The notes: a model not told the origin generated them from the sequence alone. 64,000 nucleotides of DNA from Candidatus Helarchaeota archaeon (GCA_029838215.1 JALGVI010000002.1:1-64000); one strand, 5' to 3'. Positions 1-64,000 are shown, numbered from the stretch's first letter. Numbers and translations are program-made.

Positions 1-161
1 GGACAATAAAGCCAACAACGCAAACAAGTTAATTTACCCGTTTTTACCGTCAGGCATTTTTCTTCGTGGAGAATTGGGCAAAGTGTTCGCCACGATCCGG
101 TTTTTCCAGCTTCGCCTTCAGTGGGAAATGCCACAGATGAGATCGGTCGTTCTTCATCCAT
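1..161 (-). CDS. porD: Pyruvate/2-oxoacid:ferredoxin oxidoreductase delta subunit (partial, runs off window start)
   Basis: My translation from the ATG at 161-159, which overlaps the porG stop: MDEERPISSVAFPTEGEAGKTGSWRTLCPILHEEKCLTVKTGKLTCLRCWLYC. It has the GxWR motif and the CxxCWxYC ferredoxin motif typical of delta subunits. Not in the ORF track. Confidence 0.85.
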   Translation of the reverse strand, partial: MDEERPISSVAFPTEGEAGKTGSWRTLCPILHEEKCLTVKTGKLTCLRCWLYC

Positions 162-735
162 TATTTTCACCAAAATGCGTGATTTCGTGAGTACGGCGTG
201 CAGATTCAGCATTCTTTCCGCCATCTTTTGGAAATCGTTCCTGAATCACGGTCATGATTTGTTCGAGGGAAACAAGCTTTGTCGCCCTTATGACAGCCCC
301 GAGAATGGGTGTATTCACCACCAACAATCCCGCGGCATATAAATCTAAATCTTGAGCCACTCGAGTTGCATCAGCAGTTACAACCTTGTAACCATTAAAG
401 TGGAGTTCTTCAGGTGTCTTGGAGGAATTAAGTATAATAAGACCCTCCTTCTTAAGTCCAGCCGTAACGTTTACGTCCTTTAGAAGAGTCTCATCTAAAA
501 TGATAACGATATCGGGTTCTGTTACACTGGAACGGAGATAGATCTTGCCATCTGCAATTCTCGTCGATGCAGAAATGGGAGCACCACGCCTCTCAGCACC
601 AAACGTAGGTGAAATTGTAACGTATTTATCAGAATACGTAAAAGCAGCTTTTGCTAAAATTTGCGCGGCAGTAATGGCACCTTGTCCACCTCGACCGTGC
701 CAGCGAATTTCGATCAGATTTTTCATACGAACCAC
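154..735 (-). CDS. porG: Pyruvate/2-oxoacid:ferredoxin oxidoreductase gamma subunit
   Basis: EIRWHGRGGQGAITAAQILA, FGAERRGAP and VVNTPILGA motifs. Confidence 0.93.
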   Translation of the reverse strand: MVRMKNLIEIRWHGRGGQGAITAAQILAKAAFTYSDKYVTISPTFGAERRGAPISASTRIADGKIYLRSSVTEPDIVIILDETLLKDVNVTAGLKKEGLIILNSSKTPEELHFNGYKVVTADATRVAQDLDLYAAGLLVVNTPILGAVIRATKLVSLEQIMTVIQERFPKDGGKNAESARRTHEITHFGENNG

Positions 736-945
736 GTTTGTAGATATTTGTTTAAAACACGAGAAGAGTAATCAACAACTCTCGCAATACGTGATCTTGA
801 AATTTAAAGCCAATAATAAATTTTCCTATTTTTTATCGCAATAAATCAATTTGAAAAAAACGATTCTTAACGGAAGTTGAACAAAAAGAAATCATCTATA
901 AAACTTAAAAAAATAAAAACGTCCTTATTGAATTAGTGGATTATC

Positions 946-1659
946 ATGAATAAATTTCTTGTCATTGCCCATCGCGGAGCAAGTGGAACATCATTTGAAA
1001 ATTCGCCTTCTGCTTTCAAAAAAGCCATTGCATTGGGAGCGGAAATGATCGAAACAGATGTACAAATGACAAGTGATGGAGAATTAGTCTTAATGCACGA
1101 TAATTCACTTAAAAGATGCACGAATGTTTCGGGTAGGATTTCTAAACTAACACTTGCACGACTAAAAGACATAAAGCTTAAAAATGGAGAGGACATCTGG
1201 ACTGTTGAACGATTACTGGAAGAATCACGCGGCAAAATTCAGGTCAATCTCGAAATTAAAGCACGACATATAGAAGAGCGATTAATCAAACTCGTTAAAA
1301 AAATGGACTTGCGATCCCAAGTTCTATTCACGAACTTTAATTTTAAAAGCATTCAAAAGATCAAGCGACTTGATCCGACCTGTCGCGTGGGATTATTGAC
1401 GATATTCACCCTTCCGATAACGGCGAAAGCACTCTACTTGTCGAAACTTGTTCGAATTGGAGGGGAAGCACTCTGTCCGCAGCATGCAACAATTACTCGA
1501 AGTTTAATTCAGAAATGCCATGAAAATCGGTTGAAGGTTTTCACGTGGACAGTTAATGAAGTGGCTAGAATGAAAATGTGCAAGGAATTTGGGATTGATG
1601 GCATCATGACAGATCATCCCGAATTAGCCTTGTCATTAAGAAAAAGAGAGTCACGTTAA
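946..1659 (+). CDS. Glycerophosphodiester phosphodiesterase (GDPD family)
   Basis: IAHRGASG, ENS, IETDVQMTSDG..VLMHD, LEIK, FTWTVN, GIDGIMTDHP motifs. Confidence 0.93.
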   Translation: MNKFLVIAHRGASGTSFENSPSAFKKAIALGAEMIETDVQMTSDGELVLMHDNSLKRCTNVSGRISKLTLARLKDIKLKNGEDIWTVERLLEESRGKIQVNLEIKARHIEERLIKLVKKMDLRSQVLFTNFNFKSIQKIKRLDPTCRVGLLTIFTLPITAKALYLSKLVRIGGEALCPQHATITRSLIQKCHENRLKVFTWTVNEVARMKMCKEFGIDGIMTDHPELALSLRKRESR

Positions 1660-1660
1660 T

Positions 1661-3154
1661 TTAATAGGTAGATTTGTCAGGAAGAAATATGTCATGTGGA
1701 TGTGTTTCTTTAGTTCCTGCTTGACTTATTCCGATGAATTTTGCTTTCTCCCACATTTCTTTTATCGTGCGTGCCCCGACATAGCCCATTGCAGCTTTCA
1801 ATCCACCAATGAATTCATGTAAGACGTCAGCAACCGTTCCCCTGAAAGGTACATAACCCTCAACGCCTTCGGTGATGTCTTTTGATGGTTGACTATATCG
1901 ATCTAAGGCAAACCTCCGCTGCCTTGCCGCTTCGGAACCCATTCCGTAATATTGCTTGTAATATCGTCCTTCAAATCCGATCAAGCGCCCAGGAGATTCT
2001 GACGTTCCTGCGAAGATATTTCCAATCATGACTGCACTTGCTCCCGCACTAATGGCCAATGCAACATCACCGGGATTCTTAATGCCGCCATCAGCGATGA
2101 TCGAAACATTTCCTCCAACTTCAGATAGGGCATCTGCACAATTAGCCGTAGCGAAGAGCGTGGGTGCTCCTGCACGCGTCACGACACTCGTGCTACAAAT
2201 TGAACCCGATCCAATCCCTGCCCTTAATCCAGCAATGCCATCTAATTTCGTCAAACAATCAATTGCTGCTTCGTACGTTCCGATATTTCCAACGATCATC
2301 GGGATTGCCAGTTGTTTCAGGAGCTTTTTCGTAGCAGAAAAGCAATTTTGGTTATGAAAATGAGATACATCGGTAATAATGACATCTGCCACTTTCGCAA
2401 GTGCCATAACCCGATCAGCGTCAAATGGAGATATCGCAGCACCGCACAAGAGGGAACCATCTTTTCCACGGCTTGCGTTTGGGAATTTACCTTTTAACAT
2501 TAAATCTTTCACGGTTATTAAGCCGATCAATCTTCCATCATCGGTAACGGGAAGCTTTTCAATGCGGTGTTTATGAAGCAATTTTATGGCTTCATCTATC
2601 GAGATATCCTTTGTTGCCGTCACGACATCTTTTGTCATGACATCTTTCACCAAGAGTTTCTCAGTATCTTCTGCAAAGCGGACATCCCTACCCGTCACGA
2701 TCCCTATTAAACGCCCCTTCTCAACAACTGGAAGCCCGTTTATGCTTTTCTGATTCATCACGTCCAAAGCCCTTGCCACGGGTTCATTTTGAGAGATCGT
2801 AATGACATCGGTAATGATGAAAGATTCTGCCCGTTTCACTTTTTTTACCATTTCTACCTGTTCATCAGTAGAGCAATTTCGATGGATGAACCCTAGACCA
2901 CCCTGTCTTGCAAGAGCAATCGCCATGTTAGTTTCTGTTACGGTATCCATTGGTGAGGAGATAAATGGAATTTGCAAGGACATGTGTTCGGTAAAATTTG
3001 TCATTATATCAACATCTTCAGGTTCAACAGACGTGAAACCGGGTAATAACAATACATCATTAAAGGTTGTTGCTACGTTGGCGTGAATTTTATCTCGAAA
3101 GTGAGTTTTTGGCATTTTCAATCCCTTGAAAGCAATTTTTAACAATATAATCAA
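1661..3154 (-). CDS. guaB: IMP dehydrogenase with tandem CBS domains (true start may be the MPKTH Met, ~3115)
   Basis: TFNDVLLLPG, SSPMDTVTE, GGLGFIHRN, CBS pair, catalytic GIGSGSICST, IIADGGI, YYGMGS, EGVEG. Confidence 0.93.
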   Translation of the reverse strand: MIILLKIAFKGLKMPKTHFRDKIHANVATTFNDVLLLPGFTSVEPEDVDIMTNFTEHMSLQIPFISSPMDTVTETNMAIALARQGGLGFIHRNCSTDEQVEMVKKVKRAESFIITDVITISQNEPVARALDVMNQKSINGLPVVEKGRLIGIVTGRDVRFAEDTEKLLVKDVMTKDVVTATKDISIDEAIKLLHKHRIEKLPVTDDGRLIGLITVKDLMLKGKFPNASRGKDGSLLCGAAISPFDADRVMALAKVADVIITDVSHFHNQNCFSATKKLLKQLAIPMIVGNIGTYEAAIDCLTKLDGIAGLRAGIGSGSICSTSVVTRAGAPTLFATANCADALSEVGGNVSIIADGGIKNPGDVALAISAGASAVMIGNIFAGTSESPGRLIGFEGRYYKQYYGMGSEAARQRRFALDRYSQPSKDITEGVEGYVPFRGTVADVLHEFIGGLKAAMGYVGARTIKEMWEKAKFIGISQAGTKETHPHDIFLPDKSTY

Positions 3155-3535
3155 TAAGGCTTTTTAAAACTTCTGATGTTTTTTTTTCTAAAATGAAAAC
3201 GATACCGATTTTAAATTGCGATTTCAGTTCAAAATTCATGGACTTTAGAAAATGAAATTCATTCCTGATTTCCGAGCTCATTTTTTTCTTTGATTAAATT
3301 ACCAAAGATAATTTTTTTTGCAAATTTGCTAATTATTTAACAGGCTTTTCTTGACTTCTAACGTGACGTTAAACTTTTATGTTAAAACTTGCAATAAAAA
3401 ATTACTCCAAAAACAAAATCAGGGAAAAAAAAATTTGAGAGGTGAAGCAAGACTTTTGTCTTGCGGATGATCTTTACCAATTTTTTTCCTCGATTAGTTA
3501 GGAAAAATTAAAAAACACAAAATTGGTGAAAAACA

Positions 3536-3982
3536 ATGAGTGAAAAAGGCGGATCTTGGTTTTTTGGAATTATCATGATTTTAGCTGGTGCCCTTTTAGT
3601 CGTATTGGGAATTGCAGGTCCAATCGTTGGTCCTATTCTGGCAATAATCCCAGGATTTCAAACAGTTGCTACGAAGATTATCAATACGTTTTCAAGCGGT
3701 GCAGCAGGAATGATCACCAAAGGTGGTATGGCAGTTGTTTCAGGCATCGGATTGATTAAAGATGAAGAATGGGCTTTAGGTATGGCAATTCTTTTATTAG
3801 TCCTTGTTGTCGTTGATTCAATTAGCTATACAATCAGCTGGGCAATCACCGCAGCATTAGCAATGATGGCTCTTAATCCATTTGGTGCTATCGATCCTTT
3901 GGGCATTTTAAACGTCATTCTGTTCATTGTTGGTGTCGTAGGCATTGTCTACTTGATTCTAACGCGTGAACGGTACAGCTAA
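3536..3982 (+). CDS. Hypothetical membrane protein, ~4 hydrophobic helices
   Basis: 148-aa Gly/Ala/Ile-rich ORF with several hydrophobic stretches; no family recognised. Confidence 0.7.
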   Translation: MSEKGGSWFFGIIMILAGALLVVLGIAGPIVGPILAIIPGFQTVATKIINTFSSGAAGMITKGGMAVVSGIGLIKDEEWALGMAILLLVLVVVDSISYTISWAITAALAMMALNPFGAIDPLGILNVILFIVGVVGIVYLILTRERYS

Positions 3983-4029
3983 AACGGATTTTAACATCCA
4001 TTCTTTTATTTTTTTCTAATTTTATTTAG

Positions 4030-5106
4030 TTAATTCAACTGAAAAAGAAAAGGATATTCTGTTAGAGGATATAAATTTCCATTTTTGACTTGGTATGTAT
4101 CTTCAAGCCGAACTCCGCATTCATTTGGAATGTATATGCCAGGCTCGATCGTGAAAACGGCTCCATCAGGCATGGAAGGATCCTCAGAAAGAGGACTAAC
4201 AGCGGGTTTTTCGTGAACGTCGAGTCCAACGCCGTGTCCCAGGGAATGAATAAAATCATATCCTGCTTTGTTAATGATCGTGCGGGCAATGTAATCTAAT
4301 TCTTTGGGAGTTGTTGCATTCGTGAAACCATCTTCAGCCGCAATTTTTGCTTCTCTAACTAAATCATAAATTTTCTTTTGTCGTGAGGAAGGCTTTCCAA
4401 GGAATGCAGTCCGAGTCATGTCCATGCAGTAGCCCTCAAACGTTGCACCAATATCCATTATGATAAACTCATTTTCCTTGATTTTCCGATTTGAACAAGT
4501 GGCGTGGGGTAGTGCCGCATTTGATCCCGACGCGACGATGGTATCAAAAGCGACTTTTTGTGAACCCTGTTTTTTCATTTCATATTCAATCTCGGCAGCA
4601 ACTTCAAATTCAGTTATTCCCTCACGTAGTGCCAGAAAGCCTGCATTCATTGCACGATCAGTGATCCTTGCAGCCTCCTGTAATCGTGCAATTTCATTCG
4701 GAGTTTTAATCATTCTCATTTTGTTAATATCTTCAGAGATGTTTTCAAGCTTGACATGCTTGAATTTTTTTTCATAAACCTTGAATTCTTGGACTGTCAA
4801 ATACCCTTCTTCGATGGCAATGGTCTTGGGTTTCTGTTCTAAAATGTGTCGAGAAACAAATGTTGATATTTTTTCCTTCCCATCCATCAAAATAATTTCA
4901 AATTCAGAAGCCCTTTTGCTTGCGTCTTCGTGCTCTAGAGCAGGAACATACAACAGCTGCGTGTCAACCGTGATATAAGCATGTGCTGTTGCATGAGGCA
5001 TGTAATTCGTGAAATAAAAAATATTCTTTGGATTAGAAATAAAGGCATTACAATTCTTTTCAGTCAAAATCTTTTTCAATTCATCGAGATGAGGAATGCG
5101 CATCAC
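4030..5106 (-). CDS. Xaa-Pro aminopeptidase/prolidase (M24B)
   Basis: Creatinase-like N-domain; PH, DIGA..GYCMDMTRT, HSLGHGVGLDVHE, TIEPGIY, GVRLED metal ligands. Confidence 0.93.
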   Translation of the reverse strand: MMRIPHLDELKKILTEKNCNAFISNPKNIFYFTNYMPHATAHAYITVDTQLLYVPALEHEDASKRASEFEIILMDGKEKISTFVSRHILEQKPKTIAIEEGYLTVQEFKVYEKKFKHVKLENISEDINKMRMIKTPNEIARLQEAARITDRAMNAGFLALREGITEFEVAAEIEYEMKKQGSQKVAFDTIVASGSNAALPHATCSNRKIKENEFIIMDIGATFEGYCMDMTRTAFLGKPSSRQKKIYDLVREAKIAAEDGFTNATTPKELDYIARTIINKAGYDFIHSLGHGVGLDVHEKPAVSPLSEDPSMPDGAVFTIEPGIYIPNECGVRLEDTYQVKNGNLYPLTEYPFLFQLN

Positions 5107-5248
5107 GTCCTTGAAATTCCAACGTGTTGAGGAATTCTAACATGTAACTCAAGAAAGAAGTTAAAAATTGTAAACATATAGTTTTTAATATAAAAGTTTG
5201 TTTTTATTGAATTAAGAAAACATCAGAACAGCGACCAGCTGACCGACC

Positions 5249-6049
5249 ATGAACACGATAAAAAGTTTGTTTGATAAATTAATAAATTTTATAACAACAC
5301 CAATTAATTATATTTATGATAAAAAGCTTTGGCGGCAAATAAAGAATAAACCCTGTCCTCATCACGTGGGAATCATATTGGATGGAAACCGCAGATTTGC
5401 CCGAAGTGCTAATTTAGAAGTCTGGTTAGGTCATGAACTAGGAGCTCAAAAAGTCGAAGAAGTTCTAGCTTATTTATACGAATTGGGTATAAAAGTCGTT
5501 ACTCTTTATGCGTTTTCCACGGAGAATTTTCAGCGAAGAGCTGCTGAAGTGCAAAAAATCATGGAAATTGCAAAGCGCAAGTTTGCTGAGATCATGTCCA
5601 ACCCGATCATCCATAAATACAAGGTAAAAGTGAAGGCAATTGGGCGGACGAAACTCTTGCCCGAGGCAGTTCAGGAAACTATCCGTCAAGCAGAAACAAT
5701 AACTGAAAAATATTCCGACTTTCAATTGAATATTGCCATTGGATATGGCGGACGAACCGAAATCGTTGATTGTGTTAAAGAGATAACAAATAAAGCTCTC
5801 GAAGGCAAGATAAAACTCGATGAAATCTCGGAAGAGATGATCGGACAACACCTATACACGCGTGGAATCCCTGACCCCGACCTAATCATTCGCACGAGTG
5901 GTGAAGAGCGACTTTCGGGATTTCTACTATGGCAGAGTGCGTATTCCGAGTTATGTTTTCTGGAAGTCTATTGGCCTGAAATTAGAAAAATAGACATATG
6001 GAGAGCCATTAGAACATACCAACAACGAGAACGGCGACATGGAAAGTAA
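5249..6049 (+). CDS. uppS: cis-prenyltransferase (polyprenyl/undecaprenyl diphosphate synthase)
   Basis: HVGIILDGNRRFA, YAFSTENFQR, YGGRTEI, PDLIIRTSGEERLSGFLLWQSAYSE, C-terminal RRHG. Confidence 0.96.
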   Translation: MNTIKSLFDKLINFITTPINYIYDKKLWRQIKNKPCPHHVGIILDGNRRFARSANLEVWLGHELGAQKVEEVLAYLYELGIKVVTLYAFSTENFQRRAAEVQKIMEIAKRKFAEIMSNPIIHKYKVKVKAIGRTKLLPEAVQETIRQAETITEKYSDFQLNIAIGYGGRTEIVDCVKEITNKALEGKIKLDEISEEMIGQHLYTRGIPDPDLIIRTSGEERLSGFLLWQSAYSELCFLEVYWPEIRKIDIWRAIRTYQQRERRHGK

Positions 6050-6130
6050 TTATTAGCTTTTTTCTTGAAAAATATTCTCATAAAATCACACGTGTTACGT
6101 CCGTATTACTAAGAGATTTATGGTAAGCTG

Positions 6131-7360
6131 TTGATTTATAAGCGTGGTGAGCTTACCGTGAATTTAGGGAGTTCTAATACGCCATTTGTCCTGGTCTCGG
6201 CTTCAGACTTCATAAAGAAAATGAATAGGTTGAAATATCAAGAACAGGCAAAGGATCTACTCCAGAATTTTGCAAAAACGCAGGAATCATTTGTAAATAA
6301 GCAGGAGCTTTTTAATTTTCTTTCAATCATATCAGAAAGCATCTCTCTAAAACGTGGTCATGATAAAGTAATGCCAAAAGATACGAAGACTGCATTAGTT
6401 TTTTATTATACGCTTTCGCATTGTTCGAACATTGATAAATACATACAAGGGGACAAGACCATCATATACAAGCATGCAGAAGCAGATCCGGTTCTTCCAG
6501 AGGAAGTTCAGCTCACCCTTCCTGCTTTAAAACGGTTCAAAGTGATAAAAACACGACTCGCTTCCTTGTTAGACAAGCGCTCAATGGGAAAGCAGGAGGA
6601 GCTTGAAGCAAGCATATTGACATTGGCAAGACTTATTTCCCGCGAAAAAGAAATTTCAAGAAAGACACTTGACAGCAGTTATAATCTATTGCGAATCCTA
6701 TTGTTTCGGACACCTTTAGAAGAATTCGATGCCGCAAATGACTTTTTCCACCTACTAACATCCAGAAAACTCTTCAAAATGAACACGGTGAAGATCCAGA
6801 AAAAATTGGAAATCAGGTTCATGGATACATTTCATCATATAGAAGGAAAACGATTGGCAAAAGATAATATTTTTCCAACGCTTGAACTTGAAAGAATTGG
6901 CATCACGAAATATCCCATTAACACCCTTTTCGTCACGATGGCACAATTACACGGCTTGAGAAGGAATGTTGATCAGGTTACAGTAGATGACTATAATGAT
7001 GTCATGGAACATTTTGAACGCTTGTTGTCCAAGTTTGACTTCGAACGGCGTTATTACTCAATACGTCCATTTTGTTCAATGAAAAAATTGTATGAAAATG
7101 CGTTCAACTATGGTTTCAAGGATGATGCGAAGGAACTGATATTTCGAATCAGGCGATCGCTCACGAATTCAATGATAAACATTGTTGGTAAGCGAGAATT
7201 TCTCTTTTCGCACTCAAATTTAGTTGCAAAAATCATCACGAACATCGTCACGCTTTCTGCAATTGCCTCCTATCGGCGAATTGAGAACCATTCTGACATA
7301 ACGGTAAGAGACGTAAAGCAGGGAATCAGGGCTTTTTATTTTCTCTTAAGAGAACACTAG
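6131..7360 (+). CDS. Hypothetical all-helical protein with repeated AAA+ (MCM-type) lid-like segments
   Basis: Long ORF, no P-loop. The C-terminal FKDDAKELI...IITNIVTLSAIASYRR..DITVRDVKQGIRAF resembles an MCM AAA lid. Confidence 0.6.
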   Translation: MIYKRGELTVNLGSSNTPFVLVSASDFIKKMNRLKYQEQAKDLLQNFAKTQESFVNKQELFNFLSIISESISLKRGHDKVMPKDTKTALVFYYTLSHCSNIDKYIQGDKTIIYKHAEADPVLPEEVQLTLPALKRFKVIKTRLASLLDKRSMGKQEELEASILTLARLISREKEISRKTLDSSYNLLRILLFRTPLEEFDAANDFFHLLTSRKLFKMNTVKIQKKLEIRFMDTFHHIEGKRLAKDNIFPTLELERIGITKYPINTLFVTMAQLHGLRRNVDQVTVDDYNDVMEHFERLLSKFDFERRYYSIRPFCSMKKLYENAFNYGFKDDAKELIFRIRRSLTNSMINIVGKREFLFSHSNLVAKIITNIVTLSAIASYRRIENHSDITVRDVKQGIRAFYFLLREH

Positions 7361-8139
7361 GTCGGGAAGAAATCACTGCCCCCGAGTAGAATTCGGGACA
7401 TTTCAGCATAGAGTTTTTCCATTCCTTCACCCCTTAGGGAGCTTAGTGGAATGATCTCGTGTGTTTCACCTAATTCGTCTATCGAACGACAGAATTTAAC
7501 GGACATCTCCCTATATAAGCCCATTGATTGCAAGTTAATGTCATTCTCGAGTTTCATGAAATCGGTGGACCATTCCACGATTTTTTCAGTTTCTTCAGGC
7601 TCGATCAAGTCGGATTTTGCAAGAACGTGAATTTGTGGAACGAAAAAGCGATACTGCACGGAGGCACTCAATAGCAATGAAGATATGAAACCATTTGGAG
7701 TCCTACAAATGCTGGGATCGAGAAGAAAAACTATGCAACTACTGGTTAATTTCGGATCAACTGTCGTGACAAATGTCATTCCTGAACTTCGGTATGCGAA
7801 CACTTCCATCTGTCCGGGAATGTCAACCAGCACGTGATCGGGCTTGAGGCTTTCTATTTCTTCCTGAAGAGCAGGAGTTTGGGTAACTAGAAGATCCATC
7901 GATGCAATAAGCCCGCCATTTGGTCCCAAATTGTATTTCAGCATGATATCTTCGATGTTTATGTAGTCCCTACAATCCACGTTCGGGTCATATGGAAGCA
8001 CCTTGACGCCGGGATCTAAATTCACGGCGATCACGTTAGTGTCCTCGAAAGAATTGGTGTCAATCCACTCGAGCATTGCAGCAACCAGCGTGGATTTGCC
8101 GGAACCAGCTGTTCCTATGAAGTATGAATATATGGTCAT
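7357..8139 (-). CDS. GPN-loop GTPase
   Basis: GTAGSGKST, NLDPG, LGPNGG (GPN motif), DIPGQMEVF, KSD, SS motifs. Confidence 0.95.
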   Translation of the reverse strand: MTIYSYFIGTAGSGKSTLVAAMLEWIDTNSFEDTNVIAVNLDPGVKVLPYDPNVDCRDYINIEDIMLKYNLGPNGGLIASMDLLVTQTPALQEEIESLKPDHVLVDIPGQMEVFAYRSSGMTFVTTVDPKLTSSCIVFLLDPSICRTPNGFISSLLLSASVQYRFFVPQIHVLAKSDLIEPEETEKIVEWSTDFMKLENDINLQSMGLYREMSVKFCRSIDELGETHEIIPLSSLRGEGMEKLYAEMSRILLGGSDFFPT

Positions 8140-9024
8140 TTAACTCACACATTTCATCTTATCTTTTGGAATAATCTCGCCACCACGGGCGACTATTTTC
8201 TTTTTCAACAAGTCCAAACCTTTATCAACCAACTCGGGAGCAATATCTTTCTTGCCGACCGCAGTCACCACGAATTCAATCACGATTCTCTTATGCATGG
8301 CCTTTACGAAAGTCTTCACCCAAATGCAATCTGACTTGGTAGAAATCTCAAGCCCCGTGTGAACATCGGTTTGATTAACTTCTTTCATCACTTCATCCGA
8401 AACTTCCGTGATTTCTGATTCTATAAACCCCTCAACAAAAAAACTTTTTTCGAGGTAAATGACATCTTCATCACTTTTTTCCTTGATGAGAGAGTCTACG
8501 GAACGTCTAAAAATGCTTTTCAACTCAGCGGGAACACCCGGAAGACAAATGATGCTCGTCGTCCCATTTAGATCCTTCAGCAACACACCCGGCGCGGCTC
8601 CAAGGTGGTTTTTAAGAGGAATTGCACCTTCAGGTAAAGTCGCCATTTTTTCGCGGTATTTTGTCATGATCGCTTCTTTTATAAGTCCTATCCGTTGTCC
8701 GAATTGATAACTGCGTTCGACCTGCTTGTATGCTTCTTCATTGATCTTTAACGGTAACTCGAGGGCTTCGGACACAGCACTCAACGTCATGTCATCAAAA
8801 GTAGAACCGAGCCCACCGCTTGTCATGATAAAATCAGGTGCTCGTGCAAGTGCTTCTCGAATCACTGATGCGATGAGTCTTAGGTCATCAGGAACAGTTG
8901 TGATTCGCGTTATCTGGCAAAATAATCGTTTCGTCAGGCGTCGTGCCATCCAGCGAGCATTAGTATTCACGATTCTACCATTTACCAATTCATTTCCAGT
9001 AAAGATTAATTCTACTTTTAACAT
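8140..9024 (-). CDS. CinA-like protein (molybdopterin-binding/MoCF-type N-domain)
   Basis: GNELVNGRIVNTNA, VPDD, SGGLGSTFDDMT, GAAPG, LPGVPAEL. Confidence 0.88.
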   Translation of the reverse strand: MLKVELIFTGNELVNGRIVNTNARWMARRLTKRLFCQITRITTVPDDLRLIASVIREALARAPDFIMTSGGLGSTFDDMTLSAVSEALELPLKINEEAYKQVERSYQFGQRIGLIKEAIMTKYREKMATLPEGAIPLKNHLGAAPGVLLKDLNGTTSIICLPGVPAELKSIFRRSVDSLIKEKSDEDVIYLEKSFFVEGFIESEITEVSDEVMKEVNQTDVHTGLEISTKSDCIWVKTFVKAMHKRIVIEFVVTAVGKKDIAPELVDKGLDLLKKKIVARGGEIIPKDKMKCVS

Positions 9025-9252
9025 GATTTTATAGTCCCATCCAAGTTAATTGCTCGTCCGAGTTCCATGAAAAGATAGAGAAAAGAGGTTAAAAAATCCT
9101 TCTAATCATGGAAATTTGACAGATCTTTCCTTTCTTTTTTTGTGGAAAATTTTAAAAATCTTTTTTTTTATTCTCTATCCCGATAGTACTTAATATTCAT
9201 GTTCATGATAGAAATTAAAGATTTTTCATTTAGAGTCAAAAAGGTGTAAGAA

Positions 9253-9648
9253 TTGGCGTTAGAAGTCATCCTCATGAGTGGAAGAACCATTGACCAGGGA
9301 GCTTCACTAGAAGGTGGCAAGCTCGGTGACCCTGCCATCCTCGGAACTGGCGTTGCCTTCATGGATCCGGAGGATTTGAAGGCTATTAACTTGATGACGG
9401 GTTCACCCGTGAAAGTATCCACCAATCATGGTGAAGTAATTGTTCGAGCAAGAGCATCCCCTGATGCCCCTCACAAAGGTATCGTTTTCATTCCGATGGG
9501 CATATATGCAAATGCCGTCATCGATCCGGGAACCGATGATACAGGAATGCCATCATACAAGAATATTCCCGCGCGTGTTGAACCCGCAGACGGAGGAATC
9601 GTATTGACACCCGCTGAAATGGCAAGAAAATTGGGTCAGGTGAAATAA
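9253..9648 (+). CDS. fwdD: Formylmethanofuran dehydrogenase subunit D (molybdopterin dinucleotide-binding)
   Basis: SGRTIDQG, FIPMGIYAN, TGMPSYKNIP; abuts fwdB. Confidence 0.92.
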   Translation: MALEVILMSGRTIDQGASLEGGKLGDPAILGTGVAFMDPEDLKAINLMTGSPVKVSTNHGEVIVRARASPDAPHKGIVFIPMGIYANAVIDPGTDDTGMPSYKNIPARVEPADGGIVLTPAEMARKLGQVK

Positions 9649-10965
9649 ATGACTGAAAAAGTTGTCAAAGATATTGTTTGTTCTTTTTGCGGCTGCCTAT
9701 GTGATGACATAGAAGCCCTCATTGATGAAGATAAAAATCAACTAATCGAAACATATAACGCCTGTACTCTCGGCTTTCATAAAATTTCTGCTTTATCCGA
9801 AGACCATCGAGTCATGAAACCAATGATTAGAAAAAATGGAGAATTGGTGGAAGTCTCCTTGGAAGAAGCAATCGAAAAAGCCGCCCAAATCCTCGTGGAC
9901 GCAAAATGGCCGCTTCTCTATGGATGGTCATCAACATCAAACGAAGCAATATCAGCAGGTCTTGAATTAACCGAAGAAGTTCAAGGTGTCATGGACAATA
10001 CCGCCTCGGTGTGCCACGGACCCAGCCTTCTTGCAGTGCAAGATTCAGGATACTCCGGGTCGACACTCGGAGATGTCAAGAACAGGGCAACCGTGATTGT
10101 ATACTGGGCATCAAACCCCATGGCAGCTCACCCAAGGCACCTTGCACGATATACGACGTTCATGCGAGGTTACTTCAGGGAAAGAGGCGTGAAAGACCGA
10201 ACATTAGTCGTTGTCGATCCCCGAAATACCGATACTGCAAAAATAGCAGATCATTTTTATCAAATCAAACCAAATGGCGACTATGAACTGGTCGCAGCAT
10301 TACGTGCAGCCATCCGAGGACTTGAATTAAAACAAGATGAAGTCGCAGGCTTGCCAAAAGAAAAAATCTTGGAAATGGCAAAACTCCTAAAAGAAGCAGA
10401 TTACGGAGCTCTATTTTTCGGACTTGGACTGACAATGAGCAAGGGAAAACACCGCAACGTTGATAACGCCATTTCTCTCATTAGAGACTTGAATTCATAC
10501 GGAAAATGGGTATTGGCACCTATGAGAGGCCATTACAACGTTGCAGGAGCAAACGTGGTTTCGGGCTGGACAACAGGATACGGTTTTGCAATTGACTTTT
10601 CATTGGGTTACCCGCGATATAACCCGGGTGAATATACATCCGTTGACATGCTTTGTCGAGAAGAACCCGATGCAATGTTGAGCATCGCTGCAGACCCCGC
10701 GGGAAACTTCCCCGCAAAAGCAGTTAAACACATGCATAAGATTCCCGTCATCAATATTGATCCCCATTACACGCCCACGACCGAAGTTTCGGATGTCGTG
10801 ATCCCCGTATCAATTGTTGGCGTCGAAGCTGAAGGAACTGCTTACCGCATGGATCGGGTACCAATCCGCCTGAGAAAATTCCTCAACCCTCCTGAAGGAA
10901 TCCTCTCGGACGAAGAAATACTCAAGAAAATCATCGCAAAAGCAAAAGAAATCAAGGCAAAATAA
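9649..10965 (+). CDS. fwdB: Formylmethanofuran dehydrogenase subunit B (Cys form)
   Basis: CSFCGCLCDD, CTLG, NTASVCHGPS (metal ligand is Cys, TGC at 10012-10014), HPRH..RY, MRGHYNVAG, GTAYRMDRVP. Confidence 0.95.
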   Translation: MTEKVVKDIVCSFCGCLCDDIEALIDEDKNQLIETYNACTLGFHKISALSEDHRVMKPMIRKNGELVEVSLEEAIEKAAQILVDAKWPLLYGWSSTSNEAISAGLELTEEVQGVMDNTASVCHGPSLLAVQDSGYSGSTLGDVKNRATVIVYWASNPMAAHPRHLARYTTFMRGYFRERGVKDRTLVVVDPRNTDTAKIADHFYQIKPNGDYELVAALRAAIRGLELKQDEVAGLPKEKILEMAKLLKEADYGALFFGLGLTMSKGKHRNVDNAISLIRDLNSYGKWVLAPMRGHYNVAGANVVSGWTTGYGFAIDFSLGYPRYNPGEYTSVDMLCREEPDAMLSIAADPAGNFPAKAVKHMHKIPVINIDPHYTPTTEVSDVVIPVSIVGVEAEGTAYRMDRVPIRLRKFLNPPEGILSDEEILKKIIAKAKEIKAK

Positions 10966-11090
10966 AATCATTAATTTCTTTTTTACGATTTTTTTTTCTC
11001 TTTCTTTAGAAAATAGAAACAAAGATAGATTATTTCAATTCTAAGAATTTTCATTTTCTTTTATGACCCTTATCAGTAATTTTTAAATAA

Positions 11091-11140
11091 TGTGAGACTC
11101 ATGAAGCCATTAAACAACAAAATGCAGGTGAGGTCTCATA
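11091..11140 (+). other. K-turn/SECIS-like RNA hairpin candidate
   Basis: TGTGAGAC (11091-98) pairs with GTCTCATA (11133-40); AUGA (11101-04) faces UGAG (11129-32) as tandem G.A pairs; A-rich apical loop; upper helix short and imperfect. Confidence 0.3.
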
Positions 11141-11353
11141 AAGAAAAACATCGACCTAAAATTTTTTGAATCTAAGAAAGAAGGAGATTTTAGCGAATTG
11201 ACACAAAATCCCGAAGTTCAAAGGTGGCTCATAGATGGTCTCCCAATTCAACCTTGTCAATTATATTATCACAAAATTCACCAGAGTCTGAATTTGTGGG
11301 CATGAATTCTAAATGGATAAAATAGGAATTTTTAAATATTGTAATATTGTAAA

Positions 11354-11614
11354 ATGGTCTTAATGACAATCCGAATAAAACTTCCTGAAGAAATCGAATT
11401 GAAATTTAGAGAGATTGCAATGAAAAAATATGGCTTCGGAAAAGGTTCACTAACAAAGGCAGCAACCCATGCGATCATTCAATGGATTGCTTTTAATGAC
11501 AAAATAAATCCCGTGGAAAAACCGACTGATGAATTAAAAGGCATGTTGAAAAATGTAAAAGGCACTTCATTAGATTTACAGCACGAAGCCTCAAGCCTTT
11601 TTCTTAAGAGGTAG
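11354..11614 (+). CDS. Antitoxin, ribbon-helix-helix type
   Basis: TIRIKLPEEIELKFREIAMKKYG..GSLTKAATHAI pattern; directly upstream of a PIN gene. Confidence 0.8.
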   Translation: MVLMTIRIKLPEEIELKFREIAMKKYGFGKGSLTKAATHAIIQWIAFNDKINPVEKPTDELKGMLKNVKGTSLDLQHEASSLFLKR

Positions 11615-11619
11615 TCGTC

Positions 11620-12030
11620 GTGTATTTTATTGATGCCAACATTTTCCTTGAGGTGATGTTAAATCAGAAACAATCCCAAGATTGCATTGAATTTCTAAAA
11701 AAGTTAGAAAAAGGCAAATTCAACGGAATGATTAATGATTTTCTATTATATTCAATTTGCTTGACGATCATCCGGGAGACATCAGACTTGAACTTGGTAT
11801 CGAAATTTCTCAAGGTGATGAATTCCTATGAAAATTTGATGATTTACCATCCAAGCATTCCTGACCTATTACGAGCTCTTTCTTTCATGGACGAGTTTCA
11901 ATTGGATTTTGACGATTCGTTGGTCTTGTCTTGCATGAAAATATTGGAAATCAAAAAGCTCGTATCATTTGATAGGCATTTTGATAAAATTCCTTCAATA
12001 CAACGATTAAAACCACCATCTTTACGATGA
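11620..12030 (+). CDS. vapC: VapC-family PIN domain toxin
   Basis: YFIDANIFLE, LDFDDSLVL, LVSFDRHFD acidic PIN motifs. Confidence 0.92.
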   Translation: MYFIDANIFLEVMLNQKQSQDCIEFLKKLEKGKFNGMINDFLLYSICLTIIRETSDLNLVSKFLKVMNSYENLMIYHPSIPDLLRALSFMDEFQLDFDDSLVLSCMKILEIKKLVSFDRHFDKIPSIQRLKPPSLR

Positions 12031-12148
12031 ATGATAAATTAAAATTATTGATCGGCTACCTTTGCAAACAAATCTCATAAAATCCATCAATCCGAATTTC
12101 CAGATTAAATTTTTAACAGAGACGAAATAAATTGAATTCAAGATTTGG

Positions 12149-13933
12149 GTGATTAAAATTTATCAAGACGCGGACAGTAAATATACTGTTGAGATCGTGG
12201 AAAATATCGATTTTATCACAAAACACGATGGTGAAATTAAGGAGTCTGTCGTAAAAGGTCAGGTGATCGTGAAAAACGGTGCTGTTCGAGATAATATTTG
12301 GGATATCAATATTTCTCTTGATAAGACAGATAAGACAGATCTTATGGATGAGAAGATTCACATCTTGGAGTTAGAGCCACAAGAAGAATGGACTCAAGAA
12401 TACAAGATAGACACAGAAGATGCGGAACTCCTTCTAGAAATTGATGAAGAAATCAATGTCATTCCTGATACGGAGGAAAAGAGCACGACTTTGGTCCTAA
12501 ATCAGAAACATGAGCCTCATTTTACAATAACAATCAAGAATATCAGCTCCACGACCATAAAAGAAATAGAAATAGTGAGGAACATACCTGAAATCTTTCG
12601 AAATGTTAAAATTCGAGATGATGGAGTGGGAAAGGCTAAACGAAAGGAAGGACAGATCGTATGGACAATTGAAGAATTGGATCCTGACCAATCGACTCAG
12701 CTTGAGTTTACAGCAGTAATAACTCCTGAAGAGAAAGAACCAGTAAATTCTGGGCAAATAAAAGCAACATATTCGGTTTCAGGTGGCACGTTTTCCAGCA
12801 TTGAAGTAAATAATCTTGATGGTTATAGCAAGAATTTCTATGCTGTTGAACGAATAGAACGAGACGAAGAACCAAATGTCTGGGATTGTATCTTCGAATT
12901 TCAAAATCTTTCAGAATTTCGAGTAAAACTCGTGGATGTGCTTCTATATAATAACGATTATACCACAGAGGAGCAAGTATTGGATTTCAAGTCCCAATTA
13001 GATCCCGAAGTTATTTTAGAGCCAATGGAAGAGTGGATCTCAAAAGCTTGGGAATTACAAAGCGAAGAGTTTCCAATGCTTGGTGCCGATGTAAGATTCA
13101 CGGTTATTGGAGATGTAGTTACTCAAACAACAGTCACGGTTGAAATAGAAGCTTTTCAGATGCCAGTCTTAAGTTTATCGGGCAAGAAGGAACTCTCAGA
13201 AACTCAAATTAAGTCATACCGAGAAACCGATATCACAGCCACGACAACAATAAACACGAGTGGAAAGGCACCAGTCGATAAGTTCCACATTGAAGATGAG
13301 ATTCCCCAGCATTTTGATGTCCCTGACACGGAAAACGTGAAAATCACCGTCAATGGAGTGGAGATAAACCCCGATACAATGACTATTAGCTTTGAACCGA
13401 CAACCGATATTGACACCAAACGAACGATGAATATCGATGTTGAAAACGTGTTGGAGCAGGTCGGAACTCTCGGAGATGATTCAACCATAGTACTTAGCTA
13501 TCCGATGAAAGCACTAAATCCGGTTAAGGGCGAAGAATATCAAGCAGGAGTGCTGTTTCAGGCAATAACCGAAGATGGCTCAATAGTCGAACTTTACATG
13601 GAATCTCCCGAGGTAGAAATAGAAATCATTCATTCGAGACGAAGAACGACAGACGCAAGACTTGTTCAAGAAGGTTCTTCAAGAGGTCAATATGTCATAA
13701 TGATCATCCACAAGAACAGAGGTAATTCTCCTGAAGAAAATAAAGTTTTTACAGAATTAATACCTGAGAATTTCAAGCTCATTTCGGCGAAGCCCGAGCC
13801 TGAGCAGGACGGTCAGACTTTGAAGTGGACTTTTAATAAGATTGAACCTGATGAAAAGGTCGATATTGAATTCACCATTGAAGGTACGGATGAATACAAG
13901 GCGAAGCACCTCCAGATTTCATATAAAGTATGA
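12149..13933 (+). CDS. Acidic, all-beta cytoplasmic protein: N-terminal mu-homology-domain-like region plus DUF11/Ig-like domains
   Basis: No signal peptide. aa ~10-225 follow the adaptin-mu/delta-COP MHD motif order. The IP..F...WT...L/I.P...LEF unit recurs at the C-terminus. Confidence 0.6.
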   Translation: MIKIYQDADSKYTVEIVENIDFITKHDGEIKESVVKGQVIVKNGAVRDNIWDINISLDKTDKTDLMDEKIHILELEPQEEWTQEYKIDTEDAELLLEIDEEINVIPDTEEKSTTLVLNQKHEPHFTITIKNISSTTIKEIEIVRNIPEIFRNVKIRDDGVGKAKRKEGQIVWTIEELDPDQSTQLEFTAVITPEEKEPVNSGQIKATYSVSGGTFSSIEVNNLDGYSKNFYAVERIERDEEPNVWDCIFEFQNLSEFRVKLVDVLLYNNDYTTEEQVLDFKSQLDPEVILEPMEEWISKAWELQSEEFPMLGADVRFTVIGDVVTQTTVTVEIEAFQMPVLSLSGKKELSETQIKSYRETDITATTTINTSGKAPVDKFHIEDEIPQHFDVPDTENVKITVNGVEINPDTMTISFEPTTDIDTKRTMNIDVENVLEQVGTLGDDSTIVLSYPMKALNPVKGEEYQAGVLFQAITEDGSIVELYMESPEVEIEIIHSRRRTTDARLVQEGSSRGQYVIMIIHKNRGNSPEENKVFTELIPENFKLISAKPEPEQDGQTLKWTFNKIEPDEKVDIEFTIEGTDEYKAKHLQISYKV

Positions 13934-14007
13934 AAAAAAGAAGAATTTTTGTGCTTCCAATTTTTCTTTCCTTAAAAGAATTTTCTTGGAAGGCTCTATT
14001 TTTTTTG

Positions 14008-17000
14008 TTATTTTTTACCACGTCTTCTCAAGGCCCAATCAAATAAGTCGTGGAATTCTTTAATTTTATATTGGGATGGAAATTCTTCAACGATATTAGC
14101 TTTTGGTTTTTTCGTGCTTTGCGGAATTGTTGTTTTGCGTTTTTTGTAGACATTCAAACCAAAAAGAATGTATGTGCCTTCGATCGGTTGATTTCCACGT
14201 GATGAAGCGATGATCACGCTCTTACCGGTAGAGGAGAGTCCAAAATCTTTCGTGATGTCAATGGTTAATTTTACAATATCTCCTTCGACTTGAACATCTA
14301 TGTTATAGAATTCCCGCTTCTGTTTTGCTTTAAACCTATGCTGTTCAGGATATTTGTAAGCAATCAGTCCAAATGATATATCTGTACCTTCTATGCGTCG
14401 ACCTCCTTTAGAGTTCGCCACGAGTATTGTCTTTCCTTTGGCGGAAGGACCCAACTCCGTTGTAAGATCGAATTTTATGACCATCTTCTTGCCTCTCATC
14501 TCTAAAATGACGTTATCCATTGGTCTAGTCGTTGCATCCTTGATTCTCGATTTTTTAATAATGCGTTTTTTGCTTCTTTTATCGATCTCGCGATATGCAA
14601 GATATATTCCCATGATGGCAATAAATAGAAACGGTAAAAAGATGATTGCAAAAATAATGGCCGTCCAATAGGGCATGTACTCGACTCCAGCAACGGAGAA
14701 AAGTGATAAGTGTGCCATTTCAATCCAAATAAATCCAGCATAACTCTCACCATATAGTTCAAAGTCCGTCGTGTTGATACCATAATCAATCACCCAGTCC
14801 AGATCTGCAGAGATTTTGATCCACAAACCAGTTGTTTCATCAAAATAATAGAGCTGGAGAGTATTCTCATTAATGTCCCAGGGATCAGTGATCACTCCAT
14901 TCCCGTCTCTATCAAGGTCTGCCTCTGTATACATTATGATGAGTATTGCGTCTTGAACCTGAGTTAAAGCCGTGCCATTCGCTGTAACGTCAACTTGCAC
15001 GTATGTTCCTAGCGATCTCATGGTCCAATCGGCCAGACTATGGAATCTTAATGTTCTTGAGGATTCTATCATGGGTATGCCTGAATTCCCTTGTAATCCC
15101 GTAAAATCGACGTACCTGCTCACGTGTATCGTTGGTCTAGACCAGTTTCCAATTGTGATAGAGAGTATGGTATCAGTCGCTTTCACGGTATCTATTTCAT
15201 CAATGACCATTCCGTATAAGTAGTTGGTATCATTATGCATGATGGGCGTTGTTTGATATTCTATTACATACGAACTTGATGTCTTCGTGACGTTCATGTC
15301 TTTAAGATACTTCACGACTCTATTAACATCCAAAAAATAAGCGCGCGAAACCATTACCACTGTTTGAGTTTCTATCCACACGCCACGTCGAACTGTAAAG
15401 TGTCGTGTTGCATTATCCATCATGGCGGTGAGTTCATCACCGGTGTCGCTTAATAATTCGTACATGAGTCCTCCGAGAGTATCATTGCTGGGATCAGGTC
15501 TGCCGACAAGAACAATAAACTGAGCATTGGTGTGATTTGCAGTGAAATTTTCGTAGGAGACGACCGTGACATTGTTTGCCTCTGTGAAATTTGCTGCAAA
15601 CTGAGCATTATAACCATCGGGATCATCTTCGTAACAGAGAATGATGGGCTCGGTAAAATTTGTTACTGTATCGACGTCATCGCCATCAGGAACGCCATCG
15701 TAATCGGTATCATTTACAAATGGATTACTTCCCCATTCTAATTCAATAGCATCAGTAAGCCCATCTCCATCCGTGTCGTTATTAAGCGGGTTCAGCCATA
15801 GATCCACTTCCATTCCGTCCAATAACCCATCATCATCAGTATCACTAAGTGTTGCGTTCGTATTGTGCACCAATTCATCTCCATCCATTAGCCCGTCATC
15901 ATCCGTATCTTGGTCTCGAGGATCACAATTTAGAGCATATTCAAGACCATCCAGCAAGTAATCATCATCAGTATCGGGGAGTAACAGACTTGAATTATTG
16001 AATGAATTACCGGTATATTCCAATAAATCATCTGCACCATCATTGTCCGTATCATTTGAAGCAGGGTTCGATCCGAGCTGAAATTCAATCAAGTCTGAAA
16101 GCCCTTCGCCGTCCGTGTCCGATTTATTATAAGGATTTGACCCGATTAGTAATTCATTTGAATCAGATAACCCGTCTTCATCGGTGTCGTCATTTGTAAG
16201 ATTGGTCCCGATCTCATATTCGTATGCATCAGAAAGTCCATCTCCATCCGTATCCGGATTCCAAGGATGGCTTCTTAATAAAAATTCTTCATAATCAGAT
16301 AATCCATCGAAATCGGTATCAATCATGAAAGGAGAACAATTGACATCGAGATTATAAATTGTCATGTTATTTTTCCACGTGATGCTCCATCCTAAAATCT
16401 CTTCTAGATTTCCTAGCTCATCAGCATCCCAATCATACAAGGAACCGTTAATTTCACGAGGAACCAAAGTCACGTTTTCATGAAATTTCAGGATATTTGG
16501 ATTTGAATTGTTCAGAGTGGGCTGCTCTAAAACATAATAACTCGTATTTGTAACATTCTGAGAAATCGCAAGTCTCATCGGGTAGTGGATCAGATCCCAA
16601 GGAGGCGAATTGCTCGAATTTGTCAATACAAAATTTCTATCTTCCATGCCGTTATGATCAAACTTTCTCACGCACCCCTCGCCTATCCCGGGATCGAAAT
16701 GATCCAAAACATAGACCATTCCGTTTACATCAGTCGCAATATCTATCATGTTTTGGTAACCGTTTGGAAGAGTTGCGATATATTCTCCATCAGAGCTATT
16801 CAACTTGACAATGCGATCCCCATCAAGAGCATATAAGACTTCGTTGGTATCATCAACCGCGATTGCACCCAAGTTATCGAATTGGTCGGGATTGGAGCCA
16901 TAAGAACCATAGGTGCTTGAAAGCGTCCCGTTCGAGAAATACTTGTCAATCTGTGCAATAGAACTGCCGGGATTAAACCTTGCAACATATAGATGTCCGC

Positions 17001-20000
17001 TGGAATCAACATCCACGCCCGTGATTGGTTTTGTACCAACTGCCAGCGAGCCATTCATTAGAGTTCCATTTAGGTAGAACCTGCTAAAGGAATCTCCCGT
17101 TAAATTTTCTACGTAGAGATATTCATTCACATCATCAACCACGACTTTTCCAGGTTTAAATGACAAGGACCAATTATCAAGATAGGTTAGATTAGAATCA
17201 AGTTTAAGGATGAAATAGTCATTACTCGTTCCATTTTGAACCGGCACGTAAACGCTTCCATTCGCATCTACAGCTAATTCTGATGCATTTGCAATAAAAT
17301 CAGGAACATCATTTTCAATATTCACAACGTGGTCTAACACACCACACTTTTCCGTAATGGGAATTCCAACATCTTCTTCTCCATCCCCATTCGTGTCGGA
17401 GGACCTAGGATTTAATCCACTCCAATACTCCGTTTCATCATCGACACCATCCCCATCAGTATCATTGTTTGTGGGGTCCGAGAAAACGCGCATTTCAAAC
17501 ACTTGACCGCTGTAATTAAAGGAAATCACCCAACCAGACACTTCAAGCCAGTCGTAAATGCCATCATTATCTGAATCACTGTTTTTTGGGTCACATCCAT
17601 AAATCATTTCGTGTCCATCAAGTAGGGCATCCTCGTCTGTATCAGCACTCTGTGGATCCGTCCCAATATCCAACTCATATTTATCATTTAAGCCATCAGC
17701 GTCCGTGTCATATCTCAAGACATTGGTCAGTCCTAGGGAAGTCTCATAAGTGTCGTTTAAACCATCTCCATCCCGATCATTCTCAGTAATCACGCCCCAA
17801 TTAAGGAAATCGTTGAGATTTCCAGGCATCACGTCATAATAGAGCGTGTTTAGGTCTTCTGCAGGAGTTTTACCTCGTTGCCAGTCCGTATGCCAACACT
17901 TGAATCCGAAATACCAAACGGGATAGTGATACCATTGTTGCATTAGCTTATACCTTGAAGCTATTTGGAGCTTTACAGGGAAGTTTATCATGCTTATCCC
18001 GGGCTCTATCCATGCAGCCGAATCGTATTTGTCCACCTTTTTGGTCCTTCCATATGGATCTGTATGCGTTCTATTTAATAGAGTGGTTTGAGTATGCCAA
18101 TTATAGGCATTATTATCCAATGAGTGTTCCAAGTTCATGCTAGTGGTCGAACCTGACCCATCCGGTGCATCGATACTTATCCAAGGGACGTTCCAGCTTC
18201 CACTTTGGAGAGTTTTACTTTCACCTTTTCCCTCAATTTTTCCAATCAAGTGTGCCGTTAATTCAATTCGATCGCCCACATCAAGACCGTTTTCATCCCA
18301 ATCGAAGGTTCTCGTCTCCAATGGTCCTTCTACCTGAGTATCAGGTTCGGCATGATGATAGTCGTGAGGACTCCCAAAGAGAACTTGTGCCAGCCATTTA
18401 GTCAGTTTTGACGAGAACCCGAAAATTAAGTCTAGGATAATTATTGCAATCGCTATAACTGCACCGATGACAGACTGAAATAAAACCGCTAACACGATCC
18501 CGTAGACGATAGCCACAATGCTCCCTGCAATTCCGTATGCCGCACCCATCTCCCGTCCCAGTCTCCCTCCAATTGCATTGGCAATCTGAACTCCCGCCCA
18601 GATTGAAAGACCAATCCCTATCAAGACACCGATGACATCTAAAACGTGGGATTTCGTGAGAAATTGCAGTGCCCGCGTGAGTTTTGTAGTTCCGCTGGCC
18701 GCCCCTAACGTGCTAAGCGATCTCAAAGAAGAAACACCCACTCTTGACGAAACCAATACCTTAACTGGCACATCTAGGAGTGACGCGAGAAACCGATATG
18801 CCTGATATGTGAGGACAGCCGTTGCTATCAGGAATAATGCATTCAACCCAGTAAGTGCTACCGCATTCACGATATCCCTCTCCGAGCTTTTAGGGGGTGT
18901 GAAATTTAACGCTATTCCACCCACTCTCGTGGTCTGAGTGATGCCCGTATACCAACGTAACATCATGATCTCCAAAGTAGAAGTGGCATTATCTACAAGC
19001 CCCCAAGTTTCAATTTCATCCATTACCTCTGAAAAATTTAAAGCGACGAAGGTGGAGGAATTATAAAAATTCATCTTTAATGATTTCGTGATTAACAAAT
19101 CTTCACCCGTAAAATCGACTGCCCACGAATCATCCATGATGGACGTATTCACTGCTAGGGTATCGATCATGTCAACCATTTTGGATGCTTCTTCGGTGGC
19201 CATGATGAGAGGAACAATTTGAGAACCCGAGAAGCTGGATAATGCATCAGGGATCATCTCATTACACATGTAGGTGATGGCTTCATAATTATCATCGAAC
19301 GTAAAATTCGATTGATTATGTATTGTGACGTTATTTTCAATCAAAAGTGCAGGCATGTCATCAAGGATAGTCGTGGCATTAAAAGTAAAGGCATTAATCA
19401 TGAACATGTTTGCAGCCATCGTTTGGTTCCTATCTTCATGGTAGAAAATCGAACCGTTACAATTGTAATTCTCTTCCACGCCAAATCCCGTTAGCATGAA
19501 AGGTTCGGTATACGTGGTCAGAGGGGTCTGATCAGGAGCATAACCCTGATCGATCTCCGTGAACCAAGTTTCAGTACCGGTATTAGCGACGAGAAGATCG
19601 TTTGCTCCGACAGTCACGTAATTACCATTATGGGCGCGGAGGCTAATTTGATTTCCGGGACGATTTGCAGTAAACGTTTCAGCATCACCAATTGAACTGG
19701 CATTGCTGGCAAGAATGCCATTACCCATTACAGTTATAAATAGGCCATTTTGGACTTTTAATGCGATTTTATTTTCACCAAGATCAATCCATTGAAGCAT
19801 CCCATCGTTGGCTTCAGTAGCATTGGCAACAAGGACTCCATCGTCCCTGATTGCCACGATATTACCATTACTTGCATTCAATGCTAGTGCTGGCAAGTCC
19901 GTATATCCCGTAACCTTCCAAATAAGCTCAACTTGAAGATCGAGCGTCATTGAAGCTTTTTCAGGATAATAAAAAGAGCCTTGAAACGCAACGATTTTTC

Positions 20001-20811
20001 CCTTATCATATGTTGGAATTAGTGGAAATTCCATTGCATTACCTGTTACATACATTCCACGCTCATCTACTTCAGATTGGGATGGAACAACATTAGGGGT
20101 AACTCGAAGCCATGGCGCAATCGTCACATCGTTCTCGGAATTGTCTAAATCCTGCATCGTGCCTTTATCGTCATAAGGCCAATTCCAAGATTGATAAAAT
20201 AACTTCAAATGCTCTTCACTCTGTGGTTTGAGTTGAAAATTAATATTTATTGGCTTTCCATCAGTTGTTATGCTAAAATCAAAATTTTGGTGGATGGTCG
20301 ACTTCGCAAATGGTGAAAGATCAATTTCATCATTCACTCCATCATCATCATTATCGAAATCCCAAGCGTTTTCGATTCCATCTCCATCAATATCAAGTGA
20401 ATAAATCCCCTCAACCTCGAAGTAGTCGGGAAGTCCATCCATGTTAGTATCCACGATTAGGGGATCCAATCTATTGTTTATCTCATAAGTGTCATTTAAT
20501 TGATCAAAATCAGAATCGGAATTATTATAATCGGTACCGATGACCCATTCAACCGAATCGTACAATCCGTCTCCGTCAGTGTCTGTTTTATCTACCGTTG
20601 CGTTTTGCAATTCTTCAACAAGGTTCTTTAGGGAGTATGGTTTTCTCGGAGGATCCATGTAATTCTGAGTTTCCAACGGTTCTATTACGTTAGTAGAAAA
20701 ACGATTTTGTATTCTCATTCCTAAATCTAAGATTTGTACACCTGCAGAAATAAGAAAAAGTGATATAATCACGAAACAGATTAGATTTTTAACAGATTTT
20801 TCCAAAATCAA
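14008..20811 (-). CDS. Giant (2267 aa) membrane-anchored surface protein: TSP3-like Ca-binding repeats, fascin-like trefoil, internal hydrophobic region, NHL-like propeller, C-terminal TM, duplicated cytoplasmic domain
   Basis: N-terminal hydrophobic signal; three clusters of D(T/S)DxDG..D..E repeats; many N-x-S/T sequons; TM YWTAIIFAIIFLPFLFIAIMGIYLAY followed by a basic stop-transfer segment. Confidence 0.85.
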   Translation of the reverse strand: MILEKSVKNLICFVIISLFLISAGVQILDLGMRIQNRFSTNVIEPLETQNYMDPPRKPYSLKNLVEELQNATVDKTDTDGDGLYDSVEWVIGTDYNNSDSDFDQLNDTYEINNRLDPLIVDTNMDGLPDYFEVEGIYSLDIDGDGIENAWDFDNDDDGVNDEIDLSPFAKSTIHQNFDFSITTDGKPININFQLKPQSEEHLKLFYQSWNWPYDDKGTMQDLDNSENDVTIAPWLRVTPNVVPSQSEVDERGMYVTGNAMEFPLIPTYDKGKIVAFQGSFYYPEKASMTLDLQVELIWKVTGYTDLPALALNASNGNIVAIRDDGVLVANATEANDGMLQWIDLGENKIALKVQNGLFITVMGNGILASNASSIGDAETFTANRPGNQISLRAHNGNYVTVGANDLLVANTGTETWFTEIDQGYAPDQTPLTTYTEPFMLTGFGVEENYNCNGSIFYHEDRNQTMAANMFMINAFTFNATTILDDMPALLIENNVTIHNQSNFTFDDNYEAITYMCNEMIPDALSSFSGSQIVPLIMATEEASKMVDMIDTLAVNTSIMDDSWAVDFTGEDLLITKSLKMNFYNSSTFVALNFSEVMDEIETWGLVDNATSTLEIMMLRWYTGITQTTRVGGIALNFTPPKSSERDIVNAVALTGLNALFLIATAVLTYQAYRFLASLLDVPVKVLVSSRVGVSSLRSLSTLGAASGTTKLTRALQFLTKSHVLDVIGVLIGIGLSIWAGVQIANAIGGRLGREMGAAYGIAGSIVAIVYGIVLAVLFQSVIGAVIAIAIIILDLIFGFSSKLTKWLAQVLFGSPHDYHHAEPDTQVEGPLETRTFDWDENGLDVGDRIELTAHLIGKIEGKGESKTLQSGSWNVPWISIDAPDGSGSTTSMNLEHSLDNNAYNWHTQTTLLNRTHTDPYGRTKKVDKYDSAAWIEPGISMINFPVKLQIASRYKLMQQWYHYPVWYFGFKCWHTDWQRGKTPAEDLNTLYYDVMPGNLNDFLNWGVITENDRDGDGLNDTYETSLGLTNVLRYDTDADGLNDKYELDIGTDPQSADTDEDALLDGHEMIYGCDPKNSDSDNDGIYDWLEVSGWVISFNYSGQVFEMRVFSDPTNNDTDGDGVDDETEYWSGLNPRSSDTNGDGEEDVGIPITEKCGVLDHVVNIENDVPDFIANASELAVDANGSVYVPVQNGTSNDYFILKLDSNLTYLDNWSLSFKPGKVVVDDVNEYLYVENLTGDSFSRFYLNGTLMNGSLAVGTKPITGVDVDSSGHLYVARFNPGSSIAQIDKYFSNGTLSSTYGSYGSNPDQFDNLGAIAVDDTNEVLYALDGDRIVKLNSSDGEYIATLPNGYQNMIDIATDVNGMVYVLDHFDPGIGEGCVRKFDHNGMEDRNFVLTNSSNSPPWDLIHYPMRLAISQNVTNTSYYVLEQPTLNNSNPNILKFHENVTLVPREINGSLYDWDADELGNLEEILGWSITWKNNMTIYNLDVNCSPFMIDTDFDGLSDYEEFLLRSHPWNPDTDGDGLSDAYEYEIGTNLTNDDTDEDGLSDSNELLIGSNPYNKSDTDGEGLSDLIEFQLGSNPASNDTDNDGADDLLEYTGNSFNNSSLLLPDTDDDYLLDGLEYALNCDPRDQDTDDDGLMDGDELVHNTNATLSDTDDDGLLDGMEVDLWLNPLNNDTDGDGLTDAIELEWGSNPFVNDTDYDGVPDGDDVDTVTNFTEPIILCYEDDPDGYNAQFAANFTEANNVTVVSYENFTANHTNAQFIVLVGRPDPSNDTLGGLMYELLSDTGDELTAMMDNATRHFTVRRGVWIETQTVVMVSRAYFLDVNRVVKYLKDMNVTKTSSSYVIEYQTTPIMHNDTNYLYGMVIDEIDTVKATDTILSITIGNWSRPTIHVSRYVDFTGLQGNSGIPMIESSRTLRFHSLADWTMRSLGTYVQVDVTANGTALTQVQDAILIIMYTEADLDRDGNGVITDPWDINENTLQLYYFDETTGLWIKISADLDWVIDYGINTTDFELYGESYAGFIWIEMAHLSLFSVAGVEYMPYWTAIIFAIIFLPFLFIAIMGIYLAYREIDKRSKKRIIKKSRIKDATTRPMDNVILEMRGKKMVIKFDLTTELGPSAKGKTILVANSKGGRRIEGTDISFGLIAYKYPEQHRFKAKQKREFYNIDVQVEGDIVKLTIDITKDFGLSSTGKSVIIASSRGNQPIEGTYILFGLNVYKKRKTTIPQSTKKPKANIVEEFPSQYKIKEFHDLFDWALRRRGKK
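15660..16440 (-). repeat. Intragenic protein-level repeats: C-terminal cluster of DTDxDGLxDxxE (TSP3-like) units
   Basis: More than 10 consecutive D(T/S)D(x)DG(L)xDxxE...G.(D/N)P units. Other clusters at ~17365-17785 and ~20310-20590. Coordinates approximate. Confidence 0.8.
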
Positions 20812-20968
20812 ACACCAGCACGATATCGTTAATCAACCATTCATGAAAAAATAAGATAAATTTGGGCATTAGCTTGACTTGAAATTATTAAGCAGTAAAA
20901 ATTTTTAAAACTTGCTGTCGGGTGTTTTGGCGTGAACCCATACCTACAAATAGGGAAATCTTCTTTAT

Positions 20969-22201
20969 CTACGATTGTAAACAGGTTTCTATTTCTTCTT
21001 CTGCCTTGATTCGTTTTATTTCTTTAATAAGTGCAGGAATGATCTTGTGTAAGTCGCCAACAATACCATAATGTGCAATTTCAAAGATTCCAGCGTTTGG
21101 ATCCTTGTTTATGGCGACAATTATGTCGGAGCCTTCGATTCCAACGCGATGCTGAATAGCGCCCGAGATTCCGCACGCAATGTATAATTTTGGAGCCACG
21201 GTTTTTCCTGTTTGTCCGACTTGTTGTTCGGGGTCAACCCATCCCAACTCTACTGCAACTCGAGAACCACCGACTTCCGCATTTAGAATTTTAGCGAGGT
21301 CTTCGATGATCCCGAAGTTTTCCTTACTACCAACGCCTCTTCCACCCGATACGATTATTCTTGCGTCTTCAAGGTTAATTTTTTTCTTTTCCCTAGAAAT
21401 AATCTTCACGATTCTTGTCAATAGATCTTCTTGCTTTATTTCGGGATGAATCGTCCTGATTGTTGCTTTTTTTTCGGTTTTGGAGGGAATTTTGAAGATT
21501 CCAGGTCGAACGGTGCTCATCTGCGGTCGGCTATGTGGGTTTTTTATCGTTGCCATGATATTCCCTCCAAAGGTCGGGCGGGTTTGTAACAGGAGCGTTC
21601 GGGTTTCAGGATCGATGTCAAGACCCGTGCAGTCGGCTGTTAGACCCGTATTGAGTTTTTTAGAAACTCTAGGAGCAAAATCACGTCCCATGGGCGTTGC
21701 ACCAATGATGACGATTTCGGGTTTATGTTCATTTATGAGATTGGTGATGATCTTGACGAATAGTTCTGAGTGATAATTTTTTAGTAATGGATGTTCGATG
21801 TAAATTATTTCGTCCGCGCCGAATTGTGCGAGGTCTTCCAGCACTTCTTTTAAATCATGTCCCAATGCCAAGACCGTGAGTTTAACCTCGAGCTTGTCTG
21901 CAAGTTCGCGACCCTTCCCCATGAGTTGATAGGATACGGCGTGAATTTTACAATCACTCTGTTCTGCGATTATCCACACGCCTTTATATTGAGAAAGGTT
22001 CAATTTTTCCACGTCTACTTCTTCGCGTTCAATCGTGATGGCATTAACGGGGCACGCATCTACACAAGCACCGCAGAGGTTGCATTCGCCAGAGATTTCG
22101 GCTTTTTCATTTATGATTTGAATGCCTCCGTATGGACAGACCTCCACGCAACTGCCACAACCCATGCATTCTTCATGATTTACCTTTATTCCCATTTTCA
22201 T
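20969..22201 (-). CDS. etfA: Electron transfer flavoprotein alpha subunit with N-terminal 2x[4Fe-4S] ferredoxin domain
   Basis: CMGCGSCVEVCP / CNLCGACVDACP; TGLTADCT, RPTFGGN, VSGGRGVG, QVGQTGKTVAPKLYIACGISGAIQH. Confidence 0.96.
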   Translation of the reverse strand: MKMGIKVNHEECMGCGSCVEVCPYGGIQIINEKAEISGECNLCGACVDACPVNAITIEREEVDVEKLNLSQYKGVWIIAEQSDCKIHAVSYQLMGKGRELADKLEVKLTVLALGHDLKEVLEDLAQFGADEIIYIEHPLLKNYHSELFVKIITNLINEHKPEIVIIGATPMGRDFAPRVSKKLNTGLTADCTGLDIDPETRTLLLQTRPTFGGNIMATIKNPHSRPQMSTVRPGIFKIPSKTEKKATIRTIHPEIKQEDLLTRIVKIISREKKKINLEDARIIVSGGRGVGSKENFGIIEDLAKILNAEVGGSRVAVELGWVDPEQQVGQTGKTVAPKLYIACGISGAIQHRVGIEGSDIIVAINKDPNAGIFEIAHYGIVGDLHKIIPALIKEIKRIKAEEEIETCLQS

Positions 22202-22204
22202 GCC

Positions 22205-23020
22205 TCACAAGACTTTATCATCCTTCAATTTTTTGCATAATTCTTGAACCATCTCTTCGATCGTTCCGGAAAGCAGGACGTGTTCTCCTTTTTGTTCGGG
22301 AACGAAAATTTTCCATACTTGTGTTTGAGAGCCGTCCAGTCCGATTTTTTTCTTATCAGCATTCAAGTCTTCGGCATTTAGGACTTGAACGGACTTCTGC
22401 TCGTATGCTTCGACGATTCCCGAAATTGTGGGATAACGCGGAACGTTTAATTCTTTTAATACGGTGATGAGTGCGGGTAATTTCGTTTCCAAGACCATTA
22501 TTTCTTCAGTTTTAAATACACTTTCTGCAATGATTTTATTATCCAGTATTTCGATTTTTTGCACCAGCGTGATCTGCGGAATGCCCAATTCTTCGGCTAA
22601 TTCAGGTCCGACTTGAGCGGTATCGCCATCGATAGCCTGAGCCCCGCAAATCACCAGATAATTTTCATCGACTTTTGTTTCTTTCAGGATTTTTTTAATT
22701 CCCATTGATAGTGTATAGGAAGTTGCGAGCGTGTCAGCACCTGCAAACGCCCTATCAGAGAGGAGAAATGCTTTATCGATACCCATTGCCAGGGCTTCGC
22801 GGAGTGCTTCTTCGGCTTGTGGCGGACCCATACTAATAACAATCGTTTCAGCACCAAATTGCTCTTTTAATTGGAGTGCCAATTCGATTGCATTTTTATC
22901 CATTGGATTTATGATGCTGGGTATCCCTTCCCGGACGAGCATTCCCGTCTTGGCATCGATTTTTACTTCAGTTATTCCGGGAACTTGTTTTATGCACGTG
23001 ATTACTTTCAAAATCGCCAC
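22205..23020 (-). CDS. etfB: Electron transfer flavoprotein beta subunit
   Basis: CIKQVPG, INPMDKNAIE, SMGPPQA, FAGADTLATS, GAQAIDGDTAQVG. Confidence 0.96.
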   Translation of the reverse strand: MAILKVITCIKQVPGITEVKIDAKTGMLVREGIPSIINPMDKNAIELALQLKEQFGAETIVISMGPPQAEEALREALAMGIDKAFLLSDRAFAGADTLATSYTLSMGIKKILKETKVDENYLVICGAQAIDGDTAQVGPELAEELGIPQITLVQKIEILDNKIIAESVFKTEEIMVLETKLPALITVLKELNVPRYPTISGIVEAYEQKSVQVLNAEDLNADKKKIGLDGSQTQVWKIFVPEQKGEHVLLSGTIEEMVQELCKKLKDDKVL

Positions 23021-23023
23021 ACC

Positions 23024-24214
23024 TCAGAATGCGCCTCTTAGGAGATGACTTGCAATAACCATTCTTTGGATTTCGGATGTTCCTTCATATATTTCGCCCA
23101 TTTTTGCATCTCTGAAGTATCTTTCGACTTGGTATGCTTTCATCAGACCGTAACCACCGTGGACTTGAACTGCAAAATGAGTTGTATTCATGGCAGCCTC
23201 GCTCGCCACTAATTTAGCCATTGCAGATGCCAATCCATAGGGTTTTCCGTGATCGCATAAATATGCGGCTTTATAAGTTAGGAGACGTGCGGATTCAACG
23301 GCAACACCCATATCGGCAATCTTCCATTGGATTCCTTGGAAGCGACTGATTTTCCGTCCGAATTGTTCTCTTTCATTGGCATATTTTATTGCAGATTCCA
23401 ATGCGCCTTGTCCGAGTCCGACGCATTGTGCCGCAATCAAAATGCGTCCGAAATCTAAAATCTTCAAGACAATTCTGAAGCCATTTCCCACGCCGCCAAG
23501 AACATTTTCCTTCGGGACTCTAACGTCCTGAAATACGAGTTCAGAGGTATTTGATGCTCTAACCCCCAATTTGTCTTCTTTCACGCCAACGGAGAACCCA
23601 GGGGTTTCCGTATCAACAATGAATGCCGTAAATCCTTTTCTTTTTTCTTTACCAGTCTTAGCTGCGACAATAAGAGTTTTTGCAATCCCTCCGTTTGTGG
23701 CAAATATCTTGCTTCCGTTTAATACCCACTCATCCCCATCGAGCACGGCACTTGTTTCAACAGCAGAAGCATCGGATCCCGCATTGGCTTCAGTGAGGGC
23801 AAATGCACCCAATTTTTCCCCTCTTGCAAGTGGAACGAGAAATTTTTCTTTTTGTTCTTCCGTTCCAAATTTAAAAATTGGATAAGCCACGACGCTACAA
23901 TGCACGCCGACAGTAATTGACCACGAAGCATCAACTCGTCCTATTTCTTCGACAATTATGGCAAAACTAGTGGTATCGTCGTGCAGTCCCGCTCCTCCGT
24001 ATTCTTTCGGAATGCATACGCCGAAGAAATTCATTTTTTTCATCATTTCGAATACTTCAGGGTTTAACTGGGAGTTCCTATCACTATCTTCAGCCACGGG
24101 TGCGATATACTGTTCAACAAATTCTCGCGTGATACGTCGAATCATTTTTTGCTTATCATTTATTGAAAAATCCATGATCATCATCAGGTAAGTAATTTTT
24201 TCTTCTTTTCTCAT
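23024..24214 (-). CDS. Acyl-CoA dehydrogenase (butyryl-CoA/short-chain type)
   Basis: GAFALTEANAGSDA, LNGSKIFATNG, KLGVRASNT, RIL..AQ..GLG, REQFG, IYEGTSEIQR (catalytic Glu). Confidence 0.95.
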   Translation of the reverse strand: MRKEEKITYLMMIMDFSINDKQKMIRRITREFVEQYIAPVAEDSDRNSQLNPEVFEMMKKMNFFGVCIPKEYGGAGLHDDTTSFAIIVEEIGRVDASWSITVGVHCSVVAYPIFKFGTEEQKEKFLVPLARGEKLGAFALTEANAGSDASAVETSAVLDGDEWVLNGSKIFATNGGIAKTLIVAAKTGKEKRKGFTAFIVDTETPGFSVGVKEDKLGVRASNTSELVFQDVRVPKENVLGGVGNGFRIVLKILDFGRILIAAQCVGLGQGALESAIKYANEREQFGRKISRFQGIQWKIADMGVAVESARLLTYKAAYLCDHGKPYGLASAMAKLVASEAAMNTTHFAVQVHGGYGLMKAYQVERYFRDAKMGEIYEGTSEIQRMVIASHLLRGAF

Positions 24215-24285
24215 TGAAAAAATTGAATATTTTAGATCTTCTGTAACATGATAGATATTTAAGGAATGCTTCCAGATGTCATCAA

Positions 24286-26235
24286 TTGATTTATAGATGT
24301 TTTATCTCAGATTACTTATCGGTGAATGTTCCAATGCCCGAGTTCGTGGTGACGTTTCAACCAGAAGGTAAGCGCGTAAAAGTGAAGGATGATCAAACCA
24401 TCTTAGATGCCGCACGGATTGCGGGTATTGATCTCATATCCGTTTGTGGGGGAGCTGGTACTTGTGGCAAATGCAAAGTCATCTTGAAAGAATCTTCATC
24501 TATTAGTGAAATATCGAATAAAGAGCGGGATCTTCTTTCAAAGGAAGAAATCAACTCAGGAATTCGGTTGGCGTGCCAAACCAAGATTCGCAATCATGTC
24601 GTGATTCGCGTTCCAGAATACAGTAGAACAGGCAAGCAACGGCTTCAAATTGAAGGAATTGAAACATCAATAAAAGCGGACCCAACCGTGCGAAAGATAT
24701 ATCTTGAATTGAGTGAACCGACACTCGATGATTTGAGGTCGGATGTTGACAGGATTAATGAAGGCATTAGAACACGATTGAAAACAAATAATCTAAAGAT
24801 TGGTTTAGAAGTCTTGAATGATCTTAGTGAAATCACTCGAAATTGTGAATGGAAGTTTACCGTGGTTCTATGGAATGGTGAGATCATCTCGCTCGAACCG
24901 GGTGATACTCGACGACACTTGTTTGGATATGCCGTTGATATTGGGACAACTAAACTTGCGGGTTATCTTGTAGATCTAAATTCAGCCAAGGTAATTGCAG
25001 CGGGCTCCTTGTTGAACCCACAAATACCTTATGGTGAAGACGTGATCTCAAGGTTAAACCATCCCGAAAGGAACATGTTACACGAAATCGTCATTCAAGG
25101 TATAAATTACATTCTTGATGATCTCATGGAAAAAACAGGGATTTTAAGGGAAGAAATTTATGAAATGGTCGGTGTTGGGAATACAGTCATGCATCATCTA
25201 TTTCTAAATCTAAATCCAAAATACTTAGGTCGAGCTCCTTATCCACCCGTCATTCGTAATTCTCTCGCCATTGATTCAGGACAAGTTGGAATAAACATCC
25301 ATCCTCAAGGAAAAATATTCTTTCTTCCGGTAATCGCAGGTTTTGTTGGGGCAGATACTGTAAGCGTCATCCTCGCTTCAGAAATTTATAAAAGAAAAGA
25401 GATATCTTTGGCCTTAGACATCGGTACCAATACAGAAGTGGTTCTCGGTAATCAAGATAAGATGCTGACCTGTTCGTGTGCCTCAGGTCCAGCATTTGAA
25501 GGCGCACACATCAAGCACGGCATGAGGGCGGCAAGTGGTGCAATTGAAAAAATTTCAATAGATCCAGAAACCCGAAAAATATCATTCTCAACAATTGATG
25601 GTGACCCGCCAATTGGGATTTGTGGTTCAGGAATGATCGACATCCTGGCCGAAATGCTCATTGCGGGAATAGTAGATGTAAAAGGGCGATTCAACAAGGC
25701 ATACAACTCGCCGCGAGTTCGAATTGGACAAGATGGAATTGAGCTTGTTGTCGTGCCTGCAGAAGAAAGCGGAACCCAAAAAGACATAACATTCTCTCAA
25801 AAAGATGTCAGGCAAATACTTCTTGCAAAGGCAGCAATGAACACCGGAATCACGATTTTAATGAAACATTTCAACCTGACAAAAGATGATATAAAGAAGT
25901 TGTTCATTGCCGGTGCATTTGGTTCTCACATAAACGAGAAAAGTGCAAGGACGATTGGTCTTCTTCCTGAAGTGGACTTGAATATCGTGGAACCCATTGG
26001 TAATGCAGCAGGAACAGGGGCACGAATGTGTTTGGTTTCTCGTGAAGCCAAGACTATCGTCGAAAGCATTTCAGAAAGGGTAACTTATGTTGAACTTGCC
26101 ACGGATCCTGACTTCCAAAGTGCATTCCTTAACGCTAATTTCCTTCCGAACTCGCGTTTGGAGGATTATCCAGAAACCTCTCAACTCTTAAAGCGATACG
26201 GGAATTTTCCTGAAAGACTTCCGCCGAGGTTTTAA
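24286..26235 (+). CDS. RACo/DUF4445-type ASKHA ATPase with N-terminal [2Fe-2S] domain (corrinoid reductive activator); likely start Met at 24334
   Basis: CGGAGTCGKC..RLAC; DIGTT, YGEDVISR, GFVGAD, DIGTNTE, CSCASGPAFEG, GICGSG, AGAFG, GNAAGTGA. Confidence 0.92.
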   Translation: MIYRCFISDYLSVNVPMPEFVVTFQPEGKRVKVKDDQTILDAARIAGIDLISVCGGAGTCGKCKVILKESSSISEISNKERDLLSKEEINSGIRLACQTKIRNHVVIRVPEYSRTGKQRLQIEGIETSIKADPTVRKIYLELSEPTLDDLRSDVDRINEGIRTRLKTNNLKIGLEVLNDLSEITRNCEWKFTVVLWNGEIISLEPGDTRRHLFGYAVDIGTTKLAGYLVDLNSAKVIAAGSLLNPQIPYGEDVISRLNHPERNMLHEIVIQGINYILDDLMEKTGILREEIYEMVGVGNTVMHHLFLNLNPKYLGRAPYPPVIRNSLAIDSGQVGINIHPQGKIFFLPVIAGFVGADTVSVILASEIYKRKEISLALDIGTNTEVVLGNQDKMLTCSCASGPAFEGAHIKHGMRAASGAIEKISIDPETRKISFSTIDGDPPIGICGSGMIDILAEMLIAGIVDVKGRFNKAYNSPRVRIGQDGIELVVVPAEESGTQKDITFSQKDVRQILLAKAAMNTGITILMKHFNLTKDDIKKLFIAGAFGSHINEKSARTIGLLPEVDLNIVEPIGNAAGTGARMCLVSREAKTIVESISERVTYVELATDPDFQSAFLNANFLPNSRLEDYPETSQLLKRYGNFPERLPPRF

Positions 26236-26272
26236 ATTTGGTCTCTTAAAAAAGAGGTATAAAATCATCACG

Positions 26273-28090
26273 TTATTTTTTTAGAAAATCTTTGGTAAAT
26301 GCATCCCAAGTATTTCTTCTCACTTCTTTTCTCGTCATTTCTTCCTTCAGAATGAATTTTCGGATTCTTTCATCTGCGGTTTTCGGCAATTTTTCCTTGA
26401 ATTCGATATATCTTGGAACCATGTAATATACAACCACCCGCAACAAGTAATTGTAAAGATCTTCATGGTTCAAGATGCCTTTTTCCTTTAGCACGACACA
26501 TATCTTGATATCGTCTTCTTGGGTGGTTTCATTATGCAAGCCAATAGCTGCACTCTCAAGGATAAATGGATGTGCATTTAGCACTTTTTCGACATCATTT
26601 GGTGACAATATCTTATTTTTCTTCCGAATCACGTGTTCTTTACGTCCAATCATATAAAAATAACCGTCATCGTCTTTATAACCATAATCACCCGTGTGAA
26701 ACCATCTACCACTATCGAAATTCAGAGCCTGTTCCTCAGGTCTATTATGAAATTCGACTATAAATGGAAGTGTTGCCCTAGAAACGATTTCACCAACATT
26801 GTTAGGGCCAGGTGGTAATTCGTTCCCTGATGAGTCAATTATTTTCATCTCAAATCCGGGAATGGGTGTCCCAATGGAGCCAATCTTTCCACCACTCGAA
26901 CCAACCTTGTTTAATGTCATTCCCACGGCTTCCGATAGCGTCCATCCTTCGTGAACTGCAATTCCAAAACGATGCTCAAAAATCTCCCAAATCTCCTTGT
27001 ATGCTTCAGAACCGAGAGCCCATTTAATGGAGTGATTTCGGTCTTTCTCACGTGCAGGCTCGTTGAGTAATTCGGTTAGTATTCCAAGCTTGTAAAAAAG
27101 AATCGCGGGCTTGTATTTCTTCACGTCTTCCCAGAATGTTGATGGCTTGAATTCCCTTGTTATGATTACTGAAGAATCGTAAAACAGCGTCGGGAGGATG
27201 ATCAGGATTTGAGTGATGGGATGAAAGAGCGGCAATGGACAATAAGTCTTCACGTTATCTATTTCAACTATTTTCTTCAATTCATTCACGATGATCAAGC
27301 CCGCCAAGACCAAATGATTCATGACCGTGATGCCTTTAGGTCTCCCAGTAGTTCCCGCCGTATACATGATTTCCATTCGGTGCATGTCCCTGACTTTGAA
27401 TTTGGGAGGATCTGCACTTAAAATGTTGATTTTCTCATAATCCACGTAACGATCAATAAATTTGAAATTCTTGGGAGCACCTTTTATGATGATCTTCTTG
27501 AGTTTTGTGAGTTTCTTGCTGATTGTCTTGAATTTATCAAATAATTGATAATCTAGTATTAAGATCTCAGCATTGCAATCATTAATCATGAACGCCAAGT
27601 CTTCATCTTCAAGCAAATAATTGATCGGGACGAAAATACAACCAGCTTTCACGATGCCAAACCAACAAAATAAGAATTCGGGTGAATTCGTAAACATTAA
27701 TGCAATGTTTGTCTTTTTCATCCCCATCTCCTTGAGCAATTTCAAGATACCATTGGCAATTCGATTTGAATTTTCATGCAAGTTCTGATAACTGATGTTT
27801 CCTTCCCGGGAAAAAAGAAATATCTTCCTTCCGTTTTCACGGGCTTTTTGTTCCACGAGTCGAGACAACGTGGCATTCTTTATACCATATGAATTTATCA
27901 AGTCAGTGATCTCATCAATTTTTGAAATCTTCATTGAATTCCCAGTGAGTTCAATATCAACGTCTTCTTTATGGTTGAAAGGAAAAGAACTATCCTTGGA
28001 TAACTTACTAGGGATGTAAATCCATACCGTTTCGTATTTGCCGCCACCAGTTTTTCGGAACATCACCTTGCCGCGACCTTTCTTTCTCAT
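26273..28090 (-). CDS. Acyl-CoA synthetase-like (AMP-binding, CaiC/DitJ-like) protein with N-terminal AbrB-like swapped-hairpin domain
   Basis: YTAGTTGRPKG, LPLFH, WFHTGDYG, FYMIGRK, LPKT. The first ~58 aa (YETVWIYIPSKLSKDSSFPFNHKEDVDIEL) resemble archaeal AbrB/SpoVT. Confidence 0.82.
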   Translation of the reverse strand: MRKKGRGKVMFRKTGGGKYETVWIYIPSKLSKDSSFPFNHKEDVDIELTGNSMKISKIDEITDLINSYGIKNATLSRLVEQKARENGRKIFLFSREGNISYQNLHENSNRIANGILKLLKEMGMKKTNIALMFTNSPEFLFCWFGIVKAGCIFVPINYLLEDEDLAFMINDCNAEILILDYQLFDKFKTISKKLTKLKKIIIKGAPKNFKFIDRYVDYEKINILSADPPKFKVRDMHRMEIMYTAGTTGRPKGITVMNHLVLAGLIIVNELKKIVEIDNVKTYCPLPLFHPITQILIILPTLFYDSSVIITREFKPSTFWEDVKKYKPAILFYKLGILTELLNEPAREKDRNHSIKWALGSEAYKEIWEIFEHRFGIAVHEGWTLSEAVGMTLNKVGSSGGKIGSIGTPIPGFEMKIIDSSGNELPPGPNNVGEIVSRATLPFIVEFHNRPEEQALNFDSGRWFHTGDYGYKDDDGYFYMIGRKEHVIRKKNKILSPNDVEKVLNAHPFILESAAIGLHNETTQEDDIKICVVLKEKGILNHEDLYNYLLRVVVYYMVPRYIEFKEKLPKTADERIRKFILKEEMTRKEVRRNTWDAFTKDFLKK

Positions 28091-28240
28091 GGTAAGTCAG
28101 CCCCAATTTTACGACCAAATTAGAGAAAGTGAATTCTCACAGTTTGGTAATAATTTATGGTAATAAGGCAACAATTTTAAATATTCCTCCATCAGAATCT
28201 CAAACAGATTCACTTCTAAATTTCATGAAAAAATCGGTGA

Positions 28241-29194
28241 TTGATCGTGATTCAAGTCGATATTTTCTGGTCGTATGCTCTTGGAGCGATGTTCGCCGCA
28301 GCCGCATGTAGGCAGCTAAAACAAGAGACAAATAAATGGGCAAACAAATATTTCATTGGTACCGTCCTTTATTTGGCACTATTTTTTGCGCCTTCAGGAC
28401 TTTATCTCGTCTGGACATTCACGGCTTGGGAAAGCATGCAGGTTTTTGCCTATCCACAAATGATTCCTGCATGGTTGGTCATTATTTTTGGCATTACCAA
28501 CGTTACTAATGGTATCTTGGGTTATTTAGTCGTTTGGGCTCTAACGAAAAAAAATAGATATTATGAAGCATGGCTTCAAACCGTCATCGGGTATTTCTTG
28601 ATGTTCTTTGTTTTGGTTCACGGATGGGATGGCACGGGCTATCAACGGTTCCTTTACGACGCAAGTGCACCTTGGAACGGAGGGATATGGAGTGCAGGTA
28701 TGCTAATAAAAACGGGAACGTTATGGACTCACGGAATGCTGGACACGCTTTGGGTTTTAAGTCCCGTTGCCCTGACGCTTGTCGGAATGGGGATCTTGAT
28801 TTTACCACCACTTTTCATATATTGCAGCAAGTGGATGGTCCAAGGAATCGAAACTGATCCGTCAATTAAGGAAAAAGCACCATCTAAATCAAGAGTCATC
28901 ATCTTTGCATTGATATCGGTTTTTGGCTTAACTTTTGGCTTAGTACTTCTTTCATCAATGGCATGCTGGTTCTTCACTTTCATCTTGAACGTATTCAATC
29001 CTGCATTTTCCAGTTACTTGGCTCCGCTCGTGGCTTATCCCAATTGGACAATCAGCATCAATTCGATCATTGGCATGTGCATTGGACTCCCAATTGTTCT
29101 GATTCCCGCATATTTATTCGTATTGCGTCGAGGAGCAGTATTCTTCAAGGTTTATGAAAAGTTTATTGTGCCAGACCCACCACTAAATACCTAA
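28241..29194 (+). CDS. Hypothetical polytopic membrane protein (~7 TM)
   Basis: Multiple hydrophobic helices; QVDIFWSYALGA and HGWDGTGYQRF segments look like conserved motifs; family not named. Confidence 0.75.
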   Translation: MIVIQVDIFWSYALGAMFAAAACRQLKQETNKWANKYFIGTVLYLALFFAPSGLYLVWTFTAWESMQVFAYPQMIPAWLVIIFGITNVTNGILGYLVVWALTKKNRYYEAWLQTVIGYFLMFFVLVHGWDGTGYQRFLYDASAPWNGGIWSAGMLIKTGTLWTHGMLDTLWVLSPVALTLVGMGILILPPLFIYCSKWMVQGIETDPSIKEKAPSKSRVIIFALISVFGLTFGLVLLSSMACWFFTFILNVFNPAFSSYLAPLVAYPNWTISINSIIGMCIGLPIVLIPAYLFVLRRGAVFFKVYEKFIVPDPPLNT

Positions 29195-29300
29195 TTTTTT
29201 TTTAATTTTAATTTTGAAACCATGATGAAATTTCCAGATCAAGTAATTTTTATTACTTTTATTGAGAAAATATTTCCCTGTATCGTCAAAGGATTTGTAA

Positions 29301-30362
29301 ATGATGAGTAGAGAAATTTTAACCACGTTAAACAAAGAAATTGAAGATTTCTTGACTGAAAGGGGAGCAATTCGCGTGGGTTTTGCAACGCTTGAAACAT
29401 TAGCAGGAGGACCACCGAGTACTGACTTAAAGTATGTTCTTCCAGAAGCGAAATCTGCAATAATCTATGCGCTTCCACTTGACCGAAAGAAAATTCGCGA
29501 TTTTCTTGCAAAAAAAGAGCATTATAAAGCAGAGCTGGATGATAAAAAAGTTAACGAAAAGATTCATGAAAACAACAAGGAATTGGCGAAGTGGTTACAA
29601 GAAAAAGGTCATAATGCAGTTGCTCTTAAAAATAACAACATATATCGCACAGAACTCAAGGGTTGGAAACGCGACATGCATCCAGACATTTCGCACAGAT
29701 ATCTTGCTGCGGTTTCGGGTGTAGGGTCCTTTGGCTGGTCGGGAAATATTGGCATCAAGGGCTTTGGAACTGCCATCATGTTAGGTGCCATTGTAACTGA
29801 TGCCGAATTAGCTCCGACTCCACGAATTCCTCCCGAAGAGGGATTTTGCACGAATTGTAAGCTGTGCGTGGCAGTCTGTCCTGCGGGCTTTTTTGATGCA
29901 AGAGAAGAAATAGAAGTCATCATTGGCAGCGAGAAATTCACATATAGCAAGCGGCATGACAAATTTCGTTGTCAATTAGTCTGTGGTGGTTTTGCAGGTC
30001 TCCATAAAAGTGGGAAATGGTCAACGTGGTCGCCGGGTCGATTTAAGATACCCGATGATGATGAAAAGCTCTTTCCGGTATTGGCAGATGCTTTTTACAA
30101 GTATACAAAATGGCCAGAAAGAAAACCACCCGGTGGAGTTTCAAATCCGATTGCTCCAGACGTGAAATTGCGCATGACATGTGGCATGTGTCAGAAAGTC
30201 TGCACGGGTAATGAAGAAAAAACGCGGCAAAATTATGAGCTATTGATAAATTCGGGATGCGTCATTCAAAATCCCGATGGTGAAATACTAGTTCTCCCCC
30301 CAGAAGAAGCACAAGAGGCATTTGATGCCTTACCGAGAAAGCATCGCAAGCTTTATTGTTAA
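29301..30362 (+). CDS. Epoxyqueuosine reductase/reductive dehalogenase-like cobamide-[4Fe-4S] protein
   Basis: HRYLAAVSGVGSFG, GAIVTDAEL, CTNCKLCVAVCP, further CQLVC and CGMCQKVC; no Tat signal. Confidence 0.85.
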   Translation: MMSREILTTLNKEIEDFLTERGAIRVGFATLETLAGGPPSTDLKYVLPEAKSAIIYALPLDRKKIRDFLAKKEHYKAELDDKKVNEKIHENNKELAKWLQEKGHNAVALKNNNIYRTELKGWKRDMHPDISHRYLAAVSGVGSFGWSGNIGIKGFGTAIMLGAIVTDAELAPTPRIPPEEGFCTNCKLCVAVCPAGFFDAREEIEVIIGSEKFTYSKRHDKFRCQLVCGGFAGLHKSGKWSTWSPGRFKIPDDDEKLFPVLADAFYKYTKWPERKPPGGVSNPIAPDVKLRMTCGMCQKVCTGNEEKTRQNYELLINSGCVIQNPDGEILVLPPEEAQEAFDALPRKHRKLYC

Positions 30363-30367
30363 ATTTT

Positions 30368-31699
30368 TTATTTCCATTTGATCTTTCGGACGAATAAGGC
30401 TCTAACAAATAATAATTCTTGTAAGAAGAACCAGAATGGATAAACGATTAGCGCAGTTTTGCGGACGGCATATCCACCATAGATGCCTTTAGCCTTAGAA
30501 CAATGAATTGCCGTGGCGTACTTCGTGGTGAGGAGGATTAACAACAAGATAATTGAAATTGAAATATCCGCGTTATCCAAGGTCAAAGTCGGCACGAACC
30601 AATTGAAAGTGGATTGAAAAATTAATGAGATTGGAAATACATTAAAGAACCCAAGTAAGCCGATAATGAGAATGGTGAGACAACTCAATTCAATGATGAG
30701 TGGAATTAATGCGACCATTGCAAGTCCTAAAAAATATGGCGGATTTCTGCGACCATAACTAAATCCCGCAGAATACCAGCGTATGCGCTGTTGTATTGGA
30801 TTTGGGTGGCACAAATTGTCCACTTTCACGAATTTATTAGAAAAACCCTTTATTTTGTATCCCGCTTTTGCAATGCGGCTTCCTAACAGTAAATCATGGG
30901 CGTGTTCATGTTCGATCCCTGTCCAACCTCCGACTTCGTAAAATACGGATTTCTTGAAAGCCGCAGATCCTCCCCATAGAGCGCCGGGAATTTTAAACCC
31001 CCATTTATACAATACGTCTGCAGCCAAATTGAGCGCACCGAATCCGTGCCAGAGCAATCCTCCCATGTCCAATCTTTGTAAATCTGCTTTTGTATTATAG
31101 CCAAAAATCACGCCCATGCTTGAGATGCCGCCAACATTTGGGTCAAGAAATCCCTGCACCATGTACTTGAGATAGGTCGGTGGAAGAATGCAATCTGCTT
31201 CTGTTATCACGATTATTTCATGTCGTGCAAGTTCAATTCCCAGTGTTAGCCCATATGCAACGGAGTTATACCCCGGAGGCTTTGGAGGATGCTCGTGTCT
31301 ATTTATCAATTTGATATAAGGATGCTTTTTAGAATATTCTAAAATGATATCTTGAGTAGAATCGGCATCTGATTCATCAATCATCAAGACTTCAAGTTTC
31401 TCCTTTGGATATTCTTGATTTACGATAGAATCCAAAAGAGAACGAATGATTTTAGCTTCATTTTTTGAACAAACTAATAACGAAATCTCAGGTTCGTAAA
31501 AAACACGGTCGGGAAATCTCTGAAAATGTCGCGATGGATTAAAAACAAACGAACTGAATCGAAGATACGTTTGAAGGCGTTCTAGATGCCAATATTCATC
31601 CATTTTTCCTCGGAAATAAACACCTAAAGCAGACAAGATGACCGTATTACAATACGTGAAAACCAAAAAACAAATCACGAACCAAAAGAGCCGTAACAT
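30368..31699 (-). CDS. Membrane glycosyltransferase family 2 (QxxRW type)
   Basis: ISLLVCSKNE, IDESD, EADC (DxD variant), QQRIRW; N- and C-terminal TM helices. Confidence 0.88.
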   Translation of the reverse strand: MLRLFWFVICFLVFTYCNTVILSALGVYFRGKMDEYWHLERLQTYLRFSSFVFNPSRHFQRFPDRVFYEPEISLLVCSKNEAKIIRSLLDSIVNQEYPKEKLEVLMIDESDADSTQDIILEYSKKHPYIKLINRHEHPPKPPGYNSVAYGLTLGIELARHEIIVITEADCILPPTYLKYMVQGFLDPNVGGISSMGVIFGYNTKADLQRLDMGGLLWHGFGALNLAADVLYKWGFKIPGALWGGSAAFKKSVFYEVGGWTGIEHEHAHDLLLGSRIAKAGYKIKGFSNKFVKVDNLCHPNPIQQRIRWYSAGFSYGRRNPPYFLGLAMVALIPLIIELSCLTILIIGLLGFFNVFPISLIFQSTFNWFVPTLTLDNADISISIILLLILLTTKYATAIHCSKAKGIYGGYAVRKTALIVYPFWFFLQELLFVRALFVRKIKWK

Positions 31700-31954
31700 G
31701 ATATAGCAATCTCCTGTGTTTTTATAAAACTAACGTAAGTAAGCGGGATTTCTCTCATCAGTCTGAACCAATTCTTTTCCAGTAACAAAGCATCTCTTAA
31801 AAAATTCAATGCTTTTTTTGTCAGATCTTCGTTAATTTTGGCGGAAAAATTGGTGAATTCGCACAAGACATGCTTGAATTAAAAACTAAATCATTGACAT
31901 CCTTTTTATAGGAAGAACATCTAATTCTCAATAAAAATTCAGAGATGTCACAAA

Positions 31955-32413
31955 ATGACTATGATGGAAGATTTTACGTGTGAAAATTGTGGAAAAAAGT
32001 CATTCAAGGAGCACTTGTGTTCTCCAAACATGGTAAAAAAAGAACACAGCATTACTAAGGAAGAAATTGCAGCATTGAAGTTCTACTGCGGACATTGCGG
32101 TCGAGTAAGTCCCATAGAAGAGAATCTTTGCAAGCCTCAGCCTATCGATCCTGAAATGAAGGCAAAATTTGAAGCAGTAAAAATCACTGCGGGAAAAGCC
32201 CCTACATGCAAGAATTGTGACCAACCCGTGAGTCCACCGGGACACGTGTGCGATCCCCGACTCCCTTATACATGCAAGTATTGCGGAGTTGAAGTAAAAG
32301 ACATGCAACATATTTGCTCGGGATACATAGAAGCCTCGAAATATTTTTGTAAGTTATGCGGTCGCCTCGCCCCTGAGAAAGACATGTTATGTTCTTCTTG
32401 GGAATTGAAATAA
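31955..32413 (+). CDS. Small Cys-rich metal-binding repeat protein (5 x CxxC...xC)
   Basis: 15 Cys in five units: CENC..HLC, CGHC..NLC, CKNC..HVC, CKYC..HIC, CKLC..MLC. Confidence 0.75.
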   Translation: MTMMEDFTCENCGKKSFKEHLCSPNMVKKEHSITKEEIAALKFYCGHCGRVSPIEENLCKPQPIDPEMKAKFEAVKITAGKAPTCKNCDQPVSPPGHVCDPRLPYTCKYCGVEVKDMQHICSGYIEASKYFCKLCGRLAPEKDMLCSSWELK

Positions 32414-32656
32414 TTATCTTATTTTTTTTCCTTTTTTTGCTTGAAACTGAAATGTTTCGTTTATAGAGTGATCTTTTTCCAAAAATCTTGCGTGAATCGA
32501 ATTTCGGTCTTTGGTCCTACTGTCAGAAACATGCAAATCTCCAAAACAATTTTAAATTCAAAGATTATACAGATAAATTAAGAGATTTTTTTAAAATGGA
32601 TTGCAAAAATCCCCATTGGATTGGGGTTTTATTCAATATTACATGTAAGATCATAA

Positions 32657-34519
32657 ATGGTGAAAAATTTGAACGGGTACATGGGAAAATTATTGCGCGT
32701 GAATCTTACGGATGGATCGTTCAAGGATTTCGAGCTTAAAAAATCCCTTACCGATAATTATATTGGTGGAACCGGGATCGGTGCACGGCTCCTTTATGAT
32801 GAACTTGAATCAGGAGTTGACCCTTTAGGTCCAGATAATAAACTCATTTTTATGACGGGTCCATTAACAGGAATAATTTCGGGAAAGTTTGAGGTCATTG
32901 CTAAAAGTCCATTAAGTGGACCGTATGGCGATGCGAATAGTGGAGGTTTTTGGGCTCCCGAGTTGAAATTTGCAGGGTATGATGGCATTATTGTCGAAGG
33001 AAAGAGCCCTTCTCCAGTAGTCTTGACGATTCTCGAAGGTCAACCTGAACTGGTTGATGCGAAAAAGACATTGAAAGTCTGGGGAAAAGAAATCGCCAAG
33101 ACGGAAAGTGCCATTCGAAAGCACTTCAGGGATCCAAAGATAAAAATTGCGTCAATAGGTCCTGCAGGTGAAAAATTGGTATTATTTGCTTCAATCATGA
33201 ATGATGGACGCGCTCTCGGTCGATGTGGAATGGGAGCCGTAATGGGTTCAAAAAACCTTAAGGCAATCGCAGTAAAAGCACACGGTGCAAATGAAATCAA
33301 GTTGGCCAAGCCGGATTTGTTTGAGGAACTCCTACCCGCATACTTCGCTGCGTGTAGGAAAGACATGAGCATCAGTTCATTGGGTAATCTCGGCACGCCA
33401 CAAACAGTAATGCTTTCTAGTTCGATTAGCGACATGCCTTCTAAATATTGGACTCATGGCATTCCTGAAGTGAAAGAGATTGATGGCGTTGCGATTCAGA
33501 AAATCAACATCAGGACACCGACATGTTACAGTTGTCCCGCCCATTGTCATAGATGGATAAAGATTGGTGGATTTGAGGGCAAAGGTCCTGAATACGAAAC
33601 GATTGCAGCATTCGGTTCGCTGTTGCAAAATCCCAAGCTCGAACCCATTGTGAAAGCTAACACGATGTGTAATAATCTCGGAATGGACACGATTTCCTGT
33701 GGTTCAGTAATTGGCTGGGCAATGGAAGCATTCGAAAAAGGAATCCTGACAGAAGAAGATATTGGCATGGACTTGACGTGGGGAAACATGGATAGTGCTT
33801 TAAATCTCGTTAAGATGATTGCAGATCGCAAGGATTTTGGAGATACTCTTGCTGATGGAGTAAAGCGAGCAAGTGCGAAGGTTGGTAAAGGGAGTGATGA
33901 ATTTGCCATTCACGTTAAAGGTCTTGAAATGCCCATGCATGAACCAAGAGCCCTAAAGATGATTGGTCTTCATTATGCGACGGATGCCGTGGGTTGCAGG
34001 CACTCATCAAATCATCATGCCTTATTCATGGAATTAACGAGCTCGGGAGTACCTGAATTGGGAAAGGTCACCAAACGAGCCAAGCCACGGACAAAAAGTA
34101 AGAAAAAAGCAGAACCGTGCAAGATCACGCAAGACTATAACATGGTCATTGCATCCTATGTCGTTTGTTGTTTTCTCTCTGTTGGAAAGGTCATTAATTC
34201 TCAGTTGGACATGTATAATGCAATTACGGGAAAGTCGAATACAATTGAAGACATGCTTCTAATAGGTGAACGAATATTCAACCTGCGACGTGCCTTCAAT
34301 TTTAAACACGGTGCAACACGAGCTGATGACACGCTTCCAAAAAGAATGACATCAGAACCACTCCAAGAAGGTGGGTCTAAAGGAGAAACGGTTCCAATTG
34401 ACGAGATGCTTCAAGAATACTACGAATTCCGTGGATGGGATCCCGCAACCGCAAAACCAACAAAAGCAAAACTTGATGAATTGGGACTAACTAAGGTAGC
34501 AAAAGACCTCTGGAGCTAA
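32657..34519 (+). CDS. aor: Aldehyde:ferredoxin oxidoreductase family (W/Mo-pterin)
   Basis: GYMGKLLRVNL, AKSPLSG, SGGFWAPELKFAGYD, GRCGMGAVMGSKNLKA, CYSCPAHC, GPEYET, LGMDTIS. Confidence 0.95.
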   Translation: MVKNLNGYMGKLLRVNLTDGSFKDFELKKSLTDNYIGGTGIGARLLYDELESGVDPLGPDNKLIFMTGPLTGIISGKFEVIAKSPLSGPYGDANSGGFWAPELKFAGYDGIIVEGKSPSPVVLTILEGQPELVDAKKTLKVWGKEIAKTESAIRKHFRDPKIKIASIGPAGEKLVLFASIMNDGRALGRCGMGAVMGSKNLKAIAVKAHGANEIKLAKPDLFEELLPAYFAACRKDMSISSLGNLGTPQTVMLSSSISDMPSKYWTHGIPEVKEIDGVAIQKINIRTPTCYSCPAHCHRWIKIGGFEGKGPEYETIAAFGSLLQNPKLEPIVKANTMCNNLGMDTISCGSVIGWAMEAFEKGILTEEDIGMDLTWGNMDSALNLVKMIADRKDFGDTLADGVKRASAKVGKGSDEFAIHVKGLEMPMHEPRALKMIGLHYATDAVGCRHSSNHHALFMELTSSGVPELGKVTKRAKPRTKSKKKAEPCKITQDYNMVIASYVVCCFLSVGKVINSQLDMYNAITGKSNTIEDMLLIGERIFNLRRAFNFKHGATRADDTLPKRMTSEPLQEGGSKGETVPIDEMLQEYYEFRGWDPATAKPTKAKLDELGLTKVAKDLWS

Positions 34520-34604
34520 AATCAACACATTTTTTTAATTTTATTTGATTATAAGAAATCAAAAGCAAAAAAAAGATATGAGTATTTTTTTAATTTTTCT
34601 CATT

Positions 34605-35780
34605 TTATTTAAGCGATTTATAGATTTCCCTGGAAATGATGAATTTCTGAATGTCAGTTGTACCGCCCACAACCCACATGACTGGTGCCATGCGATGTGC
34701 AGACATGACAGCGGAAGAATTTGCCGTGATTGCTTCACCTGCGAGCGTATAAAGTGCAGATGTCGTGACTTCAGTTTCCATTTCGGTTCCATAGGCGAAA
34801 GCCATAGAAGCTATTAACGTTGCATCTTGATGTGCATCAATTGTTTTCGCAGCTTCAATGGTCAATAATCGTGCTGCCTGTAATTTGGTTGCACAGTCAG
34901 CAAGTCGGAAGCTGACCCATTCAAAGTTCCTGATTTTTTGCTTGAATTGCTCGCGTTGTGTAGAGTAGAGTAATGCATCATCATAAGCTCGTTGTGAGTG
35001 TCCCACACATGCCGCAGCCATGCCAACGCGCTCGGTATTAAGTTCTGCCATGAGTTGTTGAAATCCCTTACATTCTTCACCAAGGAGTTGGTCTTCAGGA
35101 ATTCGACAATCATTGAATTCTAATCGAGCAACACTTCCTCCTTCCATTCCCGCCAGGGGGTATTCAAATGCAACTTTAAAGCCGGGGAAACCCTTTTCAA
35201 CAAGAAATCCCGTTATTGCTTTACGAGCGTTCTTCTCTTCTTCCACAGTTTTTGTCCTGCAGAAAACTGAAATGACATCAGCATGTCCACCATTCGTAAT
35301 GAAACGTTTATGACCGTTTAATACCCACTCATCGCCTTCTTTTCGAGCAAACGCCTGCATCCGTGTTAAATCGGAACCAACTTGATCTTCAGTCATTGCG
35401 ATGGCGCCAATAATTTCGCCTTTTATCAGTTTTGGAAGGTACTTTTCTTTTTGTTCTTCACTTCCGAAAGTCGCCAGCGGCATTCCGAATAACGTTGCCG
35501 AGACTAATCGGGTCATTTCAATGGCACCGTTAACATATGCGATTTCTTCGGCAACGATGGACTCGTTTACAGTCCCCGTGCCTTCGTTATTACCACCATA
35601 TTTTGGATCATGGATGCATCCGCAATAGCCTTCTTTAGCCATGAGTCTTAATGCTTCTCGGGGAAATTCTCGGTCCAAAGTGCATTTCTCACGCAAGGGT
35701 TCGAGTTTTTCCTTAGCAAATGCACGGACTTCTTCCCGCAATTTATTTTCTTTATCCGTATAAAATAGAGATCGAGTCAT
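34605..35780 (-). CDS. Acyl-CoA dehydrogenase (long-chain/isovaleryl-type catalytic Glu placement)
   Basis: AMTEDQVGSDL, LNGHKRFITNG, LNTERVGMAA, REQF. The C-terminal VVGGTTDIQK lacks the usual Glu. Confidence 0.92.
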   Translation of the reverse strand: MTRSLFYTDKENKLREEVRAFAKEKLEPLREKCTLDREFPREALRLMAKEGYCGCIHDPKYGGNNEGTGTVNESIVAEEIAYVNGAIEMTRLVSATLFGMPLATFGSEEQKEKYLPKLIKGEIIGAIAMTEDQVGSDLTRMQAFARKEGDEWVLNGHKRFITNGGHADVISVFCRTKTVEEEKNARKAITGFLVEKGFPGFKVAFEYPLAGMEGGSVARLEFNDCRIPEDQLLGEECKGFQQLMAELNTERVGMAAACVGHSQRAYDDALLYSTQREQFKQKIRNFEWVSFRLADCATKLQAARLLTIEAAKTIDAHQDATLIASMAFAYGTEMETEVTTSALYTLAGEAITANSSAVMSAHRMAPVMWVVGGTTDIQKFIISREIYKSLK

Positions 35781-36020
35781 GAGTTCACCTCAAGTTTTAG
35801 TCTCTCTTCAATTTCTTCTGATTCTTGGATGTTTCTCCATCAATATCGAAGAAAATTGTCCTTCAATTCCAAAAGATGCTCAATTCATTCAGCACGTATC
35901 GTGGAATTGAAACGATTAACTTGCACGTCAAAACTTAAAAAATTCTTAAAAAAATTTTTCCTACAAATTGTTTAAAAAAAGGAAAATGCATTTCTTTTGT
36001 GTTTATAATCAGATAATTAA

Positions 36021-36992
36021 ATGATTAAAATGGTTTTGAAACTGCTGGAAGCCGGATTTGTAGGATTGATGATGATTTTTCTTCTTATTTTCATCTTTAT
36101 TATATTTAATTCAAGTGGAACGTATGTTAAATTAACGTCTAGTCGTGGTTTTATCCGTTTTCTTTTTCAGTTGGCTCACATCCCTGTAAAAATCTTCAAT
36201 AGGATGAGTTCTTCCGCTCTTTATGAGGAATGGGAGATCGAGAAAAACCCACCTGAGTGGTTACCTCCCGAAGTTGTTTTGTTAAAAGATTCCTTAACAT
36301 GGAAAGATCGTTCATATTTTTGGCATTTGCTCCTGCGTTCGGGAACCCACGCCATGCATGAAAATATCGGAAAAGAATTTTTGCCACGATTGGTTGCTCA
36401 TTCCATCAAAATCATTTTTTCCAGAATAGTCCATGTCTTGATTCACTTTCCGCGCTCCTTGCGTGAATTTCGAGCTCATCCCATTGCAGGGTATCTAAAA
36501 CTCACGGGTTCATTTTCAGGTGGAGCAATTAATTGGATTTGCCATTCTCCTTACAAGAAAAAATTTGTTACGATTACTAGGAAAGCGGGTTTTCCAATAG
36601 GATATTATTATGGTAAGCGATATCTTGAAGATCCTGTCTTTAAAGCCGTAAAAAATGATGCTCTAAAAGCAATGCAATTTATCATGGTCGTATACGTTCT
36701 TTTCGGTCTATCAGGATGGGAAAAACACATTTATCCTAAGAACCAACCCATTGTTAAGATTTCCTCGGCAGATCACGTGACGATTAATTATGAAGGTCGT
36801 CCATATCTTTGTCCTCACCGCGGAATGCGCTGTCCTGAAATTTGTGACGCATTTGTATCTTGGGAAGATGGACTGGTCCAAGCAGTTAATCCCAACCTGA
36901 CATCTTTTGTCGGTAAAAGGCTGGCAGCAGGAGATAACGAATGCGAAGTCATTATCGCTCCAAAAAGTAAAAAATCAACCAGAACAGACTAA
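36021..36992 (+). CDS. Hypothetical protein with N-terminal membrane anchor and C-terminal V4R-like (Cys4) domain
   Basis: Hydrophobic aa 8-30; C-terminal LCPH..RCPEIC..WEDGLVQAVNP..KRLAAGDNECEV. Confidence 0.6.
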   Translation: MIKMVLKLLEAGFVGLMMIFLLIFIFIIFNSSGTYVKLTSSRGFIRFLFQLAHIPVKIFNRMSSSALYEEWEIEKNPPEWLPPEVVLLKDSLTWKDRSYFWHLLLRSGTHAMHENIGKEFLPRLVAHSIKIIFSRIVHVLIHFPRSLREFRAHPIAGYLKLTGSFSGGAINWICHSPYKKKFVTITRKAGFPIGYYYGKRYLEDPVFKAVKNDALKAMQFIMVVYVLFGLSGWEKHIYPKNQPIVKISSADHVTINYEGRPYLCPHRGMRCPEICDAFVSWEDGLVQAVNPNLTSFVGKRLAAGDNECEVIIAPKSKKSTRTD

Positions 36993-37894
36993 GAATCGTC
37001 TTTTTCAAGATAAAGACAGCCATGCTCTTTTAATTGTTCTATCCGAATAATTATTGTTTCAAAAATGATGCGGTTGAAAAGATCCTTGCATTTCGGGTCA
37101 ATTGCCGAAAATTCATATACACGAATCTTCAATAAGTTTTGAATTGCTTCACCTTCTAATGCCCCCTTGAGATCCTGCTTATTTGCGATGCAAATCTTGA
37201 GAGCACTCGGACATATCTCATGAAGTGGTTTGAGTAAGGACATTTTCGTCTTTAAACAATTTTTTGATGTTGAATCAACCACGAAAATGAACATGTACGC
37301 TCTTCTCAATGCATCTTTATCAACAGGTGCGATTTCCCCATTCACGATTTTCCGGATTGTTGTCTTTGACACGTCAATAAGGTTTATGTTCAATGGTAAA
37401 AAAATCGTATTTAACTTAGTATTGGCTTCTTGCATTAAACCATATTGCCTTTCTTCACCGGGAAATGAATCGAAAATCGTGGTTTTGCCAACGCTAGCAT
37501 GACCAATAAGGAAAAAATTTATTTCGTGAATTTTCTCATGGAGTAAAGTCCTATAAAAATCGACATCAACGTACTTGCCTGGTGATTCCTTGATCATTGC
37601 AATTTTTGTCAGCTGATCAAATGTCCGTTCATCCAATCCTGCAAAATTTGGATGCTGTTTACGGATTTTTTTAACGTATTTTTCCCCGCTTGAGTTAACA
37701 GCCAATGGTAGACGCTTGTAACAATCAACAGGACACGTTTCACAACCTTGCAAATATACATATTCAATAGCACGATCAACATTAATCTGAAAAACAAGAC
37801 CTTCATAATAAATGTATACAGAATCTTTCTCAAGGTCTAACTCGAGATTTGCTAAGTATTCCTTGATGAAGTTCTTTTTAGAAAATGCATCCAA
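36989..37894 (-). CDS. Small Ras-superfamily (Arf/Rab-like) GTPase with Cys-containing N-terminal extension and degenerate G3
   Basis: GHASVGKTT (G1), FIFVVDST, IANKQD (G4), FSA (G5); G3 reads DVSK instead of DxxG. Confidence 0.85.
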   Translation of the reverse strand: MDAFSKKNFIKEYLANLELDLEKDSVYIYYEGLVFQINVDRAIEYVYLQGCETCPVDCYKRLPLAVNSSGEKYVKKIRKQHPNFAGLDERTFDQLTKIAMIKESPGKYVDVDFYRTLLHEKIHEINFFLIGHASVGKTTIFDSFPGEERQYGLMQEANTKLNTIFLPLNINLIDVSKTTIRKIVNGEIAPVDKDALRRAYMFIFVVDSTSKNCLKTKMSLLKPLHEICPSALKICIANKQDLKGALEGEAIQNLLKIRVYEFSAIDPKCKDLFNRIIFETIIIRIEQLKEHGCLYLEKDDS

Positions 37895-37932
37895 TTTTAT
37901 ATAATCCTGAAAAAAACTTATTATTCAAGTCA

Positions 37933-38196
37933 TCAGGTGTCAGGTTTCATGTCGGATCGTCCTACCTCTCGAATCTGATAGTTAGGATCTATCCCCAGAA
38001 CCACGACACAAGCATCTCCAGCAGCATTTTTATGGGGAACTTTAAAAATAAAAGGCCATCGTTTAACATTTGGCGGAAGTTCGATCTTAAGAGTCAGAAT
38101 TTGATCGCACTTCGGACATTTAAAGACCTTGGTTTTCCCCATTTTGTACACCTTTTTAATGGGCGTGGTTCGATAAACCTGAAAATGCACCCACAA
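37933..38196 (-). CDS. Small zinc-ribbon-like protein (CPKC...H..C)
   Basis: FKCPKC...WPFIFKVPHK..DACVVVLGIDPNYQIR; co-oriented just upstream of the GTPase. Confidence 0.7.
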   Translation of the reverse strand: MWVHFQVYRTTPIKKVYKMGKTKVFKCPKCDQILTLKIELPPNVKRWPFIFKVPHKNAAGDACVVVLGIDPNYQIREVGRSDMKPDT

Positions 38197-38353
38197 TTGA
38201 AAATTTTACAAAGGCACTTCTTTTGATATTTATATTATTTCAGCAAGTTTTCTAAATTAAAAAATTTTGCATCACGACTAAAATTTTATCACGAATCTAA
38301 TTTTAGCTCGTTATACCAAACAAATTTTTAAAAAAAAACACGAAAAGGAATAC

Positions 38354-39544
38354 ATGTCTCATCCACTGCAAGAGATACGTGTTCTCGACCTAACCAGACT
38401 TGCTCCGGGACCTTATGCAACGATGATACTGGGAGATTTGGGAGCGGACATCATAAAAATCGAAGATACGAAAGTTGGTGATTACGTACGTTGGCGAAAA
38501 CCGTTCACCAAGAATTCCAATGACGAAAATGAGAATTTATACTTCATTTCATTGAATAGAAATAAGAGAAGTCTGACTTTGGACTTGAAAACGGTTGAAG
38601 GTCAGCAAATTTTTTATCGCTTGGCAAAAACAGCCGATGTTCTGATCGAATCGTTCCGTCCGGGTGTCGTTGATCGACTCAAAATAGATTACGAGACGTT
38701 ACGTGTTCTAAATTCTAAATTGATTTATTGTAGCTTGACCGGTTATGGTCAGTCAGGACCGTATGCGGCTCTTCCCGGTCATGATTTGAATTATATTAGC
38801 ATTTCAGGATTAGGGGCAATTTCAGGTGTTCCAGAGGCAGGACCGCGTCCCCTCGGAACTCAAGTTGCAGATTTTGGTGGTGCCATGAGCGCAGTCATTG
38901 CCATATTATCGGCTTTAATTGAAAGACAAAAAAGCCAAATCGGTCAGTATATTGACGTGGCGATGTTTGAAACGCCAATTTCGTGGATGACAGGAGTCTA
39001 TGCTGATTTCTTTAGTTCAGGACGATTACCCAAAGTGGGTGCAGAACGGTTAACAGGAGATTTGCCGAATTATAACGTTTATGAAACCAAAGACGGAAAA
39101 TTTGTCGCCATTGGCTCTTTAGAAGCAAAATTTTGGAAGGAAACCTGCAAGATGCTTAAAATGGAACAATTCGCGGGCATGGATCCAAGCTCAGATGAGC
39201 ATAAACAAGAAATCTTCGAGGTTTTAAAATCAAAAATCAAAAAATTCTCTCGAGACGAATTAATTGAACATGCTAAAAACGTTGATGCTTGCATCACGCC
39301 GATCTTGACTCTTGATGAAGTCTTATCGAACGAACACGTCCTTAGCAGAGAAGTGTTCTTTGAGCACGAACATCCCCGAGTTGGGAAAATACGGCAAGTC
39401 AGATTACCAATAAAGTTCTCACGTTCTGAAACGGGCATACACCACCATTCTCCAGCATTTGGAGAGCATTCAGAAGAAATTTTACGAGAACTAGGATATA
39501 CTCAGGTGGAATTTGATGAATTTAGAAAAAAAGGGATAATATAA
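38354..39544 (+). CDS. CaiB/BaiF family III CoA-transferase, alpha-methylacyl-CoA racemase-like
   Basis: DLTRLAPGP..TMILGDLGADIIKIE, NRNKRS, FRPGV, LTGYGQ.GP, GHDLNY, ADFGG. Confidence 0.9.
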   Translation: MSHPLQEIRVLDLTRLAPGPYATMILGDLGADIIKIEDTKVGDYVRWRKPFTKNSNDENENLYFISLNRNKRSLTLDLKTVEGQQIFYRLAKTADVLIESFRPGVVDRLKIDYETLRVLNSKLIYCSLTGYGQSGPYAALPGHDLNYISISGLGAISGVPEAGPRPLGTQVADFGGAMSAVIAILSALIERQKSQIGQYIDVAMFETPISWMTGVYADFFSSGRLPKVGAERLTGDLPNYNVYETKDGKFVAIGSLEAKFWKETCKMLKMEQFAGMDPSSDEHKQEIFEVLKSKIKKFSRDELIEHAKNVDACITPILTLDEVLSNEHVLSREVFFEHEHPRVGKIRQVRLPIKFSRSETGIHHHSPAFGEHSEEILRELGYTQVEFDEFRKKGII

Positions 39545-39551
39545 AAAGATG

Positions 39552-40883
39552 TTATTTTTTATTAATTACTTCTTTCGCGATGGCGATGACTTCTTCTAGA
39601 GGAAGAACCATGCTCTTCATGTACTCTTGGTATTGTTTGACGAAATCCTCGCGATTTTGGATGAATTGTTTTTGACGTTGTTCATGTTTATCTTTGACTT
39701 TAAGAGTGATTTCTCGTAGTTGTTCCTTCGTTGGACTAATACCCCGTGGTTTTAATGCGGCTTCCAGGACCGAAGCTGTCCCGCTGAATTTTCCCATGTC
39801 ATAAATCGTGCTCCGTCCAAGGAGTTCGGATGGAATGAGTTCATAGGTAAATTTATTTTTCAAGACACCGTGAGCATGAATTCCACTTTCGTGTCGGAAA
39901 GCATTGAGTCCCACGATAGGTTTATTAACGGGAATTGGAATGCCAGCATATTTTGACACTAATTCGCAAGCTTCCACGAGTTTATCAAAATTTACACGTA
40001 GTTTCATTCCATAGATGACTTTTAAGGCAGTGATTACTTCTTCTATCGGTGTATTTCCACATCGCTCGCCAATTCCTAAAATCGTTCCCTGTGCGGCAGC
40101 TGCACCAACCTCTATACACGCCAGGGTATTTGCAGTTGCCATGCCGAGATCATTGTGGAAATGCAATCCTAAGGAAATGCCGGGTTCGCCTGCTTCTGCA
40201 AATTTACGCTTTGCTTCAAGATAAAACCAAGCTGCAGACCTAGGCGTGAAATTTGAAACCGTATCACTAATACCCGTGCCTGCCCAATGTTCCTTGCACC
40301 GATCTTTAACGGCTTTAACAATTTTCACGTAATAATCCAAATCGCTCCTAGAAACGTCTTCCATCCCAAAAACGATGTCAAAATCATGGTCAAGTGCATA
40401 ATCCAATTTTTCTAGATATTTCTCAATGTTAGATTCAGGTGTTAAACCCATTTTTTCCCGAATGTGAAATTCAGAACAACTCGTGAATAGATCCAGCATT
40501 CGCGCATCTGCTCTAAGAGCAGCATCAATATCGTTTTTATTTGCACGAGCCATCACGTAGCACATTGCCTTAGGGGCACTTTCAGTAATCATCTTACATG
40601 CTTTTTCTTCATCTTTTGAAACACCAGGATAACCGACTTCTATGAGTGAAATTCCGGCATCTGCAATTGCATGAACGATTTCCAATTTTTGGTCGGGTGT
40701 AAAGATAACACCGGGTTGCTGTTCACCATCTCTACACGTGGTATCTGCGAAGTTGATAAGAGGAGCAAATTTATATTGATCACCTAGTTCGACAGCATAA
40801 TTATGGAGCCAACCTTTTTCAAAGATTTCTCTTCTATCTTCAGGTAATGATCTGAGATATCTTTTCATGTTTACTTTCGGCAA
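39552..40883 (-). CDS. Homocitrate synthase/isopropylmalate synthase family (DRE-TIM) enzyme without LeuA regulatory domain
   Basis: DTTCRDGEQQPG, HFHNDLGMATAN, GIGERCGN, AFRHESGIH. Confidence 0.88.
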   Translation of the reverse strand: MPKVNMKRYLRSLPEDRREIFEKGWLHNYAVELGDQYKFAPLINFADTTCRDGEQQPGVIFTPDQKLEIVHAIADAGISLIEVGYPGVSKDEEKACKMITESAPKAMCYVMARANKNDIDAALRADARMLDLFTSCSEFHIREKMGLTPESNIEKYLEKLDYALDHDFDIVFGMEDVSRSDLDYYVKIVKAVKDRCKEHWAGTGISDTVSNFTPRSAAWFYLEAKRKFAEAGEPGISLGLHFHNDLGMATANTLACIEVGAAAAQGTILGIGERCGNTPIEEVITALKVIYGMKLRVNFDKLVEACELVSKYAGIPIPVNKPIVGLNAFRHESGIHAHGVLKNKFTYELIPSELLGRSTIYDMGKFSGTASVLEAALKPRGISPTKEQLREITLKVKDKHEQRQKQFIQNREDFVKQYQEYMKSMVLPLEEVIAIAKEVINKK

Positions 40884-41003
40884 TAAAATCCCTCAATAAC
40901 AAATTTGTATTGAATTCTTTCTATTAGTAGAATAATTTTGTTTGTGTTTTTTTTATTTGTCGGTATTTAATTAAAAATATTCATTTAAAATTATCCGAAG
41001 TGA

Positions 41004-41750
41004 TCACCAAATAATGGGAAAAATGGTGATCTTGAACGCCCATATCATGATAAAGGGAATTATTAGTCCAATTAGAAATCCAGAGATGAGTTGCCATGTC
41101 GAATGACCCTGTTCGAATGATTCTTGCATCTGCCATTTTGCCCAAGCAATGGGTGGGAGTAAGAAATATAATAAAAAGAAAAGCTGATATTCGGGGACGC
41201 CACCAAAGAAACCATAACAAATCCACATCGTTGTAATGGAGCACGTTGCCCCGCTCATGTGCAATGAAGTCTTAAACTTAAATAAAGTTGTAATTATTAA
41301 ATTTATGACACCGATAACAAAGTAAATCGTTCCAAACATGATAAAGACTCGGAGATTTATGAGAAGAACAAGATCGAGATAAATGTAAATGGGAATGACG
41401 ATAAACCAGCCAACTAGAGAAAGCCCCAGTAGGAACCATCTATCTTCTCTGTGCGTGGTATATTTTTGGACTTTTCCTTTTTTTCTCAAGAAAATCACGG
41501 GTATCAAGGGAAAGAAAAGAATGAATGCCATTGATACCAATACCAGTAGGAATTCATGTGCGATCATTACGGGATACGTTAATTCACCAAAAACATACAG
41601 CGATGGTCGATGCGTGGTACTATACGAAAATAAAATGATTAAAACGATTTGGAAAGGTGAAACGGAGAGAAGCGTTAGAATATATGCGACCTTATCTCTT
41701 TTGGTTTTCCTATAATGGTCTGATTCGATATTTGATTCGGAAAAATCCAA
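41004..41750 (-). CDS. PAP2-like membrane phosphatase
   Basis: ~6 TM; KTSLHMSG and GHSTWQLISGFLIG resemble the PAP2 C2/C3 His motifs. Confidence 0.6.
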   Translation of the reverse strand: MDFSESNIESDHYRKTKRDKVAYILTLLSVSPFQIVLIILFSYSTTHRPSLYVFGELTYPVMIAHEFLLVLVSMAFILFFPLIPVIFLRKKGKVQKYTTHREDRWFLLGLSLVGWFIVIPIYIYLDLVLLINLRVFIMFGTIYFVIGVINLIITTLFKFKTSLHMSGATCSITTMWICYGFFGGVPEYQLFFLLYFLLPPIAWAKWQMQESFEQGHSTWQLISGFLIGLIIPFIMIWAFKITIFPIIW

Positions 41751-41770
41751 GACCTCCTTGAGTTAAAAGT

Positions 41771-43003
41771 TCACTTGTCTTTTTTTAGTGCTTTTTCGAT
41801 TAATAATAAAGCTCTTGTCATCAATTCAGGAGAGATGTCGCGGGATTCACCGGTGAGAGCATTTTCTATAATTGCTTGCGCATCTTCATCTGTTTTTGCA
41901 AGCTTTATGATTTGGGAAACATTATAATCTACGTCACTCATTAAAAGGTCACGCAATGCTCGATGTGTCGAGAAGATGTTCGGAAATCGCATCTTTTTAT
42001 ACGCGCGCTTGTATTTCTTGAAATTATCTTTAGAATAATCGTTTGATTCACGTGCTTCGATTGCGGTCTTTCCAGCCAGCTTACCAGTCCACATTGCATA
42101 GATGATGCCTTCGCCCAGCATGGGGCTAACAAAACCAACAGAATCACCTATTGCAATGATGCCATCACCCACAGTCTTTCCCTTAATCCCACATAGAGGC
42201 ACGGGATGGTTTCGCTTCCAAATGACTTTAGGTTTTGAAAACTTATCCGCTATTCCCTCCCATTCAATAAATTTCAAGAGATAATGCATGGGATTCAAAC
42301 CTTTCGTCCGATGAAGACCAAGACCAATATTTGCAACGTGATCGTTCAAAGGAAAAATCCAAGCATATGCATTCGGAGCAATCTGATTCGAAAGATAAAA
42401 ACGGTTATAATACTCATTCTCATCATCGTTGCTGGGATTATATCCTTCAACAAATGCAACAGCACATTGACCAATATCACGTTCGACATTCCACTTATTA
42501 CGCAATCCTGCCTTTATTACGGTTTGCGAACCCACGCCATCAGCCGCTATCGTCAATGGTGCTTCATATTCCAAAACGCCCTTGTCATTCTTGCAAACAA
42601 CACCTGAAACCTTACCATTCTTGATGATCAAGTCAACAACCCTTGTCCTATCAAGCAGGTTTGCTCCTGCCGAAACTGCCCTATCGGTCAAGAATTTATC
42701 AAATACAGCCCGACGCATGTTCCAACCATAATCTTTTCCTTTCGCTTCCAACGTGTACTGATTTCCATCTGAAGCAATTATTATACTACCTTTGATGCGT
42801 TTTTCAACGACATTTTCGGGCTTAATATCAAAATCGATAAGAACTTGGTTTGGAATTCCTCCACCACATGGTTTTTCTTGGCGAGAATCCATGGGTAATT
42901 TATCAATTAGAAGCACGTTTAGTCCTGCTTCTGCCATTGTTTCTGCAGCAATAGATCCTCCAGGACCTGCTCCTACAACGATTACATCTGGTGTCAACGT
43001 CAA
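41771..43003 (-). CDS. Geranylgeranyl reductase family (digeranylgeranylglycerophospholipid reductase)
   Basis: VVGAGPGGS, KPCGGG, RAVFDKFL, AADG, YAWIFP..ANIG, IGD..GFVSPMLGEGI. Confidence 0.92.
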   Translation of the reverse strand: MTLTPDVIVVGAGPGGSIAAETMAEAGLNVLLIDKLPMDSRQEKPCGGGIPNQVLIDFDIKPENVVEKRIKGSIIIASDGNQYTLEAKGKDYGWNMRRAVFDKFLTDRAVSAGANLLDRTRVVDLIIKNGKVSGVVCKNDKGVLEYEAPLTIAADGVGSQTVIKAGLRNKWNVERDIGQCAVAFVEGYNPSNDDENEYYNRFYLSNQIAPNAYAWIFPLNDHVANIGLGLHRTKGLNPMHYLLKFIEWEGIADKFSKPKVIWKRNHPVPLCGIKGKTVGDGIIAIGDSVGFVSPMLGEGIIYAMWTGKLAGKTAIEARESNDYSKDNFKKYKRAYKKMRFPNIFSTHRALRDLLMSDVDYNVSQIIKLAKTDEDAQAIIENALTGESRDISPELMTRALLLIEKALKKDK

Positions 43004-43234
43004 AGCCTCAAGATAAACTTGTGTTTATTCTTTCTACTTGGTCTAATTACAAAATAAAAGAGTTTTTCTTGGAGGGGAATCCGTTTCATGATTGCTCAAA
43101 AAAAACGTTATCAATCATTTCTTTTCTTTTTCTTCATTTTCTACGTATTATCTAGGAACTACACACCTTGATATTATTCACGGAACATCCTCATGAATAA
43201 CTCATTACGAGTATGGCATTAGGTGTGATCAGCA

Positions 43235-46200
43235 GTGGTCCGCATTAAAAAGTTGGAAATCAATGGATTCAAATCTTTTGGGAAAAAAACGACCATCCGA
43301 TTTGATAACGGTTTTACTTGCATAGTAGGAGCAAATGGGTCAGGCAAATCAAACGTTATTGATGCACTTTGTTTCGTGATGGGACAGTCTTCTTCCAAAT
43401 CAATGCGCGGATCCACATTCTCGGATTTAGTTTTCGCAGGTGGTGCTAATTCACCGGGTTCTAACTCTGCAAGGGTCACGATTTATTTGGATAACGCAGA
43501 TAGAATGTTACCCTTTGATCAAGATGAGGTAATAATCAGTCGTGAAGCATATCTCTCAGGAAAGAGTAAGTACCGACTAAATGGTCGTCAGGTAACCCGA
43601 TTTCAAATTGTTGATCTTTTTTCCTTGATAGGAATCGAAAGTGATGGATACAACATAGTTCAACAAGGAGCCATTGCCAGAATCATACATGCAAATGTCA
43701 AAGAACGTCAGAAACTATTGGAAGACATCTCAGGTATTTCCGTATATGACCAAAAGCGAGAAAAATCTGAGAAAGAGTTAGAAAAAGCAAGTCATAATTT
43801 AGAAAAAGTAGGATATGTTCTAAAATCTCTCAAGGAAAACTTGGAACGCCTTGAAGAAGAGCGATCAGTTGCACTAAAAGCACGAAGATTGGATGTTGAA
43901 ATAGAACATTTGGATAAATTGATAGTTGCCAGTCAGCACGTCTACATTTCAAGAGAGCTGGACGGGATAAAGAATGAGATCGAGACCAAACAAAGAACCA
44001 TTAAAGCAAAAGAGTTAGAAATAGTCAACGTTGAACAAGAGATCGTGAATGAAAATAAGAAACTTCGTGAACTTCAAATACAAGTTCGAAAAATTCGTGA
44101 AATTGATCTCCAAAACCAGCGCGATTCATTAAATTCCATCAAGCAAAATCTTTCGGTTGAAAAAGCTAATCTTAAAAATCAAGTCATTCGTAGAAAAGAG
44201 CTGAAAAGTCAAATTCCCATGCTCATTAAGAATTTAGAACTAACCAGGGATGCAACTCAGGAAACACGACAAATCATTGCTGATCTTAATTCTCAGGAAG
44301 AAAAAGTGCGAGCCAACATCCACGAGAAAGAAATCGACCTGAACGAGACGTTACGAGAAAAAAAATTATTAGACGTGCAAGTTAATCGGCTCAGGCAGCA
44401 AAAGTCAATTCATGAAGCAAAACTCAATGAGTTACAACAGCAATTGGCATTCAATAACGCAAAAATAGAAGCATTGCAAAAAGAATTTGAGATGGGAGAG
44501 AAAGAGCTCAAGAAAAAACAACACGAGCGAGAACAATGTACCAATGAGATCACACGAGCTAAACTTAACACGGACAAAATGCAAGATGAGTTAAAAAACA
44601 TCAAGAAAGACCTCGAAATAGTGTACCGGACAATATCAAATCATGAACAACAAATCATTGCTTTAAAAGACGAACAAAAACAGACTTCCGATCACATTTC
44701 AGACCATTCACGAAAATTAATGCAATTGAAAGAAAAACGTGAAGCAATTAAAAATCAAAAATTAATTGTGGAAACAAAAAGGCATTCAAAGCAGAAAGAA
44801 CTTGATTCAATTCAACTAAGATTACGAGAACTTGAAGAACAGATGAAACTTGAACAAAAATCATTCCGAAAATTGAGCACGAAGAAAATAAGAACGGTCA
44901 GGAAGACCTTAAAAAATGAATTGAAAAACATTCACGAAATACTTGATTCTTTGAACTTGAGCAAGGAAGAATTAGGAAAAGCAGAAAATGCTCATGAAAG
45001 CCAAATTCTTGATTTTACACGTCAAAAAATTGAGCTCTCTACAACCATCAAGACCCTTAAAGAAAACAATAAATTTGATAATTTACCCACGGAATTTTGC
45101 AAGACCTGTCCGCATGTTAAAGAGAAGAAAAAACAATCCGATAGTCATGTCCAAGATTTAATGCTACAATTAGAACACGTCCAAATTACTTTGGAAAATC
45201 TTCGCACGGATCAGACAAAAATTGAAAAGGAAGTTACCGAAATTGAGACTCAACTCTTTGACCTTCAGAACAAAAAGGAAAAATTTGAGGTTAAAATGGA
45301 ACGCTTGTCCGTCCAACTTGAAAATGAAAGAGAAAAAGAAATAGAGAAAATAAAATTAATGCAGAAATTGAATGAAAGTAAACAACAGGTACTAAATAAA
45401 ATTTCAATAGTAATGGATGAGCTTTCAGAAATTTCGAATAAAGAAAAGGAACTCACGTCCCAAGAACTTCTCATTCATCAGGGAAATGAAGTTCACGGAA
45501 TAGAGATGACTCTAAAAAGTCTTAAGTCAAACCTTATAGAAATTCAAGAAAAAATTGAATCCCACGTGAAAAAGAAGACCGAAGTAGATCATCGTCGAGA
45601 AATCCTCGAAAAAGAAATGGATCGTCTAAATTCTCGAATTGGAACGGAGAATAAGAATATTCAGCAGCAACAATTTTTCCTGAACAAGCTTGAAGAAGAA
45701 ATTCGGAATACAAAGAATAAGAATCTTCAGGCTCTCAAGAATCACGGTACAATCAAGATGGCAATCCAAGACTTGGGCATTCAAATTCACGAGCTAACAA
45801 AAATGGTTCAGGATGTCCAAAACGAGTTGAATCAATTCGATTTACAAAAAATTGAAGCAAAGATCTCTAAATTGCAAGAAGAACTTCGCGATTTACGTTC
45901 AAGACATGGAGACTTGAAATTAGAATTAGCAAAAAATACTACAAAATTAAACGATCACTTGAAACCGAAAGAAAATGAACTCCAAGCAGAGATAATTCGC
46001 ATCATAAACCTGAGCTCATCCGTGAAAAACAAAATCACCGAGATTAAAGAGTTAATTGATAATTTACAAGTAGGCCTTGAAGAAGAAACACAAAACGAAC
46101 GTCAATTACTTGCTGAACTTGATGAATTAGTCAAGCATGAAAAACAACAAAAAGAAAAGGTCGACAAGCTTCTTGAAAATGAGAAACAAATCAAGGATGA

Positions 46201-47017
46201 AATTAACACGAGCAAGATAAAATTAGAAGAGCTGATTGGGAAGTCGTTCCATCTTCAACATAAAAAGAAAGAATTGGATCAACTCATTTCAGAATTTAAA
46301 CAGGATGAAAAAATCGCAGAACTCATTCCTTTTGAAGAAATCCCACGGAAAATAAATGAACTCAAGAACAAAAAAAGAGACCGCCGAACCCTTGATCCCG
46401 TGAACATGAAAAGCATCAAGCATTATGAGCAGGTTCAAGAACAATATTCTACGTTCATCAAGAAAGAAGAAGAACTTTTAGATGAACGACAGAAAATACT
46501 TGAGTTTATCGATCAAATTGAAAAAGAAAAACGAGATATTTTCATGAATACCTTCAATGAGGTAAATAAGAATTTTGGATGGATCTATAACGAACTCTCT
46601 GGAGGAGGGAAAGCAAGACTCGTGTTACTTGATGAAGAAGATCCATTTAGCGACATTTCGGGTGTAAACATCGTTGCCAACCCCGTTGGTAAAAAAATTA
46701 AGGACTTGCGACTCGCATCTGGTGGAGAGAAATCGCTCGTTACGTTGGCATTTATATTCGCCATTCAACAATTTCGGCCTGCACCATTCTACATATTTGA
46801 CGAAATTGATGCCGCATTAGATGATTCCAACGCCCGAAACGTGTCAGAAATCATCGCAAAATTCGCCGAAACAGGAAAATCTCAATTTATTGTAATAAGT
46901 CTCAGGGATGCAACAATGGTGAATGCCGACCAACTCATTGGAGTGACGAATGTAGATGGGATTTCCAGCACGTTAGCATTAAATTTAAACGAGATTGCTC
47001 CGAAAATACAAGGATAA
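43235..47017 (+). CDS. smc: Chromosome segregation protein Smc, hinge-less variant with central CxxC
   Basis: GFKSF, Walker A GANGSGKSN, SMRG..SDLVFAG, Q-loop VQQG, PVN joint, SGGEKS signature, PAPFYIFDEIDAALD, QFIVISLRD; the middle is continuous coiled coil with CKTC at aa 622-625. Confidence 0.9.
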   Translation: MVRIKKLEINGFKSFGKKTTIRFDNGFTCIVGANGSGKSNVIDALCFVMGQSSSKSMRGSTFSDLVFAGGANSPGSNSARVTIYLDNADRMLPFDQDEVIISREAYLSGKSKYRLNGRQVTRFQIVDLFSLIGIESDGYNIVQQGAIARIIHANVKERQKLLEDISGISVYDQKREKSEKELEKASHNLEKVGYVLKSLKENLERLEEERSVALKARRLDVEIEHLDKLIVASQHVYISRELDGIKNEIETKQRTIKAKELEIVNVEQEIVNENKKLRELQIQVRKIREIDLQNQRDSLNSIKQNLSVEKANLKNQVIRRKELKSQIPMLIKNLELTRDATQETRQIIADLNSQEEKVRANIHEKEIDLNETLREKKLLDVQVNRLRQQKSIHEAKLNELQQQLAFNNAKIEALQKEFEMGEKELKKKQHEREQCTNEITRAKLNTDKMQDELKNIKKDLEIVYRTISNHEQQIIALKDEQKQTSDHISDHSRKLMQLKEKREAIKNQKLIVETKRHSKQKELDSIQLRLRELEEQMKLEQKSFRKLSTKKIRTVRKTLKNELKNIHEILDSLNLSKEELGKAENAHESQILDFTRQKIELSTTIKTLKENNKFDNLPTEFCKTCPHVKEKKKQSDSHVQDLMLQLEHVQITLENLRTDQTKIEKEVTEIETQLFDLQNKKEKFEVKMERLSVQLENEREKEIEKIKLMQKLNESKQQVLNKISIVMDELSEISNKEKELTSQELLIHQGNEVHGIEMTLKSLKSNLIEIQEKIESHVKKKTEVDHRREILEKEMDRLNSRIGTENKNIQQQQFFLNKLEEEIRNTKNKNLQALKNHGTIKMAIQDLGIQIHELTKMVQDVQNELNQFDLQKIEAKISKLQEELRDLRSRHGDLKLELAKNTTKLNDHLKPKENELQAEIIRIINLSSSVKNKITEIKELIDNLQVGLEEETQNERQLLAELDELVKHEKQQKEKVDKLLENEKQIKDEINTSKIKLEELIGKSFHLQHKKKELDQLISEFKQDEKIAELIPFEEIPRKINELKNKKRDRRTLDPVNMKSIKHYEQVQEQYSTFIKKEEELLDERQKILEFIDQIEKEKRDIFMNTFNEVNKNFGWIYNELSGGGKARLVLLDEEDPFSDISGVNIVANPVGKKIKDLRLASGGEKSLVTLAFIFAIQQFRPAPFYIFDEIDAALDDSNARNVSEIIAKFAETGKSQFIVISLRDATMVNADQLIGVTNVDGISSTLALNLNEIAPKIQG

Positions 47018-47053
47018 ACACTTTTTTCTTAATCGTCATAAAAATTGGCAACG

Positions 47054-49846
47054 TTACATCAGTGAAATAAATTTATACCGACCAGATTGAATCTCAATGA
47101 TTGCCACATCGTTTTCGTGTGAAAGAAGCTTGACATCCTTAACGGCATTAATAGGAGTACCGCTTTCAGTAATGCTCTCGGCATTTCTTGCAGGGATGTG
47201 AACAGATGCAGTGACATTGGGAGGAATGCTAATTTTTAGATGGAATTTACCTTCATTTTTGGTCCAATGAACTGAAATTCGCCCCCGAATTGAATCATAA
47301 TGTCCTTTCGCCCAAGTAATCGTGCCACCGGGTTGAGGTTTTATCACGACGTGCTTATAACTTGGCTGCTCTTCATCCGGATTGATACCCAGAATCACGC
47401 GGTACATCCATTCTCCAACAGATCCAATGGCATAGTGGCAGAACGAATTCATCAACCAGCTTTGAAAACCTCGACCTTTTACGAAACCATCCCAACGTTC
47501 CCACATGGTTGTCGCCCCTTGATCTATCATGTAGAACCAAGATGGAAATCTCCGACTTAAAAGTAGGTCATATGCTTTTTCGACGTGTCCCCATTTAGAA
47601 AGCTCCATCATCATGGGTAACGTGGAGCAAAAACCGGTAGATAGACGATCGTCATATTTGTTCAATGCTTGGATCAGCCGATTGGCGGCATTAAGTCTAA
47701 TTTTTTCGGGCAATAAGTCAAAATGGAGTGCCAAAGCATAACCTGCTTGTGTATCTCCTTTAATCTTGCCGGTTTCATCAACAAACTCCTTGACAAATGC
47801 ATTTTTGATCTGTTGAGCCAACTCCGCATATTTTTTTGAATCATCCTCTTGTCCGATGATCTTTGCCATTTTTGAGAGTACTTCCGTTGAATGCGCGAAA
47901 AAAGCAGTCGAAAGGACATCTTTGGGAATTTCCCCTCCTTTTTTCGGATAATCACGTGATTTAATCGTGTTTCCATTTAGCCAATCACCATAATTATTTC
48001 CGGTGCTTTTTCTCCAAATTAAATTCGGATTTCTTAAATGCACGAATTCAATGAATTTCTTTGCAGATTCATAGTGTTGTTGCAAAACGCGTTCGTCGCC
48101 GTAATTTAAGTACATGCACCAAGGCACCAAAACACCGCAATCGGACCACGCAGGGGCACCAATGAAATTAAGAACACTCAAGATGTGTCTTGATCTTGAA
48201 GGAAAAGGAACAAAATCAGGGTATTGACCATTCGGAAGTTGTGAATCTCTAATGTCTTTGATCCATTTCGTGTAAAATGCAGCCATATCCATATTAAAGA
48301 TGGATGTTTGACAAAAAGCCATTGCATCACCCATCCACCCCATTCGCTCATTTCTTTGCGGGCAGTCCGTGGGCACGCTTATCAGATTATCTCGTTGTGT
48401 CCAGAAGATATTTCTCCACAATTTATTAACGGATGGATCGGAACACTCAAAAGCACCGACAACAGGAGTATCGGACGCAATGGCACAACCTGTTATCATG
48501 TCAAGGTCTGGTCTGAAATCCTTTTTCAATCCCGTTACCTCAACATGCTGAAACCCGTGATAGGTAAAACGTGGATGGTACTCACGCGTTTTTTCATCAT
48601 TGATTATAAATTTATCCGTGGCTTTTGCGAACCTCAGGTTTTTAGTATAAAGAGAACCATCTTCTTTAAGCATTTCACCATGACGTAGCCGAACGACACG
48701 TTTCGAATTAAGCGCGGAAGTATCTATCTTAAGCTTACAAAATCCTGCAATATTTTGTCCTAAATTAAAAATGAAAACCCCTTTCTTTGGCTCAGATACT
48801 TCTATTGGCTTGATTTCTTCCACGATGCGAATCGGTTGATTCATTTGAGCAACGAGATTTACCTGAATCGATTCGTCGACAATGGCTTGAGACCAGTGAT
48901 GATCGTCAAATCCTGGTTCTTTCCATCCATCTGGCTCCTTTCGTGCATTAAAACATTCACCTTGAAAATGATCAGCCCATTGAATCGGCCCGTCATTCCA
49001 AATCTTCCAGCTGGAATCACTCACGATATCTGAATTTGTCCCATCTTTATATTCAACCGATAATTGCATTAGAAAATGACGACTCGTGCCATAAAAACCA
49101 TGGATGGGAATTATTCCGGGACCCAAATTTCCTGCATACCATCCATCTGCCAGCATTGCTCCAATTACATTTTCGCCTTTTTTAAGTAAATTAGTCACGT
49201 CATGAGTTTGATATTGAACTCTTTTCCGATAATCCGTCCATTCAGGTGATAAAAAATGATCTCCTACTTTGGTACCATTAATATATAATTCATATTCACC
49301 GAGTGCCGTGACATGTACGAGAGCACGGTTCACTTCTTTTTCAAGATTAAACGTCTTTCTCAATAATTGGGAATTTTTTTTTCGGAATTTTGGAATTATT
49401 CCTTTTAATAACGAAGTCTTTTTTCGAGTTTCACCAATCCATCTTGCACTCCAATCATCTTGATTAATTAAACCCATGTTCCAGAAAGAATGACTACTCC
49501 ATGCAGAAGTTTCATTATTTTCATCCCAAACTCTGACTTTCCAAAAGCAAAACATCTTTGATTTGAGCGATTTGCCTTCATACGTGATATTTGTCGTTTC
49601 ATCAGATTCGATCTTCCCGGTATCCCAAAGATCACCTTGATTGTCTTGCAATAGGCTCTCATTACTTGCTACCAAAATTTGATATGCAGTTTGTTTTTGA
49701 CCTCTCGTATCAGATTTTAATAGCCAACTAAGCCGTGGATTTAATACGTCAATTCCTTTTGGATTGATTAAATATTCACAAGTTAGGTGGCTTGGCTGGA
49801 GAGAAGACTCGGAATTTTTAGATGCGTTCATTTTTTTAACCTTCAT
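47054..49846 (-). CDS. Alpha-L-rhamnosidase (GH78), no signal peptide
   Basis: PRLSW, QTAYQI, LWDTGK, FNLGQNIAG, FTYHGFQHVEV, PTDCPQRNERMGWMGD, GATTMWERW, NSFCHY. Confidence 0.94.
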   Translation of the reverse strand: MKVKKMNASKNSESSLQPSHLTCEYLINPKGIDVLNPRLSWLLKSDTRGQKQTAYQILVASNESLLQDNQGDLWDTGKIESDETTNITYEGKSLKSKMFCFWKVRVWDENNETSAWSSHSFWNMGLINQDDWSARWIGETRKKTSLLKGIIPKFRKKNSQLLRKTFNLEKEVNRALVHVTALGEYELYINGTKVGDHFLSPEWTDYRKRVQYQTHDVTNLLKKGENVIGAMLADGWYAGNLGPGIIPIHGFYGTSRHFLMQLSVEYKDGTNSDIVSDSSWKIWNDGPIQWADHFQGECFNARKEPDGWKEPGFDDHHWSQAIVDESIQVNLVAQMNQPIRIVEEIKPIEVSEPKKGVFIFNLGQNIAGFCKLKIDTSALNSKRVVRLRHGEMLKEDGSLYTKNLRFAKATDKFIINDEKTREYHPRFTYHGFQHVEVTGLKKDFRPDLDMITGCAIASDTPVVGAFECSDPSVNKLWRNIFWTQRDNLISVPTDCPQRNERMGWMGDAMAFCQTSIFNMDMAAFYTKWIKDIRDSQLPNGQYPDFVPFPSRSRHILSVLNFIGAPAWSDCGVLVPWCMYLNYGDERVLQQHYESAKKFIEFVHLRNPNLIWRKSTGNNYGDWLNGNTIKSRDYPKKGGEIPKDVLSTAFFAHSTEVLSKMAKIIGQEDDSKKYAELAQQIKNAFVKEFVDETGKIKGDTQAGYALALHFDLLPEKIRLNAANRLIQALNKYDDRLSTGFCSTLPMMMELSKWGHVEKAYDLLLSRRFPSWFYMIDQGATTMWERWDGFVKGRGFQSWLMNSFCHYAIGSVGEWMYRVILGINPDEEQPSYKHVVIKPQPGGTITWAKGHYDSIRGRISVHWTKNEGKFHLKISIPPNVTASVHIPARNAESITESGTPINAVKDVKLLSHENDVAIIEIQSGRYKFISLM

Positions 49847-49888
49847 AATTATGCAATCGAAAAAAAGGACAACAAGCTTTATTCTTCA

Positions 49889-50755
49889 TCATTCTTTAAA
49901 AATAGGGGTGATTTTTTTCCCAAGATTTTGAATTTTTAACTTCAAGGTTCTCATGAATTCTTTCCAATTCGGTCTAAAATTCTTCGGCAAGTAATGATTC
50001 GTGCTGTTTCCAATATAATTAGCGTTTTTTTCTGCGTCTTCCAAATCAATAAGAATATCATGAAACAAGTTTTTAATTGAAATGTTTTGATGGTAGGCAG
50101 TAATTATCAATTCTAGAGCTTTTTTCAAAGATTTCATGTGAATTTCCAAGTTTACAAGATAAAAAACATCATACATATCTTTTCCCTCTTTCCTATTATG
50201 CAATGCAAGTAGTTTTCTTGCCAAAATGTCTTCTAGCGAGTACGTCATGAACGTGCAAGCCTGAGTCGTTTCCAAATTTGATTTTAATAGCACCTCTTTT
50301 GGTTCTTTTGCAGCAACAACTTTGTCAAGAGAAAGATAAAACTCACATCTAACAAGATCTTTTCTTTGAAATTCGTTAACATACCGGCAATCAAATCTAA
50401 GAGTTCGGTGCATTAATTTTGGTTCGTCCAAATCAAAATTTTCAATTTTATTCATTTGTTGCTTGATGTAATTTATTTTATCATTTAATCCATCAGCAGA
50501 GACAAAATCTAAGTCAATATCTTCCGAAAATCTCTTTGGTTCTTGTAGATAGGCTCTATTTATAGCAGTTCCTCCTTTTAATATTACTTCCTTCGTTCTG
50601 AATAGGTTTTTTACCTGCAGGATTAATTCTGTAATTTTACTATCCTTGCTTATGAAATTAATTCCCAGTCCTGTTTTGATCGCTAAATGCTTGATTATTT
50701 GAGGATCAGCCATGATACCACCACGATAAGATTCTATCTTTCCCGTAATTGTCAA
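49889..50755 (-). CDS. AbiEii-type nucleotidyltransferase toxin (type IV TA); likely start Met at 50713
   Basis: LKGGTAI...RFSEDIDLD, ARKLLAL, KDMYD; the ATG at 50713-50711 lies next to the antitoxin stop. Confidence 0.9.
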   Translation of the reverse strand: MTITGKIESYRGGIMADPQIIKHLAIKTGLGINFISKDSKITELILQVKNLFRTKEVILKGGTAINRAYLQEPKRFSEDIDLDFVSADGLNDKINYIKQQMNKIENFDLDEPKLMHRTLRFDCRYVNEFQRKDLVRCEFYLSLDKVVAAKEPKEVLLKSNLETTQACTFMTYSLEDILARKLLALHNRKEGKDMYDVFYLVNLEIHMKSLKKALELIITAYHQNISIKNLFHDILIDLEDAEKNANYIGNSTNHYLPKNFRPNWKEFMRTLKLKIQNLGKKITPIFKE

Positions 50756-51509
50756 TAATTTTCCATTCTTTTTCGTATTTCCCCTTAGATTTCTGAGTGG
50801 ATATTAATTTAGTCTTGGTCCGAACCCTTTTTTTTAGATATTGCAATATAGTTTCAGGCATGCTAAAATCCACTTCCTTCTTCATCAAATCTAAAATATA
50901 TCCAATTTTCTGGCACATTGAATCAGTTGAAAGCTCCTTGACATATTCAAGGAACTCACTCCAATTCAAAACATTTTGTTGAAATAATGCTTTTGTTATT
51001 TCACTATAACCTCCAGCGTACTGTGGCTTCACAAAGCAATCAAAGAAGGTTTTTTCGATCGTAGAAACATAATACTTTTTATAATGAGTGATTCCTGTAG
51101 CTTTTTTTCCAAATGCGACTGCCCTAAATGTATATTGACCAATTATTTTACTCCGCGATATATTAGGAGTGACTATGTAGATAGTGAAACTTTCATAATC
51201 ACTTAGATCATATATTCGCAACGCGGTCCCTAAAGCCAAATATCCATTATATAAAAACAGTCCTAATTCGAAAGGATCATCCATAAATGGACTTTTCGAG
51301 GGATCTTTTTGAACTAAGTAAACTCCTCTCTTGATTTTATATAAGTAACCTTTTTCTATTAAGCGTGATAAAATCTTATTGACAGTCGTGCCTTTTTTAT
51401 GATAGAATATGTTTTTAATCTGTTCGTTTGTAATTATCCATTCATTTGACTTGAATAGAGGGTTGAAAATTTCTTGTTCGGATTTTGAAAGGTAGATATT
51501 TTTGTTCAT
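50706..51509 (-). CDS. AbiEi-type antitoxin (wHTH plus C-terminal domain)
   Basis: N-terminal wHTH (LSRLIEKGYLYKIKRGVY), YLALGTALRIY, STIEKTFFDC; upstream of AbiEii. Confidence 0.88.
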   Translation of the reverse strand: MNKNIYLSKSEQEIFNPLFKSNEWIITNEQIKNIFYHKKGTTVNKILSRLIEKGYLYKIKRGVYLVQKDPSKSPFMDDPFELGLFLYNGYLALGTALRIYDLSDYESFTIYIVTPNISRSKIIGQYTFRAVAFGKKATGITHYKKYYVSTIEKTFFDCFVKPQYAGGYSEITKALFQQNVLNWSEFLEYVKELSTDSMCQKIGYILDLMKKEVDFSMPETILQYLKKRVRTKTKLISTQKSKGKYEKEWKIIDNYGKDRILSWWYHG

Positions 51510-51626
51510 TTAGTACAATTTATTTGGATGTTTCATAAAAAATTTTCTACCAACTTATTGGCAAGTAATTCAGAAATTAAAATTTGGTAATTAAAATAAA
51601 AAGTTCATGTGCTGGTTTTATTTAAT

Positions 51627-53585
51627 TCATGGAGAGAATTTCAGAATCGGACATTTCTTGATGCATTCAAGGCATTTCGTGCAGTTTTCTGCAACCATCC
51701 ATGCCTTTTCGTCCTTCAGATAAATTGCTTGACTTGTGCACAATTCGATGCAAAGACCACATCCAATGCATTTTTGCGCTTTCAGGATAAATGGAACGAT
51801 TTTTTTCAAGTCGTTAATCAATTCAGATTCATCGTGATTATAACTTCGGATGTTTAGGCTTCCATCCGAAAAAATAGTAATCGACGTGAGGTCTTCTTTC
51901 ACGTTTAAGATTCCGTGCTCAAGATTAAGCATTGTTTTCCCAAATATTTCTAAGAAATTGGAAACTCGTTCTAAATCGAGTCCCGTGTTAAAATGACCTT
52001 CTAATACCACGGATCCATCCTTACAAGGACTCATTCCGACCGTGTAATTCATCGTGATGTCGTCGTTTTTCCCATATTTTGCCTTGAATGGTGCAATTTG
52101 TAGTTTCTCCATCAAATTCGTTTGGGATTTTGGTAATTTTTTCCATCTCCAAAAACCAAGAGTCATCCATTCTTCAGGGTATTCGTTTTTTTCGGCATGT
52201 TCACGTAATAAGCTCCATAGTTCGTCATATTTCTCGGGAAAATGTGTTTTTAGAATTTCGATATCAGCTAATTTATTCGCAGGGCAAGGAATGCAGCCAA
52301 CACGTTCGTAACCCAATTCATATAAAGGGTTGAAATTGAAATTGTTTCTTTCTTGCTCGCGGAAAATGTAAAGCCAAACGAGTAGCGCTATCCAGTTATT
52401 AATTGGATGTGCACTTACTTGTTGTGGAATGTATGAATTCCTTGCTATTTTTCCTCGTCGTGCTTCATCTCTCCGCAAAAAGCTCTCATATTTTCGATTC
52501 CCGACGAAAGTCAGAACACCATCAGGGTAATGATCTCTTATCAAGTCGTTAACATTCGAAAGTTTCAAGACCTTGCAACACCAACGAAAGTCTCGCGCCG
52601 GAGGACCGAAAATATCCCGTGCCACGTCATAGAAATCATTCTTGGCAGTATATTTCAGAAATTTTTTCTCCAATCCAAATTTTTTGATGATTTCTTCCAC
52701 GTGCTCGATTGTTTCAGGGAATTCAATGCCCGTATCAATAAAAAACACGCCGAAATCAAGTTTTGCCTTCATGAGCAATAATAATAGCACTAAAGAATCC
52801 TTTCCTCCCGAAAAAGAAAGAAGTTTGGGAAGGTCAAATTTACGGGATGCTTTCTGAATGAATTTCAGAGCAACTTTTTCTTTAGAATTAAGAATCTTGT
52901 CATTAATTCGGACGACATCATTCCAATCTGCGTGCCCATTTAAGATCTTTGGGGGTCGTGGAGTATCATGATACTTGACTCTAACGACTAAACCCCGTTT
53001 TTGTTTCGCAATTTCAGAGCTGGAACCCAAGGCAATACCGACAGCAATTAATTTGCCAGATTCTGTCAGAATAAAAGTCAGGTCATTCTTTTTAATTTCT
53101 TTAGAGTAGTCGACAATTCCAGGTGCAAGCAAGTTCGCCCCTTTTACAATTCGGGGAACTGCACCCGCATCGACCTTTATCCACGTCCTTGGGGTGAATT
53201 GAAGCATTCTTCTAGCGCCTTCAAGCTTGGGAAGGAACTCCCATTTATCCCCGTCTTTTAGGACATTGTATCGAATGTTTCCTAGGACTTGCCCGTCAAT
53301 AATCACTTCATCCATTCGATCTTCATATGGGACTTTATTTAACACGATTACTTTCTTTTCATCAATGATTTTTTCACAATTCATTCCAAATTGAGCCGCG
53401 ATTGAATCTTTAATGCGTTTGATATCATCTTTAAATGCAGGACGGCAATCGTAAGGAGGTGAAATCTTGACTTCGAAAGTATCCTTTTCGCAGTCGGGGT
53501 TTGGGCAACGTTTTGCGTCAATTATTGGAACATTGCAGTCACTGCACCAATATAATTGATTACGACCAAGAAATAATGATGGCAT
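51627..53585 (-). CDS. PAPS-reductase-family protein with Zn ribbon, PUA domain and C-terminal ferredoxin
   Basis: WCSDCNVP..CPNPDC; PUA (VDAGAVPRIVKGANLLAPGI); SFSGGKDS, TGIEFPET, RWCCKVLK, GCIPCP; CIGCGLCIELC / CTKCLECIKKC. Confidence 0.9.
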   Translation of the reverse strand: MPSLFLGRNQLYWCSDCNVPIIDAKRCPNPDCEKDTFEVKISPPYDCRPAFKDDIKRIKDSIAAQFGMNCEKIIDEKKVIVLNKVPYEDRMDEVIIDGQVLGNIRYNVLKDGDKWEFLPKLEGARRMLQFTPRTWIKVDAGAVPRIVKGANLLAPGIVDYSKEIKKNDLTFILTESGKLIAVGIALGSSSEIAKQKRGLVVRVKYHDTPRPPKILNGHADWNDVVRINDKILNSKEKVALKFIQKASRKFDLPKLLSFSGGKDSLVLLLLLMKAKLDFGVFFIDTGIEFPETIEHVEEIIKKFGLEKKFLKYTAKNDFYDVARDIFGPPARDFRWCCKVLKLSNVNDLIRDHYPDGVLTFVGNRKYESFLRRDEARRGKIARNSYIPQQVSAHPINNWIALLVWLYIFREQERNNFNFNPLYELGYERVGCIPCPANKLADIEILKTHFPEKYDELWSLLREHAEKNEYPEEWMTLGFWRWKKLPKSQTNLMEKLQIAPFKAKYGKNDDITMNYTVGMSPCKDGSVVLEGHFNTGLDLERVSNFLEIFGKTMLNLEHGILNVKEDLTSITIFSDGSLNIRSYNHDESELINDLKKIVPFILKAQKCIGCGLCIELCTSQAIYLKDEKAWMVAENCTKCLECIKKCPILKFSP

Positions 53586-53751
53586 CGCATGATCCTGAGA
53601 GAAATCTCTTTTTAATGTTTTTTACAGAAAAATGCCTTAAATTCACGTGAACATGAATAAATAATTAATATTCAGATCGTCATATAGAAAAATACAATTC
53701 TCAGATAATTCTTACAAGAAATCAAAGCGAAATTAATGAGCTGTCAAGAAA

Positions 53752-55467
53752 ATGACATGGTCACCAGTAGAAGGACAAATAATGACACGTTGGGCAAAGC
53801 AGTTATCTGCCGACAATCCGTTGCCAGAATATCCGCGCCCCCAATTAGAACGTGAAACTTGGTTAAATTTAAATGGTCTATGGAATTATGCAATTCTTCC
53901 GAAAAAATGCAAATCCGTTGATTCCTACGACGGTGAAATATTGGTTCCCTTTCCCATTGAATCGGCTCTTTCGGGAGTAAAGCGAAAATTGCGACCAAAA
54001 GACAGGTTATGGTATCAACGAAGTGTTTCAATTCCAAAAGAATGGAGTGGACAAAAACTCCTTCTCCACTTTGGAGCGGTTGATTGGGAAGCCACGGTTC
54101 ACGTGAATGGGAAGCGAGTTGGTTCTCATCATGGAGGATACGTGCCTTTTGCATTTGAGATTTCGAAATTTGTAAATTTCGGTGCAGAAAATGATATCGT
54201 TGTTGACGTGCTTGATCCGACAGGTAGAGGGCGACATGAAAGGGGAAAACAAACACTTCATCCATACATGATTTATTATACAGCAGTTTCAGGTATATGG
54301 CAGACTGTTTGGCTCGAGCCCGTTCCAGAAACTCACGTAAAAAGCCTAAAAATTACACCAGATATTGATACGTCGACCGTGCGAATTTCGATCAATTGTG
54401 AAAATATTAAAACGGGTGACAAGGTCAAGGTTAGCATTCTTGATGATGATAATGAAGTCGTGTCGATCATCGACAATCCTGAACACGAGCTCACGTTAAA
54501 GATTCCTGAGCCTAAATTATGGAATCCACGGTCTCCATTCCTTTACCGAATCATCGTTCAGCTTGAGCGAAATGGTCAGGTTTTGGATGAAGTTACCAGT
54601 TATTGTGGAGTGCGCAAGATCGGACTTAATAAAGATAAAGATGGGCACGTGCGAATTGAATTGAACGACGAACCTATCTTTCAATACGGAACATTAGATC
54701 AAGGATATTGGCCTGATGGACTCTATACGGCTCCAACAGATGAAGCTTTATTGTTCGATATCGAAATAACGAAAAAGATCGGTTTCAACATGATACGGAA
54801 ACATGTAAAAGTCGAGCCACTTCGTTGGTATTATCATTGTGATCGGCTTGGAATGTTGGTTTGGCAAGACATGCCAAATGGAGGGTGGTACATCTGGCCC
54901 AGAAGCAAGTCCAATAAGAAATATTATCATGAGGAGCTCGAAGCGATGATTTCGACACTTTACAACTCACCATCAGTAATTGTTTGGGTTCCATTTAATG
55001 AAGGTTGGGGACAATTTGATACCAGGGCAATCACATCGAAGATCCGTGCTTTGGATCCAACACGTCTTATTGATAGTGCAAGCGGCTGGTTTGACAAGGG
55101 CGTCGGTGATGTTCGAGACATCCACGTGTACCCGGGTCCGAAAATGCCGAAAAAATTGAAAGGACGTGCTGCCGTAATCGGCGAGTTTGGTGGACTTGGT
55201 TTTAACGTGAAAGACCACGTGTGGAAGGCACGTTTCAAGTGGAGTTACAAGAAATCCAAGAGTCCCGATAAACTACTGGCAGAATACAAGGATTTGATGT
55301 CAAATCTTCAACCATTGATCAAAGACGGTTTATGCGCTGCAGTATACACGCAAATCACGGATGTTGAAAGAGAAATCAATGGATTGTTGACGTACGATCG
55401 GGAAATAATGAAAATAGATGAAAAAGAATTGAAGAAATTGCATTCTTCGTTATTTATAGAGCTTTAA
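53752..55467 (+). CDS. Glycoside hydrolase family 2 (beta-galactosidase/glucuronidase-like), no signal peptide
   Basis: [43 protein letters not shown], acid/base PFNEGWG, nucleophile IGEFGG. Confidence 0.93.
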
Positions 55468-55478
55468 AACAAGAAAAA

Positions 55479-58676
<3,198 letters not shown>

Positions 58677-58823
58677 TTAAAGAAATATCTTAGTCTTTTT
58701 AAAATCATTTATCAATTAAGTTGACGACGATAGCCGTGAGCAAATGAATGAATTTCTTGAAAGAAAAATTTCCAAGTTGAAGAAGGTTTTAATCCAAGTC
58801 TTGTAATTGGGGACGAAAATAAT

Positions 58824-59201
58824 TCAGGCTTTTTCTATTTTTAATCGAGTGCTGAGTCTTGATTTTTTCAACAGCTCTAAATTTTTTGTTATTATTCCAA
58901 CGGGATTTACGGGAGAATACGGTTTACCTGCGTCCGTGTAGATGCAAATTGCATCATTTAATGGCCAGTAGGCAATAATCCCTGGTTCAACTTCCGATAT
59001 GGATGTCTCTTTCCCGATATTTAATCCGATTTTTATGAGTGAATACTGAAAATCCTTGTAATTATTTACTTTTCCCTGAATTGGAAGTAAATCATTGATT
59101 CGTTCCACGGTTCTGGGATTTTTTAATCGATCGAGTTGTCCTTCAATTACTTCAGTTTCTCCCGACATTTTAATGATGATAGGAAAATAGCGCTCTGCCA
59201 T
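58824..59201 (-). CDS. Cyclophilin-like fold protein (TM1367/DUF369-like)
   Basis: PRTVERI..LLPI, VEPGIIAYWP...ICI, PYSPVNPVG. Confidence 0.75.
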   Translation of the reverse strand: MAERYFPIIIKMSGETEVIEGQLDRLKNPRTVERINDLLPIQGKVNNYKDFQYSLIKIGLNIGKETSISEVEPGIIAYWPLNDAICIYTDAGKPYSPVNPVGIITKNLELLKKSRLSTRLKIEKA

Positions 59202-59202
59202 T

Positions 59203-59394
59203 TTACATGCCTCCTTTTAACACAAATCCATATTGGACTAATCTATCACAAACTTCAACTAGTTCTCGTTCTAGATCATGTCGCTTCTTTTCGTATTCTT
59301 CATTTTTAATGGCAGTCTTCTTTTTTTCAAGTAATTTTATTTCTTTCACGAGCTCTTTCTTTCTTTTATTTAATGATTTAAAATCTCTTTCCAT
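59203..59394 (-). CDS. Small helical/coiled-coil hypothetical protein
   Basis: 63 aa, K/E-rich heptads; stop lies 1 nt from the next gene start. Confidence 0.65.
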   Translation of the reverse strand: MERDFKSLNKRKKELVKEIKLLEKKKTAIKNEEYEKKRHDLERELVEVCDRLVQYGFVLKGGM

Positions 59395-59553
59395 TTTTTT
59401 ACTCTAACTCTTCAATTCTGTAGGGATTTTCCGAAAATAAGTTATAGATCTTATTTAAAAAGATTACGGAAAGGATTTGTCTATTGGAAAAAAACGGGCA
59501 TTAAAATGACGAATATCTCATCCAAGATCTAATTCGAATGACGGTTTTTTTGC

Positions 59554-60105
59554 TCAATTGCTCTCAGTAGGGATTCGTTGTAGTAATTGGGATTTCATTT
59601 GCGTCACATCCTTGCTCAAGCAAAAGTATGTTGCAAAATAGTCGGTCGTTTCTAGAACTTTCGTGCGGTCTTTCATTCTCGTCTTTATGAATTTCTTATC
59701 TTCAAGCTCACGAACGTGTTTGTATACGTGAGAGCCACGAGTTTTTTGAACGAGATACATGGTTACAGGTTGATTTATTGCAATGAACGATAGCGTCTTT
59801 AAGACACCTTCGCTGAGATATCCGGTAGGCATGAATTGCATCAATTTTTTATTGTTTGAGAACTGATCTTTGAGGCTCAGCATGTATGAATCTTCGGAGG
59901 TCTTCGTGATTGATAGGGCGGTTTCCCGTTGTTGATACTCGGAAATTAATTCTTCCAGGGCATTTTTAATTTCCGTGGTTTTTCCCTTCACGGCACTTTT
60001 CAATTCCTTGAGAGTAACGGGACGTCCCGCCAAATATAGCAAGGATTCAATTTCCATTTTGAGCGAAAGTTCAGTCGGAGTTGGCGACGCAGACAAATAT
60101 CTCAC
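59554..60105 (-). CDS. scpB: Segregation and condensation protein B (kite subunit)
   Basis: IESLLYLAGRPVT, LEELISEY, LSEGVLKTLSFIAINQPVT, RG..V.KHV.EL, ETTDYFATYF. Confidence 0.92.
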   Translation of the reverse strand: MRYLSASPTPTELSLKMEIESLLYLAGRPVTLKELKSAVKGKTTEIKNALEELISEYQQRETALSITKTSEDSYMLSLKDQFSNNKKLMQFMPTGYLSEGVLKTLSFIAINQPVTMYLVQKTRGSHVYKHVRELEDKKFIKTRMKDRTKVLETTDYFATYFCLSKDVTQMKSQLLQRIPTESN

Positions 60106-60820
60106 CTTCTTCGGTCATCCATGCATTTATTTTCTTACGATTGATTAAATAACATAGACAAAGCATTGTTCGGATTATTTGAATCCGTGTTGGTTCAGAA
60201 ATCAATTCAATAAATGGCATTCCTGCAGGTTGTTCCTTGATTAAAGAGTAAGTGGAATCGACCAGTTTCTCAATATTCGTGCGAGCTTCTTTCAAATCAT
60301 GAATGTTAAAAGATTTCTTTCGAGTTTTTGTAATGCGCCGTTTCATTTTTTTGCGGTTCTGTTCGTACTTCATGCTCCGAATCGCTCGGATGAGATCTTC
60401 AGAACTAAGATATTTATTCATTAGACGCATTGGGGGACGAATAGGGGGTAACATTTTTAAAGGAACTTGCAAGGAAACAGAATCATTCACATTATTTTGA
60501 ATTATTTCATTCTTATTTTGTCCCTGCACGGAATTTTCTGTGTCAAGACTGCCTGTTTCAGGGTGTTTTTCTTGATTTTTCTTTGATTCTTTACGCGGAA
60601 GCAACGAACGTGATTTATTTTTGTGCAACCTACTCGCCGTAAATAATGCTCTGGCGTTCATGCGTAGATTGATTTCATTTACAAGTTTTTGTTGCTCCAA
60701 GATCTTGGTTAGTATGTTTCCCACGTTATATTTCCAAGGATCAAAATTTTTCGGAGGATTCACTTCGAAAAGGATGTTATATGGTGCTTTCATCCAAAAA
60801 ATCTCATTTGGAGCATTCAT
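60071..60820 (-). CDS. scpA: Segregation and condensation protein A (kleisin)
   Basis: Archaeal kleisin N-motif DPWKYNVGNIL, C-terminal winged helix (IIRTMLCLCYLINRKKI); overlaps scpB by 35 nt. Confidence 0.8.
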   Translation of the reverse strand: MNAPNEIFWMKAPYNILFEVNPPKNFDPWKYNVGNILTKILEQQKLVNEINLRMNARALFTASRLHKNKSRSLLPRKESKKNQEKHPETGSLDTENSVQGQNKNEIIQNNVNDSVSLQVPLKMLPPIRPPMRLMNKYLSSEDLIRAIRSMKYEQNRKKMKRRITKTRKKSFNIHDLKEARTNIEKLVDSTYSLIKEQPAGMPFIELISEPTRIQIIRTMLCLCYLINRKKINAWMTEEGEIFVCVANSD

Positions 60821-60984
60821 TTTCTCTTCACGTTCCTGATTTTAAAATAGATATGATTTAAAGGAACCACCAGATAAGATCTGCTACGAGTCAGTATTAC
60901 TTCAATATGTGTGTTACAAGAATAATATCTAAATGCAGAAAAAAATGGAAAGAAAGAAGAAACTTTGAGATAAAAAGAAATAGT

Positions 60985-62649
60985 TTAGGCGGCTTCTTTA
61001 GATGGCTCTTCATAAATTGAAACGTACTTTGCCATGTCCTTAAGGAAATATACATATCGCTTCTTCAAGCCTTCGATTTTAAGGTCTTCGTGTTTTTTAT
61101 CGGCAAGGTTGATTAATCGTGCTAGTCTATTTTCGTCTAATTGAAATATTCCTCTTAGATTGTTAAGTATGTCAAAAACGGGAAATTCTACCATTCCTCT
61201 TCGGATGTATTCTTGCTTGAGAAAGTCGTATATTGCAGCAATGCGTTTTTCATCTTCTTTTGAAATTTTACGGTGCAGCTTAAAGGTGCTGGCAAATTTT
61301 TTGGTTCCCATTAAGAAGAGCGATATGATAAGACTGAGCAGCACTCCCACCACAATAATTGCAGTTCCCGAGTTCACGATAATTTCGAGGAAGGCGGCAC
61401 TACCCAAGATAAATGTCAATTGATTTCTGAGCAAGAAGTAACGAAGAGCAAATTGTCCCATTATGGCAGCATATATGGCAAGAATGAACCCTTCTTTTTC
61501 AAAAATCAATGCTTCGTAATCGAGGTTGATTCCAACGCGTCTTAAAGAGTAGACCATCGAGAAAATCACGAAGAACAATTCAACAAGCACCAATATTTCA
61601 CCCAAATCGCCCAACGCACCACTAGCTCCCCCCGTTGCATATAATAAGAAGAATAAGACCAAATTCAAGTATAAATAGGGATAAATTGACAAGTTCGTGA
61701 CGGAATAAACAAAGCTATCGTATGCTCTTTTCCTTCGATTCTCCTTTTTGGTTCGAAGAGTAATGAGAAAAGGAATGAAACAAAGCAGGCTTACAATTAT
61801 CATGATTAAGAGCGTGAAAAAATTGAGTGTTTGACCTTCTATAAAGCCAAAAATCGTACCATAACCGACAAGAAAATACAATGCTAGAGAAAATGCAATG
61901 ACTCCGAACATGCACAAAATAGGGGCTAACCGAACCAATCCGTACATTAGTTTGGATTCGTGAGAACTCACGTAGCCCTCAGCGTCAGTCGCAAACTTAC
62001 GCGCAAAACTCAATAATGACCATGTCTGAATGAATAACCATGCAATCTCTGCGATAACGATTATGGAAATTGAGATATAATTCACCATCATTAAGCCGTT
62101 AAGGGTGTACCCGTAAAGTCCATATATCAGGTCAAAGACATGGAGAAATACGGAAAATAGGAGAATGAATAACCCAATTTGTGTTAAGGTTGATTTAAAA
62201 CGTGTTTGTCGAAAAATTAAATGCCTTACAGAATCAATAGAACAAAGCAAAGAAATCGTGAAGAAACTTAGAATCAAGCTCGTTGATATGTAGATGGCTT
62301 CCAAGCCCGCTTGATTTACCAAACGTATCGGAATGAGAATTGAATAAAATAAGTTGATGGGGAATATCAGGGTGGGAATTCTCAAAATGCTCAAAAATAT
62401 TTGAAATAGGTCGAATCCTGATGACCCTGAAATGAAAATTTGTGAAATGTAGAGAAAGATGGCAGTGATGAAGAAAAATGCGATAAATATCCCTGTAAAT
62501 AACCCTAAACGCAGGGGAAAAAGAGTAAGAATTGAATCCTTATCCGTTATGCGCGTTGAAACTTTTTTAATTTTTTGTTCTTCAGCATTCGATTCCAATT
62601 CTTCGTTTACGGTTTCTTCAGACATGATATTTCGACCAACTGATAACAA
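60985..62649 (-). CDS. Hypothetical polytopic membrane protein (~10-11 TM) with C-terminal soluble winged-helix-like tail
   Basis: Long hydrophobic run, then RIAAIYDFLKQEY..VFDILNNLRGIF..LINLAD. Confidence 0.7.
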   Translation of the reverse strand: MLSVGRNIMSEETVNEELESNAEEQKIKKVSTRITDKDSILTLFPLRLGLFTGIFIAFFFITAIFLYISQIFISGSSGFDLFQIFLSILRIPTLIFPINLFYSILIPIRLVNQAGLEAIYISTSLILSFFTISLLCSIDSVRHLIFRQTRFKSTLTQIGLFILLFSVFLHVFDLIYGLYGYTLNGLMMVNYISISIIVIAEIAWLFIQTWSLLSFARKFATDAEGYVSSHESKLMYGLVRLAPILCMFGVIAFSLALYFLVGYGTIFGFIEGQTLNFFTLLIMIIVSLLCFIPFLITLRTKKENRRKRAYDSFVYSVTNLSIYPYLYLNLVLFFLLYATGGASGALGDLGEILVLVELFFVIFSMVYSLRRVGINLDYEALIFEKEGFILAIYAAIMGQFALRYFLLRNQLTFILGSAAFLEIIVNSGTAIIVVGVLLSLIISLFLMGTKKFASTFKLHRKISKEDEKRIAAIYDFLKQEYIRRGMVEFPVFDILNNLRGIFQLDENRLARLINLADKKHEDLKIEGLKKRYVYFLKDMAKYVSIYEEPSKEAA

Positions 62650-62663
62650 CTCTTCGGTATAAA

Positions 62664-63884
62664 TTATAAGGGCGCAATTCCGTCGAGTTTTGGTGAGCGC
62701 TCTGGCTTAGGCCACAGCATTATTTTGGGGCTGGTAATTTTTTCAAGCTGTTCGTCTTCGGGGAATCCATACATTGGCGTGATAAAGTCTTCTATCCTGT
62801 TTTTTGTAATGTCTGCCAGTTCTTTTAGAATTGGGTTTTCTGTTTTTGTTTCTAAATAGCTCCAATTTTTATAAGAGTGAAGCAAATAAATCAAGTTATA
62901 TGCATCAGATGCAAGTGCTTGCAAGCATATTTCCTGTTCTTCCAAATATTCCTTGAAATATTTCACGGACTTGATTTTTCTGAGATAAGTTAAAGCCTCC
63001 AAAAAGTAACTGGTGGCAGTAAGATATTCATGACCTTCAAATTCTTGAATTGCAAGAATTTTTAAATATTCCATTTCAAAGAAAATCAACACATTTTCGT
63101 AATGCTTGATTAGATCCTTATTATCGTCCTCTTTCACGAGTTCCAAGCACCGTTTTATGGCTGAAAGTGCACGTGAAACTAGTTCTTCTTTCTTTGAAGT
63201 TATATTTTCATGATATATCGAATTATAAAGGAGATTAAACGCCATTGATTCTAATAAAAGTGCTCGAAATATTTGCTCGGATTTTACGGTAACGGTTCCC
63301 TTAATGTGTTTTAGATTGAATTTGAAGTCGTATAATGCCATGAACTCTTCTACGGATGCGAGCTCATTCATTAGCTTAAACTCTTCAGTAATTTTTGGAA
63401 TGAAAATTAAGATCATTTCCGTTAATCTTGTTGGTTTGGTTCGTTTAATGTCTAATTTTTGAAATTCTTGCAAGTATTTTTGAAGATTTTTCAAGCAGCT
63501 TTCATAATCAGATCGCAAGCCATCATATTTCTTTGTTAAACGCGATACATCCTTTTTAAACTCTTTGAGCTTGGCGGATTCATCTTTTAGCTCCTGTTTT
63601 AGTGATTCCATTTTTTTCTTTAAAGAAGAATCCTTGCTTTCTTTCATTTTTGATTTAACGGAATTTATATCATCTTCAATTTGTTTAATCTTATTTAACT
63701 GCCTGTTGATACTTTTTTTTCGGTTATTCTCCTCAATTCTTTTAAGGTTGTCAAAATGCTTGACGTGATCTCTGTTGATTTCATCCCAATACCTCAAGAA
63801 CGTTTCACAAGCAGTTCGAATCATCATTCTGGTATCTTCATCATTCATTGTCTTCAGCTCGATAAGAGTTTTTAATCTGGACAA
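62664..63884 (-). CDS. Hypothetical protein: N-terminal coiled coil plus C-terminal TPR-like helices
   Basis: K/E heptads over aa ~35-145; helical repeats (ALSAIKRCLEL, ATSYFLEALTYL). Confidence 0.7.
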   Translation of the reverse strand: MSRLKTLIELKTMNDEDTRMMIRTACETFLRYWDEINRDHVKHFDNLKRIEENNRKKSINRQLNKIKQIEDDINSVKSKMKESKDSSLKKKMESLKQELKDESAKLKEFKKDVSRLTKKYDGLRSDYESCLKNLQKYLQEFQKLDIKRTKPTRLTEMILIFIPKITEEFKLMNELASVEEFMALYDFKFNLKHIKGTVTVKSEQIFRALLLESMAFNLLYNSIYHENITSKKEELVSRALSAIKRCLELVKEDDNKDLIKHYENVLIFFEMEYLKILAIQEFEGHEYLTATSYFLEALTYLRKIKSVKYFKEYLEEQEICLQALASDAYNLIYLLHSYKNWSYLETKTENPILKELADITKNRIEDFITPMYGFPEDEQLEKITSPKIMLWPKPERSPKLDGIAPL

Positions 63885-64000
63885 TTAATAAGCAATTTCT
63901 ATTCGTTCCGAAATTTATTTCTTTCTAAGATTTAGTGATAACAAATCCAAATTTTTGAGAGCATTATGAAAAATATTTAATTTAGACTTAATGTTACTTG

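Follow-up and report, generated by a model that had tools for sequence, protein, structure and literature searches.

The hinge counts among the features that define SMC proteins, and DNA binding and loading have been connected with it. A Bacillus subtilis chimera described as functional, Smc(Zh), has been made in which the hinge is replaced by the zinc hook of Pyrococcus furiosus Rad50 (Bürmann, 2017; PMC5344682), the interchange of Rad50 hook and SMC hinge is also the subject of PMC6969161, and a hinge-less SMC without a CxxC motif has been described from marine Actinobacteria (Sussfeld et al., 2025; PMC12153180). Our literature search found no paper on a natural hook-bearing Smc. The window analysed here, a stretch of 64,000 nucleotides from Candidatus Helarchaeota archaeon (GCA_029838215.1, JALGVI010000002.1:1-64000), carries on its plus strand a gene (43235-47017) for which a preliminary description had proposed exactly this exchange, an Smc whose hinge was replaced by a zinc hook. 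Sequence comparison and modelling support that reading and nothing in either contradicts it; the product, P0001, is probably a condensin-type Smc paralogue with a CxxC hook in the hinge's place, zinc-joined tips and a ring closed with a linked ScpAB.

The gene has a GTG start, a stop codon at 47015-47017 and an open frame over 1260 aa, and all canonical Smc head motifs that had been claimed for it were found. Its ABC-type head is split between the two termini: the N-terminal half (aa 1-170; 43235-43744, plus strand) holds Walker A (G32-N40, nt 43328-43354) and the Q-loop (Q144), and the C-terminal half (aa 1053-1260; 46391-47014, plus strand) holds the signature SGGEKS (S1162-S1167, nt 46718-46735), Walker B FYIFDE (F1185-E1190, nt 46787-46804) and the D-loop, with the stretch from Walker B to D-loop spanning F1185-D1196. 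Two details had to be corrected: DPVNMKSI, taken earlier for the joint, lies in LDPVNMKSI at aa 1053-1061, the start of the C-terminal head, and QFIVISLRD, which is indeed present, is the usual archaeal Smc form by the consensus of our alignment A2. Pfam SMC_N matched aa 4-1241 (1.8e-47), and the NCBIfam Smc models TIGR02169 (SMC_prok_A) and TIGR02168 (SMC_prok_B) gave 581.4 and 541.7 bits, under their equivalog cut-offs of 729.4 and 567.35 respectively, as is expected because P0001 has nothing to match about 165 positions that the model devotes to the hinge.

A search of 1.84 billion representatives left only one other protein, P0002 from another sample (Logan SRR31155650), together with P0001 above the ordinary-Smc background (931 vs 383 bits). 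This sole close relative is 51% identical overall; its N-terminal head half shares 79% of residues with that of P0001 (Pyrococcus Smc 52%, the hinge-bearing Smc of the same genome 42%) and its C-terminal half 76% (Pyrococcus Smc 53%). The rarity of the protein and a score of 581 bits against the cut-off of 729.4 could point to a decaying, non-functional duplicate or an assembly artefact, but the intact frame with every ATPase motif, heads that are 76-79% identical across two lineages with diverged arms, and the score deficit already accounted for make this hardly credible. Misassembly in particular is unlikely, as the identical 1260-aa product was called by NCBI annotators in three assemblies and the same architecture recurs in an independent sample.

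In both head trees, which were drawn without bacterial Smc, eukaryotic SMC1-6, MukB, MksB/JetC and ASRP, P0001 and P0002 pair with full support within archaeal Smc, where the Thor/Hod Asgard Smcs are their neighbours (support 84/78), and stand far from the Rad50 outgroup and from a second, SMC5/6-like Smc type. A structure search with the full-length P0002 model returned yeast condensin Smc and the Pyrococcus Smc head-ScpA complex first and Rad50 at rank 20, and the model superposed on the Pyrococcus Smc heads 5xns and 4i99 with TM 0.89-0.94 by target length. By its heads P0001 is a true condensin-type Smc, and the best explanation of the hook-Smc is a paralogue with its origin among the Smcs of Asgard archaea.

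The hinge is absent from P0001, as had been claimed. Pfam SMC_hinge (PF06470) gave no match even at E<=1, an HMM built from the 47 hinge-bearing rows of alignment A2, which scores at least 25 bits in 232 of the 267 Smc-type proteins fetched, had zero matches, and the AlphaFold2 models of the P0001 hairpin (aa 440-810) and of full-length P0002 showed no folded domain between the arms. The N-terminal coiled-coil strand (aa 171-616; 43745-45082, plus strand) is helical in these models, has a heptad signal and contains one proline (328). The C-terminal strand (aa 628-1052; 45116-46390, plus strand) is likewise helical, its breaks pair with those of the N-terminal strand, and it includes the conserved TKLNDHLKPKENELQAEIIRIINLSSS (aa 903-929). 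Prolines occur in the arm region only at 328, 618, 626, 911, 1032 and 1037, and the whole protein has five cysteines (29, 46, 435, 622 and 625). An arm length of about 450 aa had been given; this holds for P0001 (approximately 446/425 aa) but not for P0002 (approximately 365/345 aa) and is therefore copy-specific. The difference lies in two tip extensions of P0001, aa 535-615 (44837-45079, plus strand), where P0002 lacks 81 residues immediately ahead of the hook motif, and aa 640-652 plus 659-725 (45152-45409, plus strand), 80 residues missing in P0002 directly after it. Only weak similarities at the level of any coiled coil were seen when internal duplication was considered as the source of the extension. 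In this symmetric 81/80-residue change nature provides a case of SMC arms altered in length.

Between the strands stands the apex motif LPTEFCKTCPH (aa 617-627; 45083-45115, plus strand), a proposed zinc hook whose CKTC was confirmed at aa 622-625 (nt 45098-45109) and falls in the only loop (aa 612-625) of the AlphaFold2 hairpin model (aa 440-810, pLDDT 82). P0002 lacks 81 residues on the near side of the motif and 80 on the far side, which puts the CxxC at the fold-back point, and there it is kept in this only orthologue, with L617, P618, T619, C622, C625, P626 and H627 invariant (LPTxxCxxCPH), although the clade rests on two sequences and the conservation on one comparison. The conserved His627 that follows the second cysteine is not known to have an equivalent in the hooks of Rad50, and the metal site may therefore not be the same as there. 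The tip sequence itself matched no PDB chain at E<=10, solved Rad50 hooks included; the best structural match of the tip hairpin was the coil of C. thermophilum Rad50 (7zr1).

When two copies of aa 560-690 were predicted together with zinc, the dimer scored 0.45 and the best of three controls 0.00; on calibration, 21 of 30 structures that consist of one chain paired with itself attained the mark, and 0 of 23 single-chain structures did. The runs agreed in at least 76% of contacts, the partner had a pLDDT of at least 80, and the predicted interface comprises aa 596-611, C622 and C625-628, with both cysteines of both copies inside. Because Rad50 hooks have already been solved, this pass may reflect likeness to them and not new evidence. 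The full-length AlphaFold2 model of P0002 (53-row alignment, mostly hinge-bearing Smcs) has confident heads and arms and a tip (aa 528-586) with pLDDT below 50, and it speaks neither for nor against the hook. The low-error contacts of the dimer model are mostly helix-helix contacts at aa 596-611 and not Cys-Cys contacts, as would be expected if the tip were a plain hairpin whose cysteines make no intermolecular zinc bridge and may instead build, with His627, a metal or redox site within one chain, or be only structural. Packing of the arms against each other and engagement of the heads would then hold the dimer, which has to be so in the cysteine-free hinge-less Smcs known from DPANN archaea (801-809 aa), Lokiarchaeia and marine Actinobacteria. 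We regard this as unlikely: the CxxC and its flanking prolines are invariant at 51% identity while the tip around them gained or lost 161 residues, the cysteines lie within the predicted interface, and a midpoint CxxC recurs independently in DPANN Smc as CPxC. Conservation and modelling instead suggest that the P0001 tips bind zinc and dimerise.

The genome (3.6 Mb) also encodes a hinge-bearing Smc with two kites on contig C51, which makes P0001 its second Smc. On the minus strand of the window lie two presumed partners, an ScpA-like kleisin of 249 aa (60071-60820; SMC_ScpA N-terminal match 5.6e-5, 23.7 bits, just below the cut-off) and an ScpB kite of 183 aa (59554-60105; SMC_ScpB 1.1e-30). 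The ScpA-like protein is 49% identical to the product of a gene beside P0002 and 21% (E 1e-5) to that of a kleisin-like gene at the C51 locus, and it has no orthologue in six other genomes of the order. The ScpB is 66% identical to the ScpB on the P0002 contig; its best match in the other genomes of the order is at most 34%, and those matches adjoin hinge-type Smc. A cyclophilin-like gene (125 aa) and a 63-aa gene adjoin scpB (58824-59394, minus strand), and the same pair is found by scpA/scpB on the P0002 contig; the cyclophilin-like protein, 70% identical between the two genomes, is a conserved neighbour with no known Smc link. The scpAB pair is 12.5 kb from the hook-smc with unrelated genes between, and they do not form one operon; the linkage of hook-smc with private scpA/scpB is conserved in both genomes, and the hook-Smc presumably pairs with that ScpAB.

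As a second copy of patchy distribution, found in one of seven genomes of the order (the P0001 tip region had no match in the six others), with an AbiE toxin-antitoxin pair 3 kb away and PADLOC matches to mad3 (158 bits) and LmuB (67 bits), P0001 might be a specialised defence or repair SMC, Wadjet/Lamassu-like, Rad50-like or ASRP-like, instead of a chromosome-organising condensin. This is very unlikely, since the PADLOC matches cover generic head regions and stay far under the 581 bits for Smc, JetC reaches at most 29 bits, no Mre11, nuclease, JetA/B/D-like or LmuA/C gene adjoins the hook-smc, the genome has its own Mre11-Rad50 operon on contig C103 (with the Rad50 hook CTSC), and the linked partners are of ScpA/ScpB type. 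The base composition of the gene is like that of the rest of the window except for the Lys/Glu-rich coil and gives no specific sign of foreign DNA. Two scans of metagenome contigs for further clade members yielded no real one; their lone locus (L061) encodes an unrelated protein.

A condensin-type complex with a hook would most likely have two protomers joined at the tip by one zinc, to which each contributes its cysteine pair in the manner of Rad50, while next to the hook the N-strand helices (aa 596-611) of both lie alongside each other and make up a rod. ATP would be bound and hydrolysed by the intact ABC heads, and the ScpA-like kleisin with the ScpB kite would bridge them. The outcome would be a second Smc-ScpAB ring, which may entrap DNA or extrude loops, alongside the hinge-type Smc complex. 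Hinge and hook, as incompatible joints, could keep the paralogues from mixed dimers. The case touches on the separation of paralogous SMC complexes from one another, which matters for the question of how eukaryotes came by several SMC complexes from Asgard-like ancestors (bioRxiv 10.1101/2024.01.07.573240). A tentative and rather doubtful extension would be that the hook-Smc with its private kleisin and kite is an extra, Asgard-specific complex that replaces the SMC5/6-like 'type B' of its relatives, the hook serving as an orthogonal joint that prevents mixing with hinge-type Smc. If true, this would be a natural, paralogue-insulating answer to a problem for which eukaryotes evolved specific hinge pairs, and DNA loading without a hinge could be studied in a native system.

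Compared with the known systems, P0001 is not a Rad50: it shares with Rad50/SbcC an antiparallel coiled coil with a CxxC at its tip, at a predicted fold-back and in a predicted interface, but its heads differ (75 bits, with the cut-off at 700), it has no Mre11 gene as a neighbour, and Rad50 models overall gave 18-75 bits against cut-offs of 454-1087, in agreement with tree and gene context. Membership of the ASRP family (ClsN/coalescin, Sph1/2; PMC9389158), likewise archaeal SMC-superfamily ATPases with a zinc-hook motif, was also rejected (NF045487, 98.6 bits against a cut-off of 300); the NCBIfam model has 593 positions against 1260 aa in P0001, and an ScpAB partnership is not described in the accessible part of PMC9389158, whereas P0001 has linked ScpAB genes. 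The hinge-less SMCs of marine Actinobacteria and of Lokiarchaeia (long forms of 1461-1505 aa) have Smc-type heads and arms like P0001, but their tips are cysteine-free helical segments. Closer in design are the hook-type Smcs of DPANN archaea, for example the Pacearchaeota 'chromosome segregation SMC family protein' P0079 (CP070794.1, JAWAPZ010000003.1), so that the change from hinge to hook in Smc is not a unique event. They have Smc-type heads (TIGR02169, 515-553 bits), no hinge and a CxxC at the exact midpoint; they differ in length (about 970 aa, with shorter arms), in their Rad50-like CPxC and in being the sole Smc of small genomes. In five DPANN genomes, two of them chromosome-level records and one of these labelled complete, the sole Smc is hinge-less and is accompanied by one ScpA and one ScpB, and the CPxC hook occurs in three of the five; like the Smc(Zh) chimera, they speak for the feasibility of such an Smc. 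The DPANN hook clade is sister to DPANN hinge-bearing Smc, and an AU test rejects one clade of DPANN and Asgard hook-Smcs (p 0.0009, for a group named after the tree had been seen); its independent origin is thereby confirmed. The cysteine-free 801-809-aa forms are nested inside this clade, and the hook is thus not strictly needed for a hinge-less Smc.

With Pyrococcus and other prokaryotic Smc-ScpAB (PDB 5xei, 5xns, 4i99) P0001 shares head sequence, motifs, predicted fold and linked ScpA-like and ScpB genes, and its long arms likewise run antiparallel with their breaks in pairs; it differs by an 11-residue CxxC motif in the hinge's place, by arms of approximately 446/425 aa against roughly 330/300 in Pyrococcus Smc and by its coexistence with a hinge-bearing Smc. 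The Smc(Zh) chimera is built alike, with a CxxC hook at the tip joining Smc heads and arms, but P0001 is natural and has its own hook, CKTCPH, and private ScpAB genes. The preliminary description expected the locus to test whether the hinge is needed; as the chimera of PMC5344682, described as functional, has already addressed this, P0001 is a natural parallel and not the first such test. Evolution would have made the same substitution as was engineered in B. subtilis, with intact heads and a separate ScpA/ScpB of its own retained, and, since hook-Smc and hinge-type Smc complex coexist in one genome, which sets the Asgard case apart from the DPANN hook-Smcs, a single cell offers both joints for comparison.

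The hook-smc gene occupies nt 43235-47017 of the window (+ strand) as a single open frame of 1260 codons with a GTG start, and NCBI annotation shows the same product, P0001, in three assemblies (GCA_054383755.1, GCA_054381475.1 and GCA_054384155.1). Pfam gave SMC_N over residues 4-1241 (1.8e-47) and several P-loop families, and among the NCBIfam models two prokaryotic Smc equivalogs were far on top with 581 and 542 bits (ASRP, the archaea-specific SMC-related proteins, 99; Rad50 at most 75; RecN 48 bits). Both equivalog scores lie under the cut-off of their model, a shortfall that the absence of about 165 hinge positions would be expected to produce. The canonical Smc head motifs named in the preliminary description were all found (Walker A G32-N40, Q-loop Q144, signature motif S1162-S1167, Walker B and D-loop F1185-D1196), and QFIVISLRD is the usual form in archaeal Smc, since it agrees with the consensus of our Smc alignment A2. 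SMC_hinge gave no match in P0001 even at E ≤ 1, and an HMM built from 47 hinge-bearing rows of the same alignment, which reached at least 25 bits with 232 of 267 collected Smc-type proteins, gave no match either. P0001 has five cysteines (29, 46, 435, 622 and 625) and arm prolines only at 328, 618, 626, 911, 1032 and 1037. When aa 440-810 were modelled with AlphaFold2 without an alignment (mean pLDDT 82), a helical hairpin was predicted, helical throughout bar a single loop at aa 612-625 (NKFDNLPTEFCKTC) and short interruptions around aa 545-547 and 749-750. The top PDB match of this model was the C. thermophilum Rad50 coiled coil 7zr1, followed by generic antiparallel coils including arm fragments of MukB, Smc and Smc5/6. 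The strongest evidence for CxxC at the tip comes from comparing two sequences: in P0002, the sole close relative of P0001 (1099 aa, 51% identical, Logan run SRR31155650), the motif L-P-T-x-x-C-x-x-C-P-H is unchanged, while 81 residues are missing immediately before it (P0001 aa 535-615) and 80 immediately after it (P0001 aa 640-652 and 659-725). These near-equal losses on both strands mark the CxxC as the fold-back point of an antiparallel coil. The two central claims made from the DNA, loss of the hinge and a CKTC where the coil turns back, both stand. The full-length model of P0002 predicted the heads with confidence, and its long helical arms, interrupted at paired positions, had no folded domain between them; at the tip (aa 528-586) the pLDDT was below 50. 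In the PDB this model matched first the Smc of yeast condensin (6yvu) and heads of Pyrococcus Smc (5xei, 5xns and 4i99; TM 0.73-0.94 by target length), Rad50 appearing at rank 20.

Identity of the P0001 heads is 52-53% with Pyrococcus Smc, about 46-51% with Thorarchaeota Smc and 42-49% with the hinge-bearing Smc of the same genome. In head-only trees of 74 rows (quick search) and 57 rows (careful search), both computed under LG+C20 without bacterial Smc, eukaryotic SMC1-6, MukB and ASRP sequences, P0001 and P0002 formed a fully supported pair within archaeal Smc, well away from the Rad50 of this genome and from the second Smc type of its relatives; in the careful tree the pair adjoined Smc of Hod- and Thorarchaeota, though weakly supported there (84/78). 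The heads are identified as Smc, as first proposed. That second type (type B), hinge-bearing and more distant (head identity with the hook-Smc about 31%), occurs in five of the six other genomes of the order, with ITNFKTF-type heads (L032 in G006, L034 in G004, L035 in G005 and L037 in G003), and none was found in this genome. Its branch leaves the Smc tree close to the root, and it probably corresponds to the SMC5/6-related form reported from TACK and Asgard archaea (bioRxiv 10.1101/2024.01.07.573240). A 301-aa protein with an Arf-family small-GTPase domain (Pfam 3.9e-6), encoded at 36989-37894 (-) of the window, fits an Asgard origin.

The genome (3.6 Mb, 170 contigs, 94% complete) also encodes a hinge-bearing Smc of 1189 aa on contig C51 (SMC_hinge 31.6 bits), so the hook-Smc is a paralogue; a separate Mre11-Rad50 pair, with CTSC as the Rad50 hook, lies on contig C103. 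Upstream of the hinge-bearing gene (locus L018, C51 18000-36000 of this genome, G000) lie a kleisin-like gene without a Pfam match and two different ScpB-type kites (306 and 322 aa), with a Rag/Gtr1-like GTPase gene between them. In the window, a four-gene set is found 12.5 kb downstream of hook-smc, comprising an ScpA-like gene (60071-60820; weak Pfam match, 5.6e-5), the overlapping scpB (59554-60105; 1.1e-30), a 63-aa gene and a cyclophilin-like gene. The same set lies at most 5 kb from hook-smc on the P0002 contig (ScpA-like 49%, ScpB 66% and cyclophilin-like 70% identical), and the linkage of the hook-Smc with a private kleisin/kite pair is thus conserved. Among the seven genomes of the order, both the hook tip and orthologues of this ScpA/ScpB pair were found in this genome only, so that hook-Smc, ScpA and ScpB behave as a single module, gained or missing as a whole; the best matches of the pair in the other genomes (at most 34%) adjoin hinge-type Smc. 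A third ScpB of the hook-linked type from ENA (P0270), at 62% identity, suggests that the module exists in one or more further organisms; its contig (858 bp) is too short to show an smc. Between hook-smc and scpAB lie a gene for an AbiEii nucleotidyltransferase toxin and, overlapping it, one for an AbiEi-like antitoxin (49889-51509, -). Two genes upstream of scpA, past a 554-aa gene (60985-62649, -), a 406-aa coiled-coil-rich protein is encoded (62664-63884, -), with weak PADLOC matches only, to coil parts of PbeC and DndD (E ~1e-6).

When 1.84 billion cluster representatives were searched exhaustively, P0001 and P0002 were the only matches above ordinary-Smc level (931 bits vs 383 for the next match), and two metagenome scans for further clade members added nothing. 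A group of DPANN (Pace-/Woesearchaeota) Smcs of 946-973 aa (TIGR02169 515-553 bits) also has no hinge and carries CPxC at the exact midpoint. In each of five DPANN genomes, of which CP070794.1 and CP061211.1 are chromosome-level records (the latter labelled complete), SMC_hinge had no match and a single strong Smc gene, the only Smc, accompanied one ScpA and one ScpB. The Smc has CPKC or CPRC in three of these genomes; in the other two it is an 801-aa cysteine-free form nested within the hook clade. Hook forms are at L040, L042 and L043 and cysteine-free forms at L045, L046 and L047; the DPANN proteins concerned are P0079, P0203, P0222, P0233, P0239 and P0240. As this clade is sister to the DPANN hinge-bearing Smc and an AU test, for a group named after seeing the tree, rejects one clade with the Asgard pair (p 0.0009), its origin is independent and the hinge was swapped for a hook at least twice. 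When P0079 aa 430-540 was compared with the whole PDB, the best alignment was to the Pyrococcus Rad50 hook 1l8d (CPKCKQKITKEYREKL versus CPVCGRELTDEHREEL; E 0.55, not significant), a sequence likeness hinting that the DPANN hook may derive from a Rad50 gene, whereas the Asgard hook CKTCPH does not share it. Smc-type proteins of Lokiarchaeia (1461-1505 aa) are without hinge and CxxC, their middle being a cysteine-free helical segment, and the head tree places them as sisters of the hinge-type Smc found in this genome's order. They comprise P0042, P0047 (Ca. Lokiarchaeum ossiferum), P0051, P0053-P0056, P0061, P0147, P0151, P0160, P0165 and P0196, and also P0159 (1296 aa). Short Smc-type proteins (P0138, P0180, P0198 and P0265, of 706-770 aa; also P0154, P0190 and P0220) are likewise without hinge and CxxC. 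The four scanned reached 540-658 bits with TIGR02169, and four of the proteins form their own well-supported clade (100/99).

That cysteine-free hinge-less Smcs exist leaves room for the main rival explanation, a simple hairpin tip whose cysteines have another role. Tip dimerisation is supported, short of proof, by a dimer prediction for two copies of P0001 aa 560-690 with one zinc, which scored 0.45 against 0.00 for the best of three controls. In calibration, 21 of 30 proteins with a solved structure made of two copies of one chain attained the mark, against 0 of 23 with a solved single-chain structure. Separate runs agreed in at least 76% of contacts with a partner pLDDT of at least 80, and the predicted interface comprises aa 596-611 of both copies, C622 and C625-628, though the pass may reflect likeness to Rad50 hooks, already solved. 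The hook-Smc most likely belongs to a second Smc-ScpAB complex beside the hinge-type Smc, in which two hook-Smc protomers would be joined at the tip via a shared zinc site with no hinge; a role in defence or repair, or a pseudogene, has little support. For this complex we infer zinc binding, tip dimerisation, pairing with the ScpAB of the window, and DNA entrapment or loop extrusion. Hook and hinge would be unable to pair, so that mixed dimers of the two paralogues would be prevented.

No account of a true Smc with a natural hook was found in the searchable literature. Hook-bearing ASRPs are a separate family (PMC9389158), and a marine actinobacterial SMC is hinge-less and without CxxC (PMC12153180). 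The Asgard clade numbers only two members, and the hook-for-hinge idea has an engineered precedent in the functional B. subtilis Smc(Zh) chimera with a Rad50 zinc hook (PMC5344682; a related paper on hook/hinge interchange is PMC6969161).
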